DNA from: Octopus vulgaris
Lineage: Eukaryota
Assembly (NCBI GenBank): GCA_951406725.2
Contig: OX597833.1
Span: 18,972,001-19,036,000, forward strand
Direction: 5' to 3'
Length of the DNA: 64,000 bases
In this document: one piece after another, positions 1-64,000 of the stretch
Position numbering within the stretch: position 1 is the first letter of the stretch
Layout: every line of letters starts with the position of its first letter
Translations under genes and position numbers: made by a program
The notes under the pieces: model-generated
Told to the model about the DNA's origin: nothing
Seen by the model: the letters and a program-made list of their open reading frames with translations, nothing else
Database searches by the model: none

Positions 1-111
1 TTCTCTACTTTTGCCCAACTCCACCTTAAATACTGTTGCCCACTGTGGTCTCCCCACATGAAGCAAAGCATTATGAAAGTGGAAGCATTTCAGAGGTCAA
101 TAACAAGAAAC

Positions 112-362
112 GATGGCACGTAAAATGCACCAGCCGATCGTGACCATTGTCAGCCTCCCCTGGCACCTGTGCCGGTGGCACGTAAAAAGCACCCACTACA
201 CTCACGGAGTGGTTGGCGTTAGAAGGGCATCCAGCTGTAGAAACACTGCCAGATCAGACTGGAGCCTGGTGCAGCCTCCTGGCTTCCCAGACCCCGGTCG
301 AACCGTCCAACCCATGCTAGCATGGAAAACAGACGTTAAACAATGCTGATGATGATGATGAT
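112..362 (+). mobile_element. RTE-LINE 3' tail module with (GAT)n end; further copies near 16.2, 19.6, 21.8, 26.6, 27.1, 49.6, 50.8, 53.2, 55.3 and 62.6 kb
   Basis: Same sequence as the 3' UTR end of the RTE LINE at 44220-44430 (tggttggcgttaggaagggcatccagc...catggaaa...gttaaac(gat)n). Confidence 0.85.
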
Positions 363-429
363 TGATGGCACGACTGGCATTGACTATTGGGGTTGACTAA
401 AAACCTCAATCTTTACTGTCTCCAACACT

Positions 430-863
430 ACCGGGAGTGCTACATCATTTGTGTGATGTGGAAAATATTCCATCAATATTGCACAAATGATGTTGGCATC
501 AATTTTAAAATCCACCCATGACGTAGCCCCCGTGCTATCTGCCCACAGCAAAAATCAAACTCAGAACACATAACATCACAACACAACAACTTTACCTCGA
601 CCGGCCCAGCTTTCTTTAATATTATACCAAAATACATCAAAACGGAAATGGATCCCATAAAATTCAAAAGTTCTCTGGACAAATTTCTCTAAAAAATCCT
701 GGACCAACATCCTACACCCAGATATGTCTCCAACAATAATAACTCTTTGCTAGAGTGGGCCATAGTGCCCCATATATGACTAAAAGACTTTACCAGGTGG
801 TGCTATTAAGTTAGTCATGGCCTGGGCTTATATTGGCCTAAACCTGTCAAAGTTATCAAAGTT
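430..863 (+). mobile_element. CR1-clade LINE 3' end remnant
   Basis: Degenerate ORF2 C-terminus (GPAFFNIIPK..FKSSLDKFL..DQHP.P.Y...NSLLEW) and a short repeated tail (tcaaagtta). Confidence 0.7.
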
Positions 864-877
864 ATATATATATATAT

Positions 878-1295
878 AGGTGTAGGAGTAGCTGTGTGGT
901 AAGTAGCTTGCTTACGGACCACATGCTTCCGGGTTCAGTCCCACTGCATGGCACCTTGGGCAAGTGTTTTCTACTATAGCCTCAGGCCGACCAAGGCCTT
1001 GTGAGTGGATTTGGTAGATGGAAACTGAAAGAAGCCCATCATATGTGTGTGTGTGTGTGTGTGTGCGTGTGTGTGTGTGTACTTGTGTGTCTGTGTCTGT
1101 CCCCCCCCAACATCACTTGACAACCGATGCTGGTGTGTTTATGTCCCTGTAACTTAGTGGTTCAGCAAAAGAGACTGATAGAATAAGTACTATGCTTACA
1201 AAGAATAATTCCTGGGGATCGATTTGCTCGACTATAGGCAGCGCTCCAGCATGGCCACAGTCAAATGATTGAAACAAGTAAAAGAGTAAAAGAGT
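878..1295 (+). mobile_element. tRNA-derived SINE family A (about 420 bp; most abundant repeat here)
   Basis: A/B-box-like head (tggctgtgtgg...ggttcagtccc), ccttgggcaagtg core, internal microsatellite, (gtaaaaga)n tail. Other copies: 2400-2850(-), 7940-8360(+), 9945-10347(-), 12630-13050(-), 13285-13690(-), 20550-20945(+), 24260-24640(+), 28120-28476(-), 28855-29215(+), 60947-61340(+). Confidence 0.9.
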
Positions 1296-1449
1296 ATATA
1301 TATATATATATATATATAAGACACTTGCTCAAGGTGCCATGCAGTGGGACTGAACTCAAGACCACATAATGTGGCAGCAAGCTTTTTTTTTTTGTATCCA
1401 CACTGCTAGGCCTCTACCTGAAAAATGGAAAACAAAAATGTCCTAATTA

Positions 1450-1564
1450 ATGACCACAACCACTGCCAACGCCAACACCAACACCACCACCATCATCATC
1501 AACATCATCAACATTATCATCATCACTATCATCATTGTCATCATAAAGTTTCACCACCACCACC

Positions 1565-1616
<52 letters not shown>

Positions 1617-1643
1617 CTATCATCATTGTCATCATAAAGTTTC

Positions 1644-1693
<50 letters not shown>

Positions 1694-1762
1694 TATCATC
1701 ATCATTGTCATCATAAAGTTTCACCACCACCACCACCGTCATCATCATCATTGTCATCATTG
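1450..1762. repeat. Compound (CAC)n/(CAT)n trinucleotide repeat with a higher-order unit
   Basis: cattgtcatcataaagtttcaccacc recurs three times about 90 nt apart. Confidence 0.95.
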
Positions 1763-2290
1763 AAGTTTAATCTCTGAACAGAAGCATGTTTCAAGTGTCC
1801 AGTCCATTGGTCAAACTCCAAATATCAGAGAATAAAGATAAAAATGTGAAAAAAAAAGAAACCCCAACAAACCCTTGACTGACCTAGTGAATAGAATGCT
1901 TTGAAAATTACTCTGTTAAATCAATTAAACTTCATTTGAAAGGTACCACCTGCAGTGTTTGAGCTGAAAGACTATTTGCTAAATGACCATTAAACTGAAA
2001 GAGGAATGTGTGAAAGAAGAAAATGCTATTGTTTTTGTTATTGTAAACAGAAGGAGGAAGGAGGAGAAGAAGAAAGAGGAGGAGGAGGAGAATTAAAGAA
2101 GACATGTTTCCCTGTTTCTTTACTGGTGATAAGAGCCCCAGAAAAGTAGTTGAGGTGGGAGACAAGCCTTAGAATAAGATCAATAGATATGTGAAAGTCT
2201 TTTTAACTTTGGACTTTAACCTTTACCTTTTGTTTCAGTCAGTGGACTGCAGCCAGGCTGGGGCCTCTTCACATTATGCTTCTTTGTGTG

Positions 2291-2329
<39 letters not shown>

Positions 2330-3387
2330 TTGTTTTATGTTTCAGTCATGTGACTGTGGCCTTGCTGGGGCATGTACTATATATATATATATCTTTTCTT
2401 CTCTTTTACTCCTTTAGCTGTTTCAGTCATGTTACTGTGGCCATGCTGGAGCAACGCCTTTTAGTCAAGCACCTGAGCACTGTATACAATAATTTCATTA
2501 TTAGTATTATTATCATTAATATATAAATCGACCCCAGGACTTATTCTTTGTAAGCCTAGTACTTATTCTATCGGTCTCTTTTGCTGAACCACTAATTTAC
2601 GAGGATGCAAACACACCAGCACTGGTTGTCGAGCGATGTTGGGGGGACAAACACAGATACATAAATATATATATACATATATACGATGCGCTTCTTTCAG
2701 TTTCCGTCTACCAAATCCACACCCAAGGATTTTGGTCAGCCCGAGGCTATAGTAGAAGACACTTGCCCAAAGTGCCAAACAGTGGGAATGAACCTAGAAC
2801 ATTGTGGTTTGTAAGCAAGCTATTTACCACACAGCCACTCTTATGCCTATATATGTATTCTTTTCTGCTCTAGGCACAAGGCCCGGAATTTTTGGGGGAG
2901 GGGGGCAGTCAATTAGATTGACCCCAGGATGCTACTGGTACTTAATTAATGGATGAAAGGCAAAGTTGACCTCAGCGGAATTTGATGACTTATATATGTA
3001 TTTATGTATATATGTATATATTTTTTTATTCTTTTACTGTTTTAGTCATTTGACTGTGGCCATGCTGAAGCACTGCCTTTAGTTAAACAAATTGACCCCA
3101 GGACCTATTCTTTGTAAGCCCAGTACTTATTCTATCAGCTTCTGTTGCTGAACTGCTAGATCACAGGGATGTAAATGATGGTGGGAGGGGGACACAAACA
3201 CAGACACACAAATACATACATACATATATATATATATGTTTGAACCCTTGAACCTTCTAGAATCTTCTACATTCAACCATTGTCACTGCTTATAACAGAA
3301 TATTTTAAAGAAACACTCATTATCGCTATGGGCTCCGTGTGGGCAGTCATCTAAAAGTTTTTTTGTGCATCTTGATGCTGACATAAG

Positions 3388-3491
3388 TTCCTTACTTTTC
3401 CTGATGAGAAGGCGGCATAATGCACCCCTTATTCCTTCGAAATTAGGAATATGAAGCCTTCGAAACATACGTCGAAAATAAAATAAAGGAA
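3388..3491 (+). ncRNA. Type I hammerhead ribozyme in a short TA-flanked repeat element
   Basis: Stem I ttttc(3396-3400)/gaaaa(3474-3478), CTGATGA 3401-3407, stem II gaaggc(3408-3413)/gccttc(3456-3461), GAAAC 3462-3466, loop atac, GTC 3471-3473. Distal stem I ttcctt/aaggaa. Confidence 0.8.
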
Positions 3492-3754
3492 TTTTGTTAA
3501 TTCGTCGTTCAACTCCGTTCTTTCATTTATTTGTATTTAAAAAAATACATACATATATATATATAAGTAGATAAATGAATTATCTTATTACGGATAATTC
3601 GAGAGATAACCGATACCTGGGTAGCAAACTCACAACAGAAAGAACGCGGTTGAAATTACGACCATAGGGCATATACTCTGTGCCTTAGTGCGGAAATTTG
3701 AAGTTTAATAGTATAAGTATAGGAAAGAATGGAGCTGAACGAAGATTTAACAAA

Positions 3755-3861
3755 ATTCCTTTATTTTATTTTCGACATATGTTTCGAAGTCTGCAAAATC
3801 CCTAATTCCGAATGAATAAGGAGTCCATTATGCAGCTTTCTCTTCAGGAAATTCCAGGAAC
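3755..3861 (-). ncRNA. Second type I hammerhead ribozyme (diverged paralogue, opposite strand)
   Basis: Minus strand: tttc, CTGAAGA (3847-3841), bulged stem II gaaagctgca/tgcagacttc, GAAAC (3785-3781), palindromic loop atat, GTC (3776-3774), gaaa. Confidence 0.72.
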
Positions 3862-3942
3862 TTCTTTAGCCAACAAAACGCACAAGTTTTTAGATGACTG
3901 CTCATGAGGAGCCCATAGCGATAATGATAAATAATGTCTATA

Positions 3943-3985
<43 letters not shown>

Positions 3986-3988
<3 letters not shown>

Positions 3989-4296
3989 CATGATCACCGT
4001 GACCGACCAGGCCATCAGATGTTGTTACACATCGCTGGTCACAATGCGCTTCGCATTGTTTTAGCCTTCAAATGACGCCACCCCACTGGCTAAGCGAGCA
4101 GGCCAACAGAAGAAAGAGTGAGAGAAAGTTGTGGCGAAAGAGTACAGCAGGGATCGCCACCACCCCCTGCCGGAGCCTCGTGGAGCTTTAGGTGTTTTTG
4201 CTCAATAAACACTCACAACGCCCAGTCTGTGAATCAAAACCGCAATCCTACGACCGCGAGTCCGCTGCCCTAACCACTAGGCCATTGCGCCTCCAC
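3986..4296 (-). mobile_element. tRNA-derived SINE family D; related copies at 23150-23330(+), 25200-25380(-), 47520-47780(+), 49080-49300(-)
   Basis: tRNA-like head ggcgcaatggcctagtggttagggcagcggactcgcggtcgtaggattgcggttttgattc on the minus strand, flanked by (TA)n. Confidence 0.8.
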
Positions 4297-4910
4297 ATAT
4301 ATATATATATATATATATGGTGGGCTTCTTTCAGTTTCCATCTACCAAATCCACTCACAATGCTTTGGTCAGCCTGAGGCTATAGCAGAAGACCCTTTCC
4401 CAAGGTGCCATGCAGTGGGACTGAACCTGGAACCATGTGGTTGGGAAGCAAGCTTCTTGCCATACAGCCACTCCTGTACCTAGATATTCTTTTTTTTTTC
4501 TTTTTACTTGTTTCACTCAGTTGACTGTGGCCATGCTGGTGTACTGCCTCAAAGGGTTTTAATTGAACAATCAACCCTAGGACTTTATTTTTAAAGACTA
4601 ATACTTATTCTATCAGTAAACACATCAACATGGGTTGACAAGCAGGGGTGGGGGACAAACAAAGACACACACACACACAGACACACACATGTTTTATCTT
4701 TTATTTGTTTCAGTCAGTAGATTGTGGCCATGCTAGAGCACTGCCTTGAATTTTTAGTTGATTCTATTGATCCCAGTATTTATTTTTTTAAAGCCTGGTA
4801 CTTATTCTATGGAACCAAGAAGTTAAGGGGATGTAAACACACCAACACTAGTTATCAAGGGGTGATGGGGGACAAGTACTGACACAAAGACAAACACATA
4901 TATTTACATA

Positions 4911-5345
4911 TATGAGGTGGTACCCAAAAGTAACTGGAAATGTTCTCTCTGGGACAAGCCTGTTGCAGTTCAGGTTTTGGTTGCTAGAACCCACTTGATG
5001 TAATCCTCAAGCATCAGTCTGCCAACCAGCAGCATCAAGTGATATCGTACTTCCATGTGGTGCGCCTTTGTTTTGCTGTGCTCCCCCCCTGTTCATTAAT
5101 TTTTCTGATGGCTGAAACGAAGGAACAGTGTGCTTCTGTAAAATTTTGTTTTCTGCTGGAGAAAACAGTGGCAATAACAGTTGTCATTCTTCAATCAGCT
5201 TACAAGGATGCTGTCATGAGCAAAACACAAGTTTACAAGTGGTTTTCCTGCTTTAGGAATGGTCACTTGTCATCTGAAGACCAATCTTGTTTGGGGTGAC
5301 CGTCAACTTCCTGAACAAATGAAAACATCACGAAAATTCATGTAG
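4911..5345 (+). mobile_element. Mariner 5' remnant (transposase HTH pseudogene)
   Basis: MAETKEQCASVKFCFLLEKT...AYKDAVMSKTQVYKWFSCFRNG...ED is a mariner N-terminal DNA-binding region. Premature stop at 5299. Confidence 0.85.
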
Positions 5346-5624
5346 TGTATTCTGGAGCTCCTACCAACAAATTTTGATTGAGGGATTGCAAATTACCACC
5401 ATGTTGGTTCGTTTACATTCTGATATTTTGATGGTTTGACAAAAGATACTGGTAAAATAAGTACCACACTCAGAAAAGCATGAGTACTGAGGTGGATTTG
5501 TTTGACTATAACCCTTCGTAGTAGTGTCCCATTGACTCAAATGAATACATGATAAACAGTAAGATAACGCATTCAATATGACTAGCACTGATAGCTTTAA
5601 TTAATTAGGATTATGATGTGACAA

Positions 5625-6222
5625 GAAGGCGTTGAACTAGCAGAATTGTTAGCACACCGGGCAAAATGCTTAGTGGTATTTTGTCTGCCGCTACGTTCTG
5701 AGTTCATTGATTAAATAAGTACCGGTTATGCACTGGGGTCGATATAATCAACTTAATCCATTTGTCTGTCCTTGTTTGTCCTCTCTGTATTTAGCCCCTT
5801 GAGGGTAGTAAAGAAATAGGTATTTCGTCTGCTGCTATTTTCTGAGTTCACATTCCGCCAAGGTCGACTTTGCCTTTCATCCTTTCGGGGTCGATTAAAT
5901 AAGTACAAGTTACGCACTGGGGTCGATGTAATTGACTTAATCCCTTTCTCTGTTCTTGTTTGTCCCCTCTGTGTGTAGCCCCTTGTGGGCAGTAAAGAAA
6001 TAAGAAACATTAACGCGTGGGGCTAAATGCTCAGTTGTTTTTCGTCTGCCGTTACGTTCTGAGTTCAAATTCTGCCAAGGTTGACTTTGCTTTTCATCAT
6101 TTCAGAGTCGATAAATTAAGTACCAGTTACACACTGGAATCGATGTAATCGACTTAATCCCTTTGTCTGTCCTTGTTTGGGCCCTCTATGTTTAGCCCCT
6201 TGTGGACAATAAAGAAATCAGA
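5625..6222 (+). mobile_element. Three tandem copies of SINE family B; other copies at 6725-6958(+), 13720-14203(-), 19991-20220(+), 27350-27730(-), 29405-29635(-), 47140-47350(+), 57718-57950(-)
   Basis: Repeated ggcgagctggcagaa...gagttcaaattccgccgaggtcgactttgcctttcatcctttcggggtcgat...agccccttgtgggcaataaagaaata. Confidence 0.88.
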
Positions 6223-6619
6223 AGAGGTAAACATTATTGAACAAGGTTTTAATCAACCAAATACAAGGGAGACAACTCAAGTTAAAAATTTTGCTTTGAT
6301 TTGAGGTAATTCATCAGAACCTCCCAAGGAATTAAAATTGAGGATAGATCACACAGTGTGGTTGAGAGGTGAATAGCCAGTTCCTTGGTAGACACGGTAA
6401 CAATGCTTGATATATGGAATAGGACATAGTGTGATTATTAGCTTGATATATGGAATAGGACATTGTGTGATTATTAGGAGAGGCTATGAAAGACAATAGA
6501 AGACTATCCACTAATGTATAAGAAAGTTTAATTTTTTCATAATAGGTTTCCTTATACTTTTATAATATGGGAGTTAGAACTAAACAGACAAGTTGACAAG
6601 CCGGTAGATAAATAGGGAC

Positions 6620-6660
6620 AGACAGAAAGATAGATAGATTAGTTACATGGATAGACAGAC

Positions 6661-6700
<40 letters not shown>

Positions 6701-7005
6701 ATAAATAGACAGATAGCGAAGTGAAGGCAATCAGCTGGCAGAAACATTAGCACGCTGGGTGAAATGCTTAGCGGTATTTTGTCTGCTGCTACGTTCTGAG
6801 TTCAAATTCCGCCAAGGTCGACTTTGCCTTTCATCCTTTCAGGGTCGATAAATTAAGTACCAGTTACACACTGGGGTTGATGTAATCGACGTAATCCGTT
6901 TGCCTGTCCTTGTTTGTTCCCTCTATGTTTAGCCCCTTGTGGGCAATAAAGAAATAAGATAGATAAATAGATAGATAGATAGAAACTGACAGACAGATAG
7001 ATAGT

Positions 7006-7053
<48 letters not shown>

Positions 7054-7085
7054 AACTGGCAGACAGACAGATAGATAGACAGGTG

Positions 7086-7175
<90 letters not shown>

Positions 7176-7222
7176 CAGACAAACAGACAGACAGATAATT
7201 AGGGAGAGAGAGAGAGAGAGAT
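6620..7222. repeat. (GATA)n/(GACA)n microsatellite interrupted by a SINE B; a similar array lies at 7750-7940
   Basis: Direct inspection. Confidence 0.95.
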
Positions 7223-7749
7223 GTTTGTCCTATTATCTCTGGACATGTTCATCTTATTACTCTGTCTCAACAAAGAGTAGTCTAGTGTTCAGGGATGTTC
7301 AGTCTTGTACCTCTAAATTCTCAAGCATGTCACAACCTGTTCAACAGCAAACTGGATTGAACAGGTTCAGACTTGACTGTCACCTGGTGTCAACTCATAC
7401 AAACACAGCATGACCAACCAATAAGAGAGCCACATTGACAACTGTGGTCTGGGATATAACTTGATGAATGGTCATGTCTAGAATGCCTGTTATGACAGGT
7501 TTGCTCACTGAGGCTTGACCTGGGGGTAAAAAAAAAGAACAGCATAAGCAACAAGCATCCAGGGAGATACTCTCTTTGTGGCTCATCAGCCTGTTAGAAA
7601 TAGCAGCTAAATCTCTTTTGAGTCCCTACTACAAGTAGTAATAATTGTTTCACATTTTAGCATGAGGCCAAGCAATTTTAGAAGGAAGAATAAGTCAATC
7701 ACATCAACCCAGTCTGTCAACAGACTTTGGTGCCAGGAAGTGTTTCAGA

Positions 7750-7790
<41 letters not shown>

Positions 7791-8218
7791 GACTGACCAA
7801 CAGATAGACAGGCAGATAGATAGAGGGAGACTGACAGACTGACCGACAGACAGATAGATAGATAGATAGATAGATAGACAGACAGGCGGACAGACAGACA
7901 TAGACAGATAGATAAATAGATAGAGATAGATAGATAGATAGGCGCAGGAGTGGCTGTGTGGTTAGTAGCTTGTTTACCAACCACATGGTTCCGGGTTCAG
8001 TCCCACTACATGGGTAAGTGTCTTCTACTATAGCCTCGGGCCGACCAAAGCCTTGTGAGTGGATTTGGTAGACGGAAACTGAAAGAAGCCCGTCGTATAT
8101 ATGTATATATGTGTATGTTTGTGTGTCTGTGTTTGTCCCCCTAGCATTGCTTGACAACCAATGCTGGTGTGTTTATGTCCCCGTCACTTAGCGGTTCGGC
8201 ATAAGAGACCGATAGAAT

Positions 8219-8262
<44 letters not shown>

Positions 8263-10346
8263 GACTGACCAACAGATAGACATGCTCGACTAAAGGCGGG
8301 GCTCCAGCATGGCCGCAGTCAAATGACTGAAACAAGTAAAAGAATAAGAGAGTAAAAGAGATAGATATCAAACCCTTGTATTTGGTTGATTAAAACCTTA
8401 TTCAATAATGTCTTCTTGTCGCATTATAATCCTGATTAATTAAAGCTATCAGTGCTTGTCATATTGAGTGTGATATATCTTATTGTCTCTTACTTTTTAT
8501 CATGTATTCATTTGAGTCACTGGGGCACTACCACGAAGGGTTTTAGTCAAACAAATCAACCTCAGTACTCGTGCTTTTCTGAGTGTGGTACTTATTTTAC
8601 CAGTATCTTTTGTCAAACCATCAAATTCCTTGGTGGGCAGGAAGATTTTTGTAAACTGTATTTTGTAAATTTGAGGGTGCACCATTGAATAGCGAGGGGT
8701 CAATGCCACCCAGTGCACCTCCTTAGCGATGGGCATGTTAGTCGGACTTCATGAAATGTATTGCAGGAAGATTTTTGCAAACTGTGGGTAGGCTGGTTTG
8801 CAAGGGAGAATAGGGGATAGAAGGGAGGGGAGTACAGTGAGTAGCAAACGTGGATGGGGGAAGAGACAGATATCAGCGAGATGAGATGTGGCGGAGGGGT
8901 TTGTCAGGGGCATGGACATAAAGAACGTCTTTTTGCCTTGATTTTTTATTTAGCTGGCTGAGTATACTCAAGCTCAGTAAACTGCCATTTGTCACAGTCC
9001 TTCGCAATCTCCTCTGTCAGGCCCAACATCTGAAGATCCTTTTCCACCACTTTGTTCCATGTCTTTCTCTTCCACAGGCTCCCTCCACATCTAGGACTGG
9101 CCCTTTTTTATGCAGTTTATTCTCATCAATCCTCGTCCCATGACAATATCAGTGCAGTCTTCTTTCTTGCAAACTACTCTAGGCACAAGGCTTGAAATTT
9201 TATGGGGAGGGAACCAGTCAATTAGATCAACCCCAGTATGCAACTGGTACTTAGTTTATCAACCCCGAAAGGATGAAAGGCAAAGTCAGCCTTGGTGAAA
9301 TTTGAACTCAGAACGTAAAGACAGGCGAAATACCACTAAACATTTCACCCAGTGTGCTAATGTTTCTTATTTCTTTATTGCCCACAAGGTGCTAAACACA
9401 GAGGGGACAAACAAGGACACTACATCTGATGCCTTTAATGCCCAATTTTTTTTCTCAACATATTTGTACAGTATTTTACACATCTAGCTGAACATGCTGG
9501 CTTAATTTCTTTCAAGTTTTCACATGTCCTCAGCATTCATAGCCTCCATGTTTCACACCATGTAGCAGAGATGTTTGTACAAAAGATTCTCTCTCAGAGT
9601 GAAAGGTGTCTACCTTTCACTCTGAGGGAGAAGCCCTTTGTTTCCACCAAATATAATAACTCTCTGAACTTTACCCTGCCAGTTCTTATTCTAACAGCTA
9701 CACTTTCAAAGCATCCTCCTCCACTAATTTGGTCACCTAAGTAATGGAAACTAATCTATATGTATGTATTTATGTATGTGTGTATGTATGTATGTATGTA
9801 TGTATGTATGTATGTATGTATGTATGTATGTATGTATGTATGTATGTATTTATGCATGTATGTATGTATGTATGTATGTATGTATGTATGTATGTATGTA
9901 TGTATGTATACATGCATATGTGTATGTATGTATGTATACTCTTAACCTTTTACTCTTTTACTTGTTTCAGTCATTTGACTGCGGCCATGCTGGAGCACCG
10001 CCTTTAGTCGGGCAAATTGACCCAGGACTTATTCTTTTTAAGCCTAGTACTTATTCTATCGGTCTCTTTTGCTGAACCACTAAGTTATGGGGACGTAAAC
10101 ACACCACCATCAATTGTCAATCAATGTTATGGGGACAAACACAGACACACAAACATATATACACACATACACATATATATAAATATATATGATGGGCTTC
10201 TTTCAGTTTCTGTCTACTAAATCTACTCACAAGGCTTTGGTCAACCGAAGCTATAGTAGAAGACACATGCTCAAGGTGCCAAGCAGTGGGATTGAACCCG
10301 GAACCATATGGTTGGTAAGCAAGCTACTTACCACACAGCCACTCCT

Positions 10347-10351
10347 GTATG

Positions 10352-10385
<34 letters not shown>

Positions 10386-11812
10386 TGTATGTATGCATGT
10401 ATGCATGTATGTATGCATGTATGCATGTACGTATGTATGCATGTATGCATGTATGTATGTATGCATGTATGTATGTATGCATATATGCATGTATGTATGC
10501 ATGTAGGCATGCATGCATGTATGTATGCATGCATGTATGTATGTATATATGTATGTATGTATGCATGAATGCATGTATGTATGTATGCATATATGCATGT
10601 ATGCATGTACGTATGTATGCATGTATGCATGTATGTATGCATGTATGTATGTATGCATGCATGTATGCATGTATGCATTATGTATGTATGCATGAATACA
10701 TGTATGTATGAGTGCAATGTATGTATGCATGTAAGCCTGCATGTATGTATGTATGCATGCATGTATGTATGTATGTATATATGTATGTATGTATGCATGA
10801 ATGCATGTATGTATGTATGCATGTATGTATGTATGTATGTATGCATATATGCATGTATGCATGTATGTATGCATGTATGCATGTATGTATGTATGCAGGT
10901 ATGTATGTATGCATGTATGTATGATTGTATGCATGTATGTATGTATGTATGTATGTATGTATGCATGCATGCATGTATGTATGCATTTATGTATGTATGT
11001 ATGATTGTTTGTATGTATACATGCATGTGTGCATGTATGTACGTATGCATGTATGTATGCATGTATGTATGCAAGTATGTATGTATGCATGTATGTATGC
11101 ATGTATGTATGCATGTATGTATGTATGCATGTATATATGCATGTATGCATGTGTGCATGTATGTATGTATGTATGTATGAATGTATGCATATATGCATGT
11201 ATGTATGTATGCATTATGCATGTATGTATGCAATGTATATATGCATGTATGTATGCATGTATGTATGTATGCATATATGCATGTATGTATGTATGCATGT
11301 ATGCATGTATGTATGTATGTATGTATGCATGAATACATGTATCTATGTATGCATATATGCATGTAAGCATGCATGTATGTATGTATGCAGGTATGTATGT
11401 ATGTATGATTGTATGCATGTATGTATGCATGTATGTATGCATGTATGTATGCATGTATGTATGTATGCATGTATGTATGCATGCATGTATGCAAGTATGT
11501 ATGCATGTATGCATGCATGTATGTATGCATGTATGTATGATTGTATGTATGTATGCATGTGTGCATGTATGTATGTATGCATGTATGTATGTATGTATGC
11601 ATGTATGTATGTATGCATGTATGTATGTATGCATGTGTGCATGTATGTATGTATGCATGTATGTATGCATGTGTGCATGTATGTATGTATGCATGCATGC
11701 ATGTATGTATGTATGATTGTATGTATGTATGCATGTATGCAATACATGTATGTATATGTATGCATGTATGCATGTATGTATGCATGTATGCATGTATGTA
11801 TGTATGTATGTA
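10347..11812. repeat. About 1.47 kb (TATG/CATG)n compound satellite; a smaller array lies at 9760-9937
   Basis: Direct inspection. It explains all the long MYVC/HTYI ORFs in the track. Confidence 0.97.
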
Positions 11813-12057
11813 TTGCAGCCTTGTGTCAAGTCCTCATTTATGGCCTGTGATATGCAGGAGACCAACTGGGAGATCATTGGCTGTTATTGCCACAGATGGA
11901 GGAGTCAGATTAAGGAGGGGATCAACACCTTTGAAAACACACATATTCTTCATGAATATATATATAAATATATATATATTTATACACACACGCACACACA
12001 CACAAACGCGCGCGCACATACACACACGCACACACACAGACACACACACACACACAC

Positions 12058-12600
12058 TAGGTGCATTCCAGAAGTTTTGAGACTTTTTCAAGATAGAATT
12101 TCATTAATCAATAAAGAAGTATAAAACCCTAATATTTTCGAAAGTGGACCCTCTGACTTCAGTACACTTCTTGTAGTTCTCCAGCCACTTCATGAAGGCT
12201 CCATGCAAGTCCTCCTAAGGGAAAGTGTCCAGGACCCGTGTTACAGCCTTCTTCATCTTTTCCTTTAGCTTGGGGAACAACCAAAATTCACAGAAAACAA
12301 GATCTAGACTATAGAGAGGGTGAGGGGCAGTTTTGTTGCCCATCTCTGTCATGTGGTTGGTTACCAAGACGGAATTGTGGACTAGTGCATTGTCCTGGTA
12401 CAGGTGCTCTGGCGTTTTGCAATGAAATCTCTTCCTAAACTCCCTCAAAACTCCCACAAAGTACTCCTTGTTGACCGCTTGTCCATCGGGAACCCATTTG
12501 ATACAGAGAATGTCCTTGCTGTTGAAAAAGGGGATATTATGAGCTTTCTAGTAGACTTGCTTTGCGCCAGTGCTCAGCTCATACAAGTTAATCTATGACC
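12058..12600 (-). mobile_element. Mariner transposase catalytic-domain remnant
   Basis: QDNA..H...PHPLYSLDLVFCEFWLFPKLK is a degenerate HDNA and YSPDLAP.DF.LF motif pair. Confidence 0.85.
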
Positions 12601-12833
12601 AGTCTGGAGCAGTTAACTCTTTTTACTCTATACTCTTTTACTTGTTTCAGTCATGTGACTGTGGCCACGCTGGAGCACCGCCTTTAGTCGAGCAAATCGA
12701 CCCCAGGACTTATTCTTTGGAAGCCTAGTACTTATTCTATCGGTCTCTTTTGCCGAACCGCTAAGTTACAGGGACGTAAATACACCAGCATCAGTTGTCA
12801 AGTGATGTTGGGGGGACAAACACAGACACACAA

Positions 12834-12890
<57 letters not shown>

Positions 12891-13498
12891 CGATGGGCTT
12901 CTTTCAGTTTCCATCTACCAAATCCACTCACAAGGGTTTGGTCAGCCAGAGGCTATAGTAGAAGAAACTTGCCCAAGGTGCCACGCTGTGTGACTGAACC
13001 TGGAACCATGTGGTTGATAAGCAAGCTACTTACCACACAGCCACTCCTACACCTATTCCCACTCCAATTCATAAGTTTTTGTGATGTTTGTGCTCAGTTT
13101 GAAATAAAACTTTATTGCATGGTCAGCTTCCAAATTGTCATCATGTCCTGACTGCATTCTATAAACTAGTCAGCTGTGACAAACAGCAGTATTTATTAGT
13201 GAATGTCCAACATGCTGTTACAGCCCTAGCGTTATTCATGGAATAACGAAAGTTGGCTGGTCAGCTTATTAAGATTCTTTTAGTCTTTTACTTGTTTCAG
13301 TCATTTGAATGCAGTCATGCTGGAGCACCACCTCAATGGGTTTTAGTCAAAGAAATCGATCCCAAGACTTATTCTTTGTAAGCCTAGTACTTATTCTATC
13401 AGTCTCTTTTGCCAAACTGCTAAGTTACAGGAACATAAACACACCAGCATCAGTTGTCAAGCGATGGCAGAGGGCAAACACAAACAGACAAACACACT

Positions 13499-13533
<35 letters not shown>

Positions 13534-14511
13534 GATGGGCTTCTTTCAGTTTCTGTCTACCAAATCCATTCACGTGGCTTTAGTTAGTATGAGGCTATAA
13601 AAGGAGACACTTGCCCAAGGTGCCATGCAGTGGGACTGAATCTGGAACCATGTGGTTGGAAAGGAAGCTTTTTACCCCTCAGCCATACCTGATAGATCCA
13701 CACATATATGTCCTTTTCTACTCTAGGCACAAGGCTTGAAATTTTGTGGGGAGTGGGGCCAGTCAATTAGATCAACTCCAGTGTGTAACTGGTACTTAAT
13801 TTATCGACCCGAAAAGGGTGAAAGGCAAAGTCAATCTTGGTGAAATTTGAACTCAGAATGTAAAGACAGGTGAAATACCACTAAACATTTCACCCTGCCT
13901 GGTAACGTTTCTTATTTCTTTATTACCCTCAAGGGGCTAAAATTTATTAAGCATTTCACCCTGGGGTACTTAAATCACTATTTTTTTATTGAGGGGCTAA
14001 ACAAGAGGGGACAAACAAGGACAGACAAAGGGATTAAGTCGATTACATCGACCCCAGTGCGTAACTGGTACTTAATTTATCGACTCCGAAAGGATGAAAG
14101 GCAAAGTCGACCTTGGCGGAATTTGAACTCAGAACGTAACGGCAGATGAAATACCACTAAGCATTTTGCCCGGCACGCTAATGTTTCTGCTAACTCGCCG
14201 CCTTTGCACATATATATATATTGCTGTATCAACCAAACTATTAAATATTGTTATACACCATTAATCAAAATCTTTGCATTGTTATAGCTTAAAAATGATG
14301 TTACCCCATTGGCTAGGCAAGCAGACTGATGTTGGTCCCTGGATGGAACATCAGTCCATCACAGAGTGGCCCATTTACAGTTGGGTGGACAGGAGCCACA
14401 TGGAATGAAGTCTTTCACACAAGAACACAATGCACTGCCAGTCTGGGAATTGAAACCATGATCAGAAGATCATGGGTACAAAACCCCAACCACAAGGCCA
14501 CATGTCTTCAT

Positions 14512-14620
14512 TGTGTATGTGTGTGTGTTGTGTGTGTGTGTGTGTTGTGTGTTGTGTGTATGTGTATGTCAGCATTGCAAATCTGTACAAAACCCCAACC
14601 ACAAGGCCACGTGTCTTCAC

Positions 14621-14654
<34 letters not shown>

Positions 14655-14771
14655 TGTGTGTGTGTGTGTGCATGCATGTGTGTGTGTGTGTGTATGTGTA
14701 TGTGCGTGTGTGTGTTTGTGTGTGCATGTGTGTGTGTGCATGCATGTGTGTGTGTGTGTGTGTGTATGTGT

Positions 14772-14802
<31 letters not shown>

Positions 14803-14845
14803 CGTGCATGTGTGTGTGTATGTGTGTGTGTGTGTGTGTATGTCA
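14512..14845. repeat. (TG)n array with an internal duplication of the adjacent SINE head
   Basis: gtacaaaaccccaaccacaaggccac occurs at about 14476 and 14585; atgtcag..attgcaaatct occurs twice. Confidence 0.9.
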
Positions 14846-15666
14846 GTATTGCAAATCTATATCCAACAATGGCTATTACTCACTCACAAATACATGATAC
14901 AAAGATTTAAAAAATGATCAAAGAAATTCCACTATTGTTTTTTCCCCCCATATTTGAAGATATCAATGATCTTTAATCTACAGTTTTTGGGTAGCCACTT
15001 GTAATGGCTACCACATCTTTTTTTGCTTTTGTTTTTTTTTTTTTTTGCTAATCTCACTCTATATCCTGTCATTAATGAGCTAAGCTCATTACATCCAAAT
15101 ATAGTCTCTCTATCTCTCTCTCACACACTCTCTCAATTATCCATCCACCTATCCACCCAACCATCCATCCATCCATCCACCCATCCATCCACCCATCCAT
15201 CCACCCACCCATCCATCCATCCATCCATCCATCTGTCAGTCTGTCTGTCTGTCTGTCCGTTTGCATGTCTATCTAGCTGTCTGCCTGCCTGCCTGGCTAT
15301 CTACCTATCTCTTCCTCTCCCTGACTCTCTATCTGTCTACTTATCTCCCACCCCCTCTCTCTTCCTCTCCCTCACTCTCTATCTATCTACTTATCTCCCA
15401 CCCACACCTCTCTCTTCCTCTCTATCACTCTCTCTCTCTATCTATCTATCTATTTATCAATCTCTGCCTCTCTCTTTCTCCCTCCCTCTCTCTCCCCATT
15501 GTATGAACTTTCATATTTTTTCCTAATCATTAAAAACCTTAATCTTATCAAGTTTACAGCAGCTGTAAAAACACAGACTCTCCACTACTTCATCTAAACC
15601 ATTATTTCCACACAATAAACTGCTGACAAATTAATTCCTTTGATGTCAACTGCATCCAACACTCAC

Positions 15667-15729
15667 CAACATTATTGTTCAATGACTTCTCCATATTACC
15701 AATTATTTCTCCAATGACAAATCTTATTA
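15667..15729 (-). other. Orphan candidate exon, 63 nt (VIRFVIGEIIGNMEKSLNNNV)
   Basis: Acceptor ttgacag|, donor TTG|GTGAGT, open frame phase 1 to 1, unique island among repeats. Confidence 0.45.
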
Positions 15730-16659
15730 CTGTCAATGGGTTAAAATTAATTGGTATAAGTGTAGGCATGGTTGTGTGGTTAAGAAGCTTGCTTTGCAAT
15801 GATGTGGTTTCAGGTTCAGTCCCACTGTACAGCAGTTTGATTAAGTGTCTTCTCTTCTATTATAGCTCCAGGGTCGACCGATGCCTTGTGAATGCATTTG
15901 AAAGATGGAAACTGTGTGGAAGGTTGTTGTGTGTGTATTTACATATACATGTGTGTGTGTGTGTGTGCGTGTGTGTTATGAGAATTTATGGAAAGCTATC
16001 CCATGGAAACTCAACAAATAGGTTAAAAATGGAGAAGAGATGTTAAAATTTGAAAGAATTTTAATACATGCATACGATCCAGTTCAATATTTAAGAGATG
16101 AGGAATTGTGTACATTATTTACATTTGATGGATATTTCATTTGACGGATATATCAGCTGAAACGTTGTGTTAACAACAAACAAGATGTGGACAAATATCT
16201 GTCAAATGTAAATAATGTAAATAATGCAGGTGTTAGGAAGGGCATCCAGCTGTAGAAACTCTGCCAGATCAGATTGGAGTCTGGTGCAGCCATCTGATAT
16301 GCCAGTCCTCAGTCAAATCGTCCAATCCATGCTAGCATGGAAAGCGGACGTTAAACGATGATGATGATGATGATGATGTTCGTTTCGAACAGCGATATTA
16401 ACATGTAAATAACATGGTAGAATAATTAAAATTAATTTGATTAATTTAAATTAATTACATATCACTGTTCTCTTCAGTGCAAGAAGTATACAACAATAGT
16501 TATTATTATTACAGAAGACTTGATGAAGGAGAAAGCAGATAATAAATTTGGATATACATATTTTATCCTTTTGAAAAAATTGAGAGCATACTAAAGAAAA
16601 TTGTTGAGTTTTGTTGTATATAAACCAAAACTTAGTTTTAGTTTATACACAAGTAGATT

Positions 16660-16899
16660 CAACAACTAATGGCCCTGTCTGCTGCATCGGTCCACCACCT
16701 TGTTACCCTAGGTCTGGATGGGACTTCGCACCAGATGCAGATTTGGTCTGTGGCAATCAGCAGGCTGTCCTGCAGGAATTTTCATTTGCTCTCTATGTCA
16801 CAAGTCTGTAGCTCCTCCTTCTCATTAAATTTCTCAATTAGGATGTCTCTAAATCTCTTACCATAACGCCAACCACTCCAAACACACAATTACACACAC

Positions 16900-16930
<31 letters not shown>

Positions 16931-18120
16931 TACATATATATACATATATACAATGGGCTTCTTTCAGTTTCTGTCTACCAAATCCACTCACAAAGCTTTG
17001 ATCAGCCCAAGGCTATAGTAGAAGACACTTGCCCAAGGTGCCACACAGTGGGACTGAACCCGGAACCATGTGGTTGGTAAGCAAGCTTCTTACCACACAG
17101 TCTTTCAAAATTCTTATTTTGTTTTTCACACATTAATTTGCTTAGGTTTAACTTTGTAAAATGTTAGAGAAAGAAACCTAGTTGTTTCTTGCAATAAATA
17201 CTGATACATATATATAAAACAAAATTTTTTTCAGGGCCCTTAAAATACTGCTGTGGATCACTGTCATTCCTTGTTAGTATTTTCGATATCTGGTCATTTC
17301 CAAGAAGTTTATTAAATGTTCTGCTTCTTGGCATCCTTCTGACCTGGAGTCTAAAATCACTAATGACTAGTCTATACTGGGGGTGGTATATTCTTCACCA
17401 GGGATGGTCTTTATATTTAAGAGCAACCATGCATCCCATTGTCTAATGAGAATGTAATCGATCTGGCTATCAGAGTCACCTGATTGTTTGGTTATCAGGT
17501 GGCTGGCTGGTTTCCTAAAGTTGGTGTTGTGGATCAATAGGTAATTTGCATCACAGAACTCCAGTAGCCTTGTTCCCTCTTTGTTTTGGGGACCAATTCC
17601 ATGGCCTTCATGGACACCATGGAAGATACCAATCTGCTGTCCGACATGCCCATTGAAATCCCCAGCCACAAAAATGAGATCATTGTCACTCATTTTTGAG
17701 GTAGCCTACAGAAGAATATCATAAAAGTGGTCCTTCTGTTTATTTGGTAGGCCTGCTTGTAGGGCATAGACGGAGATAATTGTTGCTATAATATTCTGCA
17801 AGAGTAGCCTGAACTTAAACACTCTATCGCACACTCTGACCACCTCTATTACCTTATCCACCCATTTCTCCACAAGAAGTATGCCCACACCACCTACCCT
17901 GTCACTGTTACCTTCCCAGAAGATTTTATACCTATGTGTCTATGCTCCTCTCCACCTTACCTCTTGGATGCAGCATACGGTGACACACTTCTGTTCAAGC
18001 CTCTCAACAATCTCGCTAGTCTTACCTTTCAATGTGCTTACATTGACAGTGCTGACTTTGAAAACTGGGAAAGGGACATAGGAGAGAACACGGGAAGGAG
18101 TGATGGTATTCAGCACCTGA
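16660..18120 (-). mobile_element. Decayed RTE-clade LINE 5' half (APE endonuclease and linker), split by a SINE A at about 16890-17100
   Basis: VSTVNVSTL, IISVYA, VAGDFNGHVG, SQIDYILIR, then ...PRVTRWW linker. Multiple stops and frameshifts. Confidence 0.9.
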
Positions 18121-18618
18121 AAACAAAGTTTCAGTGATCACTATGTATATATATATATATATATATAAATATATATCTGGCCATTGTCCATGCAACATCG
18201 ATATTCCTCCCTGTGCCTGTCAAACCTTGTATCCCTGCCATAAGGCTTCATTTCCACACACCCCAGTTTAATTTAATTTGTCCTTAGTCGAAAGACACCT
18301 GTTGTTATATCCTGTTATTATTTTTATTGTATTTGTGTAACATTGCCTGGTTTTTTCCATCTTTGTTTTTGTATACATTCGCTGCTTTATTCCAAGGAAT
18401 CTAATGCTCTTAGCTTAGTTTTTCCTTGGGGTTGGCTAGATTGGAGAAATCTCGAGTATAATCAGCCGAAATTGCGAAGATAATCTAGTACTCAACTGAG
18501 GAAAGAAAACTTTGAATGACCCATTCTTGATTTCTTTGTATCATCTATCTGGATGTTTTGTTGTCCCATTTTTGTATCAACTAACAGTCTGGATGTTTAG
18601 CGTTCTTGTCCCATTTTG

Positions 18619-18650
<32 letters not shown>

Positions 18651-18654
<4 letters not shown>

Positions 18655-19010
18655 GGTGTGATGGGTAAATTGTTGCAATTTTATTTTTTAATTTCGCACA
18701 TGCACATTATTTCTTTTTGATTTTGTCGACTATACAGTATAGTAGGGTCAGTTGGGCACTGGCTGTGAGAAAAAACAGCACCATGATGTAATTCACTCTG
18801 TTATAAATTTGGAAACAACCTACTGTACTGCTTGGCATTCACACCAGAAGCTCCAATACGAATATTTCAGAGTGTTTGGGTGTCAATCTGAGGACAGTGC
18901 AGGGGATTTGGAAAGAATTGGATGAGTCTAATGAGGATTATGAAGATGTGGCAGCTTGAAAAACTCACTCTGAACATTCTGATAAGAAAAGAACTGAATT
19001 TGTTGGTGAG
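18651..19010 (+). mobile_element. Tc1/mariner-type 5' remnant inserted in (TA)n
   Basis: TA|CAGGGTG terminus followed by a decayed HTH-like reading (ISECLGVNLRTVQGIWKEL). Confidence 0.6.
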
Positions 19011-19046
19011 ATTCTCTCTCTTTCTCCCTATCTATCTATCTATCTA

Positions 19047-19520
19047 GGCAAGTTTTGTCTAGCGAATGTTTTAAAAAAAGATGGGTGAATGTAGCAAGGA
19101 TGGCACGTATGAATGACGAAGCCACCTTGAGCTTAATCCTATGAACCCAGAAATTGAAAACAAATGTGGTAACATATAACAATATTGATCGAGGTTACCG
19201 TGGTCTTTTTCGTAGGCTTTTCTTCCCACAGATAAACCTCATCTGCTTCCCTCTTTACACCGTACATCATGACACTGTGATACACGATCCCTATTGATCG
19301 TTTTTTTCTTCTTCCCCTTTTTTCCTCTTTTTACCTTTTTTTATTTTCTTTTGTTTCTTTTTCTTTTTCTTTTTTCCCTTTTACGATCCCTTTTGATCGA
19401 AAACTTTTCCACATTTTTTTTGTTTCTTTTGTTTTTTGTTTTTTTCATTCCCCAAAAGAAAAGCTCTACCTTGTAATTTGTCCCATCTGTGTGCAGCCCT
19501 GTGTGGCCAATAAAGAAACT
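19047..19520 (+). mobile_element. 3' end of an L1/Tx1-like LINE inserted in (TATC)n
   Basis: ORF end ...ECFKKRWVNVARMARMN..., long T-rich 3' UTR, aataaagaaa end, tatc repeats on both sides. The clade assignment is tentative. Confidence 0.55.
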
Positions 19521-21381
19521 TATCTATCTATCTAATCTGTTTATCTGTATGCCTATATCATCATCATTTAACATCCATTTTCCATGCTGGCATGGATTGG
19601 AGAGTTTGACAGGAGCTGGCCTGTCGAAGAGCTGCCCCTAGATTCATGTCCATTTTGGTATGGTGTCTACAACTGGATGCCCTTCCTAACACCATCCGCT
19701 TTACAGAGTGTGCTGGGTGCTTTTATGCAGCATTGGCATGGGTACATTTACATGGTACCGGTACAGGTGCCTTTTATGTGGCACCAACACCTACAAGCCT
19801 GCAAGATTAGGAATGCTCAGCTGGAGAAGGATGTAGAGGACAAGCAACTATCATCACTTGGTCCAGCAAGTTGATGCCTCTGTAATTATTTCTGTCAAGG
19901 GCATCACCCTTGCTTTTGTAGCAGTCGACTATAATGCTACTACACCAATCATTGGATATGACTCCCTTGTGATAACCTGATTAACTATAAGGCGGCGAGC
20001 TGGCAGAATCGTTAGCTCGCCGGGCGAAATGCTTATTGGTATTTTGTCTGCCGCTACGTTCTGAGTTCAAATTCCACCGAGGTCGACTTTGCCTTTCATC
20101 CTTTCGGGGTCGATTAAATAAGTACCAGTTATGTACTGGGGTCGATATAATCGACATAATCTGTTTGTCTGTCATTGTTTGTCCTCTCTGTGTTGAGCCC
20201 CTTGTGGGTAGTAAAGAAAGAGATAGCCTGATTAACTATACAGGTGACCAGGTCATATCCCATTCTGCCAGATATTTAAGTATCTTAGTGGTGATTCCTG
20301 ATGGGCCAGTGGCTGTCCTTGTCTTCATATTCTTAATTGCTTTATCAAGCTAAGCCAATGTCGATTTGGATAGCCAGTCCTCTATGTATCTAAGTTTTTC
20401 ATTTGTTGCCCAGTGTCTAAATTGCATATGCCACCACCCTCAATCTCTTTCTATTAGTGTGTGTGTGTGTGCCCCCTCTCTCACATAAAGTAAATGAATA
20501 TTCTGTCTGCTCTAACAAGGATATTCCAATTGTTTATTCAACCTTAGTTACAGGAGTAGCTGTGTGGTAAGTAGCTTGCTTACCAACCACATGGTTCCGG
20601 GTTCAGTCCCAATGCGTGGCATCTTGGGCAAGTGTCTTCTACTATAGCCTCGGGCTGACCAAAGCCTTGTGAGTGGATTTGGTAGATGGAAACTGAAAGA
20701 AGCCTGTCGTATATATGTATATGCATATGTGTTTGTGTTTGTCCTCCAACATCACTTGACAACTGATGCTGGTGTGTTTACGTCCTCGTAACTTAGCGGT
20801 TCTGCAAAAGAGACCGATAGAATAAGTAAGTACTAGGCTTACAAAGAATAAGTCCTGGGGTTGATTTGCTCAACTAAAGGTGGTGCTCCAGCATGGCCAC
20901 AGTCAAATGACTGAAACAAGTAAAAGAATAGAAGAGTAAAAGAGAACTGACTACCCATTCAAGTATAGGATAAATGGTTGAGTATTCCTCTGAATTTTCC
21001 ACATATGCTTGTAATTTTAGTGTATAATACCTGAGCACATTAAGAGCGACCTTTGAACCATACATACTGAAAATCCAATGAGTTTCCACAGTCTTTCTAC
21101 CCAGAAGGATTTGAGACACTATTAGGCAGGTGGCCGGAATAAACAAAGTAGTGTATTTATTGTCCCTTAGCATTGCACAGTAGTTGTAAACAAGAACCAC
21201 CGCTATACAAGAAGTGTCTATTTCTAATGTTACCTTGCTTGAAAACAGAGGAGAGTTGGTGGCATGAAGGGCCTCTGATTGTAGAAAATCTTCCCCAGCG
21301 AATCCTGCCCAACCCATGCAAGCATGGAAAAGTTAACATTCAAACAATGACGATGAATGTATGTGTGCATATGATAAGAGA

Positions 21382-21565
21382 GTATCCGTGGAATAAGCTG
21401 CCGGACGAGATAGTGAAGATGCTGACGACCGCTCGGTTCAAAGTCTCCCTTGACCAGAAATGGCCTGAACTCTTTGCATGAACACCACCCTGTACATAAC
21501 TCCATGTCCCCCTACATGGCCTTGCTTTTTGCTTTTTGAGCCAAAAAATTAACTTGACTTAACCT
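21382..21565 (+). mobile_element. CR1-clade LINE 3' end
   Basis: PWNKLPDEIV...ARFKVSLD.KW* C-terminal motif, short 3' UTR, ttaac repeats. Confidence 0.75.
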
Positions 21566-21992
21566 CTGTAACAAAGACTGAAAGGTAGATTGTATGATGC
21601 TTATGTATGAACAGCAATGTTAGATGGTTGTGAAACTTGAGGCCATGAATGCAGAGGATTTGCAAAGACTAGAAAGAAATGAAGGTAGTATGCTTTGTGA
21701 ATGTGCAATGTCAGTGCGTATGTACGACAAAATACAGATGTGTTGAGTGAAAAACTATGTATCAAAGGCCATATGAAGTGTGAAGACTGCCATGGTATTG
21801 TCATGAGATCATCATCATTTAACGTCCGTTTTCTGTGTTAGCACGGGTTGGACGGTTCAACCGGGGTCTGGAAGCCATGGAGGCTGCACCAGGCTCTAGT
21901 CTGATTTGGCAGTGTTTCTACAGTTGGATGCCCTTCCTAACATCAACCACTCCGTGAGTGTAGTGGGTGTCTTTTACGTGCCACCGGCACAG

Positions 21993-22169
21993 GGGCAAGA
22001 GCAGGCTGGCAGGATAAGGAAAACCAATTCTAATCAAGTTGAAGAATTCTACAGCATGATGCTGAGAGATTATGAAAAGAAGCTGAAGAGCCTTCATGCA
22101 GAGAACCACGACTTGGAGAACTTCATAGAAAAGATTGTACACACTTTAGAGTCTCTGGTTGATCACTAA
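21993..22169 (+). pseudogene. Coiled-coil host-gene fragment resembling SSX2IP/ADIP
   Basis: RAGWQ(frameshift)KTNSNQVEEFYSMMLRDYEKKLKSLHAENHDL versus recalled SSX2IP RGSWR...[26 protein letters not shown]. No usable acceptor; flanked by RTE pieces. Confidence 0.55.
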
Positions 22170-25100
22170 ACTTGGATGGAACCTGAAGAAGTGGGAGACT
22201 CAGGAAAATGGATGGAGTAGTGAAGACCGACCTCAAGATGTTGAGCCTCAGAAAGGAGATGGCAAAGGATCAAGATGAATGGTGATATGCTGGGCTTGGG
22301 AAGACCAGTCCACCTCAGTAAAAATGATCCCCTGTCAAGCCTTCCTCAACACCTCAAACTCGAACGCACATCCCTTCATCAATCTTCTATGGCACTATTC
22401 TCTCAGATGCTTTAAATCAGTGGTACTCAACCATTTTTTTTACCTATGGACTCCTATAATAGAAGTCACTTGTCCAAGGTGCCATGCAGTGTGACTGAAC
22501 TCGGAACCATGTGGTTCATAAGCAAGCTACTTACCACTAGGAAGCATGTAAAAAAAAAATTGCAAAAATATTTTGCATATTGTAGAAGTATAAAGAATTT
22601 ATTGCATCAATTTGAACAACAAAATGTTTATATGAACCCCCAAGTGCCATAAGGCCTCCGTTGAGAGTCACAGCTGTAAATGTTACCATTTATCTCCCTA
22701 TACTTATAACTGTCCCTTATCACCTCCACATCCCCGACCCCACACCTATTCCATTCACTTCCTCCCGAACTGACATTCACAATTTGCCTTGCCTCCACAA
22801 CGTGACCCTTTCACTGTGTCTACTTCAATCCCCCTATCTAATCATGTCACATACTCACAAACTTACCAGCCCCCACTATCACTTTCTGTTCCTTTATCCT
22901 CATTCTCTCTTATATTCACCTTGTCCCCTAAGGGTGCACCCTCACCATCGCCCTCTCTCTCTTTCTCTTTCTAGTTGGGGAAGTTGTACATTTTCTCTTT
23001 ATCAGGATACCTGCTCCTGTTCCTCTGTCATACTTTTACACCTCTCAACACTATGACCCCACTTAGTTGAAGTAGGAAGCATTTTGTCTTGCCTTGCAAG
23101 TTACCTGGTGACCTCACTAGTGCTGGTGTCATGAAAAAGTATCTGTAAGTGGAGGTGCGTGGCTTAGTGGTTAGGGTGTCAGCATCACGATTGTAAGATT
23201 GTGGTTTCGATTCCTGGACCAGGTGACGCGTTGTGTTCTTGAGCAAAACACTTCATTTCCCGTTGCACCAGTTCACTCAGCTGGCAAAAATGAGTAATGC
23301 TGTGATGGACTGGCATCCTGTCCAGCTGGGGAACACATACACCATTGAAACCAGGAAACAGGGCCCATGAGCCTGGCTAGGCTTTAAGAGGGCGCATTTA
23401 TTTCATTTTTTATTTACATTCTGTAAAGTGGTTGGTGTTAGAAAAGGCATCCAGCTGTAGAAGCTATGCCAAAGACATTAGAACTTGGCCAAGTCCTTCG
23501 ATCCATCTGTTCCAGTCAAACTGTCCGACCAATTCCAGACATTAAACAATGATGATGATGATATATCCTTCTTTTTATTCTTTTACTCATTTCAGTCTTT
23601 TGACAGCAGCCATGCTGGAGCACTGCCTTGAAGAGTTTTTTAGTCGTAATCAGCCCCAGAACTTATTCTTTGTAAGCCTAGTACTTATTCTATTGGCCAT
23701 TTATGCTGAACTGCTAAGTAACGGGCACATAAACACACCAGCGTCAGTTGTCAAGCAATGGCGGTGGAGGGAGGGCATTAACACAGACACACACACATAA
23801 ATACATACATATATATATATATATATTTATAGTTGAGGTGTATTCCGTGAAGAATGTATTAGAGAACAAAATAGACCTCGTTCACCCTTAGAATTACACG
23901 ACGGGATTCTTTCAGTCTCCACCTACCAAATCCACCTGCCCAAGGTACCATGCAGTGGGACTGAACCCGGAACCATGTGGTTGGGAAGCAAGCTTCTTAT
24001 CACACAGCCACACCTGCATCTACACATATAACAATTAGCACTAGAAGCAATATTAATACCAAAAGGTAATATTTATCCCCACTTAAAAATGGATGTTGTG
24101 TTAGAACACATTATACTGCAATACTAACCATGAGAGAACCTCTCATATGGGCCTTTGGTGCATATGAGTACTCTTGTTTACATTGCTAGCAGGGAAATAT
24201 ATCATCTGCCACCCACTACACCTTTCGATATTTATACATACATTATTATTATATATATATAGGTGCAGGCATGGCTATGTGGTAAGAAGCTTGCTTACCA
24301 ACCACATGGTTCCAGATTCAGTGCCACTGCGTGACACTCTGGGCAAGTGTCTTCTATTATAGCTTCGGGCCGACCAAAACCTTGTGAGTGGATTTTGTAG
24401 ATAGAAACTGAAAGAAGCCTGTTGTATATATGTATGTCTTTGTGTTTTCCCCCTTCCCCCATCACCGCTTGACAACAGGGACATGTTTATGTTTCCATAA
24501 GTTAGCAGTTTGACAAAAAAGACTGACAGAATATGTATTAGGCTTAAAAAAAAGCCTAGTACATATTCTGGGCCAATATGTTCAACTAAAACCCCTTCAA
24601 AGCATGGCGTCAGTGAAATGACTGAAACAAGTAAAGGAATATATATTATCATTTTAATGTCCACTTTTCCATGCAAGCATGAGTGAAACAAAATTTATTG
24701 AGGCATAATTTCTGTGGCTGGACACCTTTCTTGTCATGATTCTTCACCTGTTTCCAGATAAGGTAAAACACACTGGTCAGACATCCATGTAGAAAGACAG
24801 GTTTTTCATAGAAAACTAGAAATGAACAGCATGGATTGTATGATGATGATGTTCATATACAATCTCATGATATTGAGACATGGGTATATAAAAACACACA
24901 CATACACACATATGACAGGCTTCTAGTTTTCTTCTGCTAAAATCCACTCAGAAAGCTTTGGTCAACCTGGAGTTATAGTAGAAAGCATTTGCCTAAAGTG
25001 CCTCACAATTGGATTGAAACTGAGACCACCTGGTTAGGAAGCAAGCTTCTTAATGAGACAGCCATGTTTATACACACATATAAAGGGAAAAGACCCCCTT

Positions 25101-25745
25101 TGGTCATGAATAACCATGGGATTGCTCCAAGGAAGTTTCCCTCCAAGGCACAAGTTCAGGCAAGGTTGTTTATGGAAGACCAGCTTCCCATCTCCATGTT
25201 ACCAATATTATCCAAGGGAAAGGCAAAGGGGCCAATACAGCTTGGCACCAGTGATGTCGCAACTCATTTCCACAGCTGGGCAAACTAGAACAACGTGAAA
25301 TAAAGTGTTTTGATCAGTAAAACAACACATAGCCCAGTCCAGGAATTGAATTCACGATCTCATGATTGCGAGCCCAATGAGCTTAAATATGCAATGTTCA
25401 AGAGGAGAAGTGGTCATGGCCGGAATGCATTTGATCCAAGATCTCAATCAGGAAGTTACAACATCAGCCAACAAAGAGATCTCTGTTCATTCGACCTCCT
25501 ACAGATAGCAGCTAAATCACCCACAAAGCCCATCCTACTAGCAAAAAGGGAGGATGCAGATTGGATAATGGATAATGTAGACTTAGGATATATTCAAAGG
25601 ACCATTCCATCTCTTTGCAGAGATGGGATGGTCCTGCTGGAATACCTTTTGATCAGAGTTTGAGTTCAGTGATGCACAATCTTTCTGAGAAGTTACTTCA
25701 CAAAATTTAAGTAGAAGCTTCATGGACAACCAAATATAATATATA

Positions 25746-26311
25746 TTGGGTTGTCCGGAAAGTTCGTGCTAATTTTTAAAGGAAAGAAAAAGGTCAATAA
25801 ATACTTGCCAGTATATTTTTAATCAATCAAAAAAGAACCATTTTGTTGCACAATGCGTCTCCATCTTTCCCTTAACTTGAAAATACCTTTTCCCCAGAAT
25901 TCAGGTGGTTTCATGGCAAAGAATTCATCAAGGTATCTTTTTACGTCATCCAAGGAATTGAAATTTTTACCATTAAGACTATTCTGCAGAGACCTGAATA
26001 AGTGGAAATCCAAAGGAGCAATATCTGGTGAATATGAAGGGTGGGGTAACACATCCCAGCCGAGCTGCAGCAATTTTTGTCTGGTTCCCAAAGCATCAAG
26101 TGCCGAAAATGAACTTTCTTATCTTCCATTTTAAAGGGTTACATAATTAACACAGGTTATAGGAACATAGACCTTCTTCCACAAAAAGATAGCTCAAACT
26201 GTGCTCTAAATGGAGGTGTAGTCAAATCCTATTTTATGGACTCAACCATGTTCTAAAATAAGTTGAAAGGTAAGCTACTATAAATCGGCACGACTTTTCC
26301 GGACAACCCAA
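25746..26311 (-). mobile_element. Internally deleted mariner with both TIRs and TA target duplication (566 bp)
   Basis: TIR ttgggttgtccggaaag / cttttccggacaacccaa with TA on each side. N-terminal MEDKKVHFRHLML is joined directly to C-terminal LGWDVLPHPSYSPDIAPLDFHLFRSLQ. Confidence 0.93.
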
Positions 26312-27290
26312 TATTTAGTACTTAAAAGATGCAGGCATGACTATGTGGTAATAAACTTGCTTCCCAACCATTTCAATCTGGGTTCAGTTCCACTGCATGG
26401 CAGCTTATATATAAAATTTACCTTTTTACTTGTTTCAGTCATTAGACTGTGGCACCACTTTGTAGAATTTTAGTCAAATAAATCAACCCCAGTATTTATT
26501 CTTTTTTATGCCTGGTACTTACTTTATCAATCTTTTTTGCTGAATTGCTAAGTTACAGGAACATAAATATACCAACACCAGTTGTCAAGCAGTAGTGGAG
26601 AAAAACGCAGAAACAAAGACAAAATACACACACACACATCATCATCATCATCGTTTAACGTCCATTCTCCATGCTGGCATGGGTTGGACGGTTCGACCAG
26701 GGATCTGGGAAGCCAGAAGGCTGCACCAGGCTCCAGTCTTATCTGGCAATGTTTCTACAGCTGGATGCCCTTCCTAACGCCAACCACTCCGTGAGTGTAG
26801 TGGGTGCTTTTTACGTGCCAGGCGAGGCTGGCAACAGCCACGGTTGGATTGGTGTATTTTACGTGCCACCAGCACGGAGGCCAGTCGAGGCGGCGCTGGC
26901 ATCGGCCACGAGTCGGATAGTGCTTTTTATGTACCACCAGACCAGGGATCCTGGCTGGTTTAATTCGATTTCGATTGCCCCATATATATATATATATATT
27001 GTACAAAATCTCAAAGGGTTTTGTTTTGCAAGTTACTTATTGACCCTACCAGTGTTGGTGCCATGTAAAAAAACCATGCCAAAACTGACCACACCTGTGC
27101 TGGTACCATGTAAAAAGCACTCATTCCATTCTGCTGAGTGGCTGGTGTTAGGAAGGGCATCCAGCCATAAAACCATGCTAAAACAGACAGTGAAGCCTGG
27201 TGCAGTCTTCTTCCTAGCCAGCTCCTGTCAAACAGTCCAACCAATGCCAGCATGGAAAGCAGACGTTAAATGATGATGATGATATGTATA

Positions 27291-27334
<44 letters not shown>

Positions 27335-29711
27335 TGCTTCTTTCAGTTTCTTATTTCTTTATTGCCCACAAGGGGCTAAACACAGAGGGGACAAACAAAG
27401 GGATTAAGCCAATTAAATCGACCCCAGTGCATAACTAGTACTTAATTTATCGACCCTGAAAGGATGAAAGGTAAAGTCGACCTCGGCGGAATTTGAACTC
27501 AGAACATAACAGCAGACGAAATACCTATTTCTTTACTACCCACAAGGGGCTAAACACAGAGGAGACAAACGGATTAAGTCGATTATATCAACCCCAGTGC
27601 GTAACTGGTACTTAATTTATTGACCCCAAAAGGCAAAGTCGACCTCGGCGGAATTTGAACTCAGAACGTAACGGCAGACGAAATACTGCTAAGCATTTCG
27701 CCCGGCGTGCTAACGTTTCTGCCAACTCGTAAGGCTTTGGTCGACCCAAGGCTATAGTAGAAGACACTTTTCAAGATGCCATGCAGTGTGACTGAACCCA
27801 GAACCATGTGGTTGGGAAGCAAAGTTCTTACCATGCAAGCATACCTGGACAAACGAAAGGTGGCACTCAACACATTTGACAGGAGTTATATGTATTCGGT
27901 AACAGTCTGACTTGGCTCATCAAACGAACCTAACTCGTCAGGTCACATGGTGTTGTGACCTGCATTGACCAATCGCAGTTTTATACTAGGAAGCCTTGGG
28001 CTCCTCTTCATTCAGTTCCATGAACCTGAGGAGCTAGGGTTGTTTGATGAGCCAATGACACTTGAGTTGCATGGAACAGAAGCAATCTGTTATTACATAA
28101 TCCTTTCTACTCTCTCTCTCTTTTACTTGTTTCAGTCAGTTGACTGCGGCCATGCTGGAGCACCACCTTTAGTCGAGCAACTCGAACCCAGGACTTATTC
28201 TATCGGTCTCTTTTGCCGAACCGCTAGGTGACGGGGACATAAACACACCAGCATCCGTTGTCAAGCAATGCTAGGGGGACAAACACAGACACGCACACAC
28301 ATATATATATACGACGGGCTTCTTTCAGTTTCCGTCTACCAAATCCACTCACAAGGCTTTGGTCGGCCCGAGGCTATAGTAGAAGACACTTGCCCAAGGT
28401 GCCACGCAGTGGGACTGAACTCGGAACCATGTGGCTGGTAAGCAAGCTACTTACCACACGGCCACTCCTGCGCCTATATAGATACAAGGCCTGAAAAATT
28501 TTTTTTTTTGGGGGGGGGATTGTTGATTACATCAACCCCAGCACTTAACTGGTACTTATTTTATCAGCCCCAAAAGGATGAAAGGCAATTAAGCCGGCCA
28601 CAATCTTCTACCTGTTTTATTTTCAAGCCAGCCAGATCTGGCCTATCACACTTACCCTACAATGTCATTCTAAAAATAAAGTCATATCATTGAAATCTTG
28701 AAGCTATGAGATAATGCATGATTAATTCAAAACAATGTGAATAAATAAACATTATGTTTGACAATAATCTGAATGCTAAAGGGTTAAACTCAGGGTGTAA
28801 GGATGGACCAAATGCTGCTAAGAATTTTGCCTGGTATGCTAACAAAAATATAATGAGTGGCTGTGTGGTAAGTAGCTTGCTTACCAACCACATGGTTCCG
28901 GGATCAGTCCAACTGTGTGGCACCTTGGGCAAGTGTCTTCTACTATAGCCTCGGGTCGACCAAAGCCTTGTGAGTGGATTTGGTAGATGGAAACTGAAAG
29001 AAGCCCGTCGTATATATGTATGTGTGTGTATATGTTTATGTGTCTGTGTTTGTCCCCTCAACATCGCTTGACAACCGATGCAGGTGTATTTACTTCCCCG
29101 TAACTTAGCGGTTCGATGAAAGAGACCGATAGAATAAGTACTAGGCTTACAAAGAATAAGTCCTATGGTGCTCCAGCATGGCCACAGTCAAATGACTGAA
29201 ACAAGTAAAAGAGTATATGTATATCAAGATCTTCATTACTTAGCCCTCATTCCCTTCTGACAATGGGGTGAAGTTGTACATGAAATTTAAACTTATGCAG
29301 ATCCGTACACACCTGCCAATACTAATCTATTTTATGTATATGAAAACACAATGCATTTTACAGCTTGTAACTGAATACCACACCCCCAGCGGCAGCTGTA
29401 ATGTATTTCTTTACTACCCACAAGGGGCTAAACACAGAGGGGACAAACAAGGACAGAAAAACGGATCAAGTTGTTTACATCGACCCCAGTGCGTAACTGG
29501 TACTTAATTTATCGACCCCGAAAGGATGAAAGGTAAAGTCGACCTCGGCGGAATTTGAACTCAGAACGTAACGGCAGACGAAATACGGCTATGCATTTTG
29601 CCTGGTGTGCTAACGTTTCTGCCAGCTCGCCGCCTTCTGTAAAGGATTACCCACATTCTCCCTTGTCTTACTTGCAAGGTTTCAGCAGTAATTCCCAGGA
29701 CTTATACTTAC

Positions 29712-29778
29712 CTGTCAAGGCTGAACCAATAAAAGAACTACTTAGATGCTCCTCTGTCTCATCAATATTTTTACCTTT
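29712..29778 (-). other. Orphan candidate exon, 67 nt (KGKNIDETEEHLSSSFIGSALT)
   Basis: Acceptor ttctttttag|, consensus donor CAG|GTAAGTAT, open frame phase 0 to 1, non-repetitive sequence. Confidence 0.5.
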
Positions 29779-30100
29779 CTAAAAAGAACTATCAACTTTT
29801 ACTTTCACTTTTCAATTTTCATATTCATTTCTATGTCAATGTTATGAATGATTTGATATCTTCAGAACTAGCTGTCCATGTTTTATTTTATCATACCTTC
29901 ATGAACTTGACCGGTACATTACCTGTAACCAGCTATTAATTGCAATGATTCTGTATCCTTCCATTTAACACTGGATTTTAAGTACTTGGTTTGGCCTGAG
30001 CACCAAATGTCTGTATCTATTACATGCCATTTTTTTTACATGTTCTTACTAAATAGACACACCTAGACATATATACAGACACACACACACACACACACAC

Positions 30101-30325
30101 AAGAGATGGGTGCTGAAAAGTTCTTGGTTTTGAGGGTATCGTGAAAGGCCTGATTGGAGGCCCAACCTTCTGCCTCCTTTTACAGGGCTTAGAAAAACTG
30201 AAGGACTGCTGCAATAAGTGTATGAATGAATCTAAGAGGGGAATACGTTGAATAAAATCATAATTAACTGATCCTTCTGTATTTTCTTTTACTCAAAGCC
30301 AGGAACTTCTCACCACCCCTTTGTA
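30101..30325. mobile_element. Mariner-derived MITE
   Basis: Imperfect TIRs gggtgctgaaaagttcttggttttgag / ctcaaagccaggaacttctccaccacccc. Confidence 0.7.
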
Positions 30326-31355
30326 AATACACACACACACACATATATATACACATATATACACATTAATCATGACATGTAACTTGCAGTTGAGTTTTGT
30401 ATTAATTTAAAAAATAGTTTCCAGGGTTTGTTTACTTCGGTGAACATGAAACATCACACATCGTGTTGTCATATACAAATTATTGAGCTCCAAATCAAAG
30501 GTTTTCTCAGATAAATATGGAGATATCTGACTGCTATTTCTAGCATGCATGTCAAACAATCACATTCCGGCTGTAAAGATATGTGCACATATGCGCATGC
30601 ACACACACACATGTACATACATACACACAAACATACAGAGGAGATATGGATTTCTTTTTTTTTATACGAAAAGTAAATAAAAATACGATATTTATTTGAA
30701 TATTTTCAAAGGAGAAAGAGAAAAAACAAAAATAGATCTCTATATCTATAACCACACACATACACAGACACACACACATATATAGAAATTAGCAAAGTCA
30801 TTACTCTCGTTTTATATATATATATATATATACACATACATGTACACACATGTGAATGTGTGTATTTGTGTATGTATGTATGAGTGGGTGTGTGTGCATG
30901 CATGTAAATTCTTTGTTAAAAATATTGAATAATATTTCATTGTTTATGCAAGGAGAAGATTGGAGATGAAATAATTGACAGAAATAAAACGAGATAAAAA
31001 TTTACACAAAAAAAACAAAACATTTTGGCATTTTCTTTAACTACAATATATGTTAAGTGGACGGACATATTTTGACATACATGAAAAATATATTGTAACT
31101 AGTCAGCAATGAATGTTCTGATGAATAGAAATAATTAAAAATCATAGAAACAATAGAAAATGAATTTAAAACCATAAATTAATTTAGATATATATTAATT
31201 GAATATGTAGGAACTATTGAAAAATCTGTGCTTCACGAGATGCAACAGGTCAAAACAAAAAAATAAGATAAATAGTATTTTTAAATATCTAAAACTGAGA
31301 AACAACCTGGTCGACAAGTCAGGTCTACCAGTAATGTTGTAGGGGTGTTGGTAAT

Positions 31356-34300
31356 TCAGTGTTCATGTATAGAAAAATTTAGTGGTGGTATGGGAAATGA
31401 AGAATGACTAGGTCCATGGAAACCAGAGGGCGTGACCGTACTGTTGATAGCTTGTGCCACAGGACCCCTTGGTTCAAAGCCATGAGGGTTGTGACTTAAG
31501 ATACTGTTAATACTCATGTTGTGAATAACAGGAGGCGGTGGTGGATGACTACGATTATGGTAGAGGGCACCACCCTGGTGATGATGTTGTAGTGAGTTGG
31601 GGTCAATACTAGCCTGAGGGGGAGGGAGAATAGAATTGGTTGGGAACTTGATTGGAGAGATATTCAGTGCTTCATTCTGAGATGTACTGTTCACATCAGA
31701 AAAAATATTCCCCAGACCAAGACTGGGCACGTGTGGTAAATTAGGCATAGCACTGGAATGAGGTGGAATCTGTGGGGTATTTGTAGGACCATTATGGACA
31801 GTGTTCATTCCGAAACCTGTTTGAAAGTTTAAACCAATACCATTTTGAGAGCGTGAAGGTGGGAATATGGAATTAAAAGATGTACTGATATCACTGCTTT
31901 TCAAAACAGTTGAAGAAGTATTTGGAATTTGTCTTGTAGAAGAAGTGAACAGATTACTAGAAAGAAATGTTGGGGTGTCTCCTTGAATGGTACGGGGTGG
32001 TGGGGGAGATGTGTTGTTAATTGGAAAGTAAAGGGCCATATTTTGATCAAAAATTGATTGAGACAGGTTGGAATCTACTTCAGATAAAGACTGCTTATTT
32101 TTTTTGCTCTGAGACTGTTTAGTCCGTGAAGTTTGTTTTGTAGAGCGCTGCTGTTGATGCTGTGGTTGTTGTTGTTGTGGTTGGTGTTGCTGTTGTTGTT
32201 GGTGTTGCTGTTGTTGTTGTTGCTGTTGTGATGCATGTGATGGTTGTGGTGGAGGATTAGACTGAGGGAGTGTTAATGTAGCGTTGTTATCAGATATAGA
32301 ACTAGGAGTGCTCTGATGTGAGGAGAGGCTGCCCTGACTCAGTTGGCTCTGCGACAGAGACAACGTCTGCTGAGAAGCCTGTTGCTTAGCAGCTTTGCTA
32401 ACCGTATTTTGCTGTTGAGAAGAAGTAGATTTACTAATCTCTGGATTAATATTTACATTTTGTGACACAGTAGCAGCATCCCTTTGGCTGTGAAATAATA
32501 ACTGATTGCTGTCAAATCTACTATTAAATACAGGAGTGCTTGACCCAAAGTTAGATATTGACGTAGGGAGATTTGCATTAAAAGACCTACTAATATTAGC
32601 TCGGGAATTCTCATTAGAAGTTACGGGGGGGTGATGCAGAGGTGGTGTATGTAAAGACTGATAGTTCATAGGGGAGAAATAAGTTGATACACTACTCGTG
32701 ATTTGTGAAGAACAATCGACAGAGTTCAAACTAGATTGTTGGTTTCGATTGCTCAAAGAAATACTCTGTGAAATATTTGGTAAATGTTTCTGGTTTGAAA
32801 CAGTTCTGGAGCCATCATTTGACTGTGAAATCGTGTTCGACGAAGACTTTTCCAAATTTATTGTGTTTAATGATATATTGGAGCCATCTGTATAAGGCTG
32901 GCTTCTGGATATTGAACACGTTTCTAAAGAGTTACTCAAACCAAAATTGAAAGTATTGTGTGATTGTAAATGACTTGATGCCGTGGAGGAAGATGACGAT
33001 GAGCCACAGATAATGTTTTGTTCATTAGAAGTATTTTGATGCGGAATATTTGATTCTGTTTCATTATTGTTCTTCTGGTTATTCAGACCAAATGATGGTA
33101 GCCCAAATGTTTGTGATTGCTGGTTGCTACTGCTTTCATTGTTTTCGCCATGTAAAAGCTGTGGTGTGACTAGTGAATGCAAATGCAGGAAAGGGAAATG
33201 ATGGGAGGGAAATAAACTAGTGTTGTTGGAGTTTGGTAAAGAAAAAGTGAATGATGTTGACGAATTACAAACTGAACTGTCTGTGAAGGTATTAGATGGA
33301 ACAGTTGGAGTCAAAGTCAAACCGAGGTTGGCAAAGTTTAAAGCGTCACTTTCGCTGGTAGCAATATGATGTGTATTGTTAGAAGAAAAAGCACTTCCAG
33401 AAGAATAACTGGTTTTGTCAACCCGGGAATTATCATTTCTGCCTGAATGTACAAAATTCTCGGCAGAATAAATGCTTAAGTTGCGTGACTTTGATGATGG
33501 AAGAGTTCCTGCAACTGACACTGCGTCACCTGCAATGCTATTAGAAATAATATTGCTTGAATCTTGAGGAATTAGGGTTTGGTTGAGGGGCTGTGGGTGA
33601 GATTTTGGTGGTGCTGTATTTAATTTGGTTGAAGTGTTAAACAGTGATTCAGCAGAATACCTCAAAGAATTTGGTGAGGAGTAATTATTTTGTTCTGAAG
33701 TGCAAGGGGAAGCAATTTGAGCAGATGAATTGCTAATAACGTTCTGGCTGACCGAAGAATTGGTTTCCGGTTCAACAGCCGTGGATATATTTGATATTGG
33801 GGAAGGCATAGACACAGGAGATAAACTAGGTTGTGCTATATGCTGAGATTGCCTGCTGTAAGAGTGTTGCTGGGATCGAGGTAAGGACATAGAGCCAACA
33901 GAAACACTCTGAGAACCAGCATTTAACTGCCTGTTTGAATAGGTATTTTTGGGCAAAATATTGTCTTCATTTGACGTAGGTTGAGAATTACAGGCGAGCT
34001 GAAGTGACTTCTGCTGATCAATAATAGAATTTGATCGTGAGCGGTTGTTCTTGCTGTTGCCATTATTACTGCTTATACAGTTACTGCTGGTAGCACCAGT
34101 ACTCGTAGGAGATAGTCGGCTACTAAGCCTATTGTTCTGGTTGTGTGAGTGAATAGATGTCGAACAGGCCATTTCTGTTGGAGACGACTGTGTCTTTTCA
34201 ATCATCTTTCCAGGATAAGATGCAACAACCTGAGAGCTATTTGGTTGGCAAAAAGTTTTAGAAGAATCAATAGCTCTAAATGATTTGATTGGTTCTGATT

Positions 34301-37300
34301 CCTCTAAAGCCAGAGTTATGTCATAGGGGTCATAATTGACACTCTTTTCACATGTATTTTCTCCATTAGAGCCAGAAGGAGATTCATCAGTACTAGAAGG
34401 TGTGTAATTTGACACTGTTTTAGTAACTGTCGTAGAATCTGGGGAGAGCAATTCAGAAGGATTCTCTTCTGCATTCATTGAACTTTCACAGACGGAAGAA
34501 TTTATTTTAATTTCTTCAACTTCAATTAAGGATTCTTTAATCTGAGGCTTTTTCTTTTTGTTCATAACCAAATGATCAGAATCCAAGTCAGTGCAGTTTG
34601 ATTTACCTTTGCGCTTCTTGTTCTTTTTTTGATCGTTTTCATTGGCCCAGGTATTCCTTAAGTTTTCCACCTGGTCTAATACATCACTTATCTCACTTTC
34701 CGTAAAAACAATCTCATCAGGAATGTCAACTGATGGAGTTTGCTTTTTAACAGGCACTTTTAAAGTTTTTTTGACAAGTTCTTTGTTAAGAGCTTTTTGC
34801 TTTTTCTTCTCCATACTTACTGATTCAACTTGTTCGAGGACACCAGGAAACTGGTTTGAAGCGAAATTAATAGCTTCAGATATAGCTATAGAAACTGGCT
34901 TTTTTGTTAGCTTTTTGCTATCAGGTAATTTTTTGAAATCTTTTTTCATTTTCTCTTTTTCTGGTTCAATAATCTTAGATTTTAAATTACCGCGCTTGCT
35001 TACTGCCCCAATAGACTCACATATATCTGATTCTTTGAAAAATGTTGATGTAGATGGAGACGACACAGTCAAGTTACTACATGCATTATCCAAAGAATGT
35101 GTACTCTGAGTTTCAACCTCCATCTCTATTCGGCTTGATGTTGGAATATGATCGCTATCACAACTTTCTTTCGAAGGTGACTGTGCACTACAATCATCTT
35201 CAGTCTCTCCAGCACTCGTGTCTATATGCAGAGGATTATCTTCATTAGCCGGATTATAAAAACTACTTATCGGAGGAGATATGTCTTGTAAAGAAGAAGA
35301 AAATATGGACTCTGCAGCTTTTGCCAGAATATCTGTGGTACCAGTATTTTCTGAAGTATTAGAAGTTGAAGGTGATTGTATAATTGTTGATTCAGCAGTA
35401 GTAGACACACAAATATCATTTGTGCTGACTACGTTTTGCATAGTTGTACTAGAAGCCTCTTGATCGGAGCTCAGTGGAGTGGTGTTCCAGAGAGTTGAAG
35501 ACACAGAAACCTGTGTAGAACTTACTGAGTTGGAACTATTCATGGAACACACGGAAGGTAATGGATTTGTTTGATTGGCTTTAGGGGGTTTGGGTACAAT
35601 TGTTCTCTGAGAATTTTTTTTGTTATTTTTCTTACTCGAAACTGTAGGATTAGTTGAAGATATTGTAGTTGGAATGGTGGAAATTGCTGGCAGAGAAGGT
35701 TGCTGATTTGAGATATTTCCAAGTCCTTGCATAGAATTAGGGTTTAAAATACAACACGTCTGCTGTCCACCAGGTGGACCAAATGTAATTAGAATAGTCC
35801 CGTTTGGTCCGTTAGTTTGTCCTGACTGATTCACAGGTAAAGAACTTTGAAGATTTGTTGGCAAAGATGAAGTTACAGAAGAGTCAGTCTGCGAAGGCAC
35901 TGTTCCCACGGCTGTCTGCAAATTAGTCTGAGACACGTTCCCAAGAAGTATGCTGTTGTCAGGTGTGGATGTATTCGATGTTCTAAACTGCATTAACGAA
36001 CCTGTTGTGGTGGACATCACCACACCTTTTGAATCAGATGTTTGCGTTTCGGACCTTTTCACAAATGCAGGAGCACTTGTTGGCCGATGCATTTGAGAAG
36101 CTTGCACTTGAGTTGTCATGACACTCTGTGTCGCCGACGTTGTAACCATATTATTGTTGATGGAAGCCACAGTGGTAGCAGCATTAGACACTGGGAAATT
36201 CGATATGGTTGTTGTCATGAGGAGACCCATTGGAGGCTTTTGTTGACTCTGAACAAGGGCAGACTGATTCTGACACTGCACATTCGGAGGGTTTAGTATA
36301 GTAGTCAAATTAGAGTCAATAATCGGTATGTTATTGTTACCCAAATTTCCAACAACTGCTAGTTTAGCAGGAATTTGTGATGGATGTATAGCTTGGGTTT
36401 GAGCAGCGACAGCGGCTTGGAGCTGACAATTAGCATTTAACAATTGCTGCTGGATTTGTTGTTGTTGTAGTTGCTGCTGTAATAAGACCTGTGGTTGTGT
36501 AACCACAGGAATGATGTGTCCATTGGGTAAAATAAGTGCTGTTGGTAACTGATTTGGTTGACTGGGAACTGTATTCAGAGTAAGTAAGTTTCCATTTTGA
36601 CTAACAGGCAAGACAAGACCTGGATTGGGATTTAAAAAGTTAGTATTTGCACTTGCATAAGGAGCCGACAGCATTTGCTGCTGCTGAGCACTCAACTGAT
36701 TGTTCATTTGTGCCTGTTGAATCACAGAATTTGTGGCACCTAGCGATATTGTCTGCTGAGCAGGCTGAAATGCTAGCTGCTGCATTGCCGGAGCTTGATT
36801 GGAAGCCAATGCCTGAGCATTGATGGTGTTTTGAAGAGTAATGCCTTGCTGTGTTGCCTGTTGTTGATTCTGAACAGGGAGGGTAGCTGCATGATTTAGT
36901 ACCTCTGTGTTGTTTATCACATTAGTCAGTGCCATCTTTGTTTGGTCCACTGCATGGCCCAGCTTCTGGGTAGCAACTTTATCATTAGAAAACTGCCGTG
37001 AGTTGTTTGTTAGCGCTAAAGTTGTTGGGTCAACGACCATTTGATAGTTGGGCATCAAAGAAAGTCCACTATGGTCATTAACCAAAACGATCTGTCCTTG
37101 ACCTGTTTGAAGACCTTGTATCCCTCCAATCCCTGGCAGAGCACCACCAACAGGTAACGACTGGTTGGCAGCATTCATAATTGGCACGTTAATTAGTGCA
37201 TTACCATTTTGTAGAATTTGGTTATAATTTGACTGTCCAATCGACATGATTGGTACCTGTGTATTTATAGCTTGGGTTGTGTTGGTAATTGTGTTCGAAC

Positions 37301-38137
37301 CCTGCTGGAAACAATTATTTCCACTGAAAAACGAAGAGTTCATAAAACCAGTGTTTATACACTGGTTATTTGAAACTACTGAAGCTAGAGTCTGCTGGGG
37401 TGTTGGTTGCTGTCCTTGTGAAGAATCGGCAGAAATCATAGTTTCAGCATTTGTACTCGCTATGGAGCTAATCATAGCTTGTTGTGCCTGAGATGTAATC
37501 TGGGGCAATTGGGGAGGTGTTATAAATGACTGAGTGACTGAAGTAATACCCGCATCTCTCATTGCAATCTGTAACAGTCCAGAGCCATCACTGTTTCCTT
37601 TCTCGGAATTATTTGCAAGAAGATTAGAAGATGGTGAAACAAAGGCAACACTTGGCTGTGTAGAAGATCCTTGTAAATTGACAAAACTACCAGCAGAATT
37701 TGCATTGCTGAAAATAACTTGCCCTTGTGCATTCGAGGCAAGAATGGCATTTGAAAGAGAAGTATTTAACAAATTAGGAGCAGCTGCAAATATCTGCTGC
37801 TGATTAATTCCAGCAGGTAAGATATTAGTGGCTTGCATGCCATTAAAATTATTAAGGCTAGGCATAAGAATACTTCCAGAATTCATTTTTGTAATGGTTT
37901 CTTGTGCCAACTTGGCTATCTGCTTTTTGTTAGCTATACTTTCGAGTTGAGAATGTATTGTATTAGGTCTTTTGGATTTTGAGCTTTTAGTAGCGCCCTC
38001 TGTGTCTTTATCTTTTTTCGACGATGCCTGCAGGACATTTGAGGTTGTATCTGCTGATTCAGGTCTGCTGTCTGAAGAATTAGAAGTGCTGTCCACCTTT
38101 CTACCTTTCCACGAGGAGTTCAGTAGAGATGAGATAC
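31356..38137 (-). CDS. USF3: USF3-like giant terminal coding exon (6782 nt; Q/S/N/T-rich disordered region with polyQ)
   Basis: Acceptor tttcaccag| before 38137, in phase with the previous exon. It reads GISSLLNSSWKGRKVDSTS... straight into the 2246-aa ORF (31356..38096) and ends at TGA. WKG, TDILAKAAESIF and YSAESL motifs resemble recalled USF3 motifs. Confidence 0.93.
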
Positions 38138-38340
38138 CTGGTGAAATAGATTTGAAACAAAGATTTAAAAAATACTTTTGCTAAATAATGTGAACAAGAC
38201 TAGAAATAAATTCAGGTATTCATTAATGTGAAAAAAAAAAAAAAAGGTGTAATACTTCTTTTATTATAACATACCAGAACAGTTAAAAAAACAAGTGTAA
38301 TGAGTCATTACAGAAATATCATAGTAATAATATCTATTAA

Positions 38341-38561
38341 CCCTTTAGTGTTTAAGCTGGCCAAATCCGGCCCAATATATTCTACATGTTTTATATTCAA
38401 ACTGGCGATATCTAGCCTCTCACACCTAACCTACAATGCCATTCTAAAAATAAGTAATCACATCATTGAAACCTCAAAGCTGTAAGATGATCCAGGATTA
38501 ATTGAAAACAATTTGAGTGAAAAAGTATTACATTTAACAGAGTAATCTGAACACTAAAGGG
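38341..38561. mobile_element. TTAA-flanked MITE (piggyBac-type termini); partial relatives at about 28.6, 52.3, 58.3 and 61.6 kb
   Basis: TTAA|ccctttagtgtt ... aacactaaaggg|TTAA. Confidence 0.85.
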
Positions 38562-39019
38562 TTAAAGGCATAGAGAATTTATAACAATATCGAGAGCAAG
38601 AGAGGAGACTGTGCTGGTTTAGTCATGTGATGTGGATGGATGAGGACAGATGCTTAAAGAAGTGCCAATCACTTAAAGTGGAGGGAAGCTGTGGAAGAGG
38701 GAGACCTAGGAAGATATGGGACAAAGTATTGAAGGCCGATCTCAAAATGTTGAATGTTACAAAGGAGATGACAGAGGATTGAGATATGAGGTGCATTGCT
38801 GTACTCAAGAAGGCCCACCCACCACAATAGAATCGAGACCCTAAAACCAAGGTACCATGTAAAAAGTACCCAGTACACCCAGTAAAGTAGTTGGCATTAG
38901 GAAGAGCATCCAACTGTGGAAACCAAGCCAAAATAGGCTATGAAACCTGGGGTAGCCCCTGGCCTTGCCAGGTTCTGTCAAACCACCCAACCCATGCCAA
39001 CATGGAAAATGAGCATTAA

Positions 39020-39602
39020 CCCCTTACCCGGCAGAAACGAATATATGCGTTTTGACCGAAATCGTTTTTTTCTATCTCTGGCGAGTTAACTCGTCAAAAG
39101 ATAGACTCGCCAAAATCGACAGCAAATGAGTTCCTTTGTCTATTATAAACTCTTTTTTGACATATACGAGTATATTCGCTCATTTTATACGTCTGGCAGT
39201 GACGATTTTTGCCACCTTTCACTTGAGTAAGGCATTGAAGACCGAGTATGATTTAGTCACCTGGAGACAGTCGAAGGGTTGGAAGGCACATTTTATGAAT
39301 AGAAGTATTCACTTTGTTTTTACGTTGTTTTTTTATACCTTTATATTATAACCCCACCATGTCGATAACCAAATAAAATAACATGATTTTTTGTAAAAGT
39401 AATATGATTTATGAAAAAAAATGGGTTAACTCGTTTCTGCCCAAAGCGGTAATTTAAAATCAATATTATTGAATTAAAATTCATAATAAATAAGGTTTGA
39501 AATATACCTCGAAATCACCATTCAAAACATAGTAAAATAAAACAATTAAAAAATATGTCTGAAAAAATACATTTATTTTCAAAATAATTGTTGGGTAAGG
39601 GG
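39020..39602. mobile_element. Non-autonomous TTAA element (583 bp) nested in an RTE tail
   Basis: TTAA|ccccttaccc ... gggtaagggg|TTAA. Removing it restores catggaaaatgagcaTTAAatgctgatg, the RTE-tail end. Confidence 0.9.
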
Positions 39603-40924
39603 TTAAATGCTGATGTTGATGATGATGAAGATTAAGTTGTGAAGATTTACAGTATAAAAATAGAATATCCTATGATTTTGTTTTCTGAATGAAAACTTTT
39701 TATAAAATATAGGTGCAGGCATGGCTAACCAGGAAGATATTTGCTTTTTAAACAAATGGTTTCCCTGCCAATTGCATGGGCTAATGTCTTCTACTAAAGC
39801 CCCATGCTGACCCAAACTTTTTGTGAGTGAATGTGGTAGAAACTGACCCCGAAATGATGAAAAGCAAAGTCAACCATGACGGAATTTGAACTCAGAACAT
39901 GAGATGTTAACAACAAGCAAGATGAGGAAAAAATATCCGTCAAACATAAATAATGTAAATAAATACAATAGTTATATACTTTTTCTGCAAAATATGGATA
40001 GTTTATCTTGTTCGTGCTATATTATTAGCATTATCCTACATTTGAGAATAAAATTATTTCCTTATCTGTATCTTTCAATACATCTCAATACTTCAAAAGC
40101 AAACTTTGTTTGTTGATTTTCAAAGTTTTATTTTATAGTTTTTTGTCTTTGGTCAGTGTTATTCACTATTTGCTTCTATTTAGAAATCAAAGGAAATGAC
40201 TGTTATTCCCTTTATACTTTGCTTTTGCAACTTGGACATCAATGGTTTGAAACTGACCCATTTTCTGTTACATTTTAGACACATTCAATGCCGAGTTGTT
40301 GAAGTAGAAAAATCATTATAGCAAATATTTTGCTCAATACCACAAACAGGTTTTGTCAGTTGCTTTACCCTTAACCACTTGAGCATGTCTCTTAGTGGCT
40401 GACAATATGTGCATCTCTGATCACGAGCAGCAGTGGAGGGAACATCACAGCCTTGTTTTGAGAGGGATCCTTTGGGGTTTGAATAAATGAATGAAACAAA
40501 AGCAAAGTTTGAAGGAACTATTAGCCATTTTTCATACTTTCTAGGGATAAGCAAATAGTAAATAACAGTTTCTACCCAAGAATAAAAATTGTGTTACACA
40601 ATGTAACAGATAATAGTATAAAGGCTCACACATACATTCTTTGATAAAAGTTGCACATAAAGTTACACTATCTGCATAATTATCTTCATTGCTTGACAAT
40701 AGTGTTGAGGGATATGAAAGTATGATAGAAGGTCAGGATCAAGTGTCTTGCATAAGAGGTGAGTACATGGCTTAGACAGATAGATAGAGAGAGAGAGGTG
40801 AGGTTAAGGTACAAGGGGAATAGAAAGACAAAAGGGATAAAGGAACAGAAAAAGTTGGATGGGTAGGCAGGTGTGCATTTTTATGTAGCTATAAAATATT
40901 ACTCTGTTATAAAAGAAAACTTAC

Positions 40925-41008
40925 CAGCAGTTTTTATTAAATCTGTCAAACGATCCCGCTGAGATTTAATATTATCCAATTCTTGCCTTAAAGAATGAAT
41001 TTCTTCAG
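40925..41008 (-). CDS. USF3: USF3-like exon: leucine zipper (TEEIHSLRQELDNIKSQRDRLTDLIKTA-G)
   Basis: Acceptor ttacag|, donor G|GTAAGT, 84 nt, phase 1 to 1. Heptad pattern similar to recalled USF3 AEEIKKLRKQLEEI. Confidence 0.92.
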
Positions 41009-42662
41009 CTGTAATATATAAGAAAAATGATTTAATAATATTTTGTTTTGGGATTTGGTTTGCAAGATTCTTTATGTGAGTTCGTGTGTTGAAGCATATT
41101 CTATTGTGTCTGGGGAGAGTCATTTTTTTTTTTGTGCCTTATAGTTTAATACAGTCACTGGTAAAATTTCCACTTATTTCTTATTTTTATTTTCCTAAAA
41201 TTTTCGTTGCATCTTGAAAAAGTTGCAAGACGCAATGAAAATTTTAGGAAAATAAAAATAAAAGTAAGTGGAAATTTTACCGCTGTGTTAAATTATAAGG
41301 CACAAAAAAAAAATTTTCTCTCCCCAGACACAACAGATTTAATAATAATAATGATAATAATGATGGTGATGATGATCCATTGTTCAAACCTAGTTAGCAA
41401 AGCTAACTAAGTTTGAACAATGGATTCAGCAATACTGGGAAAATAAATTGTTTAGAACTGACCAAAACAGATTTTATCAAGAGATTAATGATGATAAGAA
41501 ACGTGAAAGGTTAATCCTTGATGCTAATGAAAGTTGACTTTTCTGGGGAAAGATATGGAGTAAGCAAGAACAACATAATAAAACAGTTGAATGGCTCTGC
41601 AGCCTGAAGGGACACAACTTCTTATCCCCAGCAAGAGGCTATCCACACCACCACCACCACTGGCAACAACAACAAGAACATGCTCAATACCACAGATTTG
41701 CTTGTCAATTATTTGACCATAACCAGTTGAGCATGTCCCATAGTGCATCTCTAATCACAAGCAGAAGTAGTGGGGGAGCATCATAGCCATGTGTTGAGAG
41801 GAATTCTTTGAGGTTTGAGTAATTCACCTCTGGAAACATGGGTGTTTCATTCAACATCCTTAACCCTTATTCAGGGACCTTTTGAGTAAGATGGGCTACT
41901 CAACCTGAAGAAAAGTTTAACTGGGCCCCACCTGCAAGGTAATGTGCTGTTAATCTTGATATGAGATCACTATGTTGCACACATGGCTGTGATGCATGTG
42001 CCTGGTGTACCTTTAACAGACGGGTATTCATGATGGGTATACTGGGCATCGTATATTTTACCCCAGTGTCACTTTGGTGGCATGCACTGCTCTCTCACTC
42101 AATAATAATAATAGTTTCAAATTTTGGCACAAGGCCAGCATTTTCGGGAGAGGGATAGTTGATTATATTGACCCCAGTACTCAATTGGTACTTATTCTAT
42201 TGACCCTGAAAGGATGAAAGGCAAAGTTGACACTGGGAAGATTTGAACCCAGACAAAACGCTATAAAGCATCTTGCCTGGCATACTAACAATTCTGCCAA
42301 CTCACCACCTTAATAATAATAATAATAATCCTTTCTACTGAAGTCACAAGGCTTGAAACTTGGGGGAGGGGGATAGTCAATTACATCAACTCTAGTACTC
42401 AACTGGTACTTATTTTACTGACCCCGAAATGATGAAAAGCAAAGCCAACCTTGACTGGATTTGAACTCAGAACACGAAGATAGATGAAATGCTGCTAAGA
42501 TGTTTTGCCTGGTATGCTAACTATTTTACCAGCTTACTAGCATTAAGAGGAAGTTCTACTATTGCAATATTTACATGCTGAACAGTAACAAAATTGATAA
42601 AGAGGTAAAGTTCGTTGACCTGAGATTTGAAATACCATTCATCATAATGTGAAAGAATATTC

Positions 42663-43370
42663 AAAATATTTACATATTATCTAAACATTTTTTAAAAACT
42701 CTTTTGCCACCATATTTCTTGAAATGACAAAGAACTGAGATGCCTCTGCCCTCCACTTATTTCACAGCGTCAGCATCCTCTGTATGTGTGTGTGTGCATA
42801 TGTACATACAGTAATACCTCACTTTAAGAGAACCTGCTTCACGAGACTCCGGGTTTACAAGTTTTATTTTACAAGAAATTTTTCAAGCACAAGATCCAAA
42901 TTTTGAACAAAGTGCAAAAGTTTCTACTACCATAACAAATGCTTCGGTGTGTTACCAAGAAATTTATAGAGAGTGAAAAAAAAGCTTCTTCTAAGCAAAC
43001 AACTCTGGAAATGTTTAAAATATTTACATATTATCTAAACATTTTTTAAAAACTCTTTTGCCACCATATTTCTTGAAATGACAAAGAACTGAGATGCCTC
43101 TGCCCTCCACTTATTTCACAGCGTCAGCATCCTCTGTACGTGTGTGTGTGCATATGTACATACAGTAATACCTCACTTTAAGAGAACCTGCTTCACGAGA
43201 CTCCGGGTTTACAAGTTTTATTTTACAAGAAATTTTTCAAGCACAATATCCAAATTTTGAACAAAGTGCAAAAGTTTCTACTACCATAACAAATGCTTCG
43301 GTGTGTTACCAAGAAATTTATAGAGAGTGAAAAAAAAGCTTCTTCTAAGGAAACAACTCTGGAAATGTTT
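42663..43370. repeat. 354-bp direct tandem duplication
   Basis: 42663-43016 versus 43017-43370; only three substitutions noticed by eye. Confidence 0.95.
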
Positions 43371-44104
43371 TTTTTTTTTTTGAGAGAAATCTACAAGAGA
43401 TGGTGTGTACGAGTCTAGTGTGAGTGAAAGTGATTTGGAAAACGATTATAATAATGTTTTTCATCATAAATGATCTTGACATTCTTTTTACTTTACATAA
43501 AATATTCTTTACATTCTTCTGTTGTTTTATTGCCATTTATTTACAAGTATTATTCTTTACTATCCTTACTCTTTTACTTGTTTCAGTCATGTGACTGTGG
43601 CCATGCTGGAGCACCACCTTTAGTCGAGCAAATCGACCCCAGGACTTATTCTTTGTAAGCCAGGTACTTATTCAATCGGTATCTTTCGCTGAACCACTAA
43701 GTCACGGGGACATAAACACACCAGCATTGGTTGTCAAGCAATGTTGGGGGACAAACACAGACACACAAACACACATATATAAATATATACAATAGGCTTC
43801 TTTTCAGTTTCCGTCTACCAAATCCACTCACAAAACTTTGGTCAGCATGAGACTATAGTAGAAGACACTTGCCCAAGGTGCCACGCAGTGGGACTGAACC
43901 CTTGAACCATGTGGTTGGTAAGCAAGCTACTTACCACACAGCCACTACTGCGCCTATTATAAATTTCATAGGTAAAATATTTTTCTGGGAACGAATTATG
44001 ATTTATAACATTGCTACTATGGAAAATTATTGCTCTGCTTTATGAGTTTTCACTTTATGAGCAATCTCTGGAAACAAATTAACTTGTACATCAAGGCACT
44101 ACTG
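43163..44104. mobile_element. pogo/Tigger-like non-autonomous element interrupted by SINE A
   Basis: TA|cagtaatacctc ... aaggcactactg|TA imperfect TIRs. Confidence 0.55.
43567..43955 (-). mobile_element. SINE A in USF3 intron 3
   Basis: Full-length reverse copy of the 878-1295 family. Confidence 0.9.
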
Positions 44105-44219
44105 TACAAACATACAACGATGGACTTCTTTCAGTTCCTGTCTACCAAATCCTCTCATAAAGTTCTGATGGTCTGGGGTCATAGTAGAAGACACTTACTC
44201 AAAGTGGCATACACATAAA

Positions 44220-46740
44220 TCATCATCATCATCGTCGTTTAGCGTCCGTTTTCCATGCTAGCATGGGTTGGACGGTTCTACTGGGGTCTGTGAAGCCAGA
44301 AGGCTTCATCAGGCCCAGTCAAATCTGGCAGTGTTTCTACGGCTGGATGCCCTTCCTAACGCCAACCACTCCGTGAGTGTAGTGGGTGCTTTTTACATGC
44401 CACCCGCACAGGTGCCAGACAGAGCTGGCAAACGGCCACGAACGGATGGTGCTTTTTATGTGCCACCGGCACAAGGGCCAGGCGAGGCTGGCAACGGACA
44501 CGAAACGGGGCGGTGCTGGCAACGGTCGCGAAACGGAAGGTTCTCTTACATGCCACCGGCACTGGTAACACATCTGCAATTTCCATTGATCGATTTCCAT
44601 TCTGATCCTCACTTGCCTCAACGGGTCTTCACAAGTAGAGTTTCGACATGCCACCAGCACTGGTAACACATCTGCAATTTCCATTGATCGATTTCCATTT
44701 CTGATCCTCACTTGCCTCAACGGGTCTTCACAAGTAGAGTATCGACATGCCACCGGCACTGGTAACACATCTGCAATTTCCATTGATCGATTTCGATTCT
44801 GATCCTCACTTGCCTCAACAGGTCTTCACAAGTAGAGTTTTGTGTCCCAAGAAGGGAAGGTATGCATACGTAGGCTGGCTCCATCCCAAGTAGAAGGCCA
44901 CGGGTTATGGACTCACTTGTCCTGCCGGGTCTTCTCGCGCACAGCACACTTCCAGAGGACTCGGTCTCTAGTCATTTCCTCAGTGAGACCTAAAGTTCGA
45001 AGGTCGTGCTTCACCACCTCGTCCCAGGTTTTCCTGGGTTTGCCTCTTCCACAGGTTCCCTCAACCGCTAGGGTGTGGCACTTTTTCACACAACTATCTT
45101 CATCCATTCTCGCCACATGACCATAGCGCAATCGTCTCTCTTGCACACCACAACTGATGCTTCTTAGGTCCAGCTTTTCTCTCAAGGTACTTACACTCTG
45201 TCGATTATGAACACTGACATTACACATCCATCGGAGCATACTGGCTTCATTTCTTGCGAGCTTACGCATATCCTCAGCAGTCACGGCCCATGTTTCACTG
45301 CCATGTAGCATGGCTGTTCGTACACACGCATCATACAGTCTGCCTTTCACTCTGTGCGAGAGGCCTTTTGTCACCAGCAGAGGTAAGAGCTCTCTGAACT
45401 TTGCCCAAGCTATTCTTACTCTAGCAGTTACACTTTCAGCACACCCGCCCCCGCTGCTGACTTGGTCACCTAGGTAACGGAAACTATCAACTATTTCTAG
45501 TTTTTCTCCCTGGAAAGTGACGGAAGTTGGTCTCAGAGCATTTTCAGTGTTTATTGTTCCTGAGCATCTGCCACATACAAAAACCATCTTCCTAGTTAGC
45601 CTTCCTTTGACATTGCTGCACCTCTTATGTGTCCATAGCTTACACTTGGTGCATCTTATAGAGTTTCTACCTACACCTTTTCTACAGATCGAGCAGGGCC
45701 ATCTACCTGAAGGCGTTTGTGATTTGTCTACCTTCCTACTGATTACGACTTTGGTTTTAGCTAGATTGACTCTGAGGCCCTTCGATTCTAATCCTTGTTT
45801 CCACACCTGAAACTTCTCCTCCAGTTCTGATAGCGACTCAGCAATTAGAGCAAGGTCATCAGCATAGAGGAGCTCCCAAGGGCATCCTGTCTTGAATTCC
45901 TCCGTTATTGCCTGGAGGACTATGATAAATAGGAGGGGGCTGAGTACTGAGCCTTGATGGACCCCTACCTCTACCCAGAATTCTTCACTGTACTCGTTTC
46001 CAACCCTCACCCTACTAGCAGCGTCCCTATACATGGCCTGCACAGCTCTCACTAACCATGGGATCGGGGGACCCTGTCGAAGGCTTTCTCCATGTCAACA
46101 AAAGCCAGGTACAGGGGCTTATCTTTGGCTAGGTATTTCTCCTGCAGCTGCCTTACCAGGAATATAGCATCAGTAGTACTTTTCCCTGGCACAAACCCAA
46201 ACTGCATCTCATCTAAACTAACTCTCTCTCTAATTAGCTGGGCTATGACCATCTCCGTAACCTTCATTGCCTGATCCAACAGCTTGATACCTCTGTAGTT
46301 ATTTGTATCTAGGGCGTCACCTTTACCTTTGTAGCAGTTGACTATTATGCTGCTACACCAGTCATTGGGTATGACTCCTTTGTGTATCACCTGATTAACT
46401 ATATGGGTGACTAGGCTATAGCCGACACTACCAGACATTTTGAGCATCTCTGCAGTGATTCCTGATGGGCCTGGGGCTTTTCCTGTCTTCATGCTTCTAA
46501 TTGCCTTAGCTACCACGGAACTATCAACTCGGATAGCTGGTCCCTCTGTTGGGTCAACATTCGGCAGACTCTCTTTATCCCATTCATTTTCTTTATTCAG
46601 CAAACTTTCATAGTGGCATCTCCAAACCTCTCTCTTTGCATCCTCATTTAGCGCAAGTGAACCATCTTCCATGCGAACACACTTCTCTCCTACCACATCA
46701 CGATTCTCTCTCACACACTGTCTTGCAACGCGAAACACCT
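44220..46740 (-). mobile_element. 5'-truncated RTE-clade LINE: RT pseudogene with PHD-type insert, tandem-repeat 3' UTR and (GAT)n tail
   Basis: KAPGPSG, NYRGIKLL, QFGF, FVDMEKAFDRV, GVHQGSVLSPLLF, LLYADDL, FRYLG. Deletion and frameshift at about 46055; stop at 44913. Confidence 0.95.
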
Positions 46741-47368
46741 TGAAATGGTCTTCAAAATTTGAAACAAAGCAAGCCCACAGCACAAAAAAAAAAGAAAAGA
46801 GTGAGTGTACTCTGCTAAACGTGTAATGAATGCTGGAGCTGTGCTGGTATGCACATATGATATATATGAACAATAACCATTGGGTGAAGAAAGGCTTAGC
46901 AATTTTAGTGAAGGAAACCTGCTGAAGAAGAAGCCATGAGGTGTGGCAAAAGTTGATCTCAGGATACTGAATTTCATGGGAACAACAAGGGACTGCAACA
47001 AATGGCAAGGCTCTGTGCAGGAGGAAACTTGTTCAATCCATGTAAGCAAGGGGGAAAAAAAAGGGACATAAAATGCAGATGAAATAAAAATACTAGGCTT
47101 TGATTACATCTTCATTGACTAAGTTAAAAATCAAATTAAGGTGGCGAGCTGGCAGAATCATTAGCACACCAGGCAAAATGCTTCGCAGCATTTCGTCCAT
47201 CTTTAAGTTCTGAGTTCAAATGCTGCCGAGGTCAACTTTGCCTTTCATCCTTTTGGGACCAGTAAAGTAAGCACCAGTTGAGCACTGGGGTCAATGCAAT
47301 CGACTTGTTCCTTCCCCCAAATTTGCTGGCCTTGTGCCAAAATTTGAAATCAAATTTATTATACTTAC

Positions 47369-47465
47369 TTTGAACTTCCACTCCATTATCACACATCAAT
47401 TGGTCATTTTTATCCTGTATTTCTGTAATATAATCAGCAGCTCGTTCCAATATTGCCAGTGTACT
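47369..47465 (-). CDS. USF3: USF3-like exon: helix 2 and start of zipper (STLAILERAADYITEIQDKNDQLMCDNGVEVQ)
   Basis: Acceptor ttttag|, donor A|GTAAGT, 97 nt, phase 0 to 1. IL..A..YI.EL helix-2 pattern. Confidence 0.93.
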
Positions 47466-47857
47466 CTAAAAATAATAAAATAATTGTATTTGTTATATAT
47501 ACATATATTTCCTGTTGGTGAAGGCACGTGGCTTAGTGGTTAGGGTATTGCACTGATGATCGCTAGATTTTGAGTTCGATTCTTAGACTGGGCAGCATGT
47601 TGTGTTCTTGAGCGAAAACACTTGATTTCACACTGATCCAGTTTCCCTATCAATCAGTGGGGAATGCTGGCCGGCTCATCCAACCAGCAGAGTGGCATCA
47701 TTTGAAAGGCAAAACAATGCAAAGCACACTGTGATTACTGATGTGCAACAATGTCTCACAGTTTGGTCAGCCATGTGGGCATGAGATTTCCTACTGAGAT
47801 AACAAATTTAAAAAGAAAAAAAATTAAACAGAAGAACAAATGAAAAATGTCACATAT

Positions 47858-48262
47858 AGGCGCAGAAGTGGCTGTGTGATAAGTAGCTTGCTTACCAACC
47901 ACATGGCTCTGGGTTCAGTCCCACTGTGTGGCACCTTGGGCAAGTGTCTTCTACTATAGCCTCAGGCCGACCAAAGCTTGTGAGTAGATTTGGTACACAG
48001 AAACTGCAAGAAGCCCGTCGTATATATGTATATATATATATATATATATGTATATGTTTGTGTGTCTGTGTTTGTCCCCCTAGCATTGCTTGACAACTGA
48101 TGCTGGTGTGTTTATGTCCCTGTTACTTAGCGGTTCGGCAAAAGAGACCAATAGAATAAGTACTAGGCTTACAAAGAATAAGTCCCGGGGTCAATTTGCT
48201 CGACTAAAGGCAGTGCTCCAGCATGGCCGCAGTCAAATGACTGAAACAAGTAAAAGAGAGTA
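47858..48262 (+). mobile_element. SINE A in USF3 intron 2
   Basis: Full-length forward copy. Confidence 0.9.
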
Positions 48263-48714
48263 GAGATTATGAAAGGCAATTCTTTAGTATAAAGAAATGT
48301 AAATTGAAGGCAGAGGTCCAGCATGGCCACAGTTAAATGACTGAAACAAGTAAAAATAAAAGAAGAATTACAAAACTATTGTCTACTGATATCTTTTGCT
48401 TAATACAATAATTGCATTTTGTGCATACGTGGATAGGAGGAGATGAAGTGTGTGTGTCTTATTGTTTGTGTTTGTCCCCCACCACTGCTTGACAACCAGT
48501 GTTGGTGTGTTTACGTCCATGTAACTTAGTGGTTTGGCAAAAGAGAACAATTGAATAAATACCAAGCTTTAAAAAAGATAAGCCCTGATGTCAATTCACT
48601 TGACCAAAATAGTCAACCACAAGTAAAAGATAAAAGATGCATACATGCATATACAACAAAATCATAAGAAATAGATCAAAGATGAACCACATTTACTATT
48701 AAGGACCATAAGAC

Positions 48715-49080
48715 AAAAAGGGTAAAGACTTTCTTCAGTGATGAATGACCATGGGATTGCACCTAGAAAGTTCCCCTCTGAGGCACAAGCCCAGGTAAGT
48801 TTGTTTATGAAAGACCAGCAGTCACCTATGCATACCAACCTCTCTTCTCTACACCATTATATGTACATAGGGTAATGGGTAAAGATCCCCTGTAGTGATG
48901 AATGACCATGGGATTGCACCTAGAGAGTTCCCCACTGAGGCACAAGTCCAGGCAAAGTTGTTTACGGAAAACCAGCAGTTGCCCATGCATACTAGCCTCC
49001 CCTCTCCACACCATTATATGTACACAGGGTAAAGGGTAAAGACCCCCTTTGATCATGAATGACTGTGGGGTTGCACCTAA
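48715..49080. repeat. About 2.3 tandem copies of a 165-nt SINE-tail segment
   Basis: gggtaaagac...gaatgaccatgggattgcacctag recurs at about 48720, 48877 and 49033. Confidence 0.8.
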
Positions 49081-51145
49081 CCTCCCCTCTCGACACCACA
49101 AATGTCATCCAAGAGAAAGGCAAAGTCTGATACAGTTTGGCACCAGTGACGTTACAGTTCATTTCTACAGCTGAGTGAACTGGAGCAACAGGAAAAAAAG
49201 TGTCTTGCTCAAGAACACAACACAAAGCCCAGCTCAGGAATCAAACTCACTACCTTGATTGTGAGCCTGATGCTCTAACCACTGAGCTATGTGCCTTCAC
49301 ACACAGGGCCATAGGGTAGTCTGTGTAAAACTGTTGGACCTCTGACCAGTTGACCAAACAGTTTGAGAGAGACAGGAGCTGTTGTGTAGTAGGAAGATCT
49401 GAGGTGAATTTCCTTGATCAGGAATTGGTTAGATAATCTCATGAGAGCAAGGGCTTTCTTTGGAATGTTGGTGAGTTGGTGTGTTGCAGAGGAGCATTTG
49501 CAGGTGAGAAAACTAATTAAAGCAACCATTTTAAGGATATTTCAAGATAGAAAGTGAGGTGGTGTTTAGCAACATAAGCAACATCAGGTACTATCATCAT
49601 CATCATTTAACGTCTGCTAGCATGGGTTGGACGATTTGACTGGCAAACCAGATGGCTGCACCAGGCTCCAATCTGATCTGGCAGAGTTTCTACAGCTGGA
49701 TGCCCTTCCTAACACCAACCACTCCGAGAGTGTAGTGGGTGCTTATACGTTCAACCAGCACGAGGGCCAGTCAAGCAGTACTGGCAACGGTCACGCTCAA
49801 ATGGTGTTTTTTATGAGCCACCTGCCTTTACATAGCTGTTTTCTGTCATATTTTTGAGCAACACCTGGCATAGCTTTTATTTCTGTCCATGAATTACACG
49901 GAAAAGAAGTTGATGCCAAAAGGACTTTGTAAACATTTGAGAGAACATGAAATAATTCTCTTTTTTTGGAATAGTGGACCTCAAACAGCACATAAAGCTA
50001 TAAATAATGGGTTGAAAAATTCTTTTGGATACAAAATCAAAGGAGATGTGGGTTTTTTGTTCAACAGGTAGCTTTTAACTTTTTCTATCCAAAAGAGGTT
50101 TTCAACCCAATATTTGTATGCTATGTTTATAGCTCTATGTCTGCTTCAAGATCCCCTATTCCAAAACAAAGAATTTCTTTTATCTTTTACTCGTTCCAGT
50201 CACCAGACTGCAGCCAGACTGGAGCACCACCTACAAGGATTTTTAGTCAAATGAATTGACTTCAGTACATTTTTTTCCTTTAAGCCTCGTACTTATTCTA
50301 TTGGTCTCTATTGCCAAGGTGCTAAGTTATGGAGATGTAACCCCACCAACACCGATTGTCAAGTAGGGGACAAACAGAGACACAAAGACACACACAATGG
50401 GCTTCTATCAATTTCTGACAACCAAATCCACTCACAAGGTTTTGGTTGGCCTGAAGCTGTAGTAGAAGACACTTGCCTAAGGTACCACACAGTGGGACTG
50501 AACCTGGAACCATGTGTTTGGGAAGCAAGCTTCTTAACCACACAACCACACTTGCCACATCCTCATGAAAGTTCATAAAATTTTCATGACATCGACAACA
50601 TACAATTCTCAATAAGAATAAACTTCCTAAAATGGACAGAGAAATTCAAAAGAAACGAACTATCCAAAGTATTCACATTCTCTGAACTTCAATACTAACT
50701 CATTTAAACTCCTTTGCGGACATAAACTATAGAACATAGGTCATCCATAAGTGGTTCCATTTTGGAGATGGCAGAAATATGTTTCTGTTACATCATCATC
50801 ATCATCATTTAACGTCCGTTTTTCATGCTGGCATGGGTTAGATGATTTGGCTGGAACTGTTAAGCCAGAGAGCTGTACCAGCTCCCAGTCTGGTTTGGCA
50901 TGGTTTCCACGGCTGGACACCCTTCCTAATGCCCACCACTCCAAGAGTGGAACGGGTGCTTTTTACGTGCCACCGGCATGGGTGCCATTTACATGACACT
51001 GGCAACGGTCAAAACTATGATTTCAAGGGTGCCATGACTACAATTTCATTTGCACCGCATATCACCAAATGTCTCGGTCACTTGTTATCACTGACTACAA
51101 ATGATTACAAAGTAATTTCCTTGCATTAAATCATGCTTGGGTTTA

Positions 51146-51500
51146 CTCTTTTACTGGTTTCAGTCATTTGACTGCGGCCATGCTGGAGCATCACCTTTAG
51201 TCGAGAAAATCGACCCCAGGACTTATTCTTTGTAAGCCTAGTACTTATTCTATCGGTCTCTTTTGCTGAACCACTAAGTTATGGGGACATAAACACACTG
51301 TATCGTTGTCAAGCAATGTTGGGGGGGACAAACACACACACATATATACAAAGGGTGTCTACCAAATCCACTCGCAAGGCTTTGGTCAACCCAAGGCTAT
51401 AGTAGAAGACACTTGCCCAAGGTGCCACGCAGTGGGATTGAACCCGGAACCATGTGGTTCGTAAGCAAGCTACTTAGCACACACCCACTCCTACGCCTAT
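51146..51500 (-). mobile_element. SINE A about 55 nt from the exon-2 donor
   Basis: Reverse copy of family A. Confidence 0.9.
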
Positions 51501-51553
51501 ACTCAGTTTACTTGTATTTGTTTGTTTTTATAAACATTAAGTAAAAATAGTAC

Positions 51554-51680
51554 CTGCTTTTCATTATTTCTTATTCGGGGCAAAAGGTGACCAATGTTTT
51601 CAATTTTAGTCTTGATTTTCTCTTTTCGCTGCTTTTCGGAATTGTTGTGAGTAATGCGTTTCTGATCTTGCTCAGTGGTA
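51554..51680 (-). CDS. USF3: USF3-like exon: bHLH basic region and helix 1 (TTEQDQKRITHNNSEKQRKEKIKTKIENIGHLLPRIRNNEKQ)
   Basis: Acceptor ttctag|, donor CAG|GTACTA, 127 nt. The HxxxExxR basic motif and I..IG.L.P helix 1 match USF3 as recalled (THNAVERHRKKKIN..I.RIGELIP). Confidence 0.92.
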
Positions 51681-54600
51681 CTAGAAATTCACAAAATAAA
51701 GAGGAAATTCTTATATATAAAGATTTTAGAAAATAAAATATCTTTCAAAAGAAGCTATAATTCTATTCTAAAATCATCATGTTTAATGTCATAAAAGACA
51801 CATGGGCTTATTAGATGCATTCCAATTTCAGTAAAGCATACTTTGGGAAAAAAATTTTAGTGCACTAAAACTTATGGGAGGCTCATCTTCACATATAGGA
51901 CATAAGGCAATTTTTTTTGAGACATTTTGGGTGCAAATAGAAAGTGTGATGTATAATGCTATCAAATAAGGCAAGTGAAGTTATTTTCACGTGAGTGTCT
52001 GGCAACAAAATGTGAAACTAGAATTTTATACAGCAAATTGAGTTTTACTTGAAGTGTTAAACAAAACTACCAAAGCAATAAATATATTTGGGCAACAAAA
52101 AATATGCATATGGGCAGTAATTACATATAAAGAAATCTTAACATCTGGTAGCATTAATGAAAAGAAATAGGAGTATAAACATTTTTTTACTGTTGAGAAA
52201 TTTTTAATATCTAATCTATAGCATTTAATTTAGCTCAAATATTCTACTTGTTTTTTGGCCTCTCACACCTACCCTACAATGTCATACTAAAAATATACAA
52301 CCACATCATCAAAATCTTGAAACCATGAGATAATGCATGAGTAATTCAAAACAATGTGAATAAATAAGCATTACATGAGAATAATCTAAAATGCTAGGGG
52401 GTTAATTAGTGGTACCACTTTGAAATGCTCACTATTTAGAAAAGAATAAAACTTAGTTACTAAGAATTACTAAAATTCAAGAGAAATAACAGAGGTTTGC
52501 ATTACAGCAAGAGACAATACTGAAACAATAATAGCTGGAGTATGTTAATACTTCAAGAAGAATTGTTTTGGATTTATGAGTAATGTTCATAAGTGTTTTA
52601 ATATTAATTTTGATTTCGAATGGCTAAAATCAATTAGCACATACAACTGACATCAAACTAACTACTTACAAGAACCATTCCGACATTTTTTATTTTGAGA
52701 TGAAAAAACGGGCAAGCTGAAGAAATTTCTTATTTACAAAAACTTTATTCAAAAGTTTTGAATAAAGTCTTAAGTATTACTATGAGAAGGTCTGGGTACA
52801 TGGTAAACAAACTTTAACAGCAGATAACCCACTCAATATTCATTTCTTTTCAGATTTGACCCCTTAGAAATAAAAGAACTAAGCTAAGCTTTGAACAAAG
52901 AAAATTTATCCTATGCTACTGGAAGTTTGGAACCATAATAAAAGTTCAAAGACAGTTTAAGAGGAAGTTTCAGAAAAATCCACCTACGTGAATTAGCATC
53001 AATTAGTGATAAGTTTGAAGCAGATGGAACTGTTCAGAATGTCCACAAAATCATTTCAGAGGACAGTGGACACTGATGAATCTCAGCTTCTGTAATTATA
53101 ATTATATGAATGCAGAGATGCACATATTTCATTCCCCACATTTATACGTAACTAGTTCTCCTCTCCTTATGTCCACTTCCCTTTGTCATTCATTCATCTG
53201 ACAATCTCAATATCCACTTATCGTCATCATCATCACCATCACTTAACGTATGTTTTCCATGCTGTCATGGGTTGGATGGTTTGACCAGTGCTGACAAGCT
53301 GGGGAGTTGCACCAGACTCCAGTCTGACTTGGCACAGTTTCTATGGCTGGATGCCCTTCCTAACACCAACCACTTTACAGAGTATCACTATTACACATCA
53401 TCTCATATCAGCCCCTTTCTGACCCACTCCCGTTTCCTTCACTTTCCCCCAAAATGATATTCACCACTGACCATGCACCCTACCCTGTTTGCTGTCCACC
53501 ACATCGCCTGTATCTCCTTCTCTAACCATTTGCCACTCACCTCACACTCTTGTGAACTTGTCTGTTCCTCTATCCCAAACTACCTCACCTGTACCCTTCT
53601 GTCCCTATCCCCATCACATTGACCCTCTTCGACCTTGGAGGTACATTGTAACAGCTTATCATCACTCCCTTTTTCCTGCTATGGTAGCCATGTGTCTCTT
53701 CTATAGCAAGATACCTGCTGTTCTTATCCCCACCCCCAATCATACTCTTACCTTTCAAAATTTGGCATTAAGCCATCTCTTTCAATATTACAGCCCCTCC
53801 CAAACAACAGGGTCTTGTTTTGTGACCTATTCGGCAACCTCACTAGTGCTGGTAACATAAAAAGGCACCCAGCACACTCTGTAAAATGGTTGGCATTAGG
53901 AATCTTGTCCAACAATAGAAACCATTATTGACACTGGAGCTCAACACAGCCCTCCGATCTGTTGGATTCTGTTAGACTGTTCAACTCATGCCAGCATGGA
54001 ATACGAACAATAATGATGATGATGATGATGATGATGTGCATGTGTGTATGTATGCATGCACACACACATATATATACATACATGTAATAATTAATGGATG
54101 AAGAATGGCTAACAAGTGAAATCATTTTAGGAAGCAAGAAAAAATAAAAAGGTATCATGAGGGAGATATATATAAGGAAGAAATTGAGTAAGATGCCCAT
54201 TTGTGCATATATATATATACACACACATATGCACAGCGTTTGCAGAATTCAGTTTTGCAGTGGTGGGTGGGGCTTCTCAAGAACCTCATCTTGCCAGACA
54301 TCCCAGCCCCTTTCTCACCTCTTCTGTGAAGTACAAGGTCCTGAGATTAGTCTTCATCATTTTATTTTATGTTTTTTGGGGTTTCCTTCCTGACCCTCAA
54401 AAAGGATGAAGGCAGAGTCGACCTCAGTGGAATTTGAACTCAGAACATAAAGATGGATGAAATACTGCTATACATTTTGTCTAGCATGCTAACGATTTTG
54501 CCAGCTCGCTGATATAAGACTGGCTGATGAAAACTGATGACACAGAAGTACATGTGTCCCACAATCTGTCATTCATGGCCCAATGTGTTTTCACACACGT

Positions 54601-54771
54601 TGTCTGTGAGGAGAATTTTTTTATTTTAGCTGTGAAAGAGCTTCCTATGTCTGAGTATCCACAAATGTATTAATTAAGATTGTACACATGTATATTTTAT
54701 TCAACATTGCTTTGTGTGCCTCTTCTTAACATATATAGAGACATGTATGCATAGGCATGGCTGTAGGGTGA

Positions 54772-55140
54772 GAAACTTGCTTCCCAACCACATGGATCCG
54801 GGTTCAGTCCCACCACGTGGCACCTTGGACAAGTGCCTTCTATTATATCCTCGGGCTGACCAAAGCCTTGTGAGTGGACTTGGTAGAGGGAAATTGAAAG
54901 AAGCCCATTGTGTGCGTATGTGTGTGTCTGTGTTTGTCCCCCACTCCATCACCTCTTGACAACTGGTGTTAGTATGTTTACATCCCCATAACTTAGCAGT
55001 TCAGCAAAGAGACTGATAGAATAAGTACTAGGCTTACAAAGAATAAGTCCTGGAATCAATTTCTTTGACTAAAACCCTTTAAGGTGGTGCTCCAGCATGG
55101 CTGTAGTCAAATGACTGAAACAAGTAAAAGAATAAAAGAA
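54772..55140 (+). mobile_element. SINE A in USF3 intron 1
   Basis: Forward copy of family A. Confidence 0.88.
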
Positions 55141-57180
55141 TATATATACATATATATATATTAATTGCTGGCAAGGACACAGTATTTCATTTTGCAACCA
55201 TAATATACTACCAAGTATATTTACAAGTTTACAACTCAATATTGTGTCTTATTCTGTGTTAGCAGTGTGATATTCTCATTTTAAAGTTTATCTACAGAAT
55301 TCAGAACCAGCACAGCAAGTCACAGTGTTTCATCATCATCATCATCGTTTAATGTCCGCTTTCCATGCTGGCATGGGTTGGACGATTGACTGAGGATGGG
55401 TGAACCAGATGGCTGCACCAGGCTCAAATCTTGATCTGGCAGTTTCTACAGCAGGATGCCCTTCCTAAAGCCAACCACTCCGAGAGTGTAGTGGGTGTTT
55501 TTACGTGCCATCGATACGAGGACCAGTCAGGCGGTACTGGCAACGACCTCACTCAAATGTTTTTTCATGTGCCAGTAAGGCGACGCTGGTAACGATCACG
55601 CTCGAATGGTGCTTTTTACGTGCCACCAGCATGGAATCCAGTTAGCCGCATAAACGAAAATGTGTATGCTTACATAGACATCAAAGATTTCTATCTTAGA
55701 TCACATTGTTTACATTGGCTTACCAGCTGCTGTCTAACTGTCCAACCCATGTTAGTATGGAAATGAAAGTTAAATGATAATGATGATGATGACGATAACG
55801 TCATTAATGGATACCTGCTGCTGATGAGGTGCAAAGAACGCTGAAACCATGTGATACAGCAGTTCCACAACAAATGCAGGACAGTTCTTCCTCAAAGTCC
55901 ATCTCTTGACCACATCGTGGTGGGAAGGTTAAAGGAGTGAGTGTCAGAGCTATGCCATCAAGGACTTTGAGTCCCTGGTAGGACCACCAAAGGCGGACAG
56001 GTCTGGCAGTGGCGGCACCAGGGCAGCAACCCAGCTCACTGGAGGACAATGGTGAGTTTCAGGCAGCATCTGTTCTGGAATCCATTGGCTTCCTGGTGGC
56101 CCTGGATCACATCTGCAGGCATCCTGCAGCAAGAAGGCATAACACAAGGATGACCTGCCACCAGGTGTGTATGGTGGCTTACAAATACAGATGGGAACTG
56201 TTTTCACAGACTCTGCTCATCCTTTGAAACTCCTATGAACTCACCTGTGATGCAGTGAACTGAATAGGAGCTGGCTTAAGCCCTCTCAGGTGAATGCCAT
56301 TACAACAACAATACTGGACAGTTCCCATCTGTTACTGCTATTTCTGCGCTTCTGTGTGTTAAACATCTATGCGAGAGACTTTCTCAGGACAAATGCTGCA
56401 GCATTATGGCATTCCAATAAAGTAGGATATAAAGACTGTCACCCAGTAATAATCCTTTCTACTATAGGTACAGGCCTGAAATTTGGGGTAAGGGATAGTC
56501 GACTACATTGACCACAGTACTTGACTGATACTTATTTTATTGACCCTAGAAAGGATGAAAAGTAAAGTTGACCTCGGCAGAATTTGAACTCAGAACGTAA
56601 AGATGGATGAAATACCACTACGCATTTTGCCCGGTGTACTAACAATTCTGCCAGCTCATGCCTTAATAATAATAGTAATAATAATGAATATGATAATAAT
56701 ATAATCCTTTCTACCAAAGGCACAAGAACTGAAATTTTGGGGGTGGGGAACACTCAATTACAATGACCCCAATGTTTCACTGGTAACTTAGTTTGTCAAC
56801 CCCGTTGAACTCAGAACATAAAGATGGACAAAATACTGCTAAGTATTTTGTCTGGCGAGCTAACGGTTCTGCCAGCTTGCCACCTTTTAAACAGTATGTA
56901 TGGGATGGCACTAGTGGTTTCAAGGTTAGGAAGAGCTTAGCAGTAAGATTCAGTCTAAACGAAGTAACCACACAGCTAAACCCACACACGCATTCAGTAA
57001 TGATGCAACCTCCATCGCTAATATCTGACATAAGTTAGTTTGTTTCAAGCACATAAAGTCATTAGGCTGGAGTTTATTTTCGTTTCTGGAGTGTAGAAGC
57101 AATTGGGAGTACAGGACAGGATGCCTGTCTGCCAGTTAGCCACAATGTTATGCCCAGCTACTGCTGGAACTTGCTTTTAA

Positions 57181-57400
57181 CCCTTTCGTTACCAACCTGC
57201 TGAAACCGCCTCTGATTCTGTAGTACAAATGTCTTGTTTTCAAAAGTTCTGAATTAAAATGTTCCACCAAACCTTAGTCACAATTTATGTTCCTAACACT
57301 AGCTTAATGATAACTAAGTTATTTTACTAAATTCTTTGTTATATTTAAAGTAATTGAAAGAAACACAGAGCACCGCAAAATAAATATGGTAATGAAAGGG
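57181..57400. mobile_element. TTAA-flanked MITE, second family; a relative at about 60.5-60.9 kb
   Basis: TTAA|ccctttcgttacca ... tggtaatgaaaggg|TTAA. Confidence 0.85.
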
Positions 57401-58947
57401 TTAATTGAATAGACTGGTATATCCTGACATGACACAATGCTTTCTGTCTGGTTCATGAAATGGACCTAACACTCTACAATCATGAGTTCAACACCATCTT
57501 CATCATTAGACTACACACCATCATACTTATACGGTGTCTGTCTATCCACATGCATGTCTGACTCTGTGACTCCGTACAGACACTGTACTAGGGCTGTGGT
57601 AATGATTGTGCACACGGTTACATAAACAAGATAGCTAACCACTTGACTGTATGATGTTTGAAAGACCAGTCAAATTAAGTATAGAATAGACTCAAGAAGT
57701 CTCATTTAAACCATACCTATTTCTTTATTACCCACAAGGGGCTAAACATAGAGGGGACAAACAAGGATAGACATAGGTATTAAGTTGATTACATCGACCC
57801 CAGTGCGTAACTGGTACTTAATTTATCGACCCCGAAAGGATGAAAGGTAAAGTTGACCTTGGTGGAATTTGAACTCACAACATAACGGCAGACGAAACAC
57901 CGCAAAGCATTTCGCCCGGCGTGCTAACAATTCTGCCAGCTCACCGCCTTTAAATCATACCACCTTGGAAAAAGCAGATACAAAAACAATCAGGATAATG
58001 ATGATGAAGACTCGGATGTACATCAAGATTATGATTAATAATTTTCCAATATAAATCAATTATTAATCTAAACAAATATCCTCGCAAAGTAATTGCTCGC
58101 TGTTAGTTAATTCACAGATATTGGATACGGGTTTAATTAAAAAATTTTTCACAATTTGTAACAAATGAATATCATTATAAAATTTCTATTGTAGCCCAGA
58201 ACATTTCATTCTATAATAATCAAGTCTAACCAAATATATAGTTGATTACAATTTAAACCCTAAGCATTTAAACTAGTCATATGTGGCTGAAATTTTTGAT
58301 ATGATTTATGTTTTTTATATAATATTAATATTAAACTCAACCACCTTTAAATAATAAAAATTAATTTAAATAAAATTATCCTCTCAATGTAAGTGAGACA
58401 CATTACAGTTATATTCATTTCAAAACAGCTAGATCTGACTTCTTACACCTACCCTACAATGTCATTTTAAAAATAAAAAGCATATTATCAAAATCTCAAA
58501 CCTACAAGATTAGTTAAAAAATAATCCTTTCTCCTTTAGGCAAAAGGCTTGAAATTTTAAGGGAGGGGAAAATTACTCAAGGAGACCCATCCACAAAAGC
58601 AGAATCGATATCCTAAACCACCTTGCTTAATGCTCCCTTCCTAGCTGAAGGGGTTTTTGTCTTAGAAGTTACTTGGTGACCTTGTTGGTGCTGATGCCAT
58701 GTGAAAAGCACCGGTGCTGGTGCCACATAAAAAGTACTCCTGCTGGTGTCACATTACATGAAACCCAGTGCTCAACTGACACTTATTTCATTGACCCAAA
58801 AGGATGAAAGACAAAGTCAACCTCAGCAGAATTTGAACTCAGAATGTAAAGATGGATGAAAACGCTAAGCATTTTGTCTGGCATAACAGTAATCTGAAAG
58901 CTAAAGGCTCAAAACTAATGGTTAAAAAGCTTGTAAAAGTTCAATTA

Positions 58948-59346
58948 TCTATATATATATAAAGCTGAAGTTGTCTGTGTATGGCAGGTTTGGTAGCCTT
59001 CAACTAACACTATCTCCTCCAAGACCCTGCGGCGCAAGTTGACCAAAATTGAGAGTATAATAGAAGAAGGGTTGCTCTTCCTTCCGTAGAAGAAAAAATT
59101 CAAATCGGACCATGTTAGGACCAAAAATTATTTACATCAAAAAGGTGCTTTTTTTCTATGAAAATCCCTATTTTTTAACGATTTTTTGACTGCTGTGTTG
59201 CCATTTTTTGGTGTATTTCAACCAGAAAAATGTTCACTTAAAGAGAATAACAAGCTGCATAATGCAAAATTTTTACTTTTCAAAAATTCCAATTCTAAAG
59301 GGTCGAAAAGAAAACAAGCCCAAGCAACGCTGGGCTATACTGCTAG
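58948..59346 (+). mobile_element. Non-autonomous Helitron (399 bp)
   Basis: A|TC 5' end, CTAG|T 3' end, GC-rich hairpin agcccaagc-aac-gctgggct (59317-59336) just upstream of the end, no TSD. Confidence 0.85.
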
Positions 59347-59436
59347 TTTAATGACAAACACAAAATGACTTATCAAATGTTTTGATAAATTCAGACATAA
59401 ATTCAATTCGCAAAGAATCTCTGTACACACACTTAC

Positions 59437-59477
59437 CTTTCTATTGTTGATTGAGTAATTTTGAACCTATTTTCCAT
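59437..59477 (-). CDS. USF3: USF3-like gene, probable first coding exon (MENRFKITQSTIE-S)
   Basis: ATG at 59477, open frame, strong donor AG|GTAAGT after 59437. The phase-2 end matches the phase-2 start of the next exon. No sequence homology supports this short piece. Confidence 0.65.
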
Positions 59478-60019
59478 CTTTGTTCTAAAAAGCCATGTCA
59501 CATCTACATATTAGCAATGTACTTTCGCCTGCTGCATACATCAATAGTCTGCAATGGACAGGGTGCCTTATAAGTTGCACTATTCATTGTTTTATGCAGA
59601 AATAACATTTTATCAACAGAAAAAAAAAGGGGTTGAAAAAAACATATTACTAGATTTGAAGAAATAATTCAATGAAAAAGAATCTAAGTTTCCAAAGACT
59701 GATTTTGGTTGGAATATGAAAATGAGAAACATTTGACAATAAACAATCGAACAGTTCTTGTAACATACAAAAGGGACTTGAATTAACCCTCTTGGGGCAC
59801 CCAGGCCAATTGATCAGCCCAAGTGATACAAGCTGAAAAGACTCTGAGGCTGATCCATCAGCCCGATGAAACAAATGTTTTGAAGTGTAATAGCTAGAGA
59901 TCATATTTCAGTAGATAAAATATAAAACTATATAATATATGGAGATGTACTTGCATAGCAAGTGACCTGATCTGAGATCGTATGCCGGAACGAAAACAAT
60001 TGCAGCGTGGAAGTTGTTA

Positions 60020-60226
60020 GTAAGCCATTTAAGAAACATACAAAAACTGTTAGATTCACTTCAACATTTAAATTTAATTTGCCAAAATATTTTCGTCGCT
60101 TTGAGACCGCGACCGTTCATTGATGCAGCACGGAATTTTGTCAGTGAAGAGGTCACAGTCTCAAAGCGCCGAAAATATTTTGGCAAATTAAATTTAATGG
60201 TTTTTGTGTGTTTCTTAAATGGCTTA
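60020..60226. repeat. Long imperfect foldback (about 90-100 bp arms)
   Basis: taagccatttaagaaac...tttgccaaaatattttcgtcgctttgagac mirrored by gtctcaaagcgccgaaaatattttggcaaa...gtttcttaaatggctta. Confidence 0.9.
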
Positions 60227-61117
60227 TATAATATACGTAGTTTCCCATACTAATAAAGTAGTTTTAGACACTTTATCCTTTTGTTTTCTACAAGCACCCA
60301 TCATTTACAATCTCAACAGGAAAAAACATTTTGGTCTTTTTGGCTGCACATACCAAAACAGTGTATGTCTCAAAAGGATCAATAAAGAGATTGTCACAAA
60401 CTGCCAGCAAGACACGACAGGAAATTTTGTAAAAGTACTACTTGGATGTTCTCTGTGTGAAACGTTACCCAGCCTTATTTTATCCTTCTGATATGAACCC
60501 ATCTGATACTGCCTCTGGTTTTATGACACAAACTTCCTGTTTTGAAGTGATTTACAGTAAAGTCTCTCCATCAAAATTTCATGTTAATTCATGTTCCAAC
60601 CACTGAATTAATAATAATGATTTCAAATTTTGGCACAAGGCCAGCAAGTTTGAGAGAAGGGGTGAGTTGTTTACATTGACCCCAGTGTTCCAGTGGTACT
60701 TGCAAAGTCAACCTTGGTGGAACTTGAACTCAGAACATAAGGACAGATGTAATAGCACTATGCATTTTGCCTGAAATGCTAATGATTCTGCCAGCTCACT
60801 ACCTTACCACTGGATTAATAACGGTAAAGATATTTGACTAAACTCTTCATTATTTTTTAAATTAACTGAGACAAAAGCAATATATTTTCAACAGAAATAT
60901 GCTAATGAAAGGATTAATGGTGTGTTGATATATTCTTCAACAGTTATAGGCATAGGAGTGGCTGTGTGGTAAGTAGCTTGCTTACGAACCACATGGTTCC
61001 GGGTTTGGTCCCACTGCATGGCACCTTAGGCAAGTGTTTTCTATTATAGCCTCGGGCTGACCAAAGCCTTGTGAGTGGATTTGGTAGACGGAAACTGAAA
61101 GAAGCCCATCGTATATA

Positions 61118-61160
<43 letters not shown>

Positions 61161-63784
61161 TTGTGTATCTGTGTTCGTTCTCCCAACATCGCTTGACAAC
61201 CAATGCTGATGTGTTTACATCCTCGTAATTTAGCGGTTCAGCAAAAGAGACCGACAGAATAAGTACTAGGCTCGATTTGCTCGACTAAAAGGTGGTGCTC
61301 CAGCATGGCCACAGTCAAATGACTGAAACAAGTAAAGGAGTAATGAAGTACTTAGATCAAGTGTCGAAGAAGGCAAACAAGAACACACTACATTATCTTC
61401 TTGGGTCATTTTAAAGACATTAAATTTTCTCAAAGTTAGAAAATGAAAATAAGACATACAGTTGAACAATTGTCCTGGGAAGCAAATGCATATTTTATAA
61501 AAACAAACACAACATTATTGAAAGCCGAGGGGGAAATGTTTGTTAATCAATCTGCATTGTTATCTGATTTTTACAAATATCTATTTTAAACCTTTTAGCG
61601 TTCAGATTACTCAGTGAAATTTAATGCTTATTTATTCACATTGTTTTGAATTAATCATGCATTACCTCACAGCCTTGAGACTTCAGTGGTGTGATTGCTT
61701 ATTTTTAGAACAGCATTTCAGGATAGGTGTGAGGGGCTGGATCCAGTCAATTTGAATGTAAAACTGGTAGAATATTTTGGGCCAGATATGCTAAAGAATT
61801 AAACTACCAATGATTTTGTAACAGAGACAAAAACCAAGGCTTTTTTTAATCCCCCAGAAATATATTTTGGAAAAAAAAATTTTTTTTTTAAAATACAATT
61901 AATAAAACTAATGAATTTGGACGTAGTTAAAAAATACGATATGCTGAATTTAAATATTTTTCCTGTTAATGAAAGATATTTAAAAGTGATCTGAGATCTG
62001 TAATACTGCACTTCTACATTTCATTCCGGAAGCAACACACACACACACACACAGGTGTAGAGACATGGCTGTGTGATTAAGAAGCTGGCTTTGCAACCAC
62101 ATGGGTTCCATGGCATCTTGGAAAGTGTCACCTATTATAACACTTGGCTTGACCAATATCTAGTGAGTGAATGTGGTAGATAAAGCTCATCATATACACA
62201 GAGAGAGATCCAATAGAATAAGTACAAGGTTTAAAAACAAAAAACAAAGCACTGGGGTTGATGTGTTCAATTAAAAACCCTTCAAGGTGGTGCTCCAGCA
62301 TGACCACAGTGAAATGACTGAAACAAGTAAAAAAATAAAAGATAAAGGTATATAATGTTTTCTTACAATTTCCTCTATACTTTTCTCCATACATACATAT
62401 GTATGCATATATATGCACACACACACACACAACATAGCAGGACCAATATGAAGAGAGAAATGCTTAAATATTGAGGTGAAGATTTTTTTTAGTCCATCAT
62501 TGTCAAAAGATAACCACATATATATATATTTGCCAACAAATACACTGAAATGAGACATGAACACCACAAAAAGGAGGAGTCCTAGGGTACTCTGGATACC
62601 TTGAGAATACATTGGTTTTATATATATATCATCATCATCGATTAACGTCCGTTCTCCATGCTAGCATGGGTTGGACGGTTCGACTGGGGATCTGGGAAGC
62701 CAAAAGGCTGCACCAGGCTCCAGTCTGATCTGGCAGTTTCTACAGCTGGATGCCCTTCCTAACACCAACCAGGAAGGGCATCCAGCTGTAGAAACACTGC
62801 CAGATCAGATATATATATAACCATGATAGATCGTTAACCACTATACACATTTTTTTTCTCTCCTTGTTTTTTCTGTGTACCTTTCTGTAGAAGAGCATAG
62901 GCTCGAAACGTAAAAGACTTTTTCTATTCCTGAGCATTATACTAATACATCCGTTTGTCTTGTACACCACCTGTCTTCGTCTTTTGTTTTTGTTTGTAAA
63001 CTCTCCCTATATATATATAACAGGACCAATATTAAGAATGAGAGAGATCCTTAAATGTTGAGGTGAAGATTTTTTTTAGTCCATCATTGTTGAGGTGAGG
63101 AAATGAGACATGAATACTCCAAAAAGGGAGCATCCTAGGGTGTTCTGGACACTGTGAGCATGTATCAGCTGTCTGCCAGATGATTAAAGAAACGAAGAGG
63201 AACAACCCTCTTTCAGTAATATGGTTAGATTTTGTCAAAGCTTGTTTATGTGTGTCCTACCAGCTTACTCAAAGTGCATTGGAGTACTAGCAAGTACTAT
63301 TGCTTTTGTACATGGATTCATTGAAGATGAGGTTCACTGAGGGAAATTTCACCACCAAATGGCAGACCCAAGAAGGTATTATGGCAAGGCACACAATAAC
63401 CATGGTCCTGTTTCTAGCTGCTGTGACCCTACAGCTAGAGGTGGGAAGAATGCAGTCTGGAGGCCCAGAAACTGATGAATATACAAGGCTTGCAATCTAC
63501 AGGAACTTCAGGCACTGGCATAACTGTGTGGTTAAGAAGCTCACTTTGCAACTGTACGGTCTGGGGTTCAATCTCATTGTGCAGTATCTTGGGTAAATGT
63601 CTTCAAATACAGCTCTGGGCCAACCAATACCTTGCAAATAAGAATCTGTGTGTGTGTGCGCGTGATCCTCACTACCACTTAACAACTGGTGTTAGTTTAT
63701 TTAGGTCCCTATAATATAGCAGTTCAGCAAAAGAGATTGATAGAGTACAAGATTTTAAAATAAGTATTGTGGTAGATTTGTATT

Positions 63785-63985
63785 TCACAGTTCTATATTT
63801 AAGAGATGAGGAATTATGTGCGTTATTTACAATTGACGGATATTTGTCCTCATCTTGTTTGTTGTTAAGACAGCATTTCAGCTGATATACCCTCCAGCTT
63901 TCATCGGGTGTCTTGGGGAAATTTCGAACCTGGGTTCTCATTCCTAAGGTATTTTTCGATGTTGTTGTTGTTATTATTATTATTC
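63785..63985 (-). mobile_element. Penelope-like short repeat with a degenerate minimal hammerhead; fragments of the same family at about 16080-16225 and 39900
   Basis: Minus strand acac-CCGATGA-aagctg..cagct-GAAA-tgct-gtct. The copy at 16150 keeps cagct-GAAACGTT-gtgt. Confidence 0.55.
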
Positions 63986-64000
63986 AGGTTACTGTCTGGA

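Follow-up and report, generated by a model that had tools for sequence, protein, structure and literature searches.

A tail-to-tail pair of decayed hammerhead-ribozyme repeats in a TA microsatellite of Octopus vulgaris, probably truncated ends of Penelope-like retroelements

Our analysis of a 64,000-nucleotide stretch of Octopus vulgaris DNA (the window) reveals a tail-to-tail pair of repeats, copy A on the forward strand and copy B on the reverse strand, with their 3′ ends facing inward across TA sequence and with TA repeats flanking both. The hammerhead motifs of copies A and B are genuine and of type I, as in Penelope elements and retrozymes, and the repeat to which they belong is very abundant in related contigs. 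The two copies themselves are likely inert. We consider it probable that A and B are 5′-truncated pLTR 3′ ends of Penelope-like retroelements (PLEs), inserted separately into one TA microsatellite.

Hammerhead motifs and layout of the locus

An earlier note on this DNA had described a diverged inverted pair of hammerheads, and the cores, GAAA segments and GUC triplets of both were located (Table 1); A 3317–3535 aligns with B 3927–3712 at 80.5% identity over 220 nt. The architecture proposed there is likewise present in full: a 2-bp stem III, a long, hairpin-bearing loop II, a distal stem I past an A-rich bulge, and TA flanks. In particular, core CUGANGA, GAAA and NUH occur in this order in A and in B, and in both copies three helices, open at helix I, close the core. 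Those of B are weakened, with stem II reduced to three contiguous pairs at its base and proximal stem I to four.

Table 1. Features of copies A and B and of their flanks (window coordinates; in RNA motifs, U stands for T)
Feature	Position	Strand	Remarks
Left copy of 21-bp duplication flanking A (microsatellite)	3216–3236	.	possible target-site duplication
Copy A	3238–3544	+	short 3′ end class, likely 5′-truncated
Candidate decayed last codons of parent ORF	3239–3308	+	stop 3306–3308; from translation, a lead only
Block where A/B similarity begins	3317–3358	+	36/42 identical; 4-bp hairpin
Hammerhead A	3385–3494	+	core match, pairing, Rfam Hammerhead_1 match
A distal stem I	3385–3393/3486–3494	+	9 bp
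A proximal stem I	3396–3400/3474–3478	+	
A core CUGAUGA	3401–3407	+	
A helix II	3408–3417/3452–3461	+	inner hairpin about 3426–3448
A GAAA	3462–3465	+	followed by 2-bp helix III
A GUC	ending 3473	+	predicted cut after 3473
Right copy of 21-bp duplication	3545–3565	.	TA spacer separating the two 3′ ends
Copy B	3568–3945	-	long 3′ end class, rarer upstream variant
B 3′ extension	3576–3711	-	no counterpart in A; 30-codon frame from ATG 3672; highly represented in contigs
Terminal hairpin of B extension	3577–3600	-	8 bp; ~100 nt after the ATG
Hammerhead B	3753–3863	-	stems I and II with mismatches
B GUC	ending 3774	-	predicted cut after 3774; helix III/loop palindromic
B GAAA	3785–3782	-	
B core CUGAAGA	3847–3841	-	
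(TA)20 tract	3945–3984	.	on the 5′ side of B

A descriptor search of both strands of the 64 kb (stem I of at least 4 bp, stem II of at least 3 bp, stem III of at least 2 bp) returned A and B as its only two matches which, being copies of one sequence, are not independent. Dinucleotide shuffles gave one match in 4 of 150 cases and two matches in 0 of 150, and a stricter descriptor that fits A matched none of 150 shuffles. The earlier note had proposed a check with Rfam Hammerhead_1 (RF00163), which succeeded in that both motifs were matched with the whole core aligned, at 3395–3479 (24.3 bits, E 4.2e-4) and at 3852–3768 (22.4 bits, E 1.8e-3), and fell short in that neither score reaches the gathering threshold of 34 bits and the matches appear only with chosen 151-nt stretches as query. 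With 1.6 kb, 64 kb or 311 nt as query, Rfam did not list a hammerhead. The 45-position model does not cover the long insert in helix II.

Further candidates were rejected. A site at 55821 (+), with CUGAUGA and GAAA under a loose descriptor, lacks helix III and is within chance, 6 of 150 shuffles giving one such match. A gapped hammerhead pattern found in at least 121 metagenome stretches is attributed to chance, since none of the distinct matches listed has a stem I of at least 4 bp; 120 metagenome pattern loci gave no blastn match to A or B at E 0.01. Strict motifs numbered zero in viral contigs and zero in prokaryote genomes.

The similarity between A and B starts sharply at 3317 (A) and 3927 (B), upstream of which the sequences differ. 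The 5′ side of A extends ~80 nt beyond that of B, and the 3′ side of B extends ~140 nt beyond that of A (to about 3570). Copy A sits within the tail of one SINE-like repeat, and the left-hand 21-bp copy forms the tail of a neighbouring repeat that is abundant and occurs many times in the window; the duplication around A is of low complexity, and slippage could also have produced it. The locus looks like two decayed insertions, and the 64-kb window holds no third copy of the A/B repeat.

SINE-like repeats of 200–330 bp with microsatellite tails, 70–88% alike, are abundant window-wide (e.g. 2525–2860, 3000–3237 and 4294–4490). A short inverted match, AGTA...TACT, next to TA tracts, bounds B (3560–3575 and 3936–3952) and could be a target palindrome or a small terminal inversion. 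Tc1/mariner remnants lie at 4988–5296 (+) and 12218–12547 (-), recognized by a Mos1-type HTH (E 7.5e-7) and by a weak match to DDE_3. An Rfam Vault RNA match at 56894–56987 (-), with 40.6 bits against a gathering score of 34, may be a true gene or repeat-derived. A bHLH gene at 31359–51688 (-) comprises a 6.8-kb exon (31359–38180; 2,274 open codons) and, upstream of it, small exons near 41000, 47400 and 51600. The best eight named matches of the large exon are all from molluscs (abalone, freshwater mussels, chiton, limpet, scallop, oyster and Gigantopelta), at ~32–54% local identity, none of them bearing a cephalopod name. The gene thus points to a molluscan host without confirming the cephalopod of the earlier note, which the flanking SINE-like repeats make plausible. 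The only RT in the window, that of a retroelement at 44916–47032 (-), apparently lies within an intron of this gene, 41 kb from the pair; it has two open frames, and a weak PHD/C1-like match follows the RT. Of the 303 ORFs with 55 or more codons in the window, the 300 searched with Pfam contain no Penelope-type domain, and neither do 18 longer ones.

The repeat family in related contigs

Related contigs numbered 4,298 from four sequencing runs (1,663, 2,405, 103 and 127), those of less than 80% likeness being left out. The runs, coded as organisms A and B, may represent related species. X1 and X4 are DNA runs; X11 and X13 are taken as RNA by guess only. Of 24 runs listed, 18 contain one fifth or more of the sampled words, under five coded organism labels. 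Summed contig depth, which is no copy number, reaches 4–7 × 10^5 over the hammerhead in two DNA runs, versus tens for single listed contigs. The contigs suggest thousands of copies of the A/B repeat. They bear out the claim that a type I hammerhead of the Penelope/retrozyme kind resides in a multi-copy repeat, the copies of which end in TA repeats.

Summed depth in X1 rises along A from 3,339 (3226–3250) through 49,580 and 236,966 to 623,872 (3501–3525), and then falls to 66,912 and to 0. We read this profile as that of copies which share one 3′ end and start at varying 5′ positions, the gradient being in part a mapping effect (A is decayed at 3250–3300). Loose ends at 3282, 3305 and 3307 have homologous sequence upstream. 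One contig aligns to A from 3238 with 22 additional upstream letters, and another aligns to B up to 3941 with 33 additional upstream letters; these extra letters could be flank. At 3728, the equivalent of the 3′ end of A, five X1 contigs go into (TA)n and two X13 contigs continue into the B extension. Two 3′ end classes are therefore recognized, because contigs at this position either end in (TA)n or run on.

Copy B is bridged by contigs at 3598–3769, 3613–3743, 3625–3739 and 3800–3941. Its upstream part is the rarer one, the summed depth at 3901–3950 being more than 100-fold below that over the hammerhead of A (X1, X4), and its terminal part at 3601–3625 is abundant in contigs. The proposal of at least two subfamilies is upheld, in that at least two upstream variants occur and the 5′ end of B is common to a much rarer set of contigs than that of A. 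In X4, a contig connects 3634 with 3476 across 30 intervening letters, a joint of uncertain direction that we read, with uncertainty, as the same terminal module close behind the hammerhead of another subfamily. At 3576–3650 the stem of the terminal hairpin is mostly kept and the loop differs among loose ends of three runs; this segment is possibly a module common to several subfamilies. Candidate unit lengths range from 229 to 378 nt, with a GC content of 35–37%, which falls within the 150–450 bp and under 50% GC expected of non-LTR retrozymes.

The earlier suggestion that the stems stay pairable in spite of sequence differences does not hold for this pair. Among 38 pairs compared between A and B, none is changed on both sides, one is changed on one side, and eight are broken in one copy. 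Paired cells amount to 89.5%, versus 31–53% for slid partners, a comparison biased by the structure having been drawn from the same two sequences. Core identity between A and B is 17/19 which, with two copies, is indistinguishable from the 80% background. Specifically, the related contigs carry another letter than A at 3454 and 3470 (91–100% of summed depth), and another letter than B at 3852 (about 100% of depth) and 3790 (61–98% of depth); this variant evidence comprises 40 of 126 rows, and the variants are unphased. In our reading, the majority letters at 3454, 3470, 3852 and 3790 would restore one base pair in helix II, the palindrome of helix III, one base pair in helix I and another in helix II, respectively. 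Because no pair is changed on both sides and the related contigs mostly restore the broken pairs, we read the differences between A and B as decay and not covariation.

The family ribozyme modelled from these contigs appears better formed than either copy in the window. Its helix II has ~10 bp and runs on into the inner hairpin, and its helix I consists of a 5-bp proximal part, an A-rich internal loop (5 nt shorter in 11–59% of related-contig depth) and a 9-bp distal part. Helix III is palindromic in B and in nearly all related contigs, A departing from the palindrome at 3470. Local folding z-scores of the hammerhead regions in the window are only −1.9 and −1.1.

The hammerhead fold lies above the minimum-energy fold by 4.5 kcal/mol in A and by 5.7 kcal/mol in B, and in the minimum-energy fold the GAAA side and the cleavage side are held together in a short hairpin. 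Self-dimerization through helix III is calculated at −7.0 kcal/mol for the palindrome of B and at −2.1 kcal/mol for A. Since the hammerhead fold is not the minimum-energy fold and the palindrome of B pairs with itself, cleavage is predicted to need a dimer or protein help, and A is predicted to be less likely to cut than B. Because A and B lie on opposite strands, no transcript from this locus holds two sense hammerheads, and a cis-dimer of A with B is ruled out.

Origin of the pair

If A and B are truncated pLTR ends, as we think probable, the RT/GIY-YIG protein of the parent element would nick AT-rich or (TA)n DNA, and reverse transcription would begin inside the pLTR RNA, downstream of the hammerhead. 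The start site would be located either ~60 nt past the cut (A class) or at a hairpin ~200 nt past the cut (B class), and an early stop of reverse transcription would leave the ribozyme-bearing end alone. As (TA)n is identical on both strands, a second insertion could then take place either way round. Cleavage of the parent RNA after GUC would require that the hammerhead dimerize via its palindromic helix III or receive protein help, the monomer being predicted to adopt an inactive fold. Two insertion events are favoured because the 3′ ends face inward and the upstream parts differ, whereas the inversion that a PLE undergoes in one event is at the 5′ end; a single inverted insertion was rejected on these grounds, the copies moreover being 80% alike.

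Several parts of such a parent may be recognizable. Upstream of the shared sequence, the translation of A 3239–3308, which is short and frameshifted, may resemble a GIY-YIG C-terminus, and related contigs have a 6-nt insertion behind 3281, within this candidate ORF end. A peptide search with one frame of the 5′ part of A, other than the candidate ORF-end frame, gave no match. The block at 3317–3358, behind which the next spacer is identical at 14 of 26 positions, may be an internal promoter or transcription start; it presumably fits Inr/DPE-type promoter motifs, a fit judged by eye. Penelope has an internal promoter of the Inr/DPE type (PMC2377424). The extension of B may contain the start of an ORF and, by analogy with the Poseidon model (PMC11167929), the start site of reverse transcription. 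In its 30-codon frame, a common variant at 3664 (X11) creates a stop, a variant at 3671 removes the ATG, and other variants keep the frame; peptide searches with this frame gave no match, a weak result given that repeats are often masked or fragmented. Against the origin from truncated pLTRs, the window yielded no RT/GIY-YIG ORF linked to the pair, the two 3′ classes differ by ~140 nt, versus a 30–40-bp PLE tail, the similarity starts sharply at 3317/3927, and B measured from 3927 to 3576 is of retrozyme size (352 nt, 37% GC, with a 7-nt word common to both ends).

Some of these features would suit dispersed monomers of a short, non-autonomous, PLE-dependent element of about 230–370 nt, consisting of promoter block, hammerhead and 3′ hairpin, of retrozyme-like origin and copied into (TA)n by a helper PLE, with circles possible but not required. 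We regard this as a somewhat unlikely but serious possibility. Besides the sharp start of similarity at the conserved block and the size and composition of the B unit, the lack of protein matches in the peptide searches and the very high abundance of the repeat speak for it, as does the published view that retrozymes derive from pLTRs and that solo monomers are numerous among them (Li et al. 2026 preprint). It is opposed by the 80 further family bases that A has upstream of the block and the still longer extensions of other contigs, by the presence of two 3′ end classes, and by circular folds no better than those of shuffled sequences. The earlier view of a non-autonomous family may hold, but the 5′-truncated ends of a longer element fit at least as well. 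In its most specific form, which we hold tentatively and think unlikely, the repeat would be a non-autonomous mini-element of ~350 nt of molluscs, probably octopus, made up solely of the promoter block of a pLTR, a hammerhead of unusual build and a priming hairpin at the terminus, spread over thousands of TA microsatellites, and with its 3′ hairpin module swapped between subfamilies. The hammerhead of this mini-element would have an extended helix II, a variable A-rich helix I loop, and an off-fold released by dimerization or protein. Truncated pLTR ends and a non-autonomous derivative grade into each other (Li et al. 2026).

The earlier note had gone further and proposed retrozymes that produce small circular RNAs. 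A true tandem family of non-LTR retrozymes of this sort, with A and B as stray monomers, is in our estimate improbable, even though size and GC fit (PMC7229834; mussel retrozymes measure 350–390 bp) and helix III is palindromic in B and nearly all related contigs. The locus contains no same-orientation tandem of hammerhead units, and with its copies on opposite strands it offers no excisable unit. No compact circular fold was found: four unit boundaries gave z of +0.20 to +0.49, with 31–42 of 60 shuffles as good, and the linear fold of B has a z of +0.78, the copies being decayed. Nor was there a clear head-to-tail joint among the 14 joints listed (five opposite-strand joints and two skips, and seven more), in a search that skipped repeats at 3534–3580 in X1, that used contigs, which drop rare forms, and that listed part of the loose ends; in particular, no listed joint clearly links the 3′ end of B (~3576) to 3317/3927, or the end of A to its start. 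One X11 contig (depth 2.18) joins 3641 to 3237, an ambiguous joint whose direction is not given and which is either a TA flank or head-to-tail.

Still less probable is a regulatory pair adopted by the host and selected at this locus, acting by ribozyme cut or as long double-stranded RNA. A read-through RNA over A and B does fold into a duplex of ~185 long-range pairs, but this duplex buries the whole core, A and B have lost pairs that related contigs keep, and the nearest host exon found is ~28 kb off. Chance resemblance to a hammerhead, for which the sub-threshold Rfam scores, the modest folding z-scores and a core identity close to background in only two copies might be cited, is negligible in probability given that no shuffle matches the stricter descriptor fitting A and that stems I and II, like the palindrome, are better formed with the majority letters of the related contigs.

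Comparison with known systems

In endonuclease-bearing PLEs, the pLTRs contain hammerheads of type I whose helix II is long, helix I short and helix III small and palindromic; these are mostly single, probably from truncated PLEs, and opposite-strand pairs 100–700 bp apart have been reported (Cervera and de la Pena 2014, PMC4209133). A and B share with them the type I topology and the G10.1–C11.1 pair. Specifically, they resemble the variant of fly, rotifer, shrimp and mosquito, with a helix II longer than canonical, a short proximal helix I and a small palindromic helix III. They differ in having no unpaired base between A9 and helix II, where the min-HHR consensus has one (PMC4209133). Unlike the hammerheads described in the available part of that paper, A and B have a helix II of ~10 bp with an inner hairpin, and a 9-bp distal helix I past an A-rich loop.

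A molluscan counterpart, with the only cephalopod hammerhead in the literature searched, is Hydra-1_Obim of Octopus bimaculoides, a PLE that, like A and B, prefers (TA)n (Craig et al. 2021, PMC8557442); octopus PLEs in general are described as favouring (TA)n (PMC8557442 supplement). Hydra-1_Obim also resembles A and B in its type I hammerhead near the 3′ end, at a distance of ~100 nt; A and B end about 60 and 200 nt after the cut. The hammerhead and 3′ sequence of Hydra-1_Obim, compared by eye, differ from those of A and B. Eight short DNA motifs and one peptide motif from the window gave no match in the available supplement of PMC8557442, in which line breaks can hide a match; the octopus Naiad consensi (Craig 2021) were compared by motif search, not by alignment. 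The repeat annotation of O. vulgaris comprises 31 recently active Penelope-like families, with ribozymes absent from the available main text (PMC13282606). The A/B sequence was not found in the text of the papers searched; Repbase, Dfam and several supplements could list the family.

Animal non-LTR retrozymes are, like A and B, short low-GC repeats with a type I hammerhead and with solo monomers common (PMC7229834; bioRxiv 10.64898/2026.07.22.740005), and an origin from pLTRs has been proposed for them (Cervera and de la Pena 2020, PMC7229834; Li, Clavereau and Pollet 2026). Their defining marks are tandem units in the same orientation and compact, highly self-paired circles (PMC7229834), neither of which is seen for A and B.

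The two-start model of Poseidon PAc of Anolis serves as a template for the two 3′ end classes of A and B. PAc inserts into AT-rich targets, and its reverse transcription starts at two stem-loop sites downstream of the hammerhead. Cleavage by this hammerhead needs protein, and in vitro, insertion does not require cleavage (Frangieh et al. 2024, PMC11167929). The PAc start sites are 30–40 bp apart, whereas the ends of A and B lie ~140 nt apart, and the PAc ORF starts inside helix II, whereas the candidate ATG of B lies ~100 nt after the cut. PLEs also tend to insert into or adjoining earlier copies (PMC6765202).

Pairs of hammerheads on opposite strands are already in print, as is an octopus element that targets TA and bears a hammerhead, and the present repeat adds a very abundant molluscan hammerhead family to the known association of hammerheads with Penelope-like elements. 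Thousands of copies with a long helix II would make good material for analyses of covariation and of monomer versus dimer cleavage. The mini-element, if real, would be a compact natural substrate for the role of the hammerhead in Penelope retrotransposition.
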